Source: Octopus vulgaris (taxonomy: Eukaryota). Taken from it: DNA of 64,000 nucleotides. A program made the translations under genes and the position numbers. The stretch lies in contig OX597814.1 in the NCBI GenBank assembly GCA_951406725.2, positions 90,582,001 to 90,646,000 on the forward strand, written 5' to 3'. Shown piece after piece: positions 1 to 64,000 of the stretch (its first letter is position 1; every line of letters begins with the position of its first letter). Below the pieces are notes generated by a model. It was not told where the DNA came from, searched no databases, and worked only from the letters and a program-made list of their open reading frames with translations.

Positions 1-42
1 CGGCTTTGTCTTTCATCGTTCGGGGTCAATAATATAAGTACC
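1..42 (+). mobile_element. SINE family A, part 5' of the PLE insertion (continues at ~1939-2000)
   Basis: ctttgtctttcatcgttcggggtcaataatataagtacc matches the central domain of the other family A copies, e.g. 10362-10402. Confidence 0.65.
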
Positions 43-188
43 TTATTTACATTATTTAAATTTGACGGATATTTGTCCTCATCTTATGGAACCAAGAAGA
101 AGAAACGATGAAAGTCGATCGCGGCGGAATTTATAAGTGAATTTACAGCAAAGAAAAGAAAAACCCAACTCTGAAAACAGAGAGGAAG

Positions 189-1640
189 TTGTCACAGATC
201 TTGATCAAGAACAAGGTTCACGTTACACAAGTGAAGTACAGACAACTGACTCAACACTACAGTAAACTACCACACATGTACGGTCTACCTAATATTCACA
301 AGGTTGGTATTCCATTAAGACCTATAGTGAGCTGTAGAGGTTCAGCATGTCATCCACTGAGCCACTTCCTTGTCCATTAGTAGAAAAGTCAACATCATAT
401 GTGAATAATTCCACCCACTCCACAGAATTGATCAAAGACACCCCCCCCATTGGATCCAACCAGATGTAGGGTCTAGATATGATAAGTCTGTTCACCAGAG
501 TCCCAACTGGTGAAGCACTATCGGGGATTCAAGAGAAACTGGTGTCAGACACCCATCTACAAGAACGCACTAGTATACCAATAAGAAACTTGATGGAAAC
601 TTGACCTTCTATGTAGAAACTACCTACTTCAGTATGGACACTGATATATATCGACAAGAAGAGGGTTTGCCTATGGGTTCGCCATTATCACCGATAATAC
701 CCAATATATACATGGAATACTTTGAGAATTTGGCTTTAGAATCAACACCACTAAAACCAACCCTATGGCTGCGATACGTTGATGACACTTTTATACTGTG
801 ACCCCACCAGGAAGATATCCAAGCGCTGTTAGATCATGTGAACTCAATACAGCCATCCATACAGTTCACAATGGAAAAAGAAAAAGACAATCAATTAGCA
901 TTCCTCGACGTATTAATAACACGCACCAACTATGGATTCAGGACACCCGTATACCGCAAGTCGCCCTTCCCTGAACGATATCTTAACTTCAATTTCCACC
1001 ATCCATACAGTATAAAGAGAGGGATTGCTCAGTGCCTAAAATATCGAGCAAAAGATATAAGTTCCGATCGTGATACCCACCACAAAGAAATGATCAAGCT
1101 CAGTAACAATCTATTAAGAAACAACTACCCCAATTATGAAGAATCCTCTCCAATTCTGAAGAAAAGAGACGATGAAACCAATAAACTGTCCACAGTCTGT
1201 CTACTCTATGTGAAAGACCATTCCGAGAAAGTACAAATTATATTCGGCCCATATGACATCAGGACGGTATTCAAGAGTAATACAACACGTCACACATATC
1301 TCCTTCGAGTAAAACGACCAATAGCCGAGAATATGACCAAATATTGCGTGTACTCCATCTCATGCAGTTGTGGTAGGTTATACAAAAGCCAAACATGCTG
1401 CCCCCTCAAAATAAGGGTAGAGGAACATCGTAAAGCTGTGACACGAAGAGATATTGATAAATCGGTTATAGCTGATCATGTATGGAAAAATGGAGACCAC
1501 CTCCCACTGTGGGATGAAGTTAAAATATTAGAGAATACCACTGGAAAACACGAAAACTAAAAGAAGCAGCACATATGCTAGGACACAACAACCTACTAAG
1601 TAGACCGAGTGCAAATATGAATAGCATATGGGAAGGACAT
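189..1640 (+). pseudogene. Penelope-like element (Penelope/Poseidon-type) RT + GIY-YIG endonuclease ORF, broken by stops and frameshifts
   Basis: ORF fragments carry PLE RT motifs: YGLPNIHK..PLRPIVS, GLPMGSPLSP, WLRYVDDTF, IQFTMEKE...LAFLDVLI..., VYRK. The GIY-YIG remnant is CVYSISCSCGRLYKSQT...RVEEH...S.IADHVW, continuing after a frameshift as WKTRKLKEAAHM. Confidence 0.93.
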
Positions 1641-1805
1641 GAAAATATTAGATTTATAAGCTCTAAAATTCACTCCTTAATTGCCCAAGGGCATACAGCG
1701 TAGTGGTTAAGAGCGCGAGCTTACCCCAAGATTCCAGGCAGTGACCTGAATAATAATAATAACAACAACAACATCAAAAAATACCTTAGGTTCGAAGTTT
1801 CCCCA

Positions 1806-1852
1806 AGACACCTGATGAAAGCTGGAGATTATATCAGCCGAAACGTTGTGTT
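1806..1852 (+). ncRNA. Minimal type I hammerhead ribozyme in the PLE 3' repeat (pLTR)
   Basis: GACAC-CTGATGA(1812-1818)-stem II GCTG..CAGC-GAAAC(1840-1844)-GTT-GTGTT. Stem I pairs GACAC/GTGTT, and the AACGTT palindrome is typical of minimal PLE hammerheads. Confidence 0.8.
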
Positions 1853-3709
1853 ATTAACAAAGAAGATGAGGACAAATATCCGTCAAATGTAAATAATGTA
1901 CATAATTCCTCATCTCTTAAAAATAGAACTGTATTAAAATAAGTACCGATTGAATCGGTGTAATCGACTTATCCCTGCTGGCTTCGTGCTAAAATTAGAT
2001 ATTTGTATAGCAAATTCCCACCGTAAGCATAATTTCCTAACTTGAGTGGAGATTTGTACTCCATTAATTGTAACGTAGTACTTGATTATAGGTCCTCAAT
2101 TAGAGTCGTTGGAGCGCTGTATAAGTTTGTTTTGTGATAATCATTTGATTTTCTCATGATCAATTCTCACAGATGTCAAACTTAATTTCAATGATTTCGT
2201 GTTCGATAAATAAAGGACTGATATAGCGTCGATTTCTCTTTTTCTCACATTTTTTCTGTCTCTCTATCTCTCTTTCTGGAAGAAATCGGTTGTGGCCAGA
2301 TCCAGGGAGGAATAACCTCTGCTTAGGCTAAATATTACCCAGTGCACAGCGTATGGTCATCACGAGACCCTTACGATCCCATTAAGGAATTGAAGGCCCA
2401 AAGCAAGGCAAGTAATGATCATTATCTATTTTATTGATCCTAGAAATGTGCAAGGTGAATTTAACACGACATAATGTTGAGTATCGAAATACATTGTGAC
2501 CACCGCTTTATTTATTCTGCAAATGAACGCCAACAGCAATAACAAGAACAATAAGAAAAGCATCGAACAAGAGGAAACATATACACAGTGAATCTCTTGG
2601 CTAGAAATAGCAGCCAAACTTTTCCCAAACCACTTTATTGTATTAAATGAAAAAATATATTACTTCATACCTTTAAAAGTACAGTTGTCGTAGCAGGAGC
2701 ATCACCGTTCATTCGTGTGCTCCGTCAGAGCTTATTTTTAGCAAAGCAACAACTCCAATGATTAAAAGAAGAAAAAGAATATTATTTTTTAAAAAAATTG
2801 TTTTTAATGACCGCATGGGGAAATGACGAAAATGCACGAACACACTCTTATGAAGAAAAAATAAACATTTGGAACTAAACGTATGCTCCATACAATATTA
2901 ATACAATTACAATAACACGTTCAAAGAATGACTACAAAGAAGCATATGGAGATGCACTTATTAATGTATTAACAGCACAAAATAATAGGGACGATTCTTA
3001 TAACTGTATCAGTATTGTCATACAGGCAAAAGGCTACAAACTACTGAGGTCGGGGAGTACTGATTAACCATATATGATTGGTGCTTATTCTTAATTTACT
3101 GATTCATGTGATATTATGACGAAGATAACTAGTTGGAATGTGAGAGAAAATTCAATCACAGTACACACTACAAGTGTTCTGTCTAACGCTCTTCCATTTC
3201 TACTGTTCCATCTCCGTCTGCTATCTCTTCATAATAAGCTGAATAATTACCTATAAACTTTTAAATTACCTGAAACAATGACTACAATTAGGTGTCTTAG
3301 TATATGGGTATTAATATCATAATAGTTTAATTGTATGTGACACTTGAAACTTGGAAGTCTTAGAAATACATATTCTCGTATGGATATTTATTTTTATATG
3401 TGTACTTAAAATTGTTGATTTCACTCTATTTAGAGGTGACACCTTACACACGTTTTGATTTATTGATATATTCAAGAGCGTCTGCAAAATTTTATTCATA
3501 TTATATTTCATTCATATTATATTGCTCGACTAATTTTATCGACTTCGAAGAGTTGATCGCTGTCGTTTTTAAATTCAGAATCTAAAGGGTTACAAGTATA
3601 TGATCCAAAACATTTTATCCGATAAGCTAAGCATTTTGCCACTCCACTTACAGCAATGGTAATGAAGTCTGTGTAACAAAATGCGGTTATATTCGTAAAT
3701 ATCCATTTA

Positions 3710-3925
3710 GCAGCGAGCTGGCAGAACCGTTAGTACACCGGGAGAAATGCTTAGCGGCATTTCGTCCGTCCTCGCGTTCTGAATTCATATTCCACCGAGG
3801 TCTACATTGCTTTTCATCCTTTCAGGGTCGGTAAAGTAAGTGTCAGATGAATACTGGGGTTGATGTAATCGAACTATCCCCTCACTCAAAATTGCTGGCC
3901 TTGTGCCAAAATGTGAAACCAATAT
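3710..3925 (+). mobile_element. SINE family A (tRNA-like head GGCGAGCTGGCAGAA..., B-box-like GAGTTCAAATTCC, central CTTTCATCCTTTCGGGGTCGATAAA..AGTACC)
   Basis: Homologous to more than 12 other copies in the window. The central motif resembles the Deu/Nin SINE core (from memory). Confidence 0.8.
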
Positions 3926-4009
3926 TCATAAGTTTTGTCACATTATTATAAGTATCAGACTACTTCAAAGTGGTTTCAAGGAATGATGTTGATTTAAGAC
4001 GATGATGAT

Positions 4010-5598
4010 GAAAATAATGAAGGTAATCACTGCACAGCAAAGAAGATTTAAAACTCTTCAGGTGACGCCTCTTCTTCAAGTGTTTAAGAGGATATCGTAT
4101 CTTCGTATCTTCTCATCTTCCTCTGGATCCAGCGCTTCCTCATCCTCTTCGCTGGCACACTTCATTAACTCCAACAAATCTTCGTCTGTCAGGGTTTCAT
4201 AGAGGGCGACGATGAGGTAGTTGACGTCATCTTGCGTGATGTCATCAAAACCTTTGCTACCATGTACCTTTGCCATTTGCACCACATTGTTGATAGCCTC
4301 GTAGTGAATATCTTCAGGTGAGAAGCCCCCGTAGTTCTGGACACACTCTGGCCACACCTTCGTCCAGCATGCGATAAAGGTTTCTTTTTCCATGTCTTTA
4401 AGAGCACCGTGGATGACTGACAGGCACGTTGCGATCGTGAAGTTTCGCCAGTACACCTTTAACTTGAAATTCTCGTACGAATTCATTGCATCCACGAAAT
4501 GCTGGAGATAGTTCCGAGTGCAAAGTGTCTTGAAGGCACGGATCACGCCTTGATCCATAGCCTGGATGAGGGAGGTGGTGTTGGCAAGGAGGAAATCGAC
4601 TTGAACTCGTTCGTGATTCAAATCCAAAAAGTGAGTAAAAACAATATCCATAACAAGCAACCCCTTGAATTCCATGCATACGTTTTGGAGGTATTCCCTG
4701 GCTTGAGGGATGAAGCATTGGTGGAACCAATTCAAAGTTAGACTTTTGGTAATCCAGGCCTTGGTGTTGTGCATCCAGTGGACAGGCAGCAGGTTTTTAG
4801 TATTATTTTTGAAGACTCTCTGGTTCGCGGATTTATAGATAAGTCCTGGTTTCATGATGAAGCCAGCAGTATTGCCACACGTAATTAGCGTCACTTTAAC
4901 CTTCTGTGCCTTACATCCTAGGGCTGTGGCTTCGTGCTTTATGATGTACGTTCTGGAAGGCATCTCTTTCCAGAACAAGCCAGTCTCGTTCATATTGAAA
5001 ACCTGTTCCGGCTTGTATCCTTTGTCTTTGATGATCTGCCTGAAGGTTTCGTGTTACTTCTCGGCGGATTCTTTGTTTGCTGATGCTGTCCTTCCATGAA
5101 GGGAAACACATTTTATTTTAAATCATTTGTGGAAACGGTCAAACCTTACCTTGCTGGCTTGAAAATCATCGGGCTCCGGTGCTGTCAATGGTCTTGGTTG
5201 CAGTTCTTCGGTACCTTCTGCTCCGTCTCTTCTGTCGAACTGCTGGTATAATTCCCGCGCTTTCTTGCAGATGATGTTACCTCTCAAGCGGATATTTTTC
5301 TTCTTGCAGACACCGATCCACAATGTCAAGGCAGATTCCATCCTAACGAAGTGCTTATTTCTCACTATCGTTATCTTTTTGGAACTTTCACAGAAGTTTA
5401 TTCTAAGGTAGTCCCCGTTCTTTTTTATGTTGCATATGGTGCTTCGTTGACAACATAACAGCGAGCTACTGCAACATAACGTGTACCTTCCAAGAACATA
5501 TCCACCAGTTGTGCCTTCTCATAGAGCGTCATAACATTCTACTAGCGTTTAGGTTTACTGCTAGAAGTTTTAGAAGGTGTATGGCTTTCGGGTGGCAT
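4010..5598 (-). pseudogene. Tigger/pogo (TIGD/CENP-B family) DDE transposase, frameshifted
   Basis: ATG at 5598 (MPPESHTPSK...MTLYEK..LVDM, psq-type HTH). CENP-B HTH: MESALTLWI...GNIICKKARELY...FQASKVRFDRF. DDE_1 region: MNETGLFWKEMPSRTY, AWITK...F, LLVMD, NTTSLIQAMDQGVIRAFK. Acidic tail. Confidence 0.93.
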
Positions 5599-5936
5599 CT
5601 TAGCGCTTTAATAACACGCTGCGAAAAACATAGCACTCGAAAAAATACTCGAGATAGCTACTGGACGCAGTCCCCAAACCCCCAAAAGACCCTACAAAAT
5701 CTTCCTTTTCTCTAATACGCGCATACCACTGATGGGAGATTGAGCAGAGATTATAAATAATCATGGTTTTGAAAAACTTAGTTTGTGTTACCACTAGATA
5801 CAGTAATCTATAATATCTGTAATATAATGATTGAAGAAGTACGGAACTGTGTCTAATTTATTATTTCTTCTTCCAATATTATTAAAAAATATCATATTCC
5901 TTTGAAGGAATTATAAAGGAATATTGAAATATTTTA

Positions 5937-5989
5937 AACTATAAAGTTTATTTAAGCTATAAAGTTTATTTAAACTATAAAGTTTATTT
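5937..5989. repeat. Minisatellite, 3 x 18 bp (AACTATAAAGTTTATTTA)
   Basis: Direct inspection. Confidence 0.8.
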
Positions 5990-6289
5990 GTTAAACATAA
6001 ATTATAATGCTTAATATTACAAGATTCGGTTCTGTTTTAAATGTCAACTTACGTTTGAATTTCATATGTAAACAAATAGATTTTCATCGCGTTCGTAAAA
6101 AATGTAAACAATTGCAGCGTGAAAGATATTTGTAAGTGACAAAAACCTTTAGTTTTGTTTAAACAATTAAATTTCATTTGTGGCATAATATTGCCGTTGC
6201 TTTGTAACCGCAACGTGTTCTGACAAAACTTCACCAAGCCACTTGCTAAGCATGTACATCTCCGTAAAAAGTGTAATAAAGCAGGAAAA

Positions 6290-6290
<1 letters not shown>

Positions 6291-6372
<82 letters not shown>
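6291..6372. repeat. (TCTA)n microsatellite
   Basis: Direct inspection. Confidence 0.95.
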
Positions 6373-6627
6373 AATATAATTATTGAATAAGTGCGGGACT
6401 GTGTCCAGTTTTTTAAAAAAATCATTACTTTGAAGACATTTTAAATGAATATTAATCATGGGCTATTTTACGGATTACAGAATAAACTATAACCGAGTTA
6501 TTGTTCAATTCCATGTGCATATTGTCAATTTACTTTATCATATCTATATGTGCATATAATATCAATATGTGCAATACATATGACAGGAGAAAACCGCCCG
6601 GAGGGCATTTTTCTGTTGGTAGTGATA

Positions 6628-6752
<125 letters not shown>

Positions 6753-6954
6753 GAGGTACCAACTAACCTAATTTCAATGAAGGTTAAAAATTATCCTGTT
6801 GAAATAAATAATGTGTATAATCAAACGTAGCGATGATTTCTTAAAAAAGCGCTGGTATAAAATTAGCGTTCAGTCTCTTGTATATATCTTTGATCTGTCA
6901 TCGCTAGCTCAAGTAATACTGGTGCGATACAGTGTGTGTGCATATATATATTCA

Positions 6955-7152
6955 CCATGATAGATCGGTAGCCACTACACACATTTATTCTCTCCTTGTT
7001 TCTCTCCATGTTTTTTTTCTGCGTCCCTTTCCGTAGAAGATCGTAGGCTCGAAACGTAAAAGACTTTTTCAATTCCTGAGCGTTATACTAATACATCTGT
7101 TTGTTTTCTACACCACCTGTCTTCGTCTATTGTTTTTTTCGTGAACTCTCCC
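6955..7152 (+). mobile_element. Short repeat with a degenerate hammerhead-like core (solo pLTR/retrozyme-like)
   Basis: CTTT-CCGTAGA-AGATC GTAG GCTC-GAAAC-GTA-AAAG at 7027-7062. Homologous to 35829-36010 and flanked by (TA)n. Confidence 0.55.
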
Positions 7153-7153
7153 T

Positions 7154-7198
<45 letters not shown>

Positions 7199-7605
7199 CT
7201 TCCTCTAAATTTGAGGTTGTTGTTGAGAGACAAATACAACGAGAGTGGATGGGATAGTGTGTATGTGTGAAATATAGATAGATGTCGCTATACTACTTAG
7301 CAAGCTTTGATTCAAAGCAGGAAGAAGAGGCACAAGGTACAGTTTACTTGTATCTAAAATAATCAAGCGACGTGATGTGCGGCTATTCTAATCAGAAGGA
7401 GCTTCAACTGCGAATGGGCGTCAAGTAAGCCGGCAAATAGGGTATATTGTTATTTATAATTTAGCCTTAAAAGGGGTGGAAAAATATATATTGCCACGAC
7501 AAAAGCCATAAAAAATCAAGGACGAGGTTTACGATTCTGCGAATATGCGGTGATTTCCGCGAACATTTATTAATTCCGCGAATAACCGGGATCGCGAATG
7601 CCAAA

Positions 7606-7629
7606 CCGCGGATAAGCGAGGGTAGACTG
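7606..7629 (-). repeat. Tigger-type terminal inverted repeat followed by TA; probable 5' end of the Tigger element
   Basis: The reverse complement CAGTCTACCCTCGCTTATCCGCGG matches the Tigger/MER44-type terminus. TA lies at 7630-7631, upstream of the minus-strand ORF. No partner TIR was found near 3960. Confidence 0.65.
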
Positions 7630-7690
7630 TATATATACATATATGCGTGTGTTTGTCTGTATTGTGTGTGTGTGTATATATATATATATA

Positions 7691-8048
7691 TTCTTTTACT
7701 CGTTTCAGTCATTTGACTCCAGCCATCCTGAAGGACCGCCTTTAATCGAACAAATTGACCCCAGGACTTATTCTTTTTATGCTTAGTACTTATTCAACCG
7801 GTCTTTTGCCAAACCGCTAAGTTACGGGGATGTAAGCACACCAACATCGGTTGTCAAGTTGTGGTGGGGAACAAACACATACACACATATTAATACACAA
7901 ACACAGATACATATATGACGGGCTTCTTTCAGTTTCCGTCCACCAAATCCACTCACAAGACGTGGGGCAGCTGGAGGCTATAGTAGAAGACACTTGCCCA
8001 ATGTGCCATACAATGGGACTGAAGCAGGAATCATGTAGTTGGAAAGCA
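7691..8048 (-). mobile_element. SINE family B (tRNA-like head, internal (CA)n, tail ...CAAATGACTGAAAC.AGTAAAAG)
   Basis: Homologous to 9932-10110, 10847-11000, 14318-14773, 35515-35670 and 60050-60098. Confidence 0.8.
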
Positions 8049-8089
<41 letters not shown>

Positions 8090-9823
8090 CATTGGGCAAG
8101 TGTCTTCTACTATAGCCTCCAGCTGCCCCACGTCTATATATATATATACGCACACACTCACATACATTGATTACAAATTTGCAAAGTTTGGCATACGGCC
8201 AGCAATTTCGTGGGAGGAAATAATCCGATGACATCGTCCCCAGTGATCAACTGGTACTCATTTTATCGATTCACAAAGGAACTGGAATATCCACCTCACA
8301 TCACACTCTGTTGTTTTAGAAATAAATAGGACGTTATTAATCTTGTATCCGAGAAATTTTCGGTGTTTAGGATGGCCAAATCAATTACACCGATTGCTAT
8401 GAATAATTGTTCACGTATTATCGTGCAACACGAGTTAGAATTAATTTGCAATAGTTCTAATTTCATGTGAAGCCAATAAGCTGGGAACAACATTGCAGTT
8501 CCCCCGTGAATAACTTATGACGAACTGGCAATTGAATATGACGAATAAAGAACTTAATATGTCTTGGCAAATATTCCAATCATATTGCAAAAATCTAACT
8601 ATTACTTTAATAACGGGAGAAAAATAATTAATTTCAATAATAATGACTATAAGTAATAGCTGAAGTCTAAGCGCGATAGATGTCAGAATTGGTTAAGCGC
8701 TAGCTGAAATATCTAGTAATTTCCATCCAAGCGACATTCTTCTCCGACCGTTATCTACGGGAGGGTTGTGAGCGTAGGGTAAACGGACAGCTCCTAACCG
8801 AAGCAACTGTTGATGCAATCGTCATTAGAATTCCTGACTAAATTCCTTAGCGTGATCAACGGACATTACGGATGTTATTCAACCATCTCGTTCTTGCTCT
8901 ACCACTTGGTCCCCTACCGATTGGCGCGGCTTGAAGAATACGTATTGCGCCTTTTACCTGTGATATTCTAGTCACATATCAGTGGTATGGAAGCTGTAAG
9001 TTATCAAAGCGGAGAAATTGCGGCTCGACCTGGAAAGTCTGTCTCATCTCCGAGCTATTCACCTTGCTGAGTAACGAAACTTCAGGTTCTTTCTTAGGAA
9101 CTCCCTTTCAGCCATTTGGAAATTTAACAAGTAAAAGCTATATACAAAACAAAATACCGGAGATAGTCTGCGTCGGTAAAATAATACAGTTCTGTAAGTT
9201 CGTGAGTTTGGAAACCTGAAAATGCAGTGAGAAAACGTCTCAGGTTGAGTCTGTGAGAGAAAGAATAGTATTCTATTTTTTGAAGAAACGAAGAGTATTT
9301 CTGTTAGAGTAAGGCTGAGTCCTGAACTGTTTGATGCCTCATCTGCTCAATCTGGATTTTAGACTTACTCACCAAACATCCTTTAATAATTAGTTAGTAA
9401 AAGACGTTGAGTAGGTAGAATGGTTAGCACGCCACGCCAAATGCTTGGCGGCATTACGTCCCTCTTTTCCTTCTCAGCTCAAATTTCGCCGATGTCGCCT
9501 TTGCATTTATAACTTACCTAAGCACATCCGATTCTCGTTCCTTTTATCCTCTCACCACTAAAAGCATTTCATTAATGTATGATTCGCATTGACCACTCAA
9601 TATCCACCCACATCTCTGTCTTACAGAATTCTCTTCACGAAACCATGATTTCGTGACTTCCTGTATAAGCTAACATGTTTATTGTGTACCTCATTTGTAT
9701 CAGTCTTAATAGTCTAAGACGTACAAAATGTCATGACATAAGCTCCACAATGCTGACTTGTTAAAATAATATTACTTCCATGTTCGTTCCAATTTCATAT
9801 CAATCCGGACCGAAATCTACTAG

Positions 9824-9828
<5 letters not shown>

Positions 9829-9912
<84 letters not shown>

Positions 9913-9931
9913 GTGTATATATATATATATA
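9829..9931. repeat. (CT)n then (TA)n microsatellite
   Basis: Direct inspection. Confidence 0.95.
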
Positions 9932-10112
9932 GTCTTTTATCCATTACAGTCACATGACTGTGGCCAAGCTAGAACACATTTTTCAAGGATTTTAGTCGAA
10001 CAGATAGATTCCACGACATTTTTTATACTTACTATACCGGTCTCTTTGGCCGAATCACTAATTTACGGAGACGTAAACATAGCAATACCTCTTGTCAAGC
10101 GGTGATGGTTGG
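9932..10112 (-). mobile_element. SINE family B fragment
   Basis: cagtcacatgactgtggcc...cggtctctttggccgaatcactaatttacggagacgtaaac. Confidence 0.7.
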
Positions 10113-10261
10113 ACACACATACACACACACACACACACACATCCAAGTTATAAAAAAGTAATAATACAGGTCACTGTTATTTCGATGTTCAACATTTTAG
10201 GGTAGGATGGCGGTGAGCCGGTAGAAACTTTAGATTAGAAAATATTATTTCTACATTTTCA

Positions 10262-10700
10262 AAAGGCGGCGAGGTGGCAGAAAAGGTTAGTACGCCGGGC
10301 AAACTTCCTAGCGGTATTTCGTCTGTCTTTATATTCTGAGTTCAAATTCCACCGAAGTCGACGTTGACTTTCACCCTTTCGGGGCCGATAAATTAAGTAC
10401 CAGTTACGTACTAGGTCGATTTAATCGACTGGCCCCTTCCCCGAAAATTTCGGGCCTTGTGACGAAAAGAATATTTTAGGGTACAGAAAACTGGTGAGCT
10501 GGCAAAATCGTAAGCATACCGCGCAAAATTCCTAGCGGCTTTTCGTACGTTTATTCGTTCTGAGTTCAAATTCCACCAAAGTCTACTTTACCTTTGATCT
10601 TTTCGGAGTCCATAAAATATGCACCATTTGATTATTGCGGTTCACGTAATCAATTTATCCAGTTCAAAGAAATTGCTGGCTTTGTGCCAAAATGTGAGAA
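10262..10700 (+). mobile_element. Two adjacent SINE family A copies (10262-10465 and 10492-10700)
   Basis: Each has GGCG/TGAG.TGGCA head, TTCTGAGTTCAAATTCC and the central core. Confidence 0.8.
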
Positions 10701-10846
10701 AAATATTTCAAGTACGTTGCGGAGAATTGGTTATCATAGATGATTTCTTTGATTGCAGGTAATAGAAATAGCCATCGACATGCAGTATTAAATTTTTAGA
10801 ACTTGCATTGCATACACACATATATATATATATTACTCTTTTACAC

Positions 10847-11000
10847 TTTTACTTGTTTCAGCCATTTGACTGTGGCCATGCTGAAGCACCGCCTTTTGTC
10901 GAGCAAATCGACCCCAGGACTTATTCTTTGTAAGCGTACTACTTATTCTAGAGGTCTCTTTTACCGAACCGCTAATGTTACGGGGACGTGAACACACCAG
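10847..11000 (-). mobile_element. SINE family B 3' fragment followed by long (TA)n to ~11196
   Basis: ttttacttgtttcagccatttgactgtggccatgctgaagcaccgcc...cggggacgtgaacacacc. Confidence 0.8.
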
Positions 11001-11016
11001 TGTATGTATATATGTA

Positions 11017-11084
<68 letters not shown>

Positions 11085-11164
11085 TATGTATATATGCATA
11101 TATATTTATATATATATATATAGAGAAATATACACACACACATATATATATATACACACACACA

Positions 11165-11200
<36 letters not shown>

Positions 11201-13334
11201 TTACATAAGGAAAATGCAAGGAAGAATTTGGGAGTTATTTTGATTTAGGCGCCATCGCGTTGTATATTAATAGGGTTTCTGAAATCTTGCATATACCTAT
11301 TTGGGTTCCTTCTTGTCGGCGGATCAACGAACCTGCAAAATAGTTGCTGTTGTGTAATAGTGCATTCGTCGGTTATGCCACGAAACATAGCTATTGAGCT
11401 CGTTTGATATGGTGGACAGAAATTAATAGTCGTAGTAGAGGTAGTAGTTGTTGTAGCATGAAGAGAGAAGGAGACTGGTAAATGAGTAAGATATTTTGAG
11501 CAAACAATTATGGGGTATGAAATGAGATTATGTAAATCTATTTTTTCTGTTCTGACAAATACATCTATGATAGTTTATACGTTTTTTCTTAGCGTTCATT
11601 AGAGCATAGATTTAAATACAGATGTTGAAAGCTGGATTTCTATTTGAATACAAGTCTCATTCAGTGGTTTGTGTTGGAAGATTTGTTGAATCTTGTTTGC
11701 TACATTTTGTGCTGGAATTTAATCTCTCATTGTAATATACAATACGATGGCGCCTACATTGTAACTATTAGTTCCTTGAAGCATATATGGAAGTATAGAT
11801 GCAATATGGTCGATTCGTATAATAGATTAAATCCAGTTGTTTATGCTAAACGGGTCCCTTTAAACATAACTTTAACTGAATCAGAACTTAGGATCTTAAG
11901 TATTGGCTTCGTAAATAATATTGAGGTTGATATAGTGTCTCTACTGACGTCTGGTTATAACTTGTCTATTGCTGTCAATCTTATCAACGGAAACGGTAGT
12001 TTTTGTACAATGACTAAAATTATTATAAGAATATAGGTGAGCGCACACACACACACACACATACAAACACACACACACATACACACACACACACATACAT
12101 ATATACACCTATGTGTATGCACACGCGTGTGTATGCATGTATACATCCATCCCATCTATCCATCCATTCAAACGTGTATGTGTTTGTGTAAACTTTAAAT
12201 AAATGAATAAATAAATAAATAAATAAATATATAAATCTCTCTTAGAAAATTAGTTTCGTTTGTTTCTTTCACAGAATTTTTTCAGAGACTTTGACACAAA
12301 TTTTGTGTGGAAGAAGGAAATGGAATTAATTTTGAAAGAATCATTGTTTTGTATATATACTCTCTGACACTCATATTCACGAACACACAAACATACTCTC
12401 TCCCTCTCTCTCTCTCTCTCACACATACACACAGAGGAATATAATTGCAGGGAAGATGAGATGTGAATTAACAGAGAGAAATGAGGAAAATATATTAGGA
12501 CATGAAGAAGAATGATTTACTAAACACCATACGAGATTAATTGTATTTTTCTTTAAATTATCTTTCATTCAAAAGAATGTCCACGAATTCCAAGTGACAG
12601 TTGCGGCCTACCTTGAATGACAAGCACTGATAGTATCAAGGTTGCATCAATTTTTCAGTATTTTAAAGCCATTACAGAAAAGAGAGTCTATGTTATTTCT
12701 TTTTCCTTGGATAGAAGAGGCAAGTTGAGAAAACGTGTTTCTGCATTAATTCAAAGCACCATTAGAGCGGCAATTCTCTGACCTTATTTTAGCAGTAACC
12801 AAACAAAACACATGAACATACACAAAGAAAGTGGAAATCGTTTATGGCCTGGGTATCTAATTATCTGCGTGTGAGTAAGTGTGTTCTAGTTTTATCTTTG
12901 TTATCACGTACATTTTTGTTCCAATTTGAATATAGGTTTCCCTTATTTTGTTTGGAAGCCTACAATTTCCAACTCCATTGTCAATATTTCCAGGACTCCC
13001 ATTCTTCTTTTCAACACGAAGTAATGATATTATGTGTTCGAGACCTAACCAACTCGTCCTTTTGTTTTGTCATGATACAGCTTATGTAAAATGGCTTCAG
13101 AGATTGTGTTTTTTTTAGATCGTATATAGTGGTTTTAGGCTTGTATGCTCTCGTGAGTAAACGCAAATGTCTATTCATTGACCTGTTAAATGCCAACTAT
13201 TCTAATCTATTGTGTTCATACTCCTGTTTTTGTAGTTGTTATGATAAAAAAAAGAAGCGAGATTAGTGACCCAGCTATTAATAATATTACAATTTGCCAC
13301 ATTCTAGAGACTTCCAGTGAATGTTGATTTCGAT

Positions 13335-14235
13335 GGTGACGGCAAGCTGGCAGAATCGTTTGCACGCTGAACAAAATGCTTAGCTGAATTCCATCCACTT
13401 TAAACATGATAAGTTCAAATTCCTCCGGGTCAACTTTACCTTTCATTCTTTCCGGATTGATAAATTAAATACCAGTTGATAAGTAGGATCGATGAATTCG
13501 ACTATCCTCCCTCCCACGAATTTGTTGGTCCTATGCCAAAATTTGAAACCAATATTTATTTCGATGGTATATTTACATTTCAATACGCTATCACCCTGTA
13601 TAATTATGTCGACTACACTGGCACAGTAACAGCTTGAATACGTACATTAAAGATACTATTAATTCCAGTAAAGCGGCTAGCTGGCAAACTACTTACGATA
13701 TTTCGTCTATCTTTATGTTCTTAGTTCAAATTCTGCCGAGGTCGACTTTGCCTTTCTTTCCGGGTCCATAAAATACGTACCAGTTCATCACTGGAATCGA
13801 TGAAATCGACTTAATCCATCACCCGAATATACTGGACTTGAGCCAAAATTTGAAATCAATATTATTAATTTCAGTTTTGTCAGACGGCCTGAAAATTTGA
13901 GAGAGGAAATTAGTCAAGTACACCAACCCCAGTGATCAGCTGGTAATTATTTTATTCATTCCGGAAGGATGAAATGCAAAGTCGACCTCTGAGGTTATTA
14001 AAATCAGAAGGTAAAGCCGGAAAATATATCGCTATGCATTTTCTCCGATGTGCTAACAATTCTACCGCCTACTACAACTAATGAATTCAAATTTTGGCAC
14101 AAGGCCAACGATTTTAAGGAGAGTGGGTTAGTCGATTACTTCGAACTCATTACGTCAATAATATCTTATTTTACCGAACTCGTAAGAATGAAAGCCACAT
14201 TTGACATCCACGGGATTCGTGTTGGAGAATGCCGC
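13335..14235. mobile_element. Cluster of four SINE family A copies (13335-13555 +, 13672-13860 +, ~13865-14070 -, ~14085-14235 -)
   Basis: Shared head and core motifs in both orientations. Confidence 0.7.
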
Positions 14236-14317
14236 TAATACTCTAGAAAAACCCAATTTGAATTTCCTAAACCAGACAAGTCGATAAATCCATATATTCA
14301 ATGCATGAACTCACTCA

Positions 14318-14773
14318 TTCTTTTACTTGTTTCAGTCATTTGAAGACCAGTACCAGCGTCGAAGAAGAGTAGATGGACAACGAATGGGAAACAGCTAGGA
14401 AGTGAAGAGAGAAAAAAGCACACCCTGTAAAGGACAACCCCCATCCCACACCCACCCAGCTCCTACCCACATCCACTTTACCCCAACCACGCCCTACAGA
14501 CACCAACCCTCTCTATACTTAGCCTGACATAAACAAATCGACCCTAAGACTTATTCTTTGTAAGCCTAGTACTTATTGTATCGGTCTCTTTTACCGAACC
14601 GCTAGTAACGGGGACGTAATCACACTAACGCCATTTGTCAAGCGATAGTGGGAGGGCAAACACAGATACACAAATATATACATGTATATATACGACGGTT
14701 TCTTTCAGTTTCCGTCTACCAAATCCACTCACAAGGCTTTGGTCGGCCTAAGGTTATAATACAAGACCCTTGC
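14318..14773 (-). mobile_element. SINE family B 3' part (host of the tandem ORF1-only elements; its 5' end lies at 18067-18106)
   Basis: Colinear with 7691-8000. Breaks at ...AAGACCCTTGCC (14774). Interrupted at 14343-14535 by an inverted fragment. Confidence 0.8.
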
Positions 14774-16461
14774 CTTACATAGAGGGGTCAGTACAAGATG
14801 GGGAGAAAAAGAAACTACAAAACGAATGAAAAGAATGAATTAATATCGTGAAAGATGAAATGAAGCCGTTCGGCCCCACCCACCAGGCGACTTCATTGAA
14901 CCTGTAAATATAAAAAATTTTAAACAATAGTTTATTACACAAATATTAGTGACAGCTAATTATCATTCATCCGAAGATATTTACATCATGCTTATATGAA
15001 ATATCATAAACACTTTCTTTTTTAGGTGGTGAGCTGGTGTCCAGTTTCTTGACCCAGCACTCATAGTCACGATTTTCCTCAAAGTCCTTTAATCTCGATG
15101 TGTATGCTGGGTCTGCCGCTACGCAAATAAGGTACACGGGTATCCCTTTTACTCCTGATACATCCACCTTTATGATTCTCTCCCACTAGTCTATTTGATT
15201 ATACACTTCTTCATTTAGACCACTGTACACTATAACACATTTTCCCCGGGCGAGGTTGGGGAAATTAGAGGCTCTTGTGTGTTTATGCTTGTGTTTATGT
15301 CAGGCTGAGTATAGAGAGGGCTGGTGTCTGTAGGGCGTGGTTGGGGTAAAGTGGATGTGGGTAGGAGCTGGGTGGGTGTGGGATGGGGGTTGTCCTTTAC
15401 AGGGTGTGCCTTTTTTCTCTCTTCACTTCCTAGCTGTTTCCCATTCGTTGTCCATCTACTCTTCTTCGACGCTAGTACTGGTCTTTATCTGCGGTGCAAC
15501 TTCACTCTCCTTTTCTTCAACCTCCACAAGTAGTGACGCACCAGCTACATTCTCATTCTCTTGTCTCTCTTCATCCTTCTCAAGTTGTGGAGGGCAATCC
15601 GTTGTAATGTGGCCTTTTAGGCCACACTTATAGCACCGCGGAATCCTCCCTTCCACTCTGACTTTCAATGTTGCCTCTCCGAATGTGATGGTCTCAACCA
15701 TCTTTTCAATATCTTGTTCGGCAACGTGCAGCACCATATCAAGGCTTTGTTCTTGCCAGTTCCTGTGGGGTGTTCTGGTGGCTTGGAGGACCACCACCGT
15801 CTCCTCCATGCCTAGCAGTAAGGCAGCTACCAGCCAGGCTACATTCACTTCAGGGGCTATTTCTTCTACCGTAACCCTGGAAGCACGTCTCCCAAGGTAT
15901 TCGGGTAGCAGAACCACTTCATCAGTTCTCAGCGGTGTTGCTGAGTGCAACCTAGTGATAGCTACCTCCCAAAACCGCACACCACTGTTTCAAAGTTTTT
16001 ACCTCTAGTGAGGTAGGTAATATCCCTGCGAGATTGGTTTGAGCGCCTTTTCCACTTGAGCCGTTGGCATAACTTCAATTTTCCTGGCTGCTATCGAGTT
16101 TGTTCTATAAATTACAATTTTCTCATTTATCTCCTTCTAGACTTCTTTGGGGTAGAACTTTCACGTTGTTCCCCCTTTTTTAAGTGTTTCCTTGAACGTG
16201 CTCAGCTCCTCCGGGTTTATTTCTTCAACTTTTTCTTCTCTCGCCGCCGCTGCCTAATTCTTCATCTCTATTTCCTTGTCCATCTTGTTCAAGCACTCAA
16301 ACAATTTCTCCACAAACGAATCATATTCTAAGGAAGGACGCCCCTCCATCACAAGAGGAAAAACGTCGCACAGCCAAAAACACACGCACAATCAAAAAAC
16401 ACGCACAGCTAAAAAGAATAATACGCCCCTCTCGTACACTCCAAATGAATCCTGGGAAACC
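14773..16461 (-). mobile_element. ORF1-only (HAL1-like) non-autonomous retroelement, copy A
   Basis: Broken ORF from ATG 16349 (MEG...) to stop at 14967, with CCHC knuckle CYKCGLKGHITTDC (15594-15635). No RT or endonuclease. Shares 5' start and 3' UTR motifs with copy B. Confidence 0.75.
14967..16349 (-). pseudogene. LINE ORF1/gag-like protein (basic N-terminus, RRM-like middle, single CX2CX4HX4C knuckle, low-complexity linker, conserved C-terminal domain)
   Basis: ORF pieces 15456-15980 and 14967-15167. Similar to copy B: LHSAT.L.T.EVVLLP..LGRRASRV.VE...PEVNVAWLV.A.LLGMEE. Confidence 0.78.
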
Positions 16462-16475
16462 GGAAGCAAGCTTCT

Positions 16476-18066
16476 CTATTTCATGAAATTGGTCATGAAA
16501 ACCTTACATAGAGGAAACAGCACAAGGTTGGGACAAAAAATACAAAACGAATGTAATGAATCAATTTAAGTGTAATGAAAGATGAAATGAAGCCGTTCGG
16601 TCCCACCATTCAGTCCCACTTCACTGAATGTGTTAATGCAACCATTTTCTCTCTTTTTTAAAAACAAAAGACATTAATTTACATTAATATTCAAAGTACT
16701 TTTGTCACTGCTAGTTTCCACTTCTTTGGGAAACGTCTATCTCAAGTTCCTTTAAAGTATATGCATAACTTACCCTTTTCGGTATTTTTCTGGTGTCCAT
16801 TTTCGTAAACTACCAGTCAAAATCAATTTCTTCCTCGTAATTCGTTAATCTCGAGAGGTATTCCGGGTCCGCTACTGCACAGCAAACGTCCTCGGGTAAC
16901 TCCCCTACTCTTGTTACTTACTCTTCTATTGCTTTGTCCCATGTCTTTATCTCGTTGCAAAGTTCTCCTTTTTCCTGTTATCGAAATGCTGGCGTCGGGA
17001 AATTTGAGGCTCCTGTGTGTTTTCGCTTTTGTTTATGTCATAGGGAGGGACGGTGCATATAGGGAGTGGTTGGGTAGAGTGAGTGTGGGTGGGAGCCGGG
17101 TGGATGCGGGTTTGGGTTCGTCTTTTACCACGTGTCTGCTTTCTCCACTTCCTTCTCTTTTTTTCTGCCGTTTCCAAACTTGTATTCAACTCCTCTTCCT
17201 CAACGCTGGTAAATGTTCTCGTCTGTAGTGCCATTTCAGTCTCACGCTTCTCCTCAGCCTCCACGGGCAGTGGAGTGTCAACTACTTTCTCAGGGACTTG
17301 CCTTTCCTTAGCCTTCACAGATTATTAAGGACAATTCACTCTAATATGACGTTTCAGGCCACATTTATAGCACCGCGGAATCCTCCCTTCCACTCTGACA
17401 TTCAGCGTCACTTCTGCGACCGTGATTTTTTCAACCATACTTTCAATATCTTCTGGGTTAATCTGTACCACCATATCCAGACCCTATCCTAGCCAGTTTC
17501 TGTAGGGTGTCCTTGTGACCTACAGTAGCACCAACCTTTCTTCCATGCCCAGCAGTATGGCAACCACCAGCCAGGCTACATTCACTTCTGGTGGTCTATT
17601 TTCTACCCGAACCCTGGAAGCACGTCTCCCAAGGAATATGGGTAGAAGTACTACTTCCTCGGTGTTTAATGATGTGGCTGAGTGCAATCTGGCGGAAGCT
17701 CTCTCACGAAACTGCACTTCCACCGTTCCGTACATTCTTCCCCTGTCAAGGTAGGATATCTCTTGCCAGACTGGCCTCAATACCTTTTCGACTTGTGCCT
17801 CCGACACCACTTATATCTTCAATTTTTCTCTTTGCCGCTTCATCGTAATTCCTTGTTTCTATTGCTGCGCCAATCTTGTTCAAACATTTCACTATTTCTT
17901 CCTCAGACGACACAAATTCTGAAGAAGAAGAATTTAAATCCTTACAACTCATCACACGACCCCCCTCCATTAAACAAAAGGGAAAACATTGTACTACCTA
18001 GACAACCAAAAAACGCACGTGTGTTATTCACAAAGACAGTAGTCGAACTAAACAAAACGCTATACC
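16476..18066 (-). mobile_element. ORF1-only (HAL1-like) non-autonomous retroelement, copy B
   Basis: Broken ORF from ATG 17970 (MEG...) to ~16711, with knuckle CYKCGLKRHIRVNC (17331-17372). Flanked by GGAAGCAA[G/A]CTTCT at 16462-16475 and 18067-18080. Confidence 0.75.
16711..17970 (-). pseudogene. LINE ORF1/gag-like protein, copy B
   Basis: ORF pieces 17746-17970, 17520-17810 and 16947-17318. C-terminus reads ADPEYLSRLTNYEEEIDFDW*FTKMDT, versus ADPAYTSRLKDFEENRDYECWVKKLDT in copy A. Confidence 0.78.
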
Positions 18067-18106
18067 GGAAGCAAACTTCTTACCACGCAGTCACTCCTGC
18101 ACCTAT
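18067..18106 (-). mobile_element. 5' end (A-box region) of the interrupted SINE family B
   Basis: Reverse complement ATAGGTGCAGGAGTGACTGCGTGGTAAGAAGTTTGCTTCC matches the intact head at 35516-35554. Confidence 0.75.
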
Positions 18107-18624
18107 GTACTTATGTACTAAAATGCGTAAACAGATACGTGTATACTAATGTGAAACGAATATCCACAACACAAATACAAGTTATCTAAGAGAACAAACA
18201 TGCACATATCAACCAATTCAGACGAATGCAAACCCTCAACACCTGTCATAAATGAAACAAGAAAGCCTTCCTACTTGATTTGTGGCCAGCTTGAATTCTC
18301 TAAATAATAATAATAAACCTGTGTAAATCCTAAAACAAATACATACATATATACATTGCGTATTTACAGGTTGGGCAAAAATTACTTAATATGAGTGGAG
18401 TGTTCTTTTCTCTGAACTTAGGAGTAATTATTTTATTATAAAAAAAATTAGTTAACAAGAACACAGAATTATAGAAATCTTATTCTAAGAAAGAAATAGA
18501 CAAATAGAAAAACATTCCACTGATAATAAGTTACTGTGTACCTACATTTGGCTTCCCCTGTGTGTGTTTGTGTGTAGGGGGTGGGTTACTGTGCCTGTTT
18601 ATGCTATTAGTTTCTAAATATCAG

Positions 18625-18825
18625 TTTCAAATTTTGGCAAGACGTTAGCATTTCCAGGCAGGAGGTAAGTCGACTACATCGACCCCAGTGCTCAACTGCT
18701 ACTTATTTCATCGACCCCGAAAGTTGAAGCCGACCTCGGAACGTAGAGAACTCCGAACGTAAAGACGGAAGAAATTCCGCTAAGCGTTTTGCCCGGTGTG
18801 CTAATGAGTCTGCCAACTCGTTGCT
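18625..18825 (-). mobile_element. SINE family A
   Basis: gtcgactacatcgaccccagtgctcaactg...tgctaatgagtctgccaactcg. Confidence 0.75.
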
Positions 18826-19267
18826 CACAGTTCCTAAAGATTAAATTATAAATGCTATTTTGGTAAACGATCTTGCGCTATAGATATTTAGGTAAATTAT
18901 CGAAGCATATACCATTTCATCCTCTATTTTACTGTTTTAATTGGATCGCAGACATGGTAAGGTACATCTTACAATTGTACTGTTGATTGTGTGGATGCCT
19001 CCTGCTTGACTGACATTCATTTTATCGACTGTTGAAGAGTAAAAGAAAATGTCGACATGGGTTGGACGTTATTAAATACCACACGGTAGCTTTCCATACC
19101 CTACTGATTCTTTCATCAACTCTCCTTCCATAATAGCTCTACGAAAATGAATGCTAATACAACGCGTGTGACGTTGCTTGTGTTTGGCAAGTGTGAAAGT
19201 ATATGTTTATTTATAATACATGCTTTTATATGATTTCCTTTGCAAACAAATTGTTATTGCATTTACG

Positions 19268-19425
19268 AAGGCGGCAAACTGGCATAAATATTTACAGCAT
19301 TGGATAGAATGCTTGCTGGTATCAATATTGGCTTTATGCACTCTGAGTTCAAATTACACTGAAGGCAATTTTAGCCTTCATCATTTTGGGAGTAATAAAT
19401 AAAGTACGTGTCTATTGTGGGGTTG
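19268..19425 (+). mobile_element. SINE family A, diverged
   Basis: aaggcggcaaactggc...ctgagttcaaatt...ccttcatc. Confidence 0.6.
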
Positions 19426-19981
19426 AGCCATTTCTCTCTCACCCTCTCCCATACATCTCTATCTCTCTCCTCCCTCTCGCTCTCTCTTTATATATATAGT
19501 GAACTGGTAATTCATATGTCTCTGTAAGTCACCTTGCGTCACATCAATTCTCCGTTAAGGTAACACGTGGTCTGTGAAATACGTAGCTGTTGACAAATTA
19601 CTTTAACAAATAAGAATCTAGTTCATCGAATAACTAAATGTTCATCGTTGACACCGACGGAGAATCCGCCAATCTGATAATACGTTCACTTAGTCACTTG
19701 GCAAATGATGCAAATATCATTATTATTAATGGTGGAGGGAGTTTGTAATCGACGAAGCTGCGATATTATATCATTTTACGCACTTCCGCGTTGTGTCTGC
19801 TGCTGCTGTAATTGACAAGACAAATATCAGAATCACTAGAAAGTAGGTTAAGTGGCAGACATATATCGTGTTAGTAAGATGTTCGCAAACCAGATTTGCG
19901 AGTCACTTTCGATTTCCAGTTAGAATCGCTACACTGCAAGATATTTTTTATTTCCTTTGAGGAATTTTACAATTTAAAATT

Positions 19982-20219
<238 letters not shown>

Positions 20220-21637
20220 TTAGACAATTTGTTAGTAATTTTTATAATTTACCTGAAGATGAAAGCGGTATTTAAATCGGCAGTATTAATAGATTATTGC
20301 ATGTCATTCGGTAAAGCAGAAATACATATTTTATTAGTTAATTCAGTTGTAGGACTTTATATTAATATACTTGGTATCAGAACACAACAAGTATTCTGAT
20401 ATGTGATTCTTACTAGCTGTTGAACACAATAAAAAAAATCTAGAAGAAATGGTTTAAGGTTCTTGTGGAAACATTCGCTTTGGCGTTGTACAGTAATTTT
20501 GCAAATTATCTTCATTAATCGAAATCTCTGTATAAATATCTGTTCTACCTTTAGATGGGACAATACGGCTCGTAATGGAGAGCGCCTTTATTCATTTGAA
20601 GAAAATATGGAAGCGACGATCCTCATTCTCCTCCTCCTCCTCCATCATCATTGTGTTCTTATTGTTTTATAACTGAACCCGTCTGAGAATCTTTTATTAT
20701 ATAGTTCCGTTTCGTAACAGACTGTGTTTACGTACAGTTTTGTTCCTTTTGTATTATACCGCCAAGGTCATGAATTGAGATTTAAGGGCGATGTACTAAG
20801 AAAAAAGATTTACGCAATTTTCCTTAAACCAAAATTATACCAGGATACGTCCTTACACAATTTGAAATTCTTAAGTGTTGGGTGGCAGAAAAGTCTGATC
20901 TTTTGTCTTTGGCTGCCAATTTTCAATCTCTTCATTTACTATGCTAATTGATTTCTTATTCAGTGTAATGTTAGGGGTTTATATGCTAATCACTGCCTTG
21001 TATTCGTTTTCGCAATAAATTTATATATAGAGAGTTATTAGCTATTAAAGTTGAAAATTTGGGGTAATTTTAGCCAATCGTAAGCCATAGACACATTCAT
21101 ACTTGTTTCCATAGTAATAAACCAAGCATGAGAACTCTTTTGTCTGCGAGAAAGCACGTGTTGACAAATATATTCTACTCACTGAGGTGATTGTCAGACG
21201 TGCTAAAAGTAGCAGCTAGATAGGCCTTAAATCACGCACCAAAAAATAATTTGTTTATTTTTGGATAATTGTATGAATTCCCACGTATAGAATACAAATT
21301 CGTAAAATTTTTCTAAAAATTCCAAAAAATTACGAGGTGTTATATGGCGTGTCAAAGCAGAATTTCATTTGTTCACAGTTGACAACACATGCTGTCACGA
21401 GCAAATGACAGCTTTCAAATCTTATTTACACATGTGTGAAAAGGATCAAACTTTAAACCTCTTTAAATTTTTCAAAAGACTTTTCTGGTAAAAGTGAAAT
21501 ATCTGCAAAAAATTCAGCTTCAAAAACTATATTAATGTACCAAATTCTAAAATTTTCGATAAACTTTGAAGTTTCGATTATTAGCAGCGAAACTGAACAG
21601 ATCAGAAAAGCCTGTTGCCAGACATAATGACTCGTAA

Positions 21638-22157
21638 TACTTAGTTAAATACCTATTTCTTTACTACCCACAGGAATCTAAACACAGAGGGGACAAACAA
21701 GGACAGACAAACGGATTAAGTCGATTATATCGATCCTAGTGCGTAACTGGTACTTAATTTATCGACCCCTAAAGGATGAAAAACAAAGTCGACCTCGGCG
21801 GAATTTGAACTCAGAGCGCAGCGGCGGACGAAATACCGCAAAGCACTTCGCCTGGCGTACTAACGTTTCTGCCAGCTCGCCGCCTTTTTTACTTAGTTAA
21901 ATACCTATTGCTTTATTACCCACAAGGGGCTAAACACAGAGGGGACAAACAAGGACAGACATAGGTATTAAGTCGATTACATCGACCCCAGTGCGTAACT
22001 GGTACTTAATTTATCGACCCCTAAAGGATGAAAAACAAAGTCGACCTCGGCGGAATTTGAACTCAGAACGCAGCGGCGGACGAAATACCGCAAAGCACTT
22101 CGCCTGGCTTGCTAACGTTTCTGCCAGCTCGCCGCCTTTTTTACTTAGTTAAATACC
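21638..22157 (-). mobile_element. Tandem pair of young full-length SINE family A copies separated and flanked by a 16-bp TSD
   Basis: TACTTAGTTAAATACC at 21638, 21890 and 22142. Units are ~252 bp. Confidence 0.9.
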
Positions 22158-23319
22158 TTTACGTTCTGAATACTAGCAAAGATTTGAACTTTATCAGTCA
22201 TATATTTGGTACAGATTAAATATACGTTTATATTCTAATAATTTATTTCGTGAGACTAGAGTTTTGCATACAACACAAGGATTTCAATGATAATTTAGGG
22301 AAGGGTACCAATTCCTTACAGATTTGGGACTTTGTTGAAAAATTATAAATAGTGCATCCTATCTTTTGAGAGGGTAATGTTTTTTTAAGATACATCGGTT
22401 TTGCTTTCTGAGGGGTTCGGTTTATTGTTTCTAGTATCATTTTTAGTATTTCATTTGTGAGTTATTTAGAATCTGTACTTGCAACTGTGTTGTATTATTG
22501 GATGATGAGAAAGAGAATGACACTTATGAAAACAATTAACTGCCTCTCTTCAGAAAATAACAAAAGCAAAACAATGATATCACTCCAGGGTACTCCTATC
22601 ACAACCCAATCTCAGAACAACAACTATTCCTCCTTAAATTTATGATCAAAATAGTGAAATGAAATTTACAACCCTCTCTTTGAAACATTAAAACGTAAGT
22701 AGTGCAGCAGGCAATATCTGACAAAGAAATGAACAAATAGATAAGAGGATGGAAACAATAAAAATATGTCAATGAAAATATTAATAAAAATAGCATATTT
22801 TTTATCGTTAGATATTTCAAAATCTGCACCTTAAAAATGCAAGTTGTTTCTTAGAGCAGCACACGCAGAAACTGTTTATGCACGCATTTGGTTGTATGAA
22901 AGAGCAGTATGAGCAATGGTGGATGAGTAGAGAAATGTGCTTGAACTTAACCATACATATGGATTTTCATTGGTGTGTGGTGTGTGAGAAACTACCCACA
23001 TATTTGTACATAGATTTTAAGTGTCATATGAACGATGGAGTTTTTAGGTGTTTTATGAATTATGTCATGTAGTTTTGTGTCCTGCAGCAATTGTGCTTAA
23101 TGTGTAGTGTGTAGGCTGTGTTACATATTGGATGGAAATTCTCAATTTGTGTTGAGTTAGTTATTGATCGTGTGGGATATGCTAATATCTATTCAGTAAT
23201 CCTAATTGTTATTGCATGGTCTCACAACAGTACAGTGTGTAACTCTCTCTGTCTTGGATGTTTGCAGTATTCTACTTTTGTATATTGAACTAGATTCAGA
23301 ATATTTTGTGTAATACGAA

Positions 23320-23480
23320 CTGATTGTTCGGAATTTCTTCCGGCTCTTTACGTCTTGAGTTCAGATGCCGCCGAGAACGTCCTCTCCTTTCATCCTTTCG
23401 CGACCGATAAAATGAGTATCGCTCAGATAGTGAGAATGAAGTAATCAACCAGCTCGCCACGAAATTGTGCCAACAGTAGA
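23320..23480 (+). mobile_element. SINE family A, diverged
   Basis: tgagttcagatgccgccgag...cctttcatcctttcgcgaccgataaaatgagta. Confidence 0.6.
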
Positions 23481-26145
23481 GGGTGGCCGATACGATGAAT
23501 TTTTAATTTTTTCCGACAAAATGCCCTGGTGGTAATTTAGGTATAACCCTTACGTTATAAGGTCAACTCTGTCGTTTATGTTTAACTGGTACTTTATTTT
23601 ATAGAGAACGTTGCATAAGGGGGTGGGGGTAAAGGCAAAGTTATCAACAGCAGGATTCGAACACAAAATGTAAAGAGTCGGAACAAATAATTCACTGAAA
23701 TATATTTCGTAATTTCATCAAAACTCCTACTAATAAAAGAAAAATAAGATTTTGATAAAATTTAAACCCATATTGTAAAAAGACATAAGTAGATGCAGCT
23801 ATCGGCATTCTAAAACTTCTGATTTTTCATATCCCTATGGTAATAAAATAATGATTTCTTGGTAATAAAATGATGACTTCTTGAGTAGGGACCATGTCAA
23901 GTAATTTCGAAAGATTAAATCGATTCCGACCCACCAATTACTATACGGTAAATTATATATAAATGTATTTGACATCCCATCACTTAGAAGTAAGGAAAAA
24001 AAAAAGTTAACCCTGTCAGGGGCCCCGAACGCGAACGACATCAATTAAATACCTGACTGTATTTTGTACGTTACTCTTTCGTTTAGATTACACTTGTTTT
24101 GCAAAAAATTTGACCTGAAACCGTATGTTGAATCTAATACTGTTATATTTGGAAAAAAGTAATAATTGGTAAAACCAATAATCACACAAACAGGACTTGC
24201 TTGCCAATATATCACTTATTTATTGTTTTGCAAATGAGCTGCATATTTGTTTATGTCCTCCATAATTATTTTTCGTTGCACCAAAATACACCCATTGATA
24301 AAGATACAGATCGATGCATAGACTATCAAGAAACAATGAGTGTGTTTCTGGGATTTATCAATTAAAAAACTTTCCAAATACAATAAAATTACAATAGTGA
24401 GTCTCCAAACGATCTTGACATTCCTTTTAATTATTTTTGGATGCGAGTATCACTGAGTTGCTACCGTGTTTGATTTTGTGGAGTGATATTTTGGTCAAGT
24501 ATTATTTACGATAACTTTCTGAAAGACCAATGGAAATTCGGTTGACAAGAACTATGTAAAAGCCAACCAGCTGTAATGTACCTGTAATTGAAATGAATTC
24601 AATGTTCCAACTTTATTCAAGTATTGTGTTCTACAGATTCTGCCGCTAAGGGCGGGCATGATTGTAGATTAATCAGACACTTTCATGTTAATTGGAAGAA
24701 TCGGCGATTCAGATGATCAAACATTTAAATTTCCATTGTCGAAACCAACAAAGGATCCTCCCTTTCATTTATTGTTGTATTACAAGCATTATATTGCGTT
24801 GTCTAGTAATCAACTGCTAGTATTATTGGCGGCACTTGTAATTGTGATATCAGTCTTCCTTATCATGTGGAGCAAAGGTTAACTGAGCATTTTTTGTAGT
24901 ATGGTAGTAAAGTTAGTTAAATGGAGATAACTGATAACTTCTAAGATTCTTTTAACGAAGAAGATAAGGCTCCACTTGATTATAATGCAGATATCAAAAC
25001 TGACGTCAAAAGATGTTCGTTCAAGGATGTTGATTATGAATTTTGTGCTACTGGATTTTTTGTAGTTGGTATTGATGATGATGACGATGATTATGGCAGC
25101 GGGGTACAGGAAAATAGCAGCAATCGAGGTGAAGATCACATATGACCATAGCAGTAAAAGAAAAAAAAAAAAAAAGAATCGCAGCGACTAAGTGGCCTAA
25201 TTATTAAATCGGCAGACGAAATACCATATGTTGTATATGCTAGATCCTTGCGTTCTGATTTCGAATTTCACAGAGAGAACTCTGCCTTCCATACTTCCAG
25301 GGTCAACAAAAGTTTATTCCTCTAGGGCAGTGAATTGCTATAGCTGTTACAGTATCTGTCGGGATACCTATTACTTTTTTTATATTTTACCTGCTCTTTG
25401 TGAACTAAGTTCAAATCCACCCGAGGCCTACGTGGGTGGCAGTATTTAGTCATCGCTCAGCTGAATATATTACTTGATACTTTGGGTGGTTTTAGCGGCG
25501 TCTACAGCATTGCAAGCTTTCGGGATAGGTAAACGATTTTGAAGATAATTTCCGCCCTTCACGTTCTCCACTCTCGGTGGTCCAGTAAAGAGCGAAGTGC
25601 AGTAATCCTCTTTCTCCATGAGCGATAAAGGCCTTGTTCATGAATTACCATTGTTGATGATAATGAATATGATAATTAGGAATACGAGATTGATGATAAT
25701 GCCGTTGACAGAGATTAAAATGAATGGTATGATCATCATGATGAAAATAATACATTTTTTTTTGGTTATACATAGCGAAAACACTAAAGAACAGTTCTAA
25801 CATTACTGCTGACTATCATGCAAAGCCGGTATAAAAAGTAGCTGTTTTGTTTAAAAAGGATCGGATACCGGCAATATTCGTTGTGAACTCACGAACTCGA
25901 AATAGCAAACATGCTGCATGAAAGGGGAAGCGTAAAATATTTTCACATATATTTTTCAATCTCCTACGTTAACACTATTTCCTATTATTAAACAGCTAGA
26001 ATTATGAGTGTTTTCCCAGAATGATCTGGGTTTTTTTCTGTAATGGAAAATTTCCAAACACGAACGCTAAAATGCTTTCTATTATAGAATGTTTATCAAG
26101 TACTTTTCGTAAATATGTTTCTGCCCTCTTATAAAATTTTAAGTG

Positions 26146-26185
<40 letters not shown>

Positions 26186-26364
26186 TAATATACATGTATA
26201 CCCAGTTAACTATATCTATTTATGCGATGCACGCATATATGCGTATATGTGTTAAATATGGAGCACAAACGTAATTCATTTTTCGCCTTGGCAAGCGTGA
26301 TTATAATGCATGTTTGTATATGCTTATACGAACATAGATGAATACAAATATACATGCAAGCAAG

Positions 26365-27420
<1,056 letters not shown>

Positions 27421-28739
27421 GGTTTTCGTGGTTTCAGCTTTCGCTGGTATGAGTGATTAATTAGCTACCACGTTTATGCCGAGCTAGCTAACTGCTGGCA
27501 GTTTTCGACTTGTGATATGTGTGCAGAGAATGTTTTCTAAAAAGTGCTGACCACACCCTCACCCACATATATCTTCAGTCTGTAACATACGCAGTTTAGT
27601 CTAGATTTATAGGTATCTGGAAAAACTTTGACATTGATGGTTTACTTAGTTACTTAGGGAAGAAATTTGAACGCTTAGAAATGAGAATTAAATTAGTTGA
27701 AATTTTCCTTCCTCTAACGTAGTGCTTTAGCTGTTGCTCATCCCTATATTACATGCCTATGTTATTCTATATACATGAAACCAATCGAAATATATTGCCT
27801 AATAATGCAGTTCAACCGCATCGTTCATGCATCTTACAATGACATAATATGTGGCAACTGAGCGATTGATAAATAGCACCAAATGCTGGTGTTTGTTGGT
27901 TTTATTCATTTCGTGGGTGTTTTTGTTGTTGTTACTGCTGAGCATCGGATAAGTTCTGATCGAGAACAACTATATAAGATTGATATTGTAATGATTGTCA
28001 TCAATCAAGTTAATACCAGTGGTATTCCAGAGTTTATTTACTCACATATTGACTGTAATAAAGATATTTGCATTGTGTCTCTATCAACTGATATATGGGA
28101 GATGGTAAAAATGTCGAACACATGAGCAAATACAGTATAATAGATAGATTGTCTTTGGAGAGAAATTTCTCGAATGGCTGAACAACATCTGGCAATCTGT
28201 TTCAGATATATAAAAATAAAGTAAACTTGTAACCTCAATACGTCTCTCAGGGTACCAACACCAGTCATCCGGTGAAAGTGTACATAGTTACTCGATTTAT
28301 TAGAAAGACAAGCCAAATATCGCTCAAAACATATCCTGTTGTCTTTAAAAAAGCAATGCTATACGGGGTAATATACTCCTGGCTGCTCTTGAAAGGACAG
28401 GATGATCATGGATAGAACACATTTAGTCATTGGTTTGCTAAAGCGTGGCCGACCTAGGATTGAACAATAACAGTAGCAACCAACTGGCTGGTTTTTCATA
28501 CATTTTTGTATCTTCATAGTTTTACACGGTATGCGAGGAAGACGATCACATGACAAATTGTCGAGTTAGATATATAAGAGAGTAGGTAACTGGAAGTTCA
28601 CTTTCGGATGTGTTAACATGTCAGGGATATTTAAGTTGGCTTTCTAGTAGGCAGAGTGAACTGGTAGAATTTCCTTCTTTTGAACTGATGTTTTAAATAT
28701 TTTGTTTTCATAGACAGACAAATAGATAACTAGATGGAG

Positions 28740-28742
<3 letters not shown>

Positions 28743-28818
<76 letters not shown>

Positions 28819-28833
28819 AAAAGAGAGAGAGAG
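28743..28833. repeat. (TA)n(GA)n microsatellite
   Basis: Direct inspection. Confidence 0.95.
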
Positions 28834-30344
28834 AATGGGGCACAAGGGAAATATTTATTTCAGTTTGCGTAGACACCATGTTTCTGTAGGCATAATTTCA
28901 AATGAAACAATGCTTGCGAAGGAAGGAAAGAGATATCGCACGAGGATGTACATTTTCTCAGATCCTTAAACCAATGTGCTCGGTACAGTTTTTAAACAGC
29001 TGGTCTGTCATTCACACTTATAAGAATATTTTAGACAGTGGGATATTAATATATTCATCCACAAGTAGCAGTCAATACAGAGTGCCTTTACGTAGTCTTT
29101 ACGTAGACATGGTAGAAATAAGAGCATAGTTCTAGGAAGGTAATGTTTGAAAAAAAAAGGAAGACAAGATGGCATAGCTTCAATACTTCCTCCTCATCCT
29201 CCCTCCTCCTCCCATCCCCTCCCCTTCCTCCTCCACTTCCTCCTCCTTATCATCACCATAATAACCATCATCATTATCATTCGATCTGATGCAAAACAAT
29301 GACAAATTCTGGTGCACGTTATTAGGAGACCTTTTGCTTGTTTACCGTAATGGGAAGAAGTATTTACCTTTTAATAGAAGGAAATGCGTCGAAGTTTCCT
29401 CCAGTATAATTCAGAATAATGGCGGTTTTATCCGCTCACGCAATGTATTTTTCTATTTTCGATGACGTTATATTGAGAGCACACGTTAAAATTTTTTTGA
29501 GATATACAAGATAAGGATCGCGTTTAGCAACGAGTCATCACATATAGTCTGAGGCTAGAATGATTATATCAGTATATAGATTTTCACCAGTAGTTTTGTG
29601 CATATTTGTACACACAGAATTAATTATTCTCGTATTTCTCTTAAAATTTTGAAAAATGTAGTGAAACATCTGCAGAAGATTTTTGAGATTTATTGACGTT
29701 TATTTAACACTATGAAACCAATTTAGCATTAACTCTTACAACTTCCTATGGTTATATTGTAAATAATCTTACTAATAAAGTTTTTAATGCAGATTAAGGA
29801 CCAAAATTAATTGGCATCACTGGGTGTGAGTGTAATTCAGGTTAGGATAAATAGAGAACTACATACTCAATTGCACTTACTTCAGGTAATCTACCCTGTG
29901 AACTTCCCCAAGTTATGAATAATTATAAGAGAAAATAGACCCTGTATGAAGCTATACGACCTCCTCGGTGTAGTAGCCAAATCCCTCATCAAACTACACC
30001 TTACAATTGTAAAAATGGATGGTCACATTTATAAAATATAGACTTATATATAAGAGAGAGAGAGAGAGAAAGAGAGAGAGAGTGAGCGGGAGAGATAATG
30101 ATGCAAATAATCGAATAAAACTGCTTGGTTTTGATTATTTGTTTATTAAGAGTTATATTTATTTATTTGGATCATTATCCCCATATCTACTCACCTGGAT
30201 TCCTCTTATAGCCACTCTTTACCCTGCGGAACTGCTCCTCGTTTAAAACTTCAGAGTGTAAGTTCGACTCAGTTGAGCGGTATTAAGAGATTTTTTTTTT
30301 ATATTGAGATTCTCTGGATCTTAACTGTTAACTCTCTCTCTCAC

Positions 30345-30378
<34 letters not shown>

Positions 30379-31123
30379 GTATATATACTTTTTCTGGATG
30401 AAATATGAGACTGCCTCGGTTCAAATGTTTTTGGTCACTGATCAGTTCGATTAGAGTTGACATAGGAATAAACCACAATATTCAAAAACAACATTAATCT
30501 TGATTTATTACCTAACTACAAAGAAGTATTCTTGTGCGCGAAAAGAGGTGATTTATCTTTGTTGAGCTATCGAGGCAAATCGTAAAATTGGCATATGGGA
30601 GTTGTATGAAATGCGATCCAATGCTGGATCAATATAAACAGCAAGAAAGCCATCGTTTTATTTGCTCTAATGAATCGTAAGACATTCTCAAAAAATACAA
30701 GATACACGTTTGATTATTCTCTTGCTCGCGGCTTTCTCGAAGACGTTACGAAGTTTTCAATAGAATATCAAATACAGATCGGACATACATAAATCTAGCA
30801 AAATGCTGCTACACAGTAGTATATCTGAATGATAATATTTTGCGTATATTCCTTTCCTCTTTCTATCTTGATGAGAGTTTTATACGTATACTCACGCCTT
30901 TAGGTCCATAAAGATTATAAAATTACGAAACGTGAAACTGAATCTCTGTACTCCAACTGTTTGGCTATATTCTATAAATAATAAGAGAAACTACTAGATT
31001 ATGTAATATAGAAGCACGTATATACGTACGCATGTATGTGTTTACCTACATATTATGTATATATATATGCGCGCGCGCACAAACACACACGCACATATAT
31101 ACTTCTATCTTCCTATCGATACA

Positions 31124-31175
<52 letters not shown>

Positions 31176-31720
31176 GAGGGCATTATTATACATACATGCC
31201 ACACGCTAAGAGGGACATTAGTCATTTCTACCAAAAATTTTACTAATCTTACCCAATGCAATTTTTCAAAGCAAGACATTTAAAAAATGAATTTAGTCTT
31301 GTATCACCTGTGATTTCGTACTTACGTACTCATCAGCAAGACTGGTTCTGAACGCATCATAAATAAACAACCTGTCTCGCCGAAGCCAAACAGCTAACTG
31401 TTCAACCCCAACGAAGCACATGGGGAAGTTTACATATAATACATCCGGTAAATGGCAGGCTTCTTCGAATTGCATTTCGGGTAGGAAAAGTTTTTTTTCA
31501 CGCTATCTACCTGATAATTTCTTGTTAAGATTCCTTATTAAGAAGTTATCCTTAATTGTTAAATATATATATATATATATATGTAAATGTACACGGACAA
31601 GTATTTATACACACAAACACACACACGCATATATGTATACATACATATACAAATATATATATATATATATATATGCGTATGCGCACATACACACTACACT
31701 CACAGAGAGATGAGGAGAGA

Positions 31721-31783
<63 letters not shown>

Positions 31784-32761
31784 AAGCATAGATTTATAAG
31801 TTTGATAGAACAAACAGAATGAATATATTTCAATGCATGAGTGTCTATAATAAAATGTTTTGGAGTTGGCAGAAATTTGTAGATAACTGAAAGACCGAAT
31901 GTTTCGCCAATAGCACTTATACATACATACAATGTGACTGTTTCATCCCCCAAGATGTCTGCCGTCTCTTTGTGCTTCCCCTTTCATAATTGTAGTTCTG
32001 GTTTTCTAGCCATGACCGCTCAAATGACTATTCATTCTCGTTGCCACCTTGTATAGGAGCCAGACGTTAGTTGTAAATTGCAGTACGCTTCCAATTGGTT
32101 AGGCCATCACAGATCACCACTCTTCAATCGTCATTGGACTTTCAATGGATGACACGACAAAATAATATTACCATAAAAACATATATGTGCGCCATCGGTT
32201 AATAATGATGAGCGTTTGAACAATGCGAACATTTGTCTCTGAGTAACCGGGATTAGTTCTTAGTGACAAGCCGACGCTAGATGATATCTAATTACCTGAA
32301 GCTGCAGGTTTTTACATCAGTGTGTCCCTCTTCTAGAAGTATACAGTGACAGTAACTGCTGGTCTCTTACTCTTGCAATGTTACTGCGCTCTATGACACC
32401 CTCCAAAGGTATTTCTCAATTCGCCCACTCGGATGGAATGTCATCACATGTGTTACTAAAATCATCGTTGCGGTCCTAACAGATATTACTCTTCTGGGTC
32501 AGCGTAGACCTTGGAACACTTGTAGCTAAGATGGTTTCTCATTCCTCAAAGTCCTAGATCTCCTGGACGTAGTTTGAAGATAGACGCAGGACCTATCTAC
32601 TTACGTACTTTACACACTGTTGTACATTTCGCACCTACTTACACACCTACCTACCTACCTACATACATACATGCATGTATACATACATACATACATACAT
32701 ACATACATACATACATACATACATACATGTATACATGCTTACATGCGTGTATACAAATATA

Positions 32762-33587
32762 CAGGGTGCGGTGAATATATTGACGTCTAAATTACGCAAA
32801 AACTGAAAATAACACTGACACCTCATTTTGACCGATATATTCACCAAAATTACATAAGAATATCTTGAAATACTAAAGAGTAAATTTATTCAATAAAATC
32901 GCCATTGCCTTCAATACGGCTTCCAGACGACTTCGGAATCTCTTCTGCACGGTCACCTTGTTTAAGTTGGCAAATGCTGCCATAATCCTTGCCTTTCAGT
33001 TCATCTTTAGTATTACAAGGAGTTTTGTTGGTCTCTCGATCAACTGCGCCCCACACATAATAATCAAAAGGGTTGCAGTATGGAGAGTTAGATGGTCAGA
33101 TGTTAGGAGTGATGTGGTCGCAGAAATTTTCTGACAGCAATGACTGGGTTCTCCTCCTTGTGCATCACGTTGCAGAATCCTATTGCCAAACATAGGGTCT
33201 TCCAGCAGCCACCCATTTCACCCAGAGCAGCACTACATCCTCTAGGTTCCTGATATAAGCCTCCTTGTTGAGTCTTAGGCCGTCTGGGAAGTTGAATGTT
33301 GACTGGATGCTTGATTTTTATCATCTCGGTACATGCTTTGGGGACACAAGTCAAACGTGGTTCTGCATGTTCCCCATGTGTTCAAATTGGAAATTCTGGC
33401 ATGAATGCCAAGCAGTACAGTATATCGTTTCCAAATTTCTAGCTGAGTGAATTGCTTCATGGTGCTGTTTTTCTCACAGACGGTGCCCATCTGACCGTAT
33501 TATACCGTGTTGTCGACAAAATCAAAAACAATAAGCATGCGCGAAATTAAAAATACAAAATGCCGACAATTTACAAACCACACCCTG
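32762..33587 (-). mobile_element. Tc1/mariner-superfamily deletion derivative (DD37D/maT-like) with TIRs and TA TSD
   Basis: Left TA|CAGGGTGCGGTGAATATATTGACG; right end reverse complement TA|CAGGGTGTGGTTTGTAAATTGTCG. The minus strand encodes PNI*PSNSPYCNPFDYYVWG (WPxxSPDLNPxD motif). Confidence 0.85.
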
Positions 33588-33591
33588 TAGC

Positions 33592-33662
<71 letters not shown>

Positions 33663-34677
33663 GTGTGTGTGTATATATGTATGCGTCTGTGGTTCTCTCT
33701 CTCTCTATCTCCCTATATATATATACATATACCCAGCAGTCTTCTTTCAGTTTCCGCCAACCAATTTCACTCACATTATTTTGTGAGTGGATATGGTTGC
33801 GCGAAATAAAAATATAAAAATGGCAACAATTTACCCATCACAATCTGTATATACAGGTATGTATGTATATATGCATGCATGTATGTATCCATATATATAT
33901 GCATACATACATTGATATATTTATGCATATATATGTACGTGCTTACATCCATGCAATATTGTTCATCGTAATTATATCGTGAATTTCATTGCCCAATGAG
34001 GAACACTGTAAGATCGGATTTCATAAATATTTGCCTATTTCCTACTAAAATTGAAGGAAATATTGTTGGGCAGTGATTGACCAGGAAGACAAGCTGATAC
34101 GCGCATGTATCTGTCCTCAACTCTCTGTATGTCTGTCTGCCTGTCTGTCTTTCTTTCTCGTATACTTTCTACTTCATATCTTGAAAGAGTTGAATGGTGT
34201 GTGCATGTGTGTATGAATTACATCTATTTCATTATATGAGATAGGTCGTTGCAGTAAGTGTCATTGTGAGTTATGAGCTACGCATGAAGGGTGTGATATG
34301 TAGTGTGGGAATTGATAACTGCGTTTCGGTTACATATATCGCTGTAATTATGTTTCATAAGGATAAACATACATCATTCCTCATACTTAAAAATACAAAA
34401 TTAATCGTGAACATATATACATATACATATAAGCGAGAGTGTTCAATAAAAAGGAATGTGGTTTAGGATAATGATATACACAACAATACAGCTAATATAA
34501 AGGGACACTTGAAAATATAATTAAGTCACATATATGTCGAAATATATTTTGATTTATTTTAATGACTCATCCTACAGGCGGTATTTATAAATCGCTGCTT
34601 ATGTATCAATGTGAGCATAAAACCACCTACACACACAAGTGCGCGCGCAAATGTATATATATATATATGCACGTAAA

Positions 34678-34755
<78 letters not shown>

Positions 34756-34810
34756 TACATATATGTATATATGTATACATATATGTATATATGCATATAT
34801 AAATATATAT

Positions 34811-34856
<46 letters not shown>

Positions 34857-34924
34857 TATGTATATGTGTATATATGCATATATATATATTTATATATGCT
34901 ATATGTATATGCATATATGTATAT

Positions 34925-35332
34925 CATGTCCTTCTGTCTAACTTCTGTTCTACTTCCACTTTCCTGCCCTTTTCTCTTTCTCTTTTCATTTTTTGTCGCC
35001 ACCAATAATACCTACACCGACATTCACACCTGTCACCATGCCTGACCTCCACTCCTTCCTCCAGCACCTTCAATCCCTTCTTTGTAGAAAGAACCATTTC
35101 TTCACTCATTCCTCTTCCGACATTCCAATATGTGACCGCGTGTGTATTATTGACGATTTTCTTTCTCTGTCTTCCTTTCTTTGTACTTTTTCAATATTTC
35201 TGATGAAGAGCTCCGCTCGAAACGTGAAATCCTTTTTCTTTTCTTTCCTTTCCTGATCGTCCAATAACACAGTAATTGTACCACGTCCTTGTATTATTGC
35301 TTTTTCTTGCTTGTTCTTGTTTGGATTGATCA
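34925..35332 (+). mobile_element. Short pyrimidine-rich element with a hammerhead core, flanked by (TA)n on both sides
   Basis: Contains CTGATGA-A-GAGC-TCC-GCTC-GAAAC (35200-35223). Downstream TTCCTGA.CGT...AATA resembles 7073-7093. Confidence 0.55.
35196..35230 (+). ncRNA. Minimal hammerhead ribozyme motif (cleavage triplet appears mutated to GUG)
   Basis: ATTT-CTGATGA-aGAGC(tcc)GCTC-GAAAC-GTG-AAAT. Confidence 0.6.
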
Positions 35333-35390
35333 TTTATATGTATATACGTATATATGCATATATATGCATATATGTACATATGTATATATG

Positions 35391-35427
<37 letters not shown>

Positions 35428-35514
35428 ATATTAAACTGTAAGAATGAGTGCTCAAGACTACATTGGTGAATGAATATATTTTATTTGTCGGTTAACAAGT
35501 CTACCAATGGGAGA

Positions 35515-35670
35515 ATAGGCGCAGGCCTGGCTGTGAGATAAGAAGGTGGCTTCCCAGCCACATAGTTTCATGTTCAGTTCCACTGCGTGGCATCTTGAGG
35601 AAGTGTCTTCCACTATAGCCTCAGGGCTTGTGAGTGGATTTGGTGAACGGAAACTGAAAGAAACCTGTTC
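35515..35670 (+). mobile_element. SINE family B 5' part with intact tRNA-like head
   Basis: A-box-like TGGCTGTGAG and B-box-like GTTCAGTTCC, followed by GAAGTGTCTTCCACTATAGCC. Confidence 0.75.
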
Positions 35671-35684
35671 TATACATATATGAG

Positions 35685-35747
<63 letters not shown>

Positions 35748-35828
35748 ATGCGTATATATATATATATATATAGATATATATATATATATACACACACACA
35801 AACACATATACCTTTGTCCAACCAGTCG

Positions 35829-36010
35829 CCATGATTGACTGCTAAATGCACAAGTTCTTTTATTCTCTCTCTGTTTATTTCCTCGTGTTCCTTTATGTTG
35901 AAGAGTGTAGGCTCGACGCATCAAAGACTTTCTCATCTTAACGAGTCAAACTGATACACCTGTTTGTTGTTTATACACCTGTCTTCTTCTTTTGTTTTTC
36001 TGTACATTTC
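35829..36010 (+). mobile_element. Short repeat homologous to 6955-7152, hammerhead core decayed
   Basis: cctttatgttgaagagtgtaggctcgacgcatcaaagactttctc...acacctgtttgttg..acacctgtcttc. Confidence 0.55.
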
Positions 36011-36186
36011 AGCTTTATATGTTTATACATATATAAAATATAAATCAGAGGTTATGCTACCATTTATGGGATAGATGTATCCGTAGGCACCCTTGGTATA
36101 TTACCTCAGCATGTATGGCCCTCGTTATAAGGTATACATACGGTGGTAGGTAATTTGACGGTAAAACCGTGGTTTAATATATGTAT

Positions 36187-36331
36187 AGACGATAAGAAAT
36201 GGAGCAATAATTAACAATGAGAAGTGGATCATTGGCGTTTTAAAGTCATTGTTTAATTAATTTCAATAATGACTTTAAAACACCAATGTTCTACTTCTTA
36301 TTATTAATTATTGCTCCATTTGTTATCGTCT
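36187..36331. repeat. Long foldback: 65-bp arms (~7 mismatches) with a short AT-rich loop
   Basis: AGACGATAAGAAATGGAGCAATAATTAA...TTTAAAGTCATT pairs with AATGACTTTAAA...TTAATTATTGCTCCATTTGTTATCGTCT. Confidence 0.9.
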
Positions 36332-38559
36332 CACTCTCTCTCTTCTCTCTCTCTCTGTATATATATATATACACACACACAATATATATATATATACATT
36401 AGACTTATGTGTCTGTGTGTGTGTGTATATACACACACACACACACATTTGACTGCAAACTATCTGCAATGAGACAGTGATATAAACCGGAGATGGATAA
36501 AGAAATTTGATTACTATTTGCATTATCAATTTCAAAATGATAGGCCACGCTTATTACATGGTATTTGGCAAACAATAACTCTGTTGCCTTGAGTTTCCAA
36601 TTGGCCAACTAATGAAATTTTCATGACGATGAGAATACAAAGGAAAATCTTCAACCCGATGTAGAACAAATATCTCTAGCGTCTCCGTTCTAGAAGCACT
36701 ATCCGTGAAAGTTTCTCAGATATACACACACAGGTGATATGCTTCCACACAAGTTATGCTCATAATGTTCTACTCAAAACGCATTGACCAACCCAAAGCT
36801 ATAGAATAAATCATTTGGTCAAGATGCCGCTCGGTGGCATCGAACCTGAAACAACATGACTGCGAAGGAAACTCCTTAATCACTCCACCACACCTGCATT
36901 CATTGCATCTCAGGATATAAGCTAAATAATTGAAATGATTTAATCCGTAATTTCAGCGCGTCTGCAACTCCTTCACCTTTGTAATAACAATAATAAGAAC
37001 AACACTAAGAAAAACATCTGTTGTAATTCTAACACCGGTAATGTGTGAACACTGAATATCTTGTCTCTCCTTTCAATGCTTCACAGCAGCTTTGATCACG
37101 AGCAAGATTAATTCGTTTCCAATCAACTCTTGTCGGCTTACTTGTGCTGTGCAAATATCGTTTAGCTGCTCTGCATAATCACATTTGATAGACATGGTGG
37201 CGCATTATTTTACATCAATTTCCCCACCTGTTTGGTTTCAACACTGTAATGCTGCCGTTTCTATTGTCTCCTTCATTCTGTTATTTTTTTTTTATTTTTC
37301 TTTAATTTTTTTTCATATTTTTACCAATTACATTGTGTTTATGCTTGCGAGGTTTTCTTTTCTTTACTTCTAAATTTGTTACCACAACCAATAGTAACAT
37401 TTATCGAAATCAGCTAAATTTTATCACTTACGACAGCAATAAGACTGCCATCTATGTGCCCACGCAACTATTGTTATCACTAGTGCTTAAATGCATTAAA
37501 ACTCTCGCTCGCTACTATTGTCAATAACAATAGCATCACTTGTTATCATAACATTGCTGTCGCCACAGGCAAACTGGATGTTCTCTATATTGTATCAAAA
37601 TAACACCCAGTATAATCATTTTCTTAAAGGCAGCTACCATCACGAACACCACCGACACCATCATATTCACCATCACCAACATCAACAACCGCATCACTAC
37701 CACCAGATAGACAACAATAACGATCCCCTTCCTAAAATCTTCTGCACCACACCATCAAATAAAACAACAGAACCTACACCATCATCACTATTACGACCAT
37801 TACCACAGCTAAGTATAACATTATTGGCCTTAGAGCGAGTTTTCCCATCAATGATGGGTTGCAAAAAGCAGTAACTAAATCTTTATCAAATTACATACTA
37901 CCACCTTCGTAAATACATATTCTCTCCAGTGTTATCTTGGGAAATTAGCAGGATAGTTACTGCTAGAAATTCCTTGCTCACAGGCCATCACGATAATCTG
38001 GATTAAATACCAAAATTCAAAATAAGGACATATTATAGTACTATCGTAAATACCGGAATAACATCTATATACATAGTGAAATCTTAAAGCATACCAGGTA
38101 GCCATTTCTATCTCTTACGCAGCTATAAGAATCACCACCACTATCAACAACAACTAGAATAATAATATATTATCTTCTTGTACTAAGATTTACAGAGTTC
38201 TTTACTAGAAACCTGTGCAATAACTAGCATATTGAATGTACTCAAAATGAATTCAAACTATACCAAATAATTGCACCATGAATGCCCTTACTATCTCCAA
38301 GTAATATGTTTAGATATCTACCGACTTTAGATTCTCCAATATTGCAGTGTTCAGCATTGGGACCTGCTGACAGGCAAGTGCATACGGAAGATAAAAGTGG
38401 ATACTTCATGCCTGAATTTATAAATATATATCATGGACTCCCTCGTTGTTAGATGATACAGGAGGGTTCTGCAATTTCTTGCTGAACAACCACACAGATA
38501 TGTTTATTGTGATAAAATATTTGTGCTCAAATAAGGTCGCTCCTTCCATCGATATTACC

Positions 38560-38666
38560 TGTACAGGTGTACTAGGTACCACATGTCATGAGCACAACGC
38601 AACGCCCGAGATCGACACCACGATGTCGCAATCGTAATTGCAACATCCTAACCACTACACCATGCG

Positions 38667-38668
<2 letters not shown>
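38560..38668 (-). mobile_element. tRNA-derived SINE head (third family), diverged
   Basis: Reverse complement AGGCGCATGGTGTAGTGGTTAGG...GTCGATCTC...GCGTTGTG; similar to 40790-40885. Confidence 0.5.
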
Positions 38669-38714
<46 letters not shown>

Positions 38715-38899
38715 CACACACATCGATACATACATATACGCACACAGATACACACACATAAAGACACACAGCCCATTATTTGAATGGGCCATAATACCAC
38801 AAAACTTGACCATCCAATGACTTAACTGATGCTATCACGTGTTGCTATTCCGATAGGCATAGTCTGAGGCCAATCTTTGTTGAGACATATCTAAATTTT

Positions 38900-39255
<356 letters not shown>

Positions 39256-39817
39256 ACGCACAAAAGACTACGTAGTGTAAAAATCCAAAGAAGGAAGAAA
39301 TGGCATATTCCGAATGCTGTAACATCGGTTCACAGATATGCGGTCAACCACCTGTGTAACAAAGCCTGATCAAGTTGTAATGAGTGGTGCTATTCAACAT
39401 TCCTAACAACAAATATATAGAGAAAACACACCGCATCGGTAGTCAGATGTTCATTATTCATGTTGAGATCCAAAGCGTATGCAATACTAAAGAAGCAAAG
39501 TTACCATCATACTTAGATACAAGAATGGGGTTTTGTTGCTTATCCAGTTGCAGTCTCTTACTAACGATTCGGATTGCCCAACACTTTGTGGATGGAAATC
39601 TGTAATTGGAATTCGTTTCAAATGTACGTGTGTGTGTGTAAATGTATGTGTGTATGTCTGCCTGTCTGTGTCTGTGTAAAGAATATATGTCAAATTGAAG
39701 GATCACTAAATAATATTAAGTAGAGTGTCGCACTTATTTTAGATTTTGAAAGAAAATTGTAGATTATCATTTGAAAATGTTGGCGTAGTTGCCATTGTTA
39801 GTCGATGTTTCTGTCTG

Positions 39818-39851
<34 letters not shown>

Positions 39852-40519
39852 GGATTAACCATCCTACTTTATTTAGATTCATTGATATCTTGTAAATAAC
39901 TTTGTGAAGTATTATTTGTTTCGGAGTTACCTTAAATAAGTATTAACCCTCCCAAATAAGTGATATACTACGTAATGTAAGAAGGTATCATTACAAGTAC
40001 TGCAGAAGCCGACGAACGTGTAGGATTGTCATTGAGTCGGAAAAATAACTTGTGTCTTTGAGTTCAAATAAACTATATCAACTATTTTGTACCCTTCCAC
40101 TTCGATAGTTTTAAGTACCAGTCTAATACTGTTGTCAATGTTATCAACTAATCCTCTCTCACTCTCTAAAACTCCATAAATCGAAAACAGTTAGAATTAC
40201 AGAGGTGAAGTGTTTGTGGACATAATGCGCATAGTTGATACGGTTTTGTTTTAACAATATATATTTGCGATCAATTTCAGATGCTATAAACCATTTTTGT
40301 GTTTATTTATTGTTATTTAAATATACCTCACCAGTTCGAGTAGAACTGTAGTCCTACGCCTTTCAACAAATACTGTGAAGTCTTTAATACAATAATTATC
40401 TTAGGTTATATTATGCAGTGCGTTCTACATTTGACGAGGACAGCTGTTTAGTTTGAGGGATATTTAGCTGTTATTTCAATCAAATAGAACAACCTGCGGG
40501 AGGATGTCTTTGTTAGCTT

Positions 40520-40885
40520 AGATAACATAATTTTAAAAAATGTAACTGGTGTAAACAGTGAAAACATGCATAGAGCTGGCGCTCTGTCGGTTACAACGAC
40601 GTGTGTTCCAGTTGATCTGATCAACGGAACAGCCTGCAAGTGGCTGAGCGCTCTACATACATGCATAACTTTAATGTAGTTCTCATGTAGGTTCAGTGTG
40701 GCAGAGAATTTGACAAGTCCGGCCCTTTGAATTTACAGATACAACTCATTTCTGCCACCTAAGTGGACCGGAGCAAGATGAAATAAATTAACTTGCTCAA
40801 GGACACAACACGCTGCGGGTAATTGGACTCATAACGTGACACTCGTGAGCTGAATACCGCTAAACATTAAGCTTCGCACCTCCAC
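40520..40885 (-). mobile_element. tRNA-head SINE (third family)
   Basis: Minus-strand head GAGGTGCGAAGCTTAATGTTTAGCGG...GTGTTGTGTCCTTGAGCAAG, followed by a SINE-like body. Confidence 0.55.
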
Positions 40886-41776
40886 GACTACGGACATAAA
40901 TAGATGGATAACATATTTCTAATTTGCCTTTTATTTAAGAGAATCTCTTGAAAGAAATAAGCAGAAATAGGTAAAACATACCATATATGCAGGTGACAGA
41001 AACGCCTCCTCCTAACATTTCTTAACTGGCAAGTGTCATTTCTGAGTTCAAGTGTTGGAATCCAACGTGACTTGTTGCACGTATTTTCTCTTTACTATAT
41101 AATCGATAAAATATGAACTAGTTTCAAAGTACAGTAGAGTCGTCCTTTAACATTTTTTAAATATGTCAGGTTTTAATTGAAAAAAAAATAATCGGCTTCT
41201 CACAACTTGTTTCAAATAACAACATTACGATGACATACAAAATCATGAATGAAGATTAAACAATAGCAAACACCAGCAATAATAATGTCATCACAAAAGA
41301 AGTTAATGTTTACTTGAGCGTTAATAATGTGGCCATCACCTGAGTTAGCCTGTATATATGTGTTTGCGTGTCTGTGAGTGTATATTATATATGTATGTGT
41401 GTGTGTACGTGTGTATGTGTGTGTGTTTATATATGTACACACACACACACATACATACACACACACACACATACACACACACACCCATATATATATATAT
41501 ATATATATATACGTATATATAAAATTATAATTAAAGGTATCTAAAATATCCTACCATGCTAGAAATAGCAGTCAAACCTTGACTCTAAGACCACATCAAG
41601 TAATTCATACAGCACCAGGAGAAAAGACAAAGAGACAAATATACTAGCAAAGAAGTATTGGATAACCCCTGATATATTGCTTGCAAAGCTAGAAATCTAG
41701 CATGGCGGTATCGTTTAGATACCGTTAATTATAATTTTAATAATAATTATTACCTATAAGGTTTCTATTCCCATGC

Positions 41777-41834
41777 AGGGTATATATACGTGTATATATA
41801 TATATATTTATATATATACACGTATATATACCCT
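41777..41834. repeat. Near-perfect palindrome centred on a (TA)n run
   Basis: AGGGTATATATACGTG(TA)n CACGTATATATACCCT. Confidence 0.9.
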
Positions 41835-43735
41835 ACTTTTAGGTCACACTAAATAAAAACCTTTGACTCTAGAATACTGTGTATAAATTCTTTACTTGGA
41901 ATGACCAAGTTTAAATACTGCTGGATCTCACTCATAAGGTATTGGAATCGTGCAATGTGTATACACTCTATTTTTGGAAGGACCTATTTTAAATTCTGAT
42001 GGATTTTACTCATAAGGTATTGGAATCTTAACTATATACCATTCTGCCAACTTTGGTTATCATCGTTCGATGAGTGATAAAGCACCACTCAAATAGTGGG
42101 CTCGATGTAACTGGTCATCGAACTCAACCAAATATGTTGATTGGTGCCTATGTTAGAAACAATTAATGCTGTGTTTTAGTAGTATTAGCGTTAGCAATAA
42201 CATTAATAGCATTTGCGGCTACTGTTGCTATTGATACTAATATAGAGAGTTATCGACTGAAGTAATTTTTTAATGCTAACAGAAACAGACTTGCATTAAC
42301 GACAATATAAAGAGTTCCATTATCGAACACACTAAGCAGTCAACATCAATGATAAAGAAATAACTTTTCATTGAAAATGAAATGAAAAGCAAAAATGATA
42401 GAGGTATCAGCGATGCGGACAATAAGGAATGCAAAAGAAGCCAAAAGTAACACATAGAAATACAATAGTAAGTAATGTTCAGTATGGCATTCGCCGAAAA
42501 CAACAGTGGGTGTCACTATGTAGTGGAATGTGCTACATATAACCATAAAATCATAAACAAAATGTTTTAAGGGAATATCACATTAGATATTGCCGACCAT
42601 CGTACATATAACAACACGAGGCGATCGCAGTGAAGTGTGTTTGGCTTCACTATAAGCTCAATCAGAGGTGATTCGAGGGCTAAACAACGAAAACAACAAT
42701 AACGACAGCGATCTTATTAAAGAAATATTTGCTTAGACAATTGGCAACCGGAAAGCGACGTCACAAGCGACATCTTCCCATCCTCGCTATTTACACACAC
42801 ACACACGCACACATACACACACATCACTGGAAATAAAATATCGATTTTAGTACCAGATCAAATGAATACAAAGATCTGAGTGCACGATTTAACTAAATGA
42901 ATAAAAATATTGGCTAATTTCTTTTGACCAGATGTTAAGCTTTATAGTTTAGAGTCACGCGAATGAGATTCTGTGACATTTATCTCACAATATTTAATTC
43001 TCAGGACATTAAATCAGTCCCAGAACAGAAGGACTTTGCTTTGTACTGAAAATTGATATGCCAGAGATCTCACTTGTGTATAAGAAAGGAAAAACGTCAC
43101 AAGACAACAGTTGCATGAAGTACTGAAAAAAGATCATGATAATTAACAGTGTGTAGCAATAGAGAAGCTCATATATAAAGCCTTTGCAGTGAATGACACG
43201 ATATTATTTTCCTAATCGCAAGTTTAATCCACTGCATTGTAGTCAGGTCTTATCCGTTTGACTTCCATTGTTTGTTTCTATCTATTTTTACTGAAGTTGC
43301 TTCTATCTAAGACAATAGAATAATAGGAAGCTACCCCTTGGAATATTGTTGTCCAATAACAGTTAACAGAAATACCTATATATATTTGTTATATAAGACC
43401 GATGGGGGTGAAAAGTTTTTAGGCTACAGATTCCGCTTCTGCATTAAAATGTATTTTCATTGATAGTATTATGCCATAATTTAACGAATACGGTGTTGCA
43501 GAGTTTACTTACATGAAATTTATATATTCTCAACAAATCTAAAACATGTATTTAGTGGAGATTAGAAGCTTTGTCCAATTGTTTGTTAGAACCTGTGATT
43601 TTTCTGCTTGGAAAATCTCAAAATTTGGGATGCCTGATAAACCCGAATTAAGAAATGATCGTCAGTGAAACATTGATTTTATACCTGCAAGAACAATTGT
43701 GACAGAACTGTAATTTTACATATATATTTCTTTGT

Positions 43736-43887
43736 ATTTCTTTATTGCCCACAAGGGGCTAAACATAGAGGGGACAAACAAGGACAGACGAACGGATTAA
43801 GTCGATTACATCAACCCCAGTGCGTAACTGGTACTTAATTTATCAACCCCGAGAGAATGAAAGGCAAAGTCGACCTCGGCGGAATTT
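43736..43887 (-). mobile_element. SINE family A 3' part (young subfamily)
   Basis: Near-identical to 21654-21805. Confidence 0.85.
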
Positions 43888-44062
43888 TGGGCAATCACAC
43901 AATTAAACAGAGCAAACGACATCCGGCCTACCAATGGTATCTATGGAAATAACATTTCAAAGATCATTAAAAAACTGTCTAGGGATCGCTAATACATAAA
44001 CATTCGTTCGGGTTTGAGGGAATTCAGTTGAATATTTCAATATATACCTATACATATACATA

Positions 44063-45169
44063 CATAGCTGGGCGTAAGTCCGCTAATCCGTTAAACGTTA
44101 ATTAACGAAGTTAACATTTTCGTTAACGATTTAACTTTCAATTTGACTTCGAAAATCATTATTTGACAAATCAACTTCCGTTACATTTAGCTTTCGTTAA
44201 CTCAAGACCGTTAACCCCAAGATTTCATAAAAACCCGGTAAACGTTTAATAGTTTCTATTGTTTTCAGAATGTTTTAACATATTTAATATTATACGCGTC
44301 ATATTTTTCTTACACACACACATAACACGGCCTCGCTCGGTTGGGACTACGTGTGTTACTTTGACATCATCATTCTATAAAATTTGTTCATGGGGAGAAA
44401 AATATAGTAAAATATTAATAGATGTGTGAGTGAGAAAGAAACGAGTAGGGAGGTTGTGGGATGTTTTAGAAACAGTAGCCAGATCTCACTTAAATCACAC
44501 ATTTTCCTCTGAAATTATTAGCAATTGTATTTTTAAACTGAAATGTTTCCCTCACGGAAACAAATGGACAAAATCGTTTCAGACTGAAGTGTTGAGGGGG
44601 TTGCGGAAGTGAAATAAAGAAAATTTCCAAATGCTTTTTCGTAAGAAGTTGCCTCCCATCATTCTGAAAACTCTGATGAAAAACATTGGACAAAATTCCC
44701 GTCAAAATGGGCCGTCCAACCTGAAACTCCGTTTTCGAGAAATTCCTCACTCGCGTTCCCTTCCAAAACTTTTGCCTAAAAATTTCTTTGTAATCGCAAT
44801 CTACACTGTTTGAAAGGTACTTACATAAAATTTCATTAAAGAATACCTATTTTCCAGAAAGTTATGAAGAGGAAAATGTCGGGTTCTGTGACTTTTCGGC
44901 AACTCTCTCTCCCCAACCCCTCGGGAAATATGTTTCTTGCAAATTTTTACATGCAGTCAATCTACGAGCTATAACCGATTATGTGGTGAAAGTTTCGTTT
45001 AAAAGTATCCATTTTTCTGAAATTTATGATGCAACAAAATTGGTGGAGTATTAAACTGTAGCTATGCCATTTTTTAAGATAAAAGTTAACGTAAACTTAC
45101 ATAACAATTTCAAAGAATTAACGGATTAACGATTAACGAAATACACTTTTCGAATGAACGGTGCCCACC

Positions 45170-45173
<4 letters not shown>
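44063..45173. mobile_element. Non-autonomous hAT-like DNA transposon
   Basis: Termini CATAGCTGGGC and GCCCACCTCTG (reverse complement CAGAGGTGGGC). Clustered subterminal TTAACG/CGTTAA motifs at both ends. Approximate 8-bp flanks TATACATA/TATATATA. Confidence 0.6.
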
Positions 45174-45222
<49 letters not shown>

Positions 45223-45297
45223 TTATGTATATATATCTATATATATACATATATATATATATAATACATATATATATATGTATATATATATGTATGG

Positions 45298-45354
<57 letters not shown>

Positions 45355-45359
<5 letters not shown>

Positions 45360-45495
45360 CTTTATTACCCACAAAGGGCTAAACACAGAGGGGACAAGCA
45401 AGGACAGACAAAGGGATTAAGTCGATTACATCGACCCCAGTGCGGAACTGGTACTTAAAATATAGAACCCGAAAGGATAAAAGGCAAAGTTGACC
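45355..45495 (-). mobile_element. SINE family A 3' part (young subfamily)
   Basis: Near-identical to 21906-22045. Confidence 0.85.
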
Positions 45496-47105
45496 TGTGT
45501 GTGTGTGTGTATAATGTATATATGTTTGTGTGCGTACTTTACACGCTTATGGCTTTCTTTAGGACTTTAAAACCTACATAAAGTGCTTAACAACAGAAAG
45601 TGGAAACTGCTTAGTGACCACTCACTTCCTTATGTGTCCATCAAACGTTATTATTTGTTCGTGGTAAAAAAAAAAAGAAAAGTGAAAATATAATTATTAA
45701 TTACGTTGACACTAATAACAGCTGCTGCAACAAGTACATCACAGCAAGCAATGATTGTCTATAGAATTTGCGATAGAATAGATCAGGTGGAGGCAAATTC
45801 AAGGACACTAATAACAACGACAATGATTCCTTTTAACTGCTCCATTAATGGCCATTGTCTATCGTTGATCTAGTTCATCTGAACATCTGTCAGTCTGTCT
45901 TCGTTCAATAAGGTTCACATTGCCTCAAACAGACTTAATGCTTCTCGCTCTCTCACTTGCCCTGTAGCTCTTTCTTTGCTCTTTCTCCCGCCCATTCGAT
46001 CTTTCTAGTATTTAACAACTGGTAGCTTTACAGGTCGTTATCATTATTGTTGCATGCGATTATTTGCTTTCACTGCGGATATGGCGATAGTCTACGAACT
46101 AAATATACAATAGTTCATATTCCTCCGTCTCCATAATACACACGGCGACAATCAACTTACCCTGCTGACATTAAACATGTCTAAGTAAGTATAGTATTCA
46201 TATAGGTCGAAACACTTCATAATAGGTCGAAACACTTCATATCTAACGGATGATTCATTAGGTTGTCGTCTTATAAAATAACTCGTTTACTTACTTCCCA
46301 CTTCCTCACTTCTTCCTTCTCTGTTTTAACTCCGACTACCTAACAACATATATGCATACACATTCACATACTCATAAATACACATGCGTGCATATCTAAG
46401 CCTTACATCATAGTATCACTAATGTTACATATTTAAGTATCTATCGACCATTCTGACTGATATAATTTAAAAAAATGATAGATGAATGACTGATAGCAAG
46501 ACAGATAAATGGACAGATAGACTTAAATGCGTTTCTGTTTGTCATACAAGAAACATTAATATGCAGTAGATATCTATTCATCTGTCTATGAACCATTAAT
46601 GCCGTTTTACCTCCTGATAACATGACATCATTTATTGAAACTGAAGCGTTTGTCATAAATTCTCAGATGAAAAATCCCGATAAATAAAAGTAAAAATGAA
46701 ACAGAAATAAAATATCATCTGAAATGCTGCTGTTGTGTCACGTGGAGAATCAAATTGATGTTTACTCTGCTTCATCTTATGACTCATTTCTGAGGTAGCT
46801 GCACTTAATGTAAGCTAGATATATTTTCCATAATGAGAAATATAAGGACAGACGCCAGAATTGAACCATAAATGCGTGCCTGTATGTGTATTTAGCATAA
46901 GAACAAGCGTGTATATGATTAGATAATACACACATACGTACATACATAGATACATACATACATACATACGTGGGTATATATATGTGTGAGTGTACACATT
47001 ATAGATGTTTGTATATATATATATAGATGAATGTGTATATATGTATATATATGTATATATATATATGTATATGTATGTATATATATATGAGTGTGTTTGT
47101 GTATG

Positions 47106-47136
<31 letters not shown>

Positions 47137-50014
47137 GCATTTTTGTGTTAGTATATATGTACAAATATATGCATATGTAAACATATGTATACATAAATAT
47201 ATGCATTTGTATTTGTATATGTGTGTGTGAGTGTATGTGTATCTATATGTGTATGTATGTATTTACAACACCGAAATCTGACCGGTTCATGAGACAGGAA
47301 TAGACTCGATGGTGCATAAAATTTTGCCATTGTCTGTGAGAGATGTGAGAGACTTGGATGTTGTATATACTAAATTTGCAAGCCAGATTTTGTTTGCGGT
47401 CAAGATAGGCTATCAATTGCTCATTCATGCGCAGAGACACATACAGGCCTTGAGTTTGTGCCAGAAGGAAATGGGTAGGGAAGTATAAGGAACGAAGGAA
47501 ACCAAGAAAAGAGAGAAATAGAGTGTAAGAGAGTGAGGGGTGAAATAGAAAAGAAGGGTAATTACAGAAACAGAGCGACAGAAAAAGAACAACAAAAACA
47601 AAGATAATGAAGATGTTGAACAAAGAATTATGCTGCCCCATACATACTTAACACCTGTGCACATACATACAAACGTTCACTCTTGGCGAAACAATAAGCT
47701 GCTCATTATTGTTGCCGTTGTGACAAATGTATACGTTATTAGGAAAGCTAGGAATGATCTGTAAATATCAGATAACGAAAGTTTTTTGTCTAAGAACCGC
47801 AAGTGTTTTTGCAGAATTAGTTATTTTCTGTTAGAAACTGCATGTAGAGAATATAATTTATCACTGGTACGAGAATTATAGCTTTCATATATAAAACTAC
47901 TATACACTTTAGTCGCCACGCTCACATTTAATTTCACTTGATATTCGACTCAATTTGTGCCTACAGAGTTTATCCAGATCTCACAATTCCATTCCATACA
48001 GAATGTTAGAAAGAAATACTTCCCTTAACTTTGCAAGACTTCCACAAATCATGACGTTTATATACGTAGATGAATTATCATTCACTTAGAAAACCACAGG
48101 TCATGTCTGTCCTTATTCCGTTTAAAGAACACATGGTTTCACGTCCCACTGGACGTATATTCCAACAGGTGGAGGACTGCTAGATCCTGGCAACATCCCG
48201 GTAATATCATCAGCTTTACTCCGTTTGGTACACGCTTCGCTCAGATCTCCATCTCTGTCAAAGATATGTATGACAAAAGATGATCATATATATCAACTGT
48301 TAAGAATCTATCTAGATTCTATCTGTATTTTGTGTTGCATTAACACATTTCCGAACATTATAAAAGTAGAAATCTTCAACAATTCATATCAGTAAGATGG
48401 CAGATGAGGAAGAACGTGATGTGTGTAACTAGTCCATTCTGCATAAAGTGAACAAACAATCGTACTGTTTCACCTCAAGCCAGCCGCAGACACAATTTCG
48501 CATTAACTTGGCTTGCTAGATGCTCAACATAATGACATTGTTAGTATTATATAAATATCTGGTTCAACCTCACTCCTTTTGGATTCATGAGATTCATCAA
48601 CATTGACTGACCAACCGGTTGATTAGAACATTTTCCATTTTTGAAATTTGTTTTCGCCATCTATCAAACAGGTATCATTACAAGAAATGAACCTACCACT
48701 ACTATAAGCGGAACCGAAGCCACTGCACATAAGACAACCACCAGATAACAATGATCAGTTCCTTGAAATGGTTTACATTAATCAAAACTGATTAACCTCC
48801 TAGCAACTCCTGCTACAACGTATGGCAGTAAGAGAGACCCCTGTTTGGAAGTACCAACATATTTCCGAGCAATTTGATCCGAATCTTTCAATCGGTATTT
48901 CACAAGGACATAGTACTAACATTTCGTAGGCACTCCATTTGATTTCAATACATCAGCCCCTATAATAGCAGCTTTGCTACTCATCGATTCTGTAGTTTCC
49001 ATTATTATGTATGACAAATGTTTGCCGAGATATTGAAAAATAGGCGTGGCGTGCAAATATAAAGCTTTTAGATTTAATTATTCATATGCAGCTTTTGATA
49101 CGCGTACAAATACCCAATATCACTATAGTCAGTTTATTTCCGGTGGATTTCGTAGTTACAACATCGAGATCGGTATTAATATATACCGTATCTATGTCAT
49201 CACATAAGACCTTAAAGTGAAAACTCTAATGAAAGCTATAGGATAAGGAAAGGCAAGAGAATTAAAAGACAAGATAAAATTACAAGCACTGTGGAATGAA
49301 TGATTTACTGTGTGCAGTACACGTTAATTACAGAAAGGGTTAGCAATAGATATTAATGTAATAGGTTAACACATGAAACTAATCACTGCGTTTACAATAC
49401 ACTGCATGCATATTATGATTATATATACCTCTAATACAACAAGTAGGGGTATTCTTCAGAGAGAAGATCATAAGAGAAATTATTACAATAATACAAATAA
49501 CAACAAAAGTGAGACAGAAACAGTTTACAGAAAAGTAAACAGAAATATGAACCAGAAGCTGATGTGACAAACAACTGTGAATAGCTTGAGTAGCGAAAAA
49601 CATAAACTAATCAAAGGTTATGAACTGTAGTGAAACTGAAATAACGAAATGTCATTATGAGTCGTTGGTATGAGCAAACTATTCACTACCAGTATCTGGT
49701 AAGAATTAACAAATTGATGGAAGGGATAAAGGAAAATCCGAGACTAGCATGGAAACGCAGGACTTCAAGCACTTGAATATTGATGTCTTTTCACCAGAAA
49801 ATCTAAAATCAATAATAAAATAGAATACAGAAAGAGTAAGTACAGTCTAAGTCGAGGTTGCGAAAAGATAATGAAATACGCCAGGAAAAGAATACTGATA
49901 ACTACAGATGAAGCTATACTTTTTAAAAGAAATTAGAAACCATAGAATACAAGTATGAGAATAGAAACAACTGGTATGCGCGCCAATAGAAAGCAGAAAA
50001 GGTCAACATATTAA

Positions 50015-50238
50015 TATTGGTTTCTACTTTTGGCACAGGGGCAGCAATTTCGAGGGAGGGGGTATGTCGTAAGTCAATTATAGTGACCCCAGTGCACAAT
50101 TCCTACTTATGTTATTGACCCTTAAACAATGAAAGGCAAGCCGACCTCGGTGACATTTGAACTCAGAACAAAAAGACAGAGAAAATGTTGCTAAGCATTT
50201 TGCCTGGTGTGCTAGCAATTTTGCCAGCTCGCCGCCTT
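50015..50238 (-). mobile_element. SINE family A
   Basis: Ends ...gccagctcgccgcctt. Confidence 0.8.
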
Positions 50239-50501
50239 CCCACATCGTACTATGATCATGCAAGCAATCAAAGAAAATTTATAAAGACATACATAGCTAC
50301 AAATCCATGAATTGCACCCCAACACAAAAATCCGGCAGTCGCATTACCAGGTACTGTATACATATCACCTAATTACTTTCAATACGATAATGATAATGAA
50401 AGGAAAATCTAATTTCATTGCCCGTTGCCAACATGTAGCGCTGCAATGAAACTGAAGTATTAATAATATTAGTAATAATAATAAAAAGGGGAAGAAAATG
50501 A

Positions 50502-50712
50502 TTTCAAATTTTGCCACAAGGGCAGCAAATTGTCTGGAGCGGGTACATCGATAGCATCAACTCCCAATGCTCAACTGGTACATATTTTATTGATCTCGAA
50601 ACGATGACAGGCAAAACCCATCTCGGCGAAATTTGCAGTCAGAACGTAAAGACAGTCGAAATGATGCTTAGCATTTTCCTCTGTGTACTAAGCATTCCGC
50701 CAGCTTATCACC

Positions 50713-50714
<2 letters not shown>
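50502..50714 (-). mobile_element. SINE family A followed by (AAT)n to ~50771
   Basis: Homology to other copies. Confidence 0.75.
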
Positions 50715-50771
<57 letters not shown>

Positions 50772-50979
50772 TACAACTAAAGGTTCACAAAAAACATTTG
50801 AGACGGTACAGGACAATACGATGTGGGGTTTCACAAATAGAAGCGTGTACAGAGAAAAGCAATAATATAAATTCTAACAACGAAACATTTCCTAAAAGAA
50901 GGAGACTTCCTAGTGCTGCTCTGAGAAACACCACAAAAATGGTCGCCTTCACTACTAGAACAACTTCCCTCTCCACATC

Positions 50980-52425
50980 TTCCTCTAATCCACAGGCGCA
51001 CGCTGAGTGTAGGCCCATTCACGCGGACCTTTCTTACCACAGTTACTTAACTTTTGATAAAATGCTTGGACGTAGGACTTCTCTCTTTACTCTCACCTTT
51101 CTTTTTCAAGTGAAATTTGGAAAGATTGACGTGGGCTTAGCCAAAGAAGAATGTATGTCTTCAGCCTTTTCAGTCTGGTCCACCACATAAACACTCTCGC
51201 TAAGGCTATCAAACAATTTTCACAATGAATTCAGCCGATAGTCGACACCATCATTGACATGTCAGCATGTGTTCGATATAATTCAATATAAATACATTGC
51301 TGGGACACTGAACTAGATCGTGCAAAACAGTTTTGTCGCTCTGTGCGCATCTCGAGGAAGCCCGGCTGAAAGCATTTCCACGCCTGTAGAGATTATCCTG
51401 AAACAGCAAAGCTCCTCAGAAGCACTAACAGGCCAAGTATTTCTCTATATTATCCATGAGCCATGAGTGAAAGTCATTTAGGACATACTAGCCATCTGAT
51501 TCTCGCAACGCCCAAAGTACTCTGAGAACGTTGTCGCACTTACCCACCCCTAACCCTCTATAGGACGCCAAGGTGGAAGCTCCACCGGTGGCATTGTCCG
51601 ACTGAGAGGGGACTGTCAGCGGCTGTCAATACTGTAGGCGCCAAGCACCCTATCTCTGCCTACGTTTGATCCAGGACTAGCTCATTCAAAGAGACAAGCT
51701 GCAGAAGAAGGAGGCTGACAAATAACGAACGTACTTACTCACCATCAAGGAAGCCCCGGAGACGTGGTAGCCTCATTGCATTCCTGCACATCAGCAGCCG
51801 TGGCAATTTTTAGTTCTCCATTCAGTGGGTGTTGGCAAAAGATGGAGCGCATGACCATGGAATGTGTACCCTTCACAGAAAGTGGACGACAGTGATAATA
51901 TTTGACGGAGGCAATGTATGCATTCGCCACCTCTGCCCGATATTTCAGAGAAGCTTTGTGTCGGCCCTTTTCTGGGTGAGAATGGCCACACTGATTGTTA
52001 ACGTCCCAAATCTTCTCCACCTAGAAATCGCAACCAAACCAGAACCCGAGCAATTTAACCGATACCTCCGGCCTTTTCTTGGTTACCGCAGACGGTTCTT
52101 CCACGTTCTAGTTCACGCTGGATTCATCTCAAAATCTCAAATTTCTGGAGTGTTAACGCTAGAGCCAGTACATACTGAAAAGACGAGAGAAGACTCTCTT
52201 GACGGACCCTGTGCATGATGCTGAATGGATCCGATAAGTAACCATTCACCCAAACTACCCATTAGATGTCGCTGTACATCCAACCGGTATACGGAACCGT
52301 AACCGGCTGGTGCGAAAACGGCCGTCAAATATTGGTGATCGTCCCTATCGAAGATCCGGGCCTTACTCATGCCAAGCTTCTCTACGCATGCTGTCTGTGA
52401 TGATGTAACGCATGAAGAGGAGATT
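50980..52425 (-). pseudogene. 5'-truncated Tx1/L1-clade LINE ORF2 remnant (RT C-terminal half, zf-RVT-like CCHC, C-terminus)
   Basis: Minus-strand fragments: SKA.IFDRDDHQYL (SKAFDRVDH motif); SLKYRAEVANAYIASVKYY; V.RSIFCQHPLNG; CAQSDKTVLHDLVQCP; WWTRLK; KFHLK..KVRVKREVL; VRKVRVNGPTLSVRL. Confidence 0.8.
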
Positions 52426-52429
52426 CTCG

Positions 52430-53930
52430 TGGATAGATCTGCTTTGGAGGCATCTTTGCGCAGCACTAATTAGTTTCTCAATTACGAGGGCCGACTTCTT
52501 CAGCAACGGTAAGGACCAAAATTTCGGAGTGGCTAGAAGGCTTTCTATTCCATTTTGATCTTGTGTCCAAAATTAATAGTTTTTCTAAACACAGAAGTAA
52601 TGTCGAGAAATGTGTTTTGGTAACCATTGATGTTTCTTCACTAAATCCAAATATTGACCATAATGAGAGGTAGAAGCATGCATTAATGCTTTTGAAAAAA
52701 CGATGAAACAACAGTATTCTATCAACTGTTCTCTGTAAAGTATTGAAGTTTGTGTTAGTATGTAACACAATTAAACTTGAACAAAAGCATTACCATCAGA
52801 CAAAGGATTGCGCCATTGATACTTCAGGGGCAATTAAGCGTCTTTATTAGTGAATATCAGCTACAGTTAATGGAAACATTCAAGTCTCTGCACGGCCATG
52901 GACTAATACTCAGATTACGGTTCATTGATGACATCGTATTTGTCCGGGAAGGATCGCAAAACAGTTAAGTGAACTTCTTGCATTTCTGTTACTGTTATGG
53001 TAAAAAATTCACGTCGAGTTTTTTCAAAATCTAGCGTTGATTTTTTGGACACAAAAGTTAAGTTTTCGGAAGACAGAATTTTGAGCGAGTTACCTGCAAG
53101 GAGACAAGCTTCCATATTTATCTTCACCGTCACCCCAGTCATGCACATCACACAATTAAGTCAAATCCGAAATCCCAGTTTTCGATGATAAAACGGATTT
53201 GTACAGGAGATTACTGCAAACATGCAAATGCTTTTGTACGCCGTTATGTTAAACGCGATTATAGTTAATCACGATTAAAGTAAATCGCAAATGACATAGC
53301 TAAGATCAGCTCGGAAAGTCAAACTTTCACGCAAAATGTCAGCAGTCAAAATAAAATTTTATGATCAAATCTTTTTAGTGATAAACTGGCAGAGTAATTT
53401 CTCTGGCATTTCAAAAGTCTTGCATGAAAGTTACCAGCATATTTCAGAGAGATATCCCTGTTTCAAACAAATATTCTCTCATCCGCCTATTGTTGCCGTC
53501 ATACGCAATACAATTATAAGAGAGCAATTAAACACTACCTCTAACACCAATAAAGCTACTATCTGCAAGAGAGGTCGGCCTGTTTCGTAGTGCAGCAACC
53601 TGAGTGAAGTCAATACCATCACAAATAATTACATAATTATTATGATTTATCCTGAAGGTGGGACGTGTAAACATTTCCATTTGGTGTATGCAGTGGAATG
53701 CTCCAAACACAATTAGAATCATGTTTGCTGCATAGAAATACAAATAAATATTCACTGGACATAAGTATGACGTCAGGCACAATAATAATAGCTCGACTGT
53801 AATTTTCAGGAACATCTGAAAGTGCACAATGTCAGAAAACTTTCTGGCTCTACTGCACTCTCAGTCCACAAAACGGCTAAGGACAAATATATTTGTGAAT
53901 TGCCAACGTTTGTCGCATATAAGAAATATA
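52430..53930 (+). pseudogene. Heavily decayed second Penelope-like element (Neptune-like) RT/GIY-YIG
   Basis: LRFIDDIVFV (YxDD motif), VDFLDTKV, and thumb/linker LHESY...FSHPPIVAVIRN.IIREQL followed by a Cys-rich linker (CKRGR..*CS) and a VYA..C remnant. Confidence 0.7.
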
Positions 53931-54499
53931 TTACAAATGCTCTTGCTCGTCTACGACTAACTCGTAAATAAATTCACGGAGCACGAGTTAGATCTCATGT
54001 TACAGTGCTCGGTTCAGCATTCACAAAATGTGACTAATAATTGCAAAGAAAACCGTTGCATTTGCCAAAAATAAATGTGTGCATTGAATCTGATGCGCAT
54101 AACATATAGGATATGAGCATGCAAATGCCCTCCTCGTTTCAAATAAATAAGGTAAAAATGTTAAACGATGAAAAAATAACAATGCAAATGAAGTTTTAGA
54201 AGTTATTTCTCAAAGCCAACAAACAGAAGACAAGAAGTGTAAGCGAAATTGTGTATGTGTTTATTGTAGATGCCTATTTTTCTGCTATTCGCACCACAAA
54301 CTTCGAAATTTTCACGAAAATCTTTCTTGTAATATTTAGAAAGGAAATATTTCGTGTCTAAAAAATTAAGTTTGAATTCCAACAGACAAGTTAATTCCAA
54401 AACATGCGGATTAGATTAATAAACAAAAATACATAAAGAATACAAATAAATTAATAAAAGGCAGATATGTTGCAAAAATGGGAACAGCAAGTAAAAATG

Positions 54500-55500
54500 G
54501 AAAGCGTTAAAATAGTGAACATGGAATTAACACACGCAAACCAAAGCAAATAACAAAACTAAACCCCCAATGGAACAACAAAATAATGATCACGATAAAC
54601 GGAACCAGAAAAACACACAAAATCTTGAATAAAAGGGATATTAAAATATTCAAGAATAGAAAATGCTAAAGATTGCAATCATGAAAGCAACAATAATAGA
54701 TGGGAATAATTAAAGAATTAAAATCAATAACTCTTCCTATCTATCAACGAAAACATCTAACGATAAAACAGGAAAAACAATAATAGAACACTCCGCAAAC
54801 CTGGCCGTCTAAGAGTTAATGTAAACTGATGCCAACATCACTATCACCAAGATGAATTTAATAATGTAACCGCTAAAAAGTTACGAATTAAGTGAGCACT
54901 CCTTCAGATTTGTTTATATGAAAATCAAGCAAACAGCGCGGGAAAGAAACACATAAAGAACGTAAAAACAAAAGAAAACGTCACATAATCTGCAGCAAAA
55001 TCAATGAGAAAAAAACTCAAATGAAAAATGAAAAACTGACAAATACAACAAAGAGAAAACATGAAATAACAAATCCATGCTAAATTGTAAAGAACCCACC
55101 GTTATGGAAAACAAATAGCTTATTTCAATCACAAATGATTTTATCATTAAGAAATTGTAAAATAAAATATAAATCAGTACGCCAAGAAAATTGAGAGAAT
55201 TTAGAGAAGTACTACTGAGAGGTAATAGGTGGGGTTAAGATAATATTGTTCAAAACAACATGCTTACGCTGGTCTTTGTGTGGGACGACATACTGCCTAA
55301 AAATAGCCTTGATACGAGAACAAATAAATATCTGGAATGTACAACAAAATTATAAAGTTACAAAATACTAAAAAAAATAGCAAAAACTTAACATATTTAA
55401 AGAAGCAAAGAACTTCCTTGTTGAGAAAAAGATCTTATTCCTAAGATTGACGAAGCAGAAAGCCCTAAAAGAAATATAGACCCAAGCTACTCTGTCTACG
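54500..55500 (+). mobile_element. Possible very old LINE RT remnant
   Basis: A-rich strand bias and GLCVGRHTA/GDxxxP-like motif remnant at ~55271-55300. Weak. Confidence 0.3.
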
Positions 55501-56935
55501 TTAGATTCTTTATGTTCCATGTCTTAGCATCCAACATCCACAACAATAAGTATGTTCATCGCTTTTTAAAGCAGTATGTCTGAAACCTTCAAAATATACC
55601 AGATCATGGGCACAAAATCTTTTAACATCATCATCCTCCTACTTTCCTAACATAATCGCTGTAGCTAACACTTTTGCACACTTGTGAAATTCATTCTCAC
55701 GTTAAGCTTCTCTTTGCTTGTGAGTTCTACTGCCAGAACGCCAAAGTAAAAATGCGTATCAAAATAATTCTTTATCAATCCATAAATTATGCCATAAATC
55801 TAAGAACAGATCTCATAGATGCCAATATATTAGCTATATTCCTGATTTCTATGTTCATTATGTTATCGAGAGCATCATCGAAAAACTCTCTCATAAAAGA
55901 TCAGGTCACCTCCTTCATCTAACGTGGTCGAATACTTCTGTCAATTACATACTTCTGAAATTATTTCGTACCTCTCCTGTATGTACTTTAAAGATCGATA
56001 GATTCTTTACTATACTCATATTACTCCATTTCTGTGAGATCTTTAATTATATACGTTTGACTTTACGATGAAATCTAGTCAATGGATTTCTGAGAAACTT
56101 CTTTGTTGGCATTTGCCAACATATACCTACTAATTACATTCGCACAATTGTGCCACGGTTCTGCGTGTCCGCATCATATCCTTTGTTCTATTACTTCGTC
56201 CTCATTACCGTTGCTTTGCAACACTTATCACCGTAATTCGCTTCTCCTACAGCCTGACTCCCATCGTTAGTTCTATTTCCTTGAACATCCAACCCTCTCT
56301 GAGAAAGTAGAAATTCAGAAGAATACCCTAGCTATATGTGGTAAGTTGCTCCCTAATATACAAACTGCAGAATATGGCAAAACTGGAAACAAATACCTGT
56401 ACCGCTCTGGTTGTTCACTTATAACCAAGAAATAATACACGCACATGTATGACATACTTAGGAGTGTACAGCTGCAGGCAATTCAATGCTGGTTTGTCAC
56501 ATATTACTATCAAAGATAGCAAAGAATGCCACTGCCTTCTAACATGTTATGAATTCCCACAGATAACGGTGTAAATTTAAAACAACTAAAAATATTCAAA
56601 TATAAGGACCGGGAAATAAATATTGGAAATAGGTTGGTTTTGGTTGAAGCCGAACACAAAATCTCTTACTATATTTAAATGGCTTGGAAATTATTAAGAC
56701 AGATGTAGGGAAATACATAACCAAAAGACAAGACTATATATTAATAAGCAGCATTCAATTGTTAGGTTATATAGTTTTAAAAAGTACTACAACAATGCAA
56801 TGTTCATATGTCAAAAGGAATAATATTAATAGTAAAGAAAATATAAAGCAATGCTAACACAAAGCAAAGCAGTATACTATACAAGGCATACTGAGAAGTA
56901 TACAGTTACAGGGAGAGAGCACGCGATGGAAATAT

Positions 56936-56936
56936 A

Positions 56937-56990
<54 letters not shown>

Positions 56991-57012
56991 GCTACTGCTG
57001 CTGCTGCTGCTG

Positions 57013-57055
<43 letters not shown>

Positions 57056-57071
57056 AGCTACTACTACTACT
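56936..57071. repeat. (CTA)n/(CTG)n trinucleotide microsatellite
   Basis: Direct inspection. Confidence 0.95.
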
Positions 57072-58510
57072 AAACTTACACGCAAGCATAAACTCACACG
57101 CACACATACCTACACATATACATACATACATGTGTATGTGCGTGCGTGTGCTTGTGTGTGTGTGTGTGTTTGTGTGCGCGCGCACGTGCTTCTTCAGTAC
57201 AAAGATACCCATACTTTGGAGACACGCATGAATTAAGCATTGCAGATTACAATTGTGGAAAAACAATTGAAAATCTCGATTTTTGTTGGCTAACATTTCT
57301 CCACAATTTGCTTCCTTCTATTTCCTTAGACTTCTAGATGTGACTATTATCGATTTCTTCTTTGTTTTCATAGTTTTATGTTTTAATCATAAAAAGTTAT
57401 GATTATTTTATAGTTTTAGAATGTTATATTTTCTGTTTTCAATCATTAGCGTTGGTTATCTGCAGGCTATTGCAGTCTTTGGTGGGCTAATCGTTATTTT
57501 CTTTCTGTTGTATGGAAAAAAAGAATCTTTCTCGAAACATTATATGATTTTAACGAATGTATGTTAATACAAAATCATTTTTCTATGCTTTCATCTATTG
57601 GAGCAGCTTACATATTTTGTAAAATTTCTCACCCGCATTGCTCAACGGTCTCCCCAAACATATATGGTATTCGTCTGCATGGCAGTACTTTCAGCAAATT
57701 GTAGAACTGTTTTATGAATCTTTATAGTTGTGCTCTCAATAGAATTAAAATCACAGATCTTTAAAACAGAAATCTGTAAAACAGTCGAAATAAAGGTTTT
57801 CAGAATTGTAATCTACAATGCATAAAACATACAATTCCGGGAGAGTAGTTCTTCGCGCACTACTGATTATTTTATATGCATTTTTACACATACACACACA
57901 CACACGCACACACACATACACAAATACCCATATGCACACATAAACGCATACACACATACGTACATACATACATGCAGGCATACGTACTTGCATGCATACA
58001 TACACATATACATACATAAGTAATACATACATACATACGCACATACGTACACACGCATATAGGAAATGTATCTATTTGTGCATCCATGTTGGAGGAGCAA
58101 AGGAAACACTGATAAAAAGAAACTAACATTTTCATAACATGGATCATTTGCTATTTGTGTTTAGAAACCTTTGTGATATATATCTTGCGACAATTGCAAT
58201 TTATTCGACCGTTATAGAAATATCAAACCTCTAAATGTTTTGGAGTTCATACTCGTTTTGCTTGCTATGAAAACATGCAAAAGAATGTTCAGCAGAGCAG
58301 CTAAGTTACATTAGATTTTCGATCATATTTCAAATGAAGAGTTCGATACTAAGATATCAATGACTTTCATGTCTGTTTCTTTTTATTTTAGATTGAAAAT
58401 ATAAAAGGAATGTGAGACTATATGTGTGAGTGTTGTGCGTACGCTCACATACAAATAGTAAAATACACATACACCACACTCAGATACACACTATTCTTGT
58501 CTCTCTATTA

Positions 58511-58557
<47 letters not shown>

Positions 58558-59436
58558 GCTTGTAACCACCAGCTTCCATTACTGGATAACTTCAGTTTAC
58601 CCTCCAATATATTCAAAGCTTGGAGAATAAATGAGTATAAATATACGTACTGAATTCACTACACAAAAATACTTCCCTCCATACATAGATTCAAGAGATT
58701 AAACATTTTAAAAATTATATATCTTTTGAAAGCTTGTTTATCACTGGATTATATGCATTCACTTTGAATCCCTGTCTGACATGTGTTTCTACTGCATAGA
58801 TCCCTTCATTCATATTACTATTACTGGTTTTTGAATCGAACAGAAGAGTTCGGTGTTTGATAGTCTATTCTGGGTATAACTAAGAAGAGGAAATTGCGTG
58901 TTTCGTGTAGAAGACAGTGGGGGTTGATGTGTAATACGATATGGCAATAAAGTATGTTATCATTTTATCCTATAGTGACCCTTAACATTTAAATGGAATG
59001 GCATGACAATAAACTTAGTTGTTAGAGCCATGACCACAAGCGGTATAAGATAGACAGAGTAAGAGTAATTAGAAGGATAGGAACTGTACTGAAGATTTTG
59101 TTACGAAAATTTTGTTAAAAGCGGGTGGAATTTACATCTATATTGTTAAACTCTAAATATAGTAAATCTACTAACAATATCTAGATAATTCTTTCGTATA
59201 CTTTTTTACAAGTAATTTCTTGTTGAAGATCTTTCTTATGGAAATTTTTACGTACACAAAAGGTGTAGTAGCCGGAGAGGCCCTGACCTGGTCAAGATTT
59301 GCTCCGCTCACTGAACATTCTTGTCACAGAATCAGCTTTAAGGATAAGTAGTTGAGTAGGAATTAAGAGATTCAGGAATTGAACATTTGAATATACATAT
59401 ATGCTTGTAACTACATATCTCCTGAATGTGTGTGTG

Positions 59437-59440
59437 TATG

Positions 59441-59474
<34 letters not shown>

Positions 59475-59476
59475 TG

Positions 59477-59505
<29 letters not shown>
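59437..59505. repeat. (TATG)n microsatellite
   Basis: Direct inspection. Confidence 0.95.
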
Positions 59506-59507
<2 letters not shown>

Positions 59508-60049
59508 GTTCTTTTCTATTCTAGCGATGACACTTTATACACGAATCGTGATTCTGTTGATGACATCGTGTAACGAAGAACTGTTTCGTGAAACACGACA
59601 TACCGTGAAATGTCTACTAGTTCACTTCCTGTCGAAGAGGAAATATGTTTCCGCCATGCTTGAGAGGTTTCTCACTCCTTGGGATCCTAGTAGGCTGCAA
59701 GGCTGCTGCTTGCAACGGCCTAATGGGCTTTCAGGGTGTGCCATGGCCTACAATGATTAAGTACACCTGCTGATACAACGACCTATAAATCACTAATTGT
59801 TCAGAATGAAAAATTTCCACTGATTCGGTTATTTACTGAATTAGAGAGGGAGAAATGAGAAATTCGTATGACTGGCACGCTTCAAAATATAGTTCGATTT
59901 TTTTTTCTGGGTAGAAGAACTACGTAGGCAACAATAATTATGTTCAATTATGGATCATTTGCTATTTGTGGAAACTTTTGAAATTAGCATACCTGGAAAT
60001 TATATTACCCTATAATAGCAATTCTCGAATTATATATGTATATATCTGA

Positions 60050-60110
60050 GTTGGTGCCCCAGCATGGCCGCAGTCTAATGACTGAAACATGTAAAAGATA
60101 ATAGAAGATA

Positions 60111-60179
<69 letters not shown>

Positions 60180-60187
60180 ACTATCTT

Positions 60188-60282
<95 letters not shown>
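60050..60282 (+). repeat. SINE family B 3' tail (60050-60098) followed by (TCTA)n(CT)n(TA)n
   Basis: ggtgccccagcatggccgcagtctaatgactgaaacatgtaaaag. Confidence 0.75.
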
Positions 60283-60284
<2 letters not shown>

Positions 60285-61449
60285 GATCATTTGCTATATC
60301 GGCAAAAGAATATAGTGTTCTAAATCAAAGAATATACTTGGTTAAAAATGCCCTGAATTTAAATGTTTAGCACTTAGATCAAAAGAGCATTCCATTTGTT
60401 GCACTCCAATACATATTATCTTTGTTGTATTAGAAAACAAAAAAAAAATATACGTATTTCACATGGTCCAATTTATAGTAGGTTTTGTATTTTGGGCTGC
60501 GTATGCGCATGTCTTTTCTTTTTACTTAGACATGTATATATGCTTTTAAAACTATTGTGGGTTTCTCTCTTTTGAGCGTTTAATAAAAATGCGAACATTA
60601 ACTAATGGCCTGCGAGTATAATGTAGGTAAAACATTTCAAATTATTTCTAATATTATTTTCAGTATGCCGCAGAAAAGAGAGACAACTCTGGTCACATTT
60701 CATTCAATAAGCGAAGTATAGCTTTATCGTGCTTGTTGAATTACTGATATAATTAGTATAAACGCATGGTAATAGGATTCAGGAAAATCCTTCTACATAA
60801 AAAATAACGGTTAATGTTGGCGTATTTAATGCAGGGAACATTAAAACCATTTAAAACTAACTGGAAAGAAATATGCACTCTGTGAATATAAACTAATAAT
60901 AATAGGGAAAGATTAATCTAATTTCCAAACATTCGGACTGTACGCTGGAGACAACTGCAGGCATATTTCAATATGGACATGTTTGATATTTCTAGCTAAT
61001 GTCTATTAGATGCGCTGTTGTCGTTTAGCACTTTTCTGTTTTGAATGTATTTTAATCATTTTCTCTTCTTCAAAGCAAGCTAGTCTGAATGCGCTCTTGG
61101 ATCTTTAGTTCTCTCTATATTGAGCAGTCATTTTTCATACATATTTATGAAGAGGCTGTGCAATCTGTATTGGCAAATGTTGTGATAGCCAAAAGTAGAA
61201 TTACTAATCGGGTAAAATAACTCGGTAGCATCATTATATTGAAGTTCAAATGATATCGATGACAAATTTCGGAAGTAAATTCACAAAAACATTTAGCAAA
61301 ATGTTCCGAAATAATAAACTAAATAACGCTCAAACAACAGAAAAAATAAACTTTAAGATACAATTTTAGATTATATTCGTTCGAAAATGCAGAATATAGA
61401 GGCAAAACTAAAGACACGAATATACTTCTTATGAAATGTGTTCCACTAG

Positions 61450-62490
61450 GGGGCCTTTTATATATTGTTAAAATTTGATATTTATATACAGGTTATAAGT
61501 AATATTTTTTAAAATTTGTATGTATCAGGGTACGATATATTGACCATGCTCTGTCACTTAATGAATATATATTTTTATTTCTTGGAGTATTTCACAATGT
61601 TGGATTCTATTTCAGTATATGCATGAAGGTATTAAATCTCTCATGCTCATGCTTGTTTTTTCCACTTTGGTTGTGAATTATTACAATTGAACAAATGTTG
61701 CAGATAATATATTTTACTCCGTTATATACATTTTGGGATTTTGGGTAGGAAGGCTTTGCATTTATGTCTAAGTAATCCTTCTGTGTCAGTATTGAGATTT
61801 GTGCCTCTCAGACAAGGTGCGAAAATTCCAGTATCCACATCCGTCTAGGTGTTTTCCATGTATGTGTCAGCAAAAGCCTATTTATCTTAATACTTAATAC
61901 TTAATTCATTAATCATTCTCGTTGCAAGTTTTATTTTCTCCTTTCACTCACAAATGTCTGTGAATTCTGATACTGCTAAATCATTTTTGTTCTTGTTTTT
62001 TTGTATGTCTGTTTCTTTGTAGATACATTATGTTTTCCCATTGTTTGTTTACTAAAAATTGTGGGGATTTTATAAGTTTCTTATTGAATAAGACTCTACT
62101 TCCTTGAATAGGGGAAAAAAATATTATCTTTTTACTTTAGATTTTGAGGTGTGGATTCGAGTCATTGTAACTCTTATTTCATTTGTGTAACGTTAGGCTG
62201 AGAATATTATAATTGTAAGTCACTACCATGATAGCTAGATTTTTTTGCATTTAACATTTAAGTATTTATCTCTTCCTGAAATTCCCTTTCATATGCCTTT
62301 TGTATTTTCCCTGTACCATTAATATAATTTCTCTCTTTTTTGCACTTCCGAATCAGCTTTGTATGCGTTAGCTCTTTTGAAAATTAGATCATGTTTGTAT
62401 TTTAACAGTTCCTATGGGTTTTCAATTTCCCTTTTTACACCTTTTATAGTATTACAACGGGGAGTTTGTCATTCTCTGTTCGTGGTTACC

Positions 62491-62550
<60 letters not shown>

Positions 62551-63950
62551 TTTGTTTGTGAATTCTACATAGGCTCGGCTTACATTCGCTGCACATACTA
62601 GTTTGAAGTTCTTACTATTCTTTGATAAATTCGTTTTAGATTGTTGTCGAACTGCTTGTTTTGCTCAACTCTTGCTTCAATTGGGTTGTTTTTAAACTTA
62701 GGCTATTCCTTTTTTCATGCAGTAGTTACATCTTTGTTTTCAGTCGATATTCCTCATTGATTGGGAGAGGTTTTTATTTATTAAAAAAAATTTTTACATC
62801 TGTTTCCATGTCTTGTATGTGTTTGGAGTTTCAAACTTTTCGTATTCTGAAAGAGTACTCATTTTCTTTTGTAATATTTGTGGCTGCTGCACTTATTATT
62901 TCGTTGAACATGGTTTCATTTATGCTCTCGTTTATCTTCATTAAGTCTGATATGGCGAGGCCCGCACATAACATTTATTACTAATTTATTATTCAGTTCA
63001 CACAGCCGAAGTTACTTGTATTTTGCTCTCTAGATACTATTGCTTGAAATTATTTCTATAACCATATATTTTCGGATGAATAGTTTGGAATTTCTATAAT
63101 TTTATCTGCCTCAGGTTCACTTTAATTGGCATTTCTGCCGCTGTTATGATGCTTCAGATGTTATTAGTCAGTATTTTGTAGGGTCACAAGAGTTTTGCTT
63201 TGGTTGTCTATTTTGCTTCTACTTCACGCACTAGATCTAGTTTAGTGACTTGTGCCATCAATGCTTTTCGTTTCGTTCGTTGTTACATTGGTTTAGTGTT
63301 GATTTGTGCATTCTAATTTGATATCTGGTATTGTGTTATCATTGAGGGTATATATCTATAGGTTTGCTATTCTCTTACTAACGTTATCTTTATATTCAAT
63401 ATTTTCCCTCGGGCTTAGAAATTTTAGGTATAATGTAACTGTAAATTAAATATGCTGAAAATAAATACAATCTTCTAATAATGTGTATGCTCTTCAATTT
63501 ATGAGTAAGGTCTGATCTTGTATTTGATAAATGGAACTTTCTTCAAATTATGGTGTATTATCTTTTTGCGATGCCAAGTTTTCCAAAAGTACATTTTTCG
63601 GTATTTTTGTTCATAAAATTCAAAATAAATTTTGCTCGGCTAATTTTCGCTTGAATAAAATTATTTCAATTTCTCTTTTTTCTTTATGTGTTGTGTAAGT
63701 GTGTGATGATGATTAATATGTCTAAACATAGACTGACATACAGTCTTTTGTTATTTTGTTTACACATGAACAAAGTAGTCTAGCATGGTACGTAGAAAAT
63801 GAGCCATTCTTTATGTTATATTAGCTCTTTGTATTACATTATATATATGAAATAACTGAGAGGACTAGTTTTCAACTGGCTTGTTTTATTTCAATGTTTT
63901 GGCTTTCATTAATTCTTTTTTATTCACTTTGTTTGGACGATGTATTTTGT
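61450..63950 (-). mobile_element. Possible very old LINE remnant
   Basis: Persistent T-rich strand bias over 2.5 kb, like decayed LINE ORFs. No intact motif could be verified. Confidence 0.3.
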
Positions 63951-64000
63951 GGCATTCATGTTAATCTTACACAACATTCTCGTGAAGCGTCTCTGATGAT

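Follow-up and report, generated by a model that had tools for sequence, protein, structure and literature searches.

We analyzed a 64,000-nucleotide stretch of Octopus vulgaris DNA (the window) in which a SINE on the minus strand is interrupted by two diverged units, copies B and A. Read along that strand, the SINE head is followed by a 14-mer, copy B, the 14-mer again, copy A, and the rest of the SINE (Table 1), the order proposed when the locus was read from its sequence alone. That sequence-only reading had also described two head-to-tail units of about 1.6 to 1.7 kb, each with one broken ORF and no reverse transcriptase (RT) or endonuclease, and our measurements agreed: the copies are 1689 bp (A) and 1591 bp (B) long and 68% identical over the BLAST match. 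In the 322 codons checked, the A ORF1 carries three in-frame stops and several frameshifts, and that of B carries six stops and a 146-nt deletion. Neither copy gave an ORF2 match.

Table 1. Positions of the host SINE, its target copies, and the inserted elements within the window
Feature	Position	Strand	Remarks
Host SINE, 5' end	18081-18103	-	A-box-like part; this head also precedes most family copies
Target 14-mer, 5' copy	18067-18080	-	AGAAGTTTGCTTCC; one mismatch
Copy B	16476-18066	-	ORF1-only; 1591 bp; 3' tail complete
Broken ORF1 of copy B	ATG 17970 to about 16711	-	
Hairpin in B 3' tail	16491-16503	-	4 bp + 5-nt loop
Target 14-mer, middle copy	16462-16475	-	AGAAGCTTGCTTCC; between B and A
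Copy A	14773-16461	-	ORF1-only; 1689 bp; final ~26 nt of tail deleted
Broken ORF1 of copy A	ATG 16349 to 14967	-	
Longest in-frame ORF1-core stretch of A	15570-15989	-	End of RRM1, RRM2, CCHC knuckle; RRMs assigned by homology to a modelled LINE ORF1
Rest of host SINE	14318-14772	-	Downstream of ~85-nt deletion
Inverted 194-bp copy of A	14343-14535	+	Source 15292-15485, 97.9% identical; replaces part of SINE
Empty copy of same SINE site	35533-35565	+	Comparison

The 14-mer has three matches in the window at no more than two mismatches, versus 0.23 expected, and none of 100 shuffles reached three. The third match (35541-35554), previously singled out as the intact comparison, has two mismatches and does lie inside an empty SINE. 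The break at 14773 is a deletion of about 85 nt with GGC microhomology that removed about 26 nt of the A tail, the 3' 14-mer, and about 45 nt of the SINE, close to the 40 to 45 bp of SINE and the 3' end of A first thought to be missing. The inverted piece of A is a later local event. In the B tail, all four hairpin pairs are kept, one of them through a change on both sides. The SINE head may be tRNA-like, to judge by eye from A- and B-box-like motifs; ARAGORN made no tRNA call at the window SINEs, and one empty copy had no Rfam tRNA match. Published octopus SINEs are named OR1/OR2/OK (PMC4758252).

Insertion site and structure of the family

We scored the best ~40 candidates from genome searches and tallied 29 family loci besides A and B (L002-L030), two of which (L015 and L016) are a near-duplicate pair. 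The SINE target was present at the 3' end in 24/29 loci, at the 5' end in 19/29, at both ends in 17/29, and at one or both in 26/29, with the site calls for L008 and L013 made by eye. We attribute most of the absent sites (5/29 at the 3' end and 10/29 at the 5' end) to later insertions or deletions. When we searched the genome with the tail, blind to the flanks, 29 of 31 tails continued into the site, although some of the 31 matches look like duplicates of single insertions. The flanks are thus not random, contrary to one of the outcomes that would have refuted the sequence-only reading. We also found 68 exact junctions between the SINE head and an element, with about nine different element 5' ends when sorted by eye.

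The ends of two-ended copies lie 1.5 to 1.8 kb apart where no later insertion is inside, and length and 3' untranslated region (UTR) are uniform in the copies checked. The concern that full-length copies might routinely carry ORF2 was not borne out, as ORF2 was found in 0/29 loci and again in 0/29 in a separate search using the ORF1 core alone. The copies showed neither an LTR nor an integrase or recombinase, and we saw no intact copy of the window family. The window family is about 1.7 kb, ORF1-only, and old, with terminal branches of 0.06 to 0.14 (B aside).

ORF1 selection, domains, and phylogeny

We compared nonsynonymous and synonymous non-CpG changes over 298 codons in 28 copies. Singletons comprised 365 nonsynonymous or stop changes and 98 synonymous ones (pN/pS 1.07), and variants in at least five copies comprised 39 nonsynonymous changes, 53 synonymous changes, and zero stops (pN/pS 0.21; p = 2 × 10−11 versus singletons). 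The two wrong frames gave no selection signal. These results, from the kind of dN/dS comparison that had been called for, show that purifying selection has acted on ORF1 in the master lineages. Two intact ORF1s from a second ORF1-only lineage gave a dN/dS of 0.36/1.8.

Pfam matched zf-CCHC on A with an E value of 0.00097, just under the curated cut-off, and found no RRM by sequence and no PF02994 in the ORF1 searches. The C-terminal domain of A had zero Pfam matches and no convincing alignment with other ORF1s. A PDB profile search returned zinc knuckles only, and the ESM Atlas leads were CCHC clusters and a ZCCHC3-like RBD cluster at 0.90. We modelled the LINE ORF1 core, which is 39% identical to that of A; the model had a pLDDT of 94, and its top Foldseek matches were all tandem RRMs. 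VIA-align wide gave middling Z scores, of at most 8.6, to RRM and ACT folds. The ORF1 core is therefore predicted to consist of two RRMs and a CCHC knuckle. The family is HAL1-like in encoding ORF1p only, in having full-length copies without ORF2, in forming its own structurally uniform family with target duplications (both ends in 17/29), and in keeping ORF1 coding capacity by selection. It is not a HAL1 in the strict sense of a mammalian L1 ORF1 with coiled-coil, RRM, and CTD, given its predicted core.

The window ORF1 is homologous to LINE ORF1 (34 to 38% identity in the core), and ORF1-only cores overall are 20 to 38% identical to those of the partner LINEs described below. In ORF1 trees (FastTree, 77 rows; IQ-TREE, 27 rows), the window family is a separate clade (100/100) that falls outside the one uniting the ORF1s of old and young LINEs (100/99). 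Approximately unbiased (AU) tests did not reject grouping with the LINE ORF1s for either ORF1-only lineage (p = 0.064 for the window family and 0.050 for the second), so that a separate origin from the partner LINE is suggested and not shown.

A LINE at the same site

A young LINE family of 5441 bp occupies the SINE site in 19/19 fetched loci, at the same nucleotide as the ORF1-only elements, and thus inserts sequence specifically into a multicopy target. Site-specific insertion is common in the Tx1 clade and is not exclusive to it, and no named Tx1 sequence was among the partner-LINE search matches. ORF2 is unbroken in 7/19 fetched loci, and L077 and L072 are intact copies. Pfam identified Exo_endo_phos (PF03372), RVT_1 (PF00078), and zf-RVT (PF13966), and the best PDB match of ORF2 was human L1 ORF2p (228 bits, versus 74 bits for R2). 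An APE-type endonuclease, an RT, and a C-terminal zinc motif, with the closest match to L1, place this LINE in the L1 group. At L031, L032 (whose 3' end is interrupted), and L118, LINEs directly follow family copies at the duplication.

The sequence-only reading had proposed looking for an autonomous element with the same 3' UTR. We found such agreement in part: the young LINE and the window family have a tail of about 60 nt in common (local score of 48 versus a shuffle maximum of 40; 0/1000), but upstream of it, the 3' UTR of the window family mostly aligns poorly with those of the LINEs. The tail contains a hairpin whose four pairs, picked by eye in an alignment of the same related sequences, were 89% paired, with changes on both sides in 3/4 pairs, far above slid controls, although the shuffle control overstates the hairpin because the rows are related. 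Folding of whole tails gave no single common structure; the hairpin came from the alignment. The tail of L085, an old LINE, is shortened internally and matches weakly (17/1000 shuffles scored as high). A LINE that shares both the site and the tail is likely the partner of the window family.

Independent insertion and the host site

In 17/20 fetched young LINE loci, we compared the inserted bodies with their flanks. The bodies differ by 1.0% and the flanking SINEs by 7.1%, and the flank exceeded the body in 135/136 pairs; therefore, the young LINE insertions arose independently. Also present at the site are further ORF1-only lineages, some of them young and intact (intact copies, L125 and L134), a 5'-truncated ORF1-only copy of 338 bp (L124), mixed stacks of unrelated elements, and several LINE 5' types, with ORF2 inside at 4/16 loci. 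The young ORF1-only element is covered by contigs from sequencing runs presumed to be RNA, which show neither strand nor start and so were given no weight as evidence. Within the window, the nearest relative of A is L003 (p-distance of 0.148) and that of B is L030 (0.217). The claim of independent site-specific insertions is thus supported by the young LINE comparison and by the different nearest relatives of A and B. A and B were most likely inserted separately, the direct tests having been made on two young groups, the LINE and an ORF1-only lineage.

The claim that the 14-mer is a target site duplication was supported, with one qualification. At L129 and L134, of the young ORF1-only lineage, target variants private to the locus are present in both flanking copies. 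For the young LINE, about 7 nt at the distal end of the 5' copy move along with the element, which makes the 14-mer partly element borne there.

Old and young lineages sit in different SINE variants. The genome has 61,548 exact empty sites, 4,092 of them (6.6%) of the TTCC variant; 0/19 young LINE loci are in that variant, which is not significant against its share. AGAA follows 0/85 young-type tails among the matches listed, although those first bases could derive from the RNA. A shift in specificity and a difference in timing would both fit these counts. We judge the suggestion that the elements exploit the Pol III context of the SINE to be unlikely because the insertion separates the A-like box from the B-like box and T5-T6 runs occur in the 5' UTRs.

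Proposed mechanism and alternatives

We consider it very probable that A and B are decayed, non-autonomous ORF1-only copies at a fixed nucleotide of the SINE head, most likely inserted separately, which likely borrowed the endonuclease and RT of the L1/Tx1-group LINE found there. Pol II transcription would be driven by the element's own 5' UTR and begin inside the duplicated target or immediately past it, and ORF1p made in cis would coat the RNA that encodes it. ORF2p of the LINE would then bind the 3' hairpin, and its endonuclease would nick the bottom strand at GGTA/AGAAG and prime reverse transcription. A top-strand nick about 14 nt downstream would produce the duplication and thereby restore the site, so that head-to-tail stacks such as B-A can form.

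Flanks could instead be inherited if a single insertion into a master SINE had yielded a SINE-ORF1-SINE composite, which the LINE partnering the SINE then copied whole. Most copies are indeed full length between both SINE halves, and we identified no 5'-truncated window-family copies at the site. Such a composite is at odds with about nine different 5' ends at the same junction, mixed stacks of unrelated elements, host SINEs 7 times more divergent than young inserts, private target variants on both sides, the 5'-truncated ORF1-only copy, and the different nearest relatives of A and B. It is largely refuted for the young families, and we regard it as very improbable overall. We give equally little credence to the idea that the 1.7-kb units arose from an ordinary LINE by internal deletion or mis-priming and are not a self-propagating ORF1-only family. 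The homology between their ORF1 core and that of the LINE, and the AU test that leaves this grouping unrejected, are consistent with deletion products, but the uniform length and 3' UTR, the absence of ORF2 from all copies checked, the separate ORF1 clade, the purifying selection on subfamily-level changes, and the poorly aligned 3' UTR above the last ~60 nt all argue for a family.

The elements might also be ORF1-only and site specific but draw their enzyme from another LINE family, or integrate in a different way, for example through recombination at the 14-mer core. Several LINE 5' types at the site and the element-borne distal part of the 5' duplication in the young LINE would be compatible with this. 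Against it stand the tail and hairpin common to the family and the LINEs found, a 5' truncation that fits target-primed reverse transcription, and the lack of an LTR, integrase, or recombinase in any copy, and we think its chances just as slim.

Beyond borrowing from the same-site LINE, the ORF1-only elements may form a long-lived guild of parasites, each lineage evolving independently, that keeps or swaps its 3' hairpin tail to match the active LINE, with LINE and passengers having followed the SINE site from AGAAG..TTCC to AGTAG..TTAC/TAAC. We offer this tentatively and think it rather doubtful; if true, it would be a three-tier chase among SINE, LINE, and ORF1-only elements that is still running and has left in the genome a record of changing endonuclease specificity.

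Comparison with known systems

The available part of a published O. vulgaris repeat annotation lists 13 L1-Tx1 families as recently active, their 421 insertions amounting to 2,288,644 bp, about 5.4 kb each (PMC13282606). Our young LINE (5441 bp) agrees with these insertions in length, the property compared, and therefore may already be in the O. vulgaris library. The available text of that annotation does not use the words "target," "nested," or "ORF1," nor the supplement "HAL1." Units of 1.7 to 2.5 kb without RT are likely missed or labelled CCHC genes in cephalopod annotations, as in P0028, an Octopus bimaculoides UniRef entry.

In the accessible portions of the literature (PMC5753468, PMC5786205, PMC3627910), non-autonomous LINEs that retain ORF1 include mammalian HAL1 (half-L1), HeT-A (Jockey clade), and Ag-Sponge (CR1 clade), and we found no Tx1-clade ORF1-only element described there. 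Like HAL1 as described in those portions, the octopus family has ORF1p only, coding capacity kept under selection, implying ORF1p in cis and ORF2p in trans, and L1-group ancestry. Unlike HAL1, it has an invertebrate host, a predicted RRM-RRM-CCHC ORF1 (type I, PMC4120745) in place of the coiled-coil/RRM/CTD of mammalian L1, a hairpin tail in place of poly(A), and one SINE site, where several deeply diverged lineages coexist.

Tx1-clade LINEs are listed, in the sections available, in other transposons: Tx1L in the piggyBac-type Tx1D, Tx1-Mar in Mariner-N4_AMi, Tx1-9_AMi in Harbinger, and Tx1-8_Crp in LTR elements (PMC4494074). The octopus system resembles these in its APE-type endonuclease-RT LINE, its fixed site in another mobile element, its tandem stacks, and a non-autonomous passenger at the common target (there SINEU-3). 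It differs in that the target is a SINE head, a type of target we did not find in those sections, and in that the passengers are protein-coding ORF1-only elements, not SINEs. As in the stringent L2-clade LINEs ZfL2-1 and ZfL2-2, from what is available of their description (PMC4176376), a conserved short 3' stem-loop is common to LINE and passengers; the octopus stem, a putative recognition element, has 4 bp, and its loop varies between families.

ORF1-only LINEs and transposon-targeting Tx1 elements are each known; we did not find the combination in the papers searched. With intact young copies (LINE L077 and L072; ORF1-only L125 and L134) and tens of thousands of empty sites, the system makes long-standing questions testable: why a passenger has to retain an ORF1p of its own in cis, what amount of 3' structure ORF2p requires, and whether the specificity of an APE endonuclease is retuned as the target repeat evolves. 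It brings together ORF1-only passengers and mobile-element-targeting LINEs, with an invertebrate as host and a SINE as target.

Results

On the minus strand, the window reads SINE head, target 14-mer, copy B, 14-mer, copy A and rest of the SINE, and inspection of the sequence bore out this layout, which had been claimed in the sequence-only reading. The 14-mer occurs 3 times in the window versus 0.23 expected. The ORFs of both copies are disrupted. Copies A and B are only 68% identical and each has nearer relatives at other loci, so they did not arise by local duplication, as that reading had also held. A deletion of ∼85 nt with GGC microhomology at its breakpoint removed the tail end of A, a third 14-mer, and ∼45 nt of SINE. 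An inverted 194-bp piece of A carries A's private stops, displaces ∼30 nt of the host SINE, and has microhomology at both ends; it resembles a recent product of templated repair, with the donor ∼800 bp away. The tRNA listed with these features is probably spurious.

Features of the window and arrays elsewhere in the genome (G000)
Feature	Position	Strand	Remarks
Copy B	16476-18066	minus	element between two target 14-mers, SINE head outside
Copy A	14773-16461	minus	after second 14-mer; SINE remainder beyond
Inverted 194-bp partial copy of A	14343-14535	plus	source 15292-15485, 97.9% identity
tRNA-Asn(att), 96 nt	2546-2641	minus	ARAGORN prediction
Young ORF1-only arrays (L121-L123)	G000:C5:78745900-78757200; C1:29272500-29277600		at least 6 and at least 3 near-identical units, 0.1-1.1% apart

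We searched the genome (2.8 Gb, 227 contigs) with copy A, scored the best 40 of 500 candidates (64 matches), and extracted 30 loci. Among the 29 nonwindow loci from these best 40 candidates, the target was present at the 3' end in 24, at the 5' end in 19, at both ends in 17, and at one or both in 26, counts that include two loci scored by eye and one near-duplicate pair. A pattern fixing only the last 20 nt of the element matched 31 places, a few of which appear to duplicate one insertion; the target followed (≤4 mismatches) in 29 and the AGTAG variant in none. The flanks are thus nonrandom, as had been proposed. The reverse pattern (head, 14-mer, and GGT) found 68 exact junctions with ∼9 distinct element starts when sorted by eye. 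Exact empty sites numbered 4,092 for AGAAG..TTCC, 28,609 for AGTAG..TTAC, and 28,847 for AGTAG..TAAC. Old-variant junctions read CTTCC followed by GGT, and one frequent 5' type repeats the motif (TTCCGGTTCCGGT). CTTCCGG is similar to an ETS-type promoter motif, and therefore the 5' motif of the element may overlap the final bases of the target. At another locus (L034, G000:C19:1012500-1022499), rearranged window-family fragments cluster in both orientations without the 14-mer.

The family proved to be ORF1 only, as first described: no ORF2 match was found in any of the 29 copies from the best 40 of 500 candidates, nor within 1.5 kb downstream of the 29 loci found in a separate search with the ORF1 core as the sole query, which gives the short form no advantage and whose loci largely overlap the copy A set. 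A check for coding selection among copies, suggested earlier, was positive. Across 28 copies and 298 codons, private changes were neutral (pN/pS 1.07, 28 stops), whereas changes common to at least five copies were mostly silent (pN/pS 0.21, no stops, p = 2e-11), and the wrong reading frames gave no such signal. The master copies therefore required ORF1p. When the homologous LINE ORF1 core was modeled with AlphaFold (69 sequences; pLDDT 94), the model matched tandem RRMs, and a CCHC knuckle follows the RRM pair; with two predicted RRMs and a CCHC, ORF1 would be type I as outlined in PMC4120745. Among named ORF1 homologues, the nearest comes from Octopus bimaculoides (52%). Terminal branches of the family measure 0.06 to 0.14 (0.18 for B, with few relatives sampled), and an age of roughly 20 to 35 My is suggested, provided that the rate in PMC13282606 applies.

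Decayed LINEs adjoin three family copies downstream at a duplicated 14-mer (L031, L032, and L118). The L032 element has a homologous ORF1 and an EN-RT ORF2, and as a query it led to a young LINE family of 5,441 bp. All 19 young LINE loci examined lie at the same SINE position and are 96.4 to 99.9% identical to the reference (L077); ORF2 is unbroken in 7 and both ORFs are in 2. ORF2 has Exo_endo_phos, RVT_1, and zf-RVT domains, its nearest solved structure is human L1 ORF2p, and among RT homologues with a name the best match belongs to Argonauta hians (64%); together with the O. bimaculoides ORF1 homologue, this points to an octopus host. The anticipated autonomous element sharing the 3' end, and probable partner of the ORF1-only family, was thereby found, with ∼60 terminal nt common to ORF1-only elements and LINEs. 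No shuffle in 1,000 was as similar for the young LINE or L120, and 17 in 1,000 were for the old LINE (L085), whose tail is internally shortened. Inside the common tail, a 4-bp stem with a 5-nt loop is paired in 89% of cells, with both-sided changes in three of four pairs; because the stem is short and picked by eye and the aligned rows are related, this apparent covariation is supportive only. In L2-clade LINEs, it is described as established that ORF2p recognizes a 3' stem-loop (PMC4176376).

Between young LINE copies, the bodies are 1.0% apart and the flanking SINEs 7.1% (flank larger in 135 of 136 pairs from 17 loci; 3 of 20 loci were excluded, one as an old family and two because their SINE flank was abnormal), which indicates separate insertions of this LINE. 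A second ORF1-only lineage, also young, carries duplicated target variants, one copy on either flank (L129 and L134), and a 338-bp 5'-truncated copy also sits at the site (L124). The young LINE 5' copy ends in TAAC in four of five loci whose 3' copy does not, which argues that a few target bases travel with the RNA 5' end; an extra T is often present at such junctions. Whether the 14-mer is intrinsic to the element, a point raised at the outset, thus has a split answer in this LINE: partly yes on the 5' side and no on the 3' side.

The suggested use of the SINE's Pol III context fared less well. Pol III terminates at T-runs. Because the insertion separates the A-like from the B-like box and T5-T6 runs occur in the 5' UTRs, reliance on the SINE promoter is unlikely. 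The SINE would serve as an abundant, dispensable landing site.

Elements of the second lineage are ∼2.0 kb, with intact ORFs in L125 and L134, units ∼1% apart, and a dN/dS of 0.2 between subfamilies. L121 and L122 are arrays of at least six units, and the identical extra T at every L121 junction is compatible with both repeated insertion and unequal crossing-over. The ORF1 core of this lineage is 23% identical to that of the window family and 26% to that of the young LINE, and despite the latter value its last 19 nt nearly equal those of the young LINE. Among 16 sampled loci with other 5' types, 6 were ORF1 only (2.0 to 2.7 kb, ending in the tail and then the target), 4 had ORF2 inside, and 6 were unassigned. 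The window family (100/100), LINEs (100/99), and second lineage (100/100) formed ORF1 clades (27/77 rows); AU tests on the same rows rejected grouping with the LINEs for neither ORF1-only lineage (p = 0.064 and 0.050). Older LINE and second-lineage members occupy the AGAAG variant and younger members the AGTAG variants. SINE succession alone can explain this split; endonuclease specificity may also have changed.

The ORF1-only radiation extends beyond the SINE site. Matches to P0028, a UniRef entry from O. bimaculoides, included more ORF1-like elements without ORF2 (L086-L115), several with a related tail but other or weak targets, e.g., tail then GAG. In L086, a long unbroken ORF immediately follows a LINE 3' end. 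P0028 itself looks chimeric; its N-terminal half resembles L091 (69%) and its C-terminal half L086 (73%). At L087, L090, L095, L107, and L110, a different abundant SINE terminates with this LINE-like tail (GTCTGTCCTTGTTTGTCCCCTCT...AATAAAGAAATA) and forms head-to-tail stacks, and it is therefore probably mobilized by a LINE of this group. Long open frames in L035 (two near-identical copies in opposite orientations) and L085 look by eye like Penelope-type RT/GIY-YIG elements.

Discussion

Several independent lines of evidence make the SINE-nested ORF1-only system well supported as real. No ORF1-only family that targets a SINE was described in the literature searched, which lay outside Repbase, Dfam, and most subscription papers; the portions consulted of PMC4758252, PMC10294476, PMC9004415, PMC8869645, PMC3747384, and PMC9115989 contain nothing on it. 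The O. vulgaris annotation describes active L1-Tx1 families with a mean length matching the young LINE, and its available text and supplement mention neither targets nor ORF1-only forms (PMC13282606).

Nonautonomous LINEs described as retaining ORF1 include HAL1, HeT-A, and Ag-Sponge (PMC5786205, PMC5753468, and PMC3627910), and here too the element is ORF1 only. Tx1-clade LINEs are listed as targeting piggyBac, Mariner, Harbinger, and LTR elements, snRNA genes, and microsatellites, and one brings a SINE passenger to its own target (PMC4494074); the present site likewise lies in another mobile element, here a SINE. What sets the present case apart is that elements with ORF1 alone, in several coexisting lineages, probably ride on a site-specific LINE of the L1/Tx1 group whose target is a SINE.
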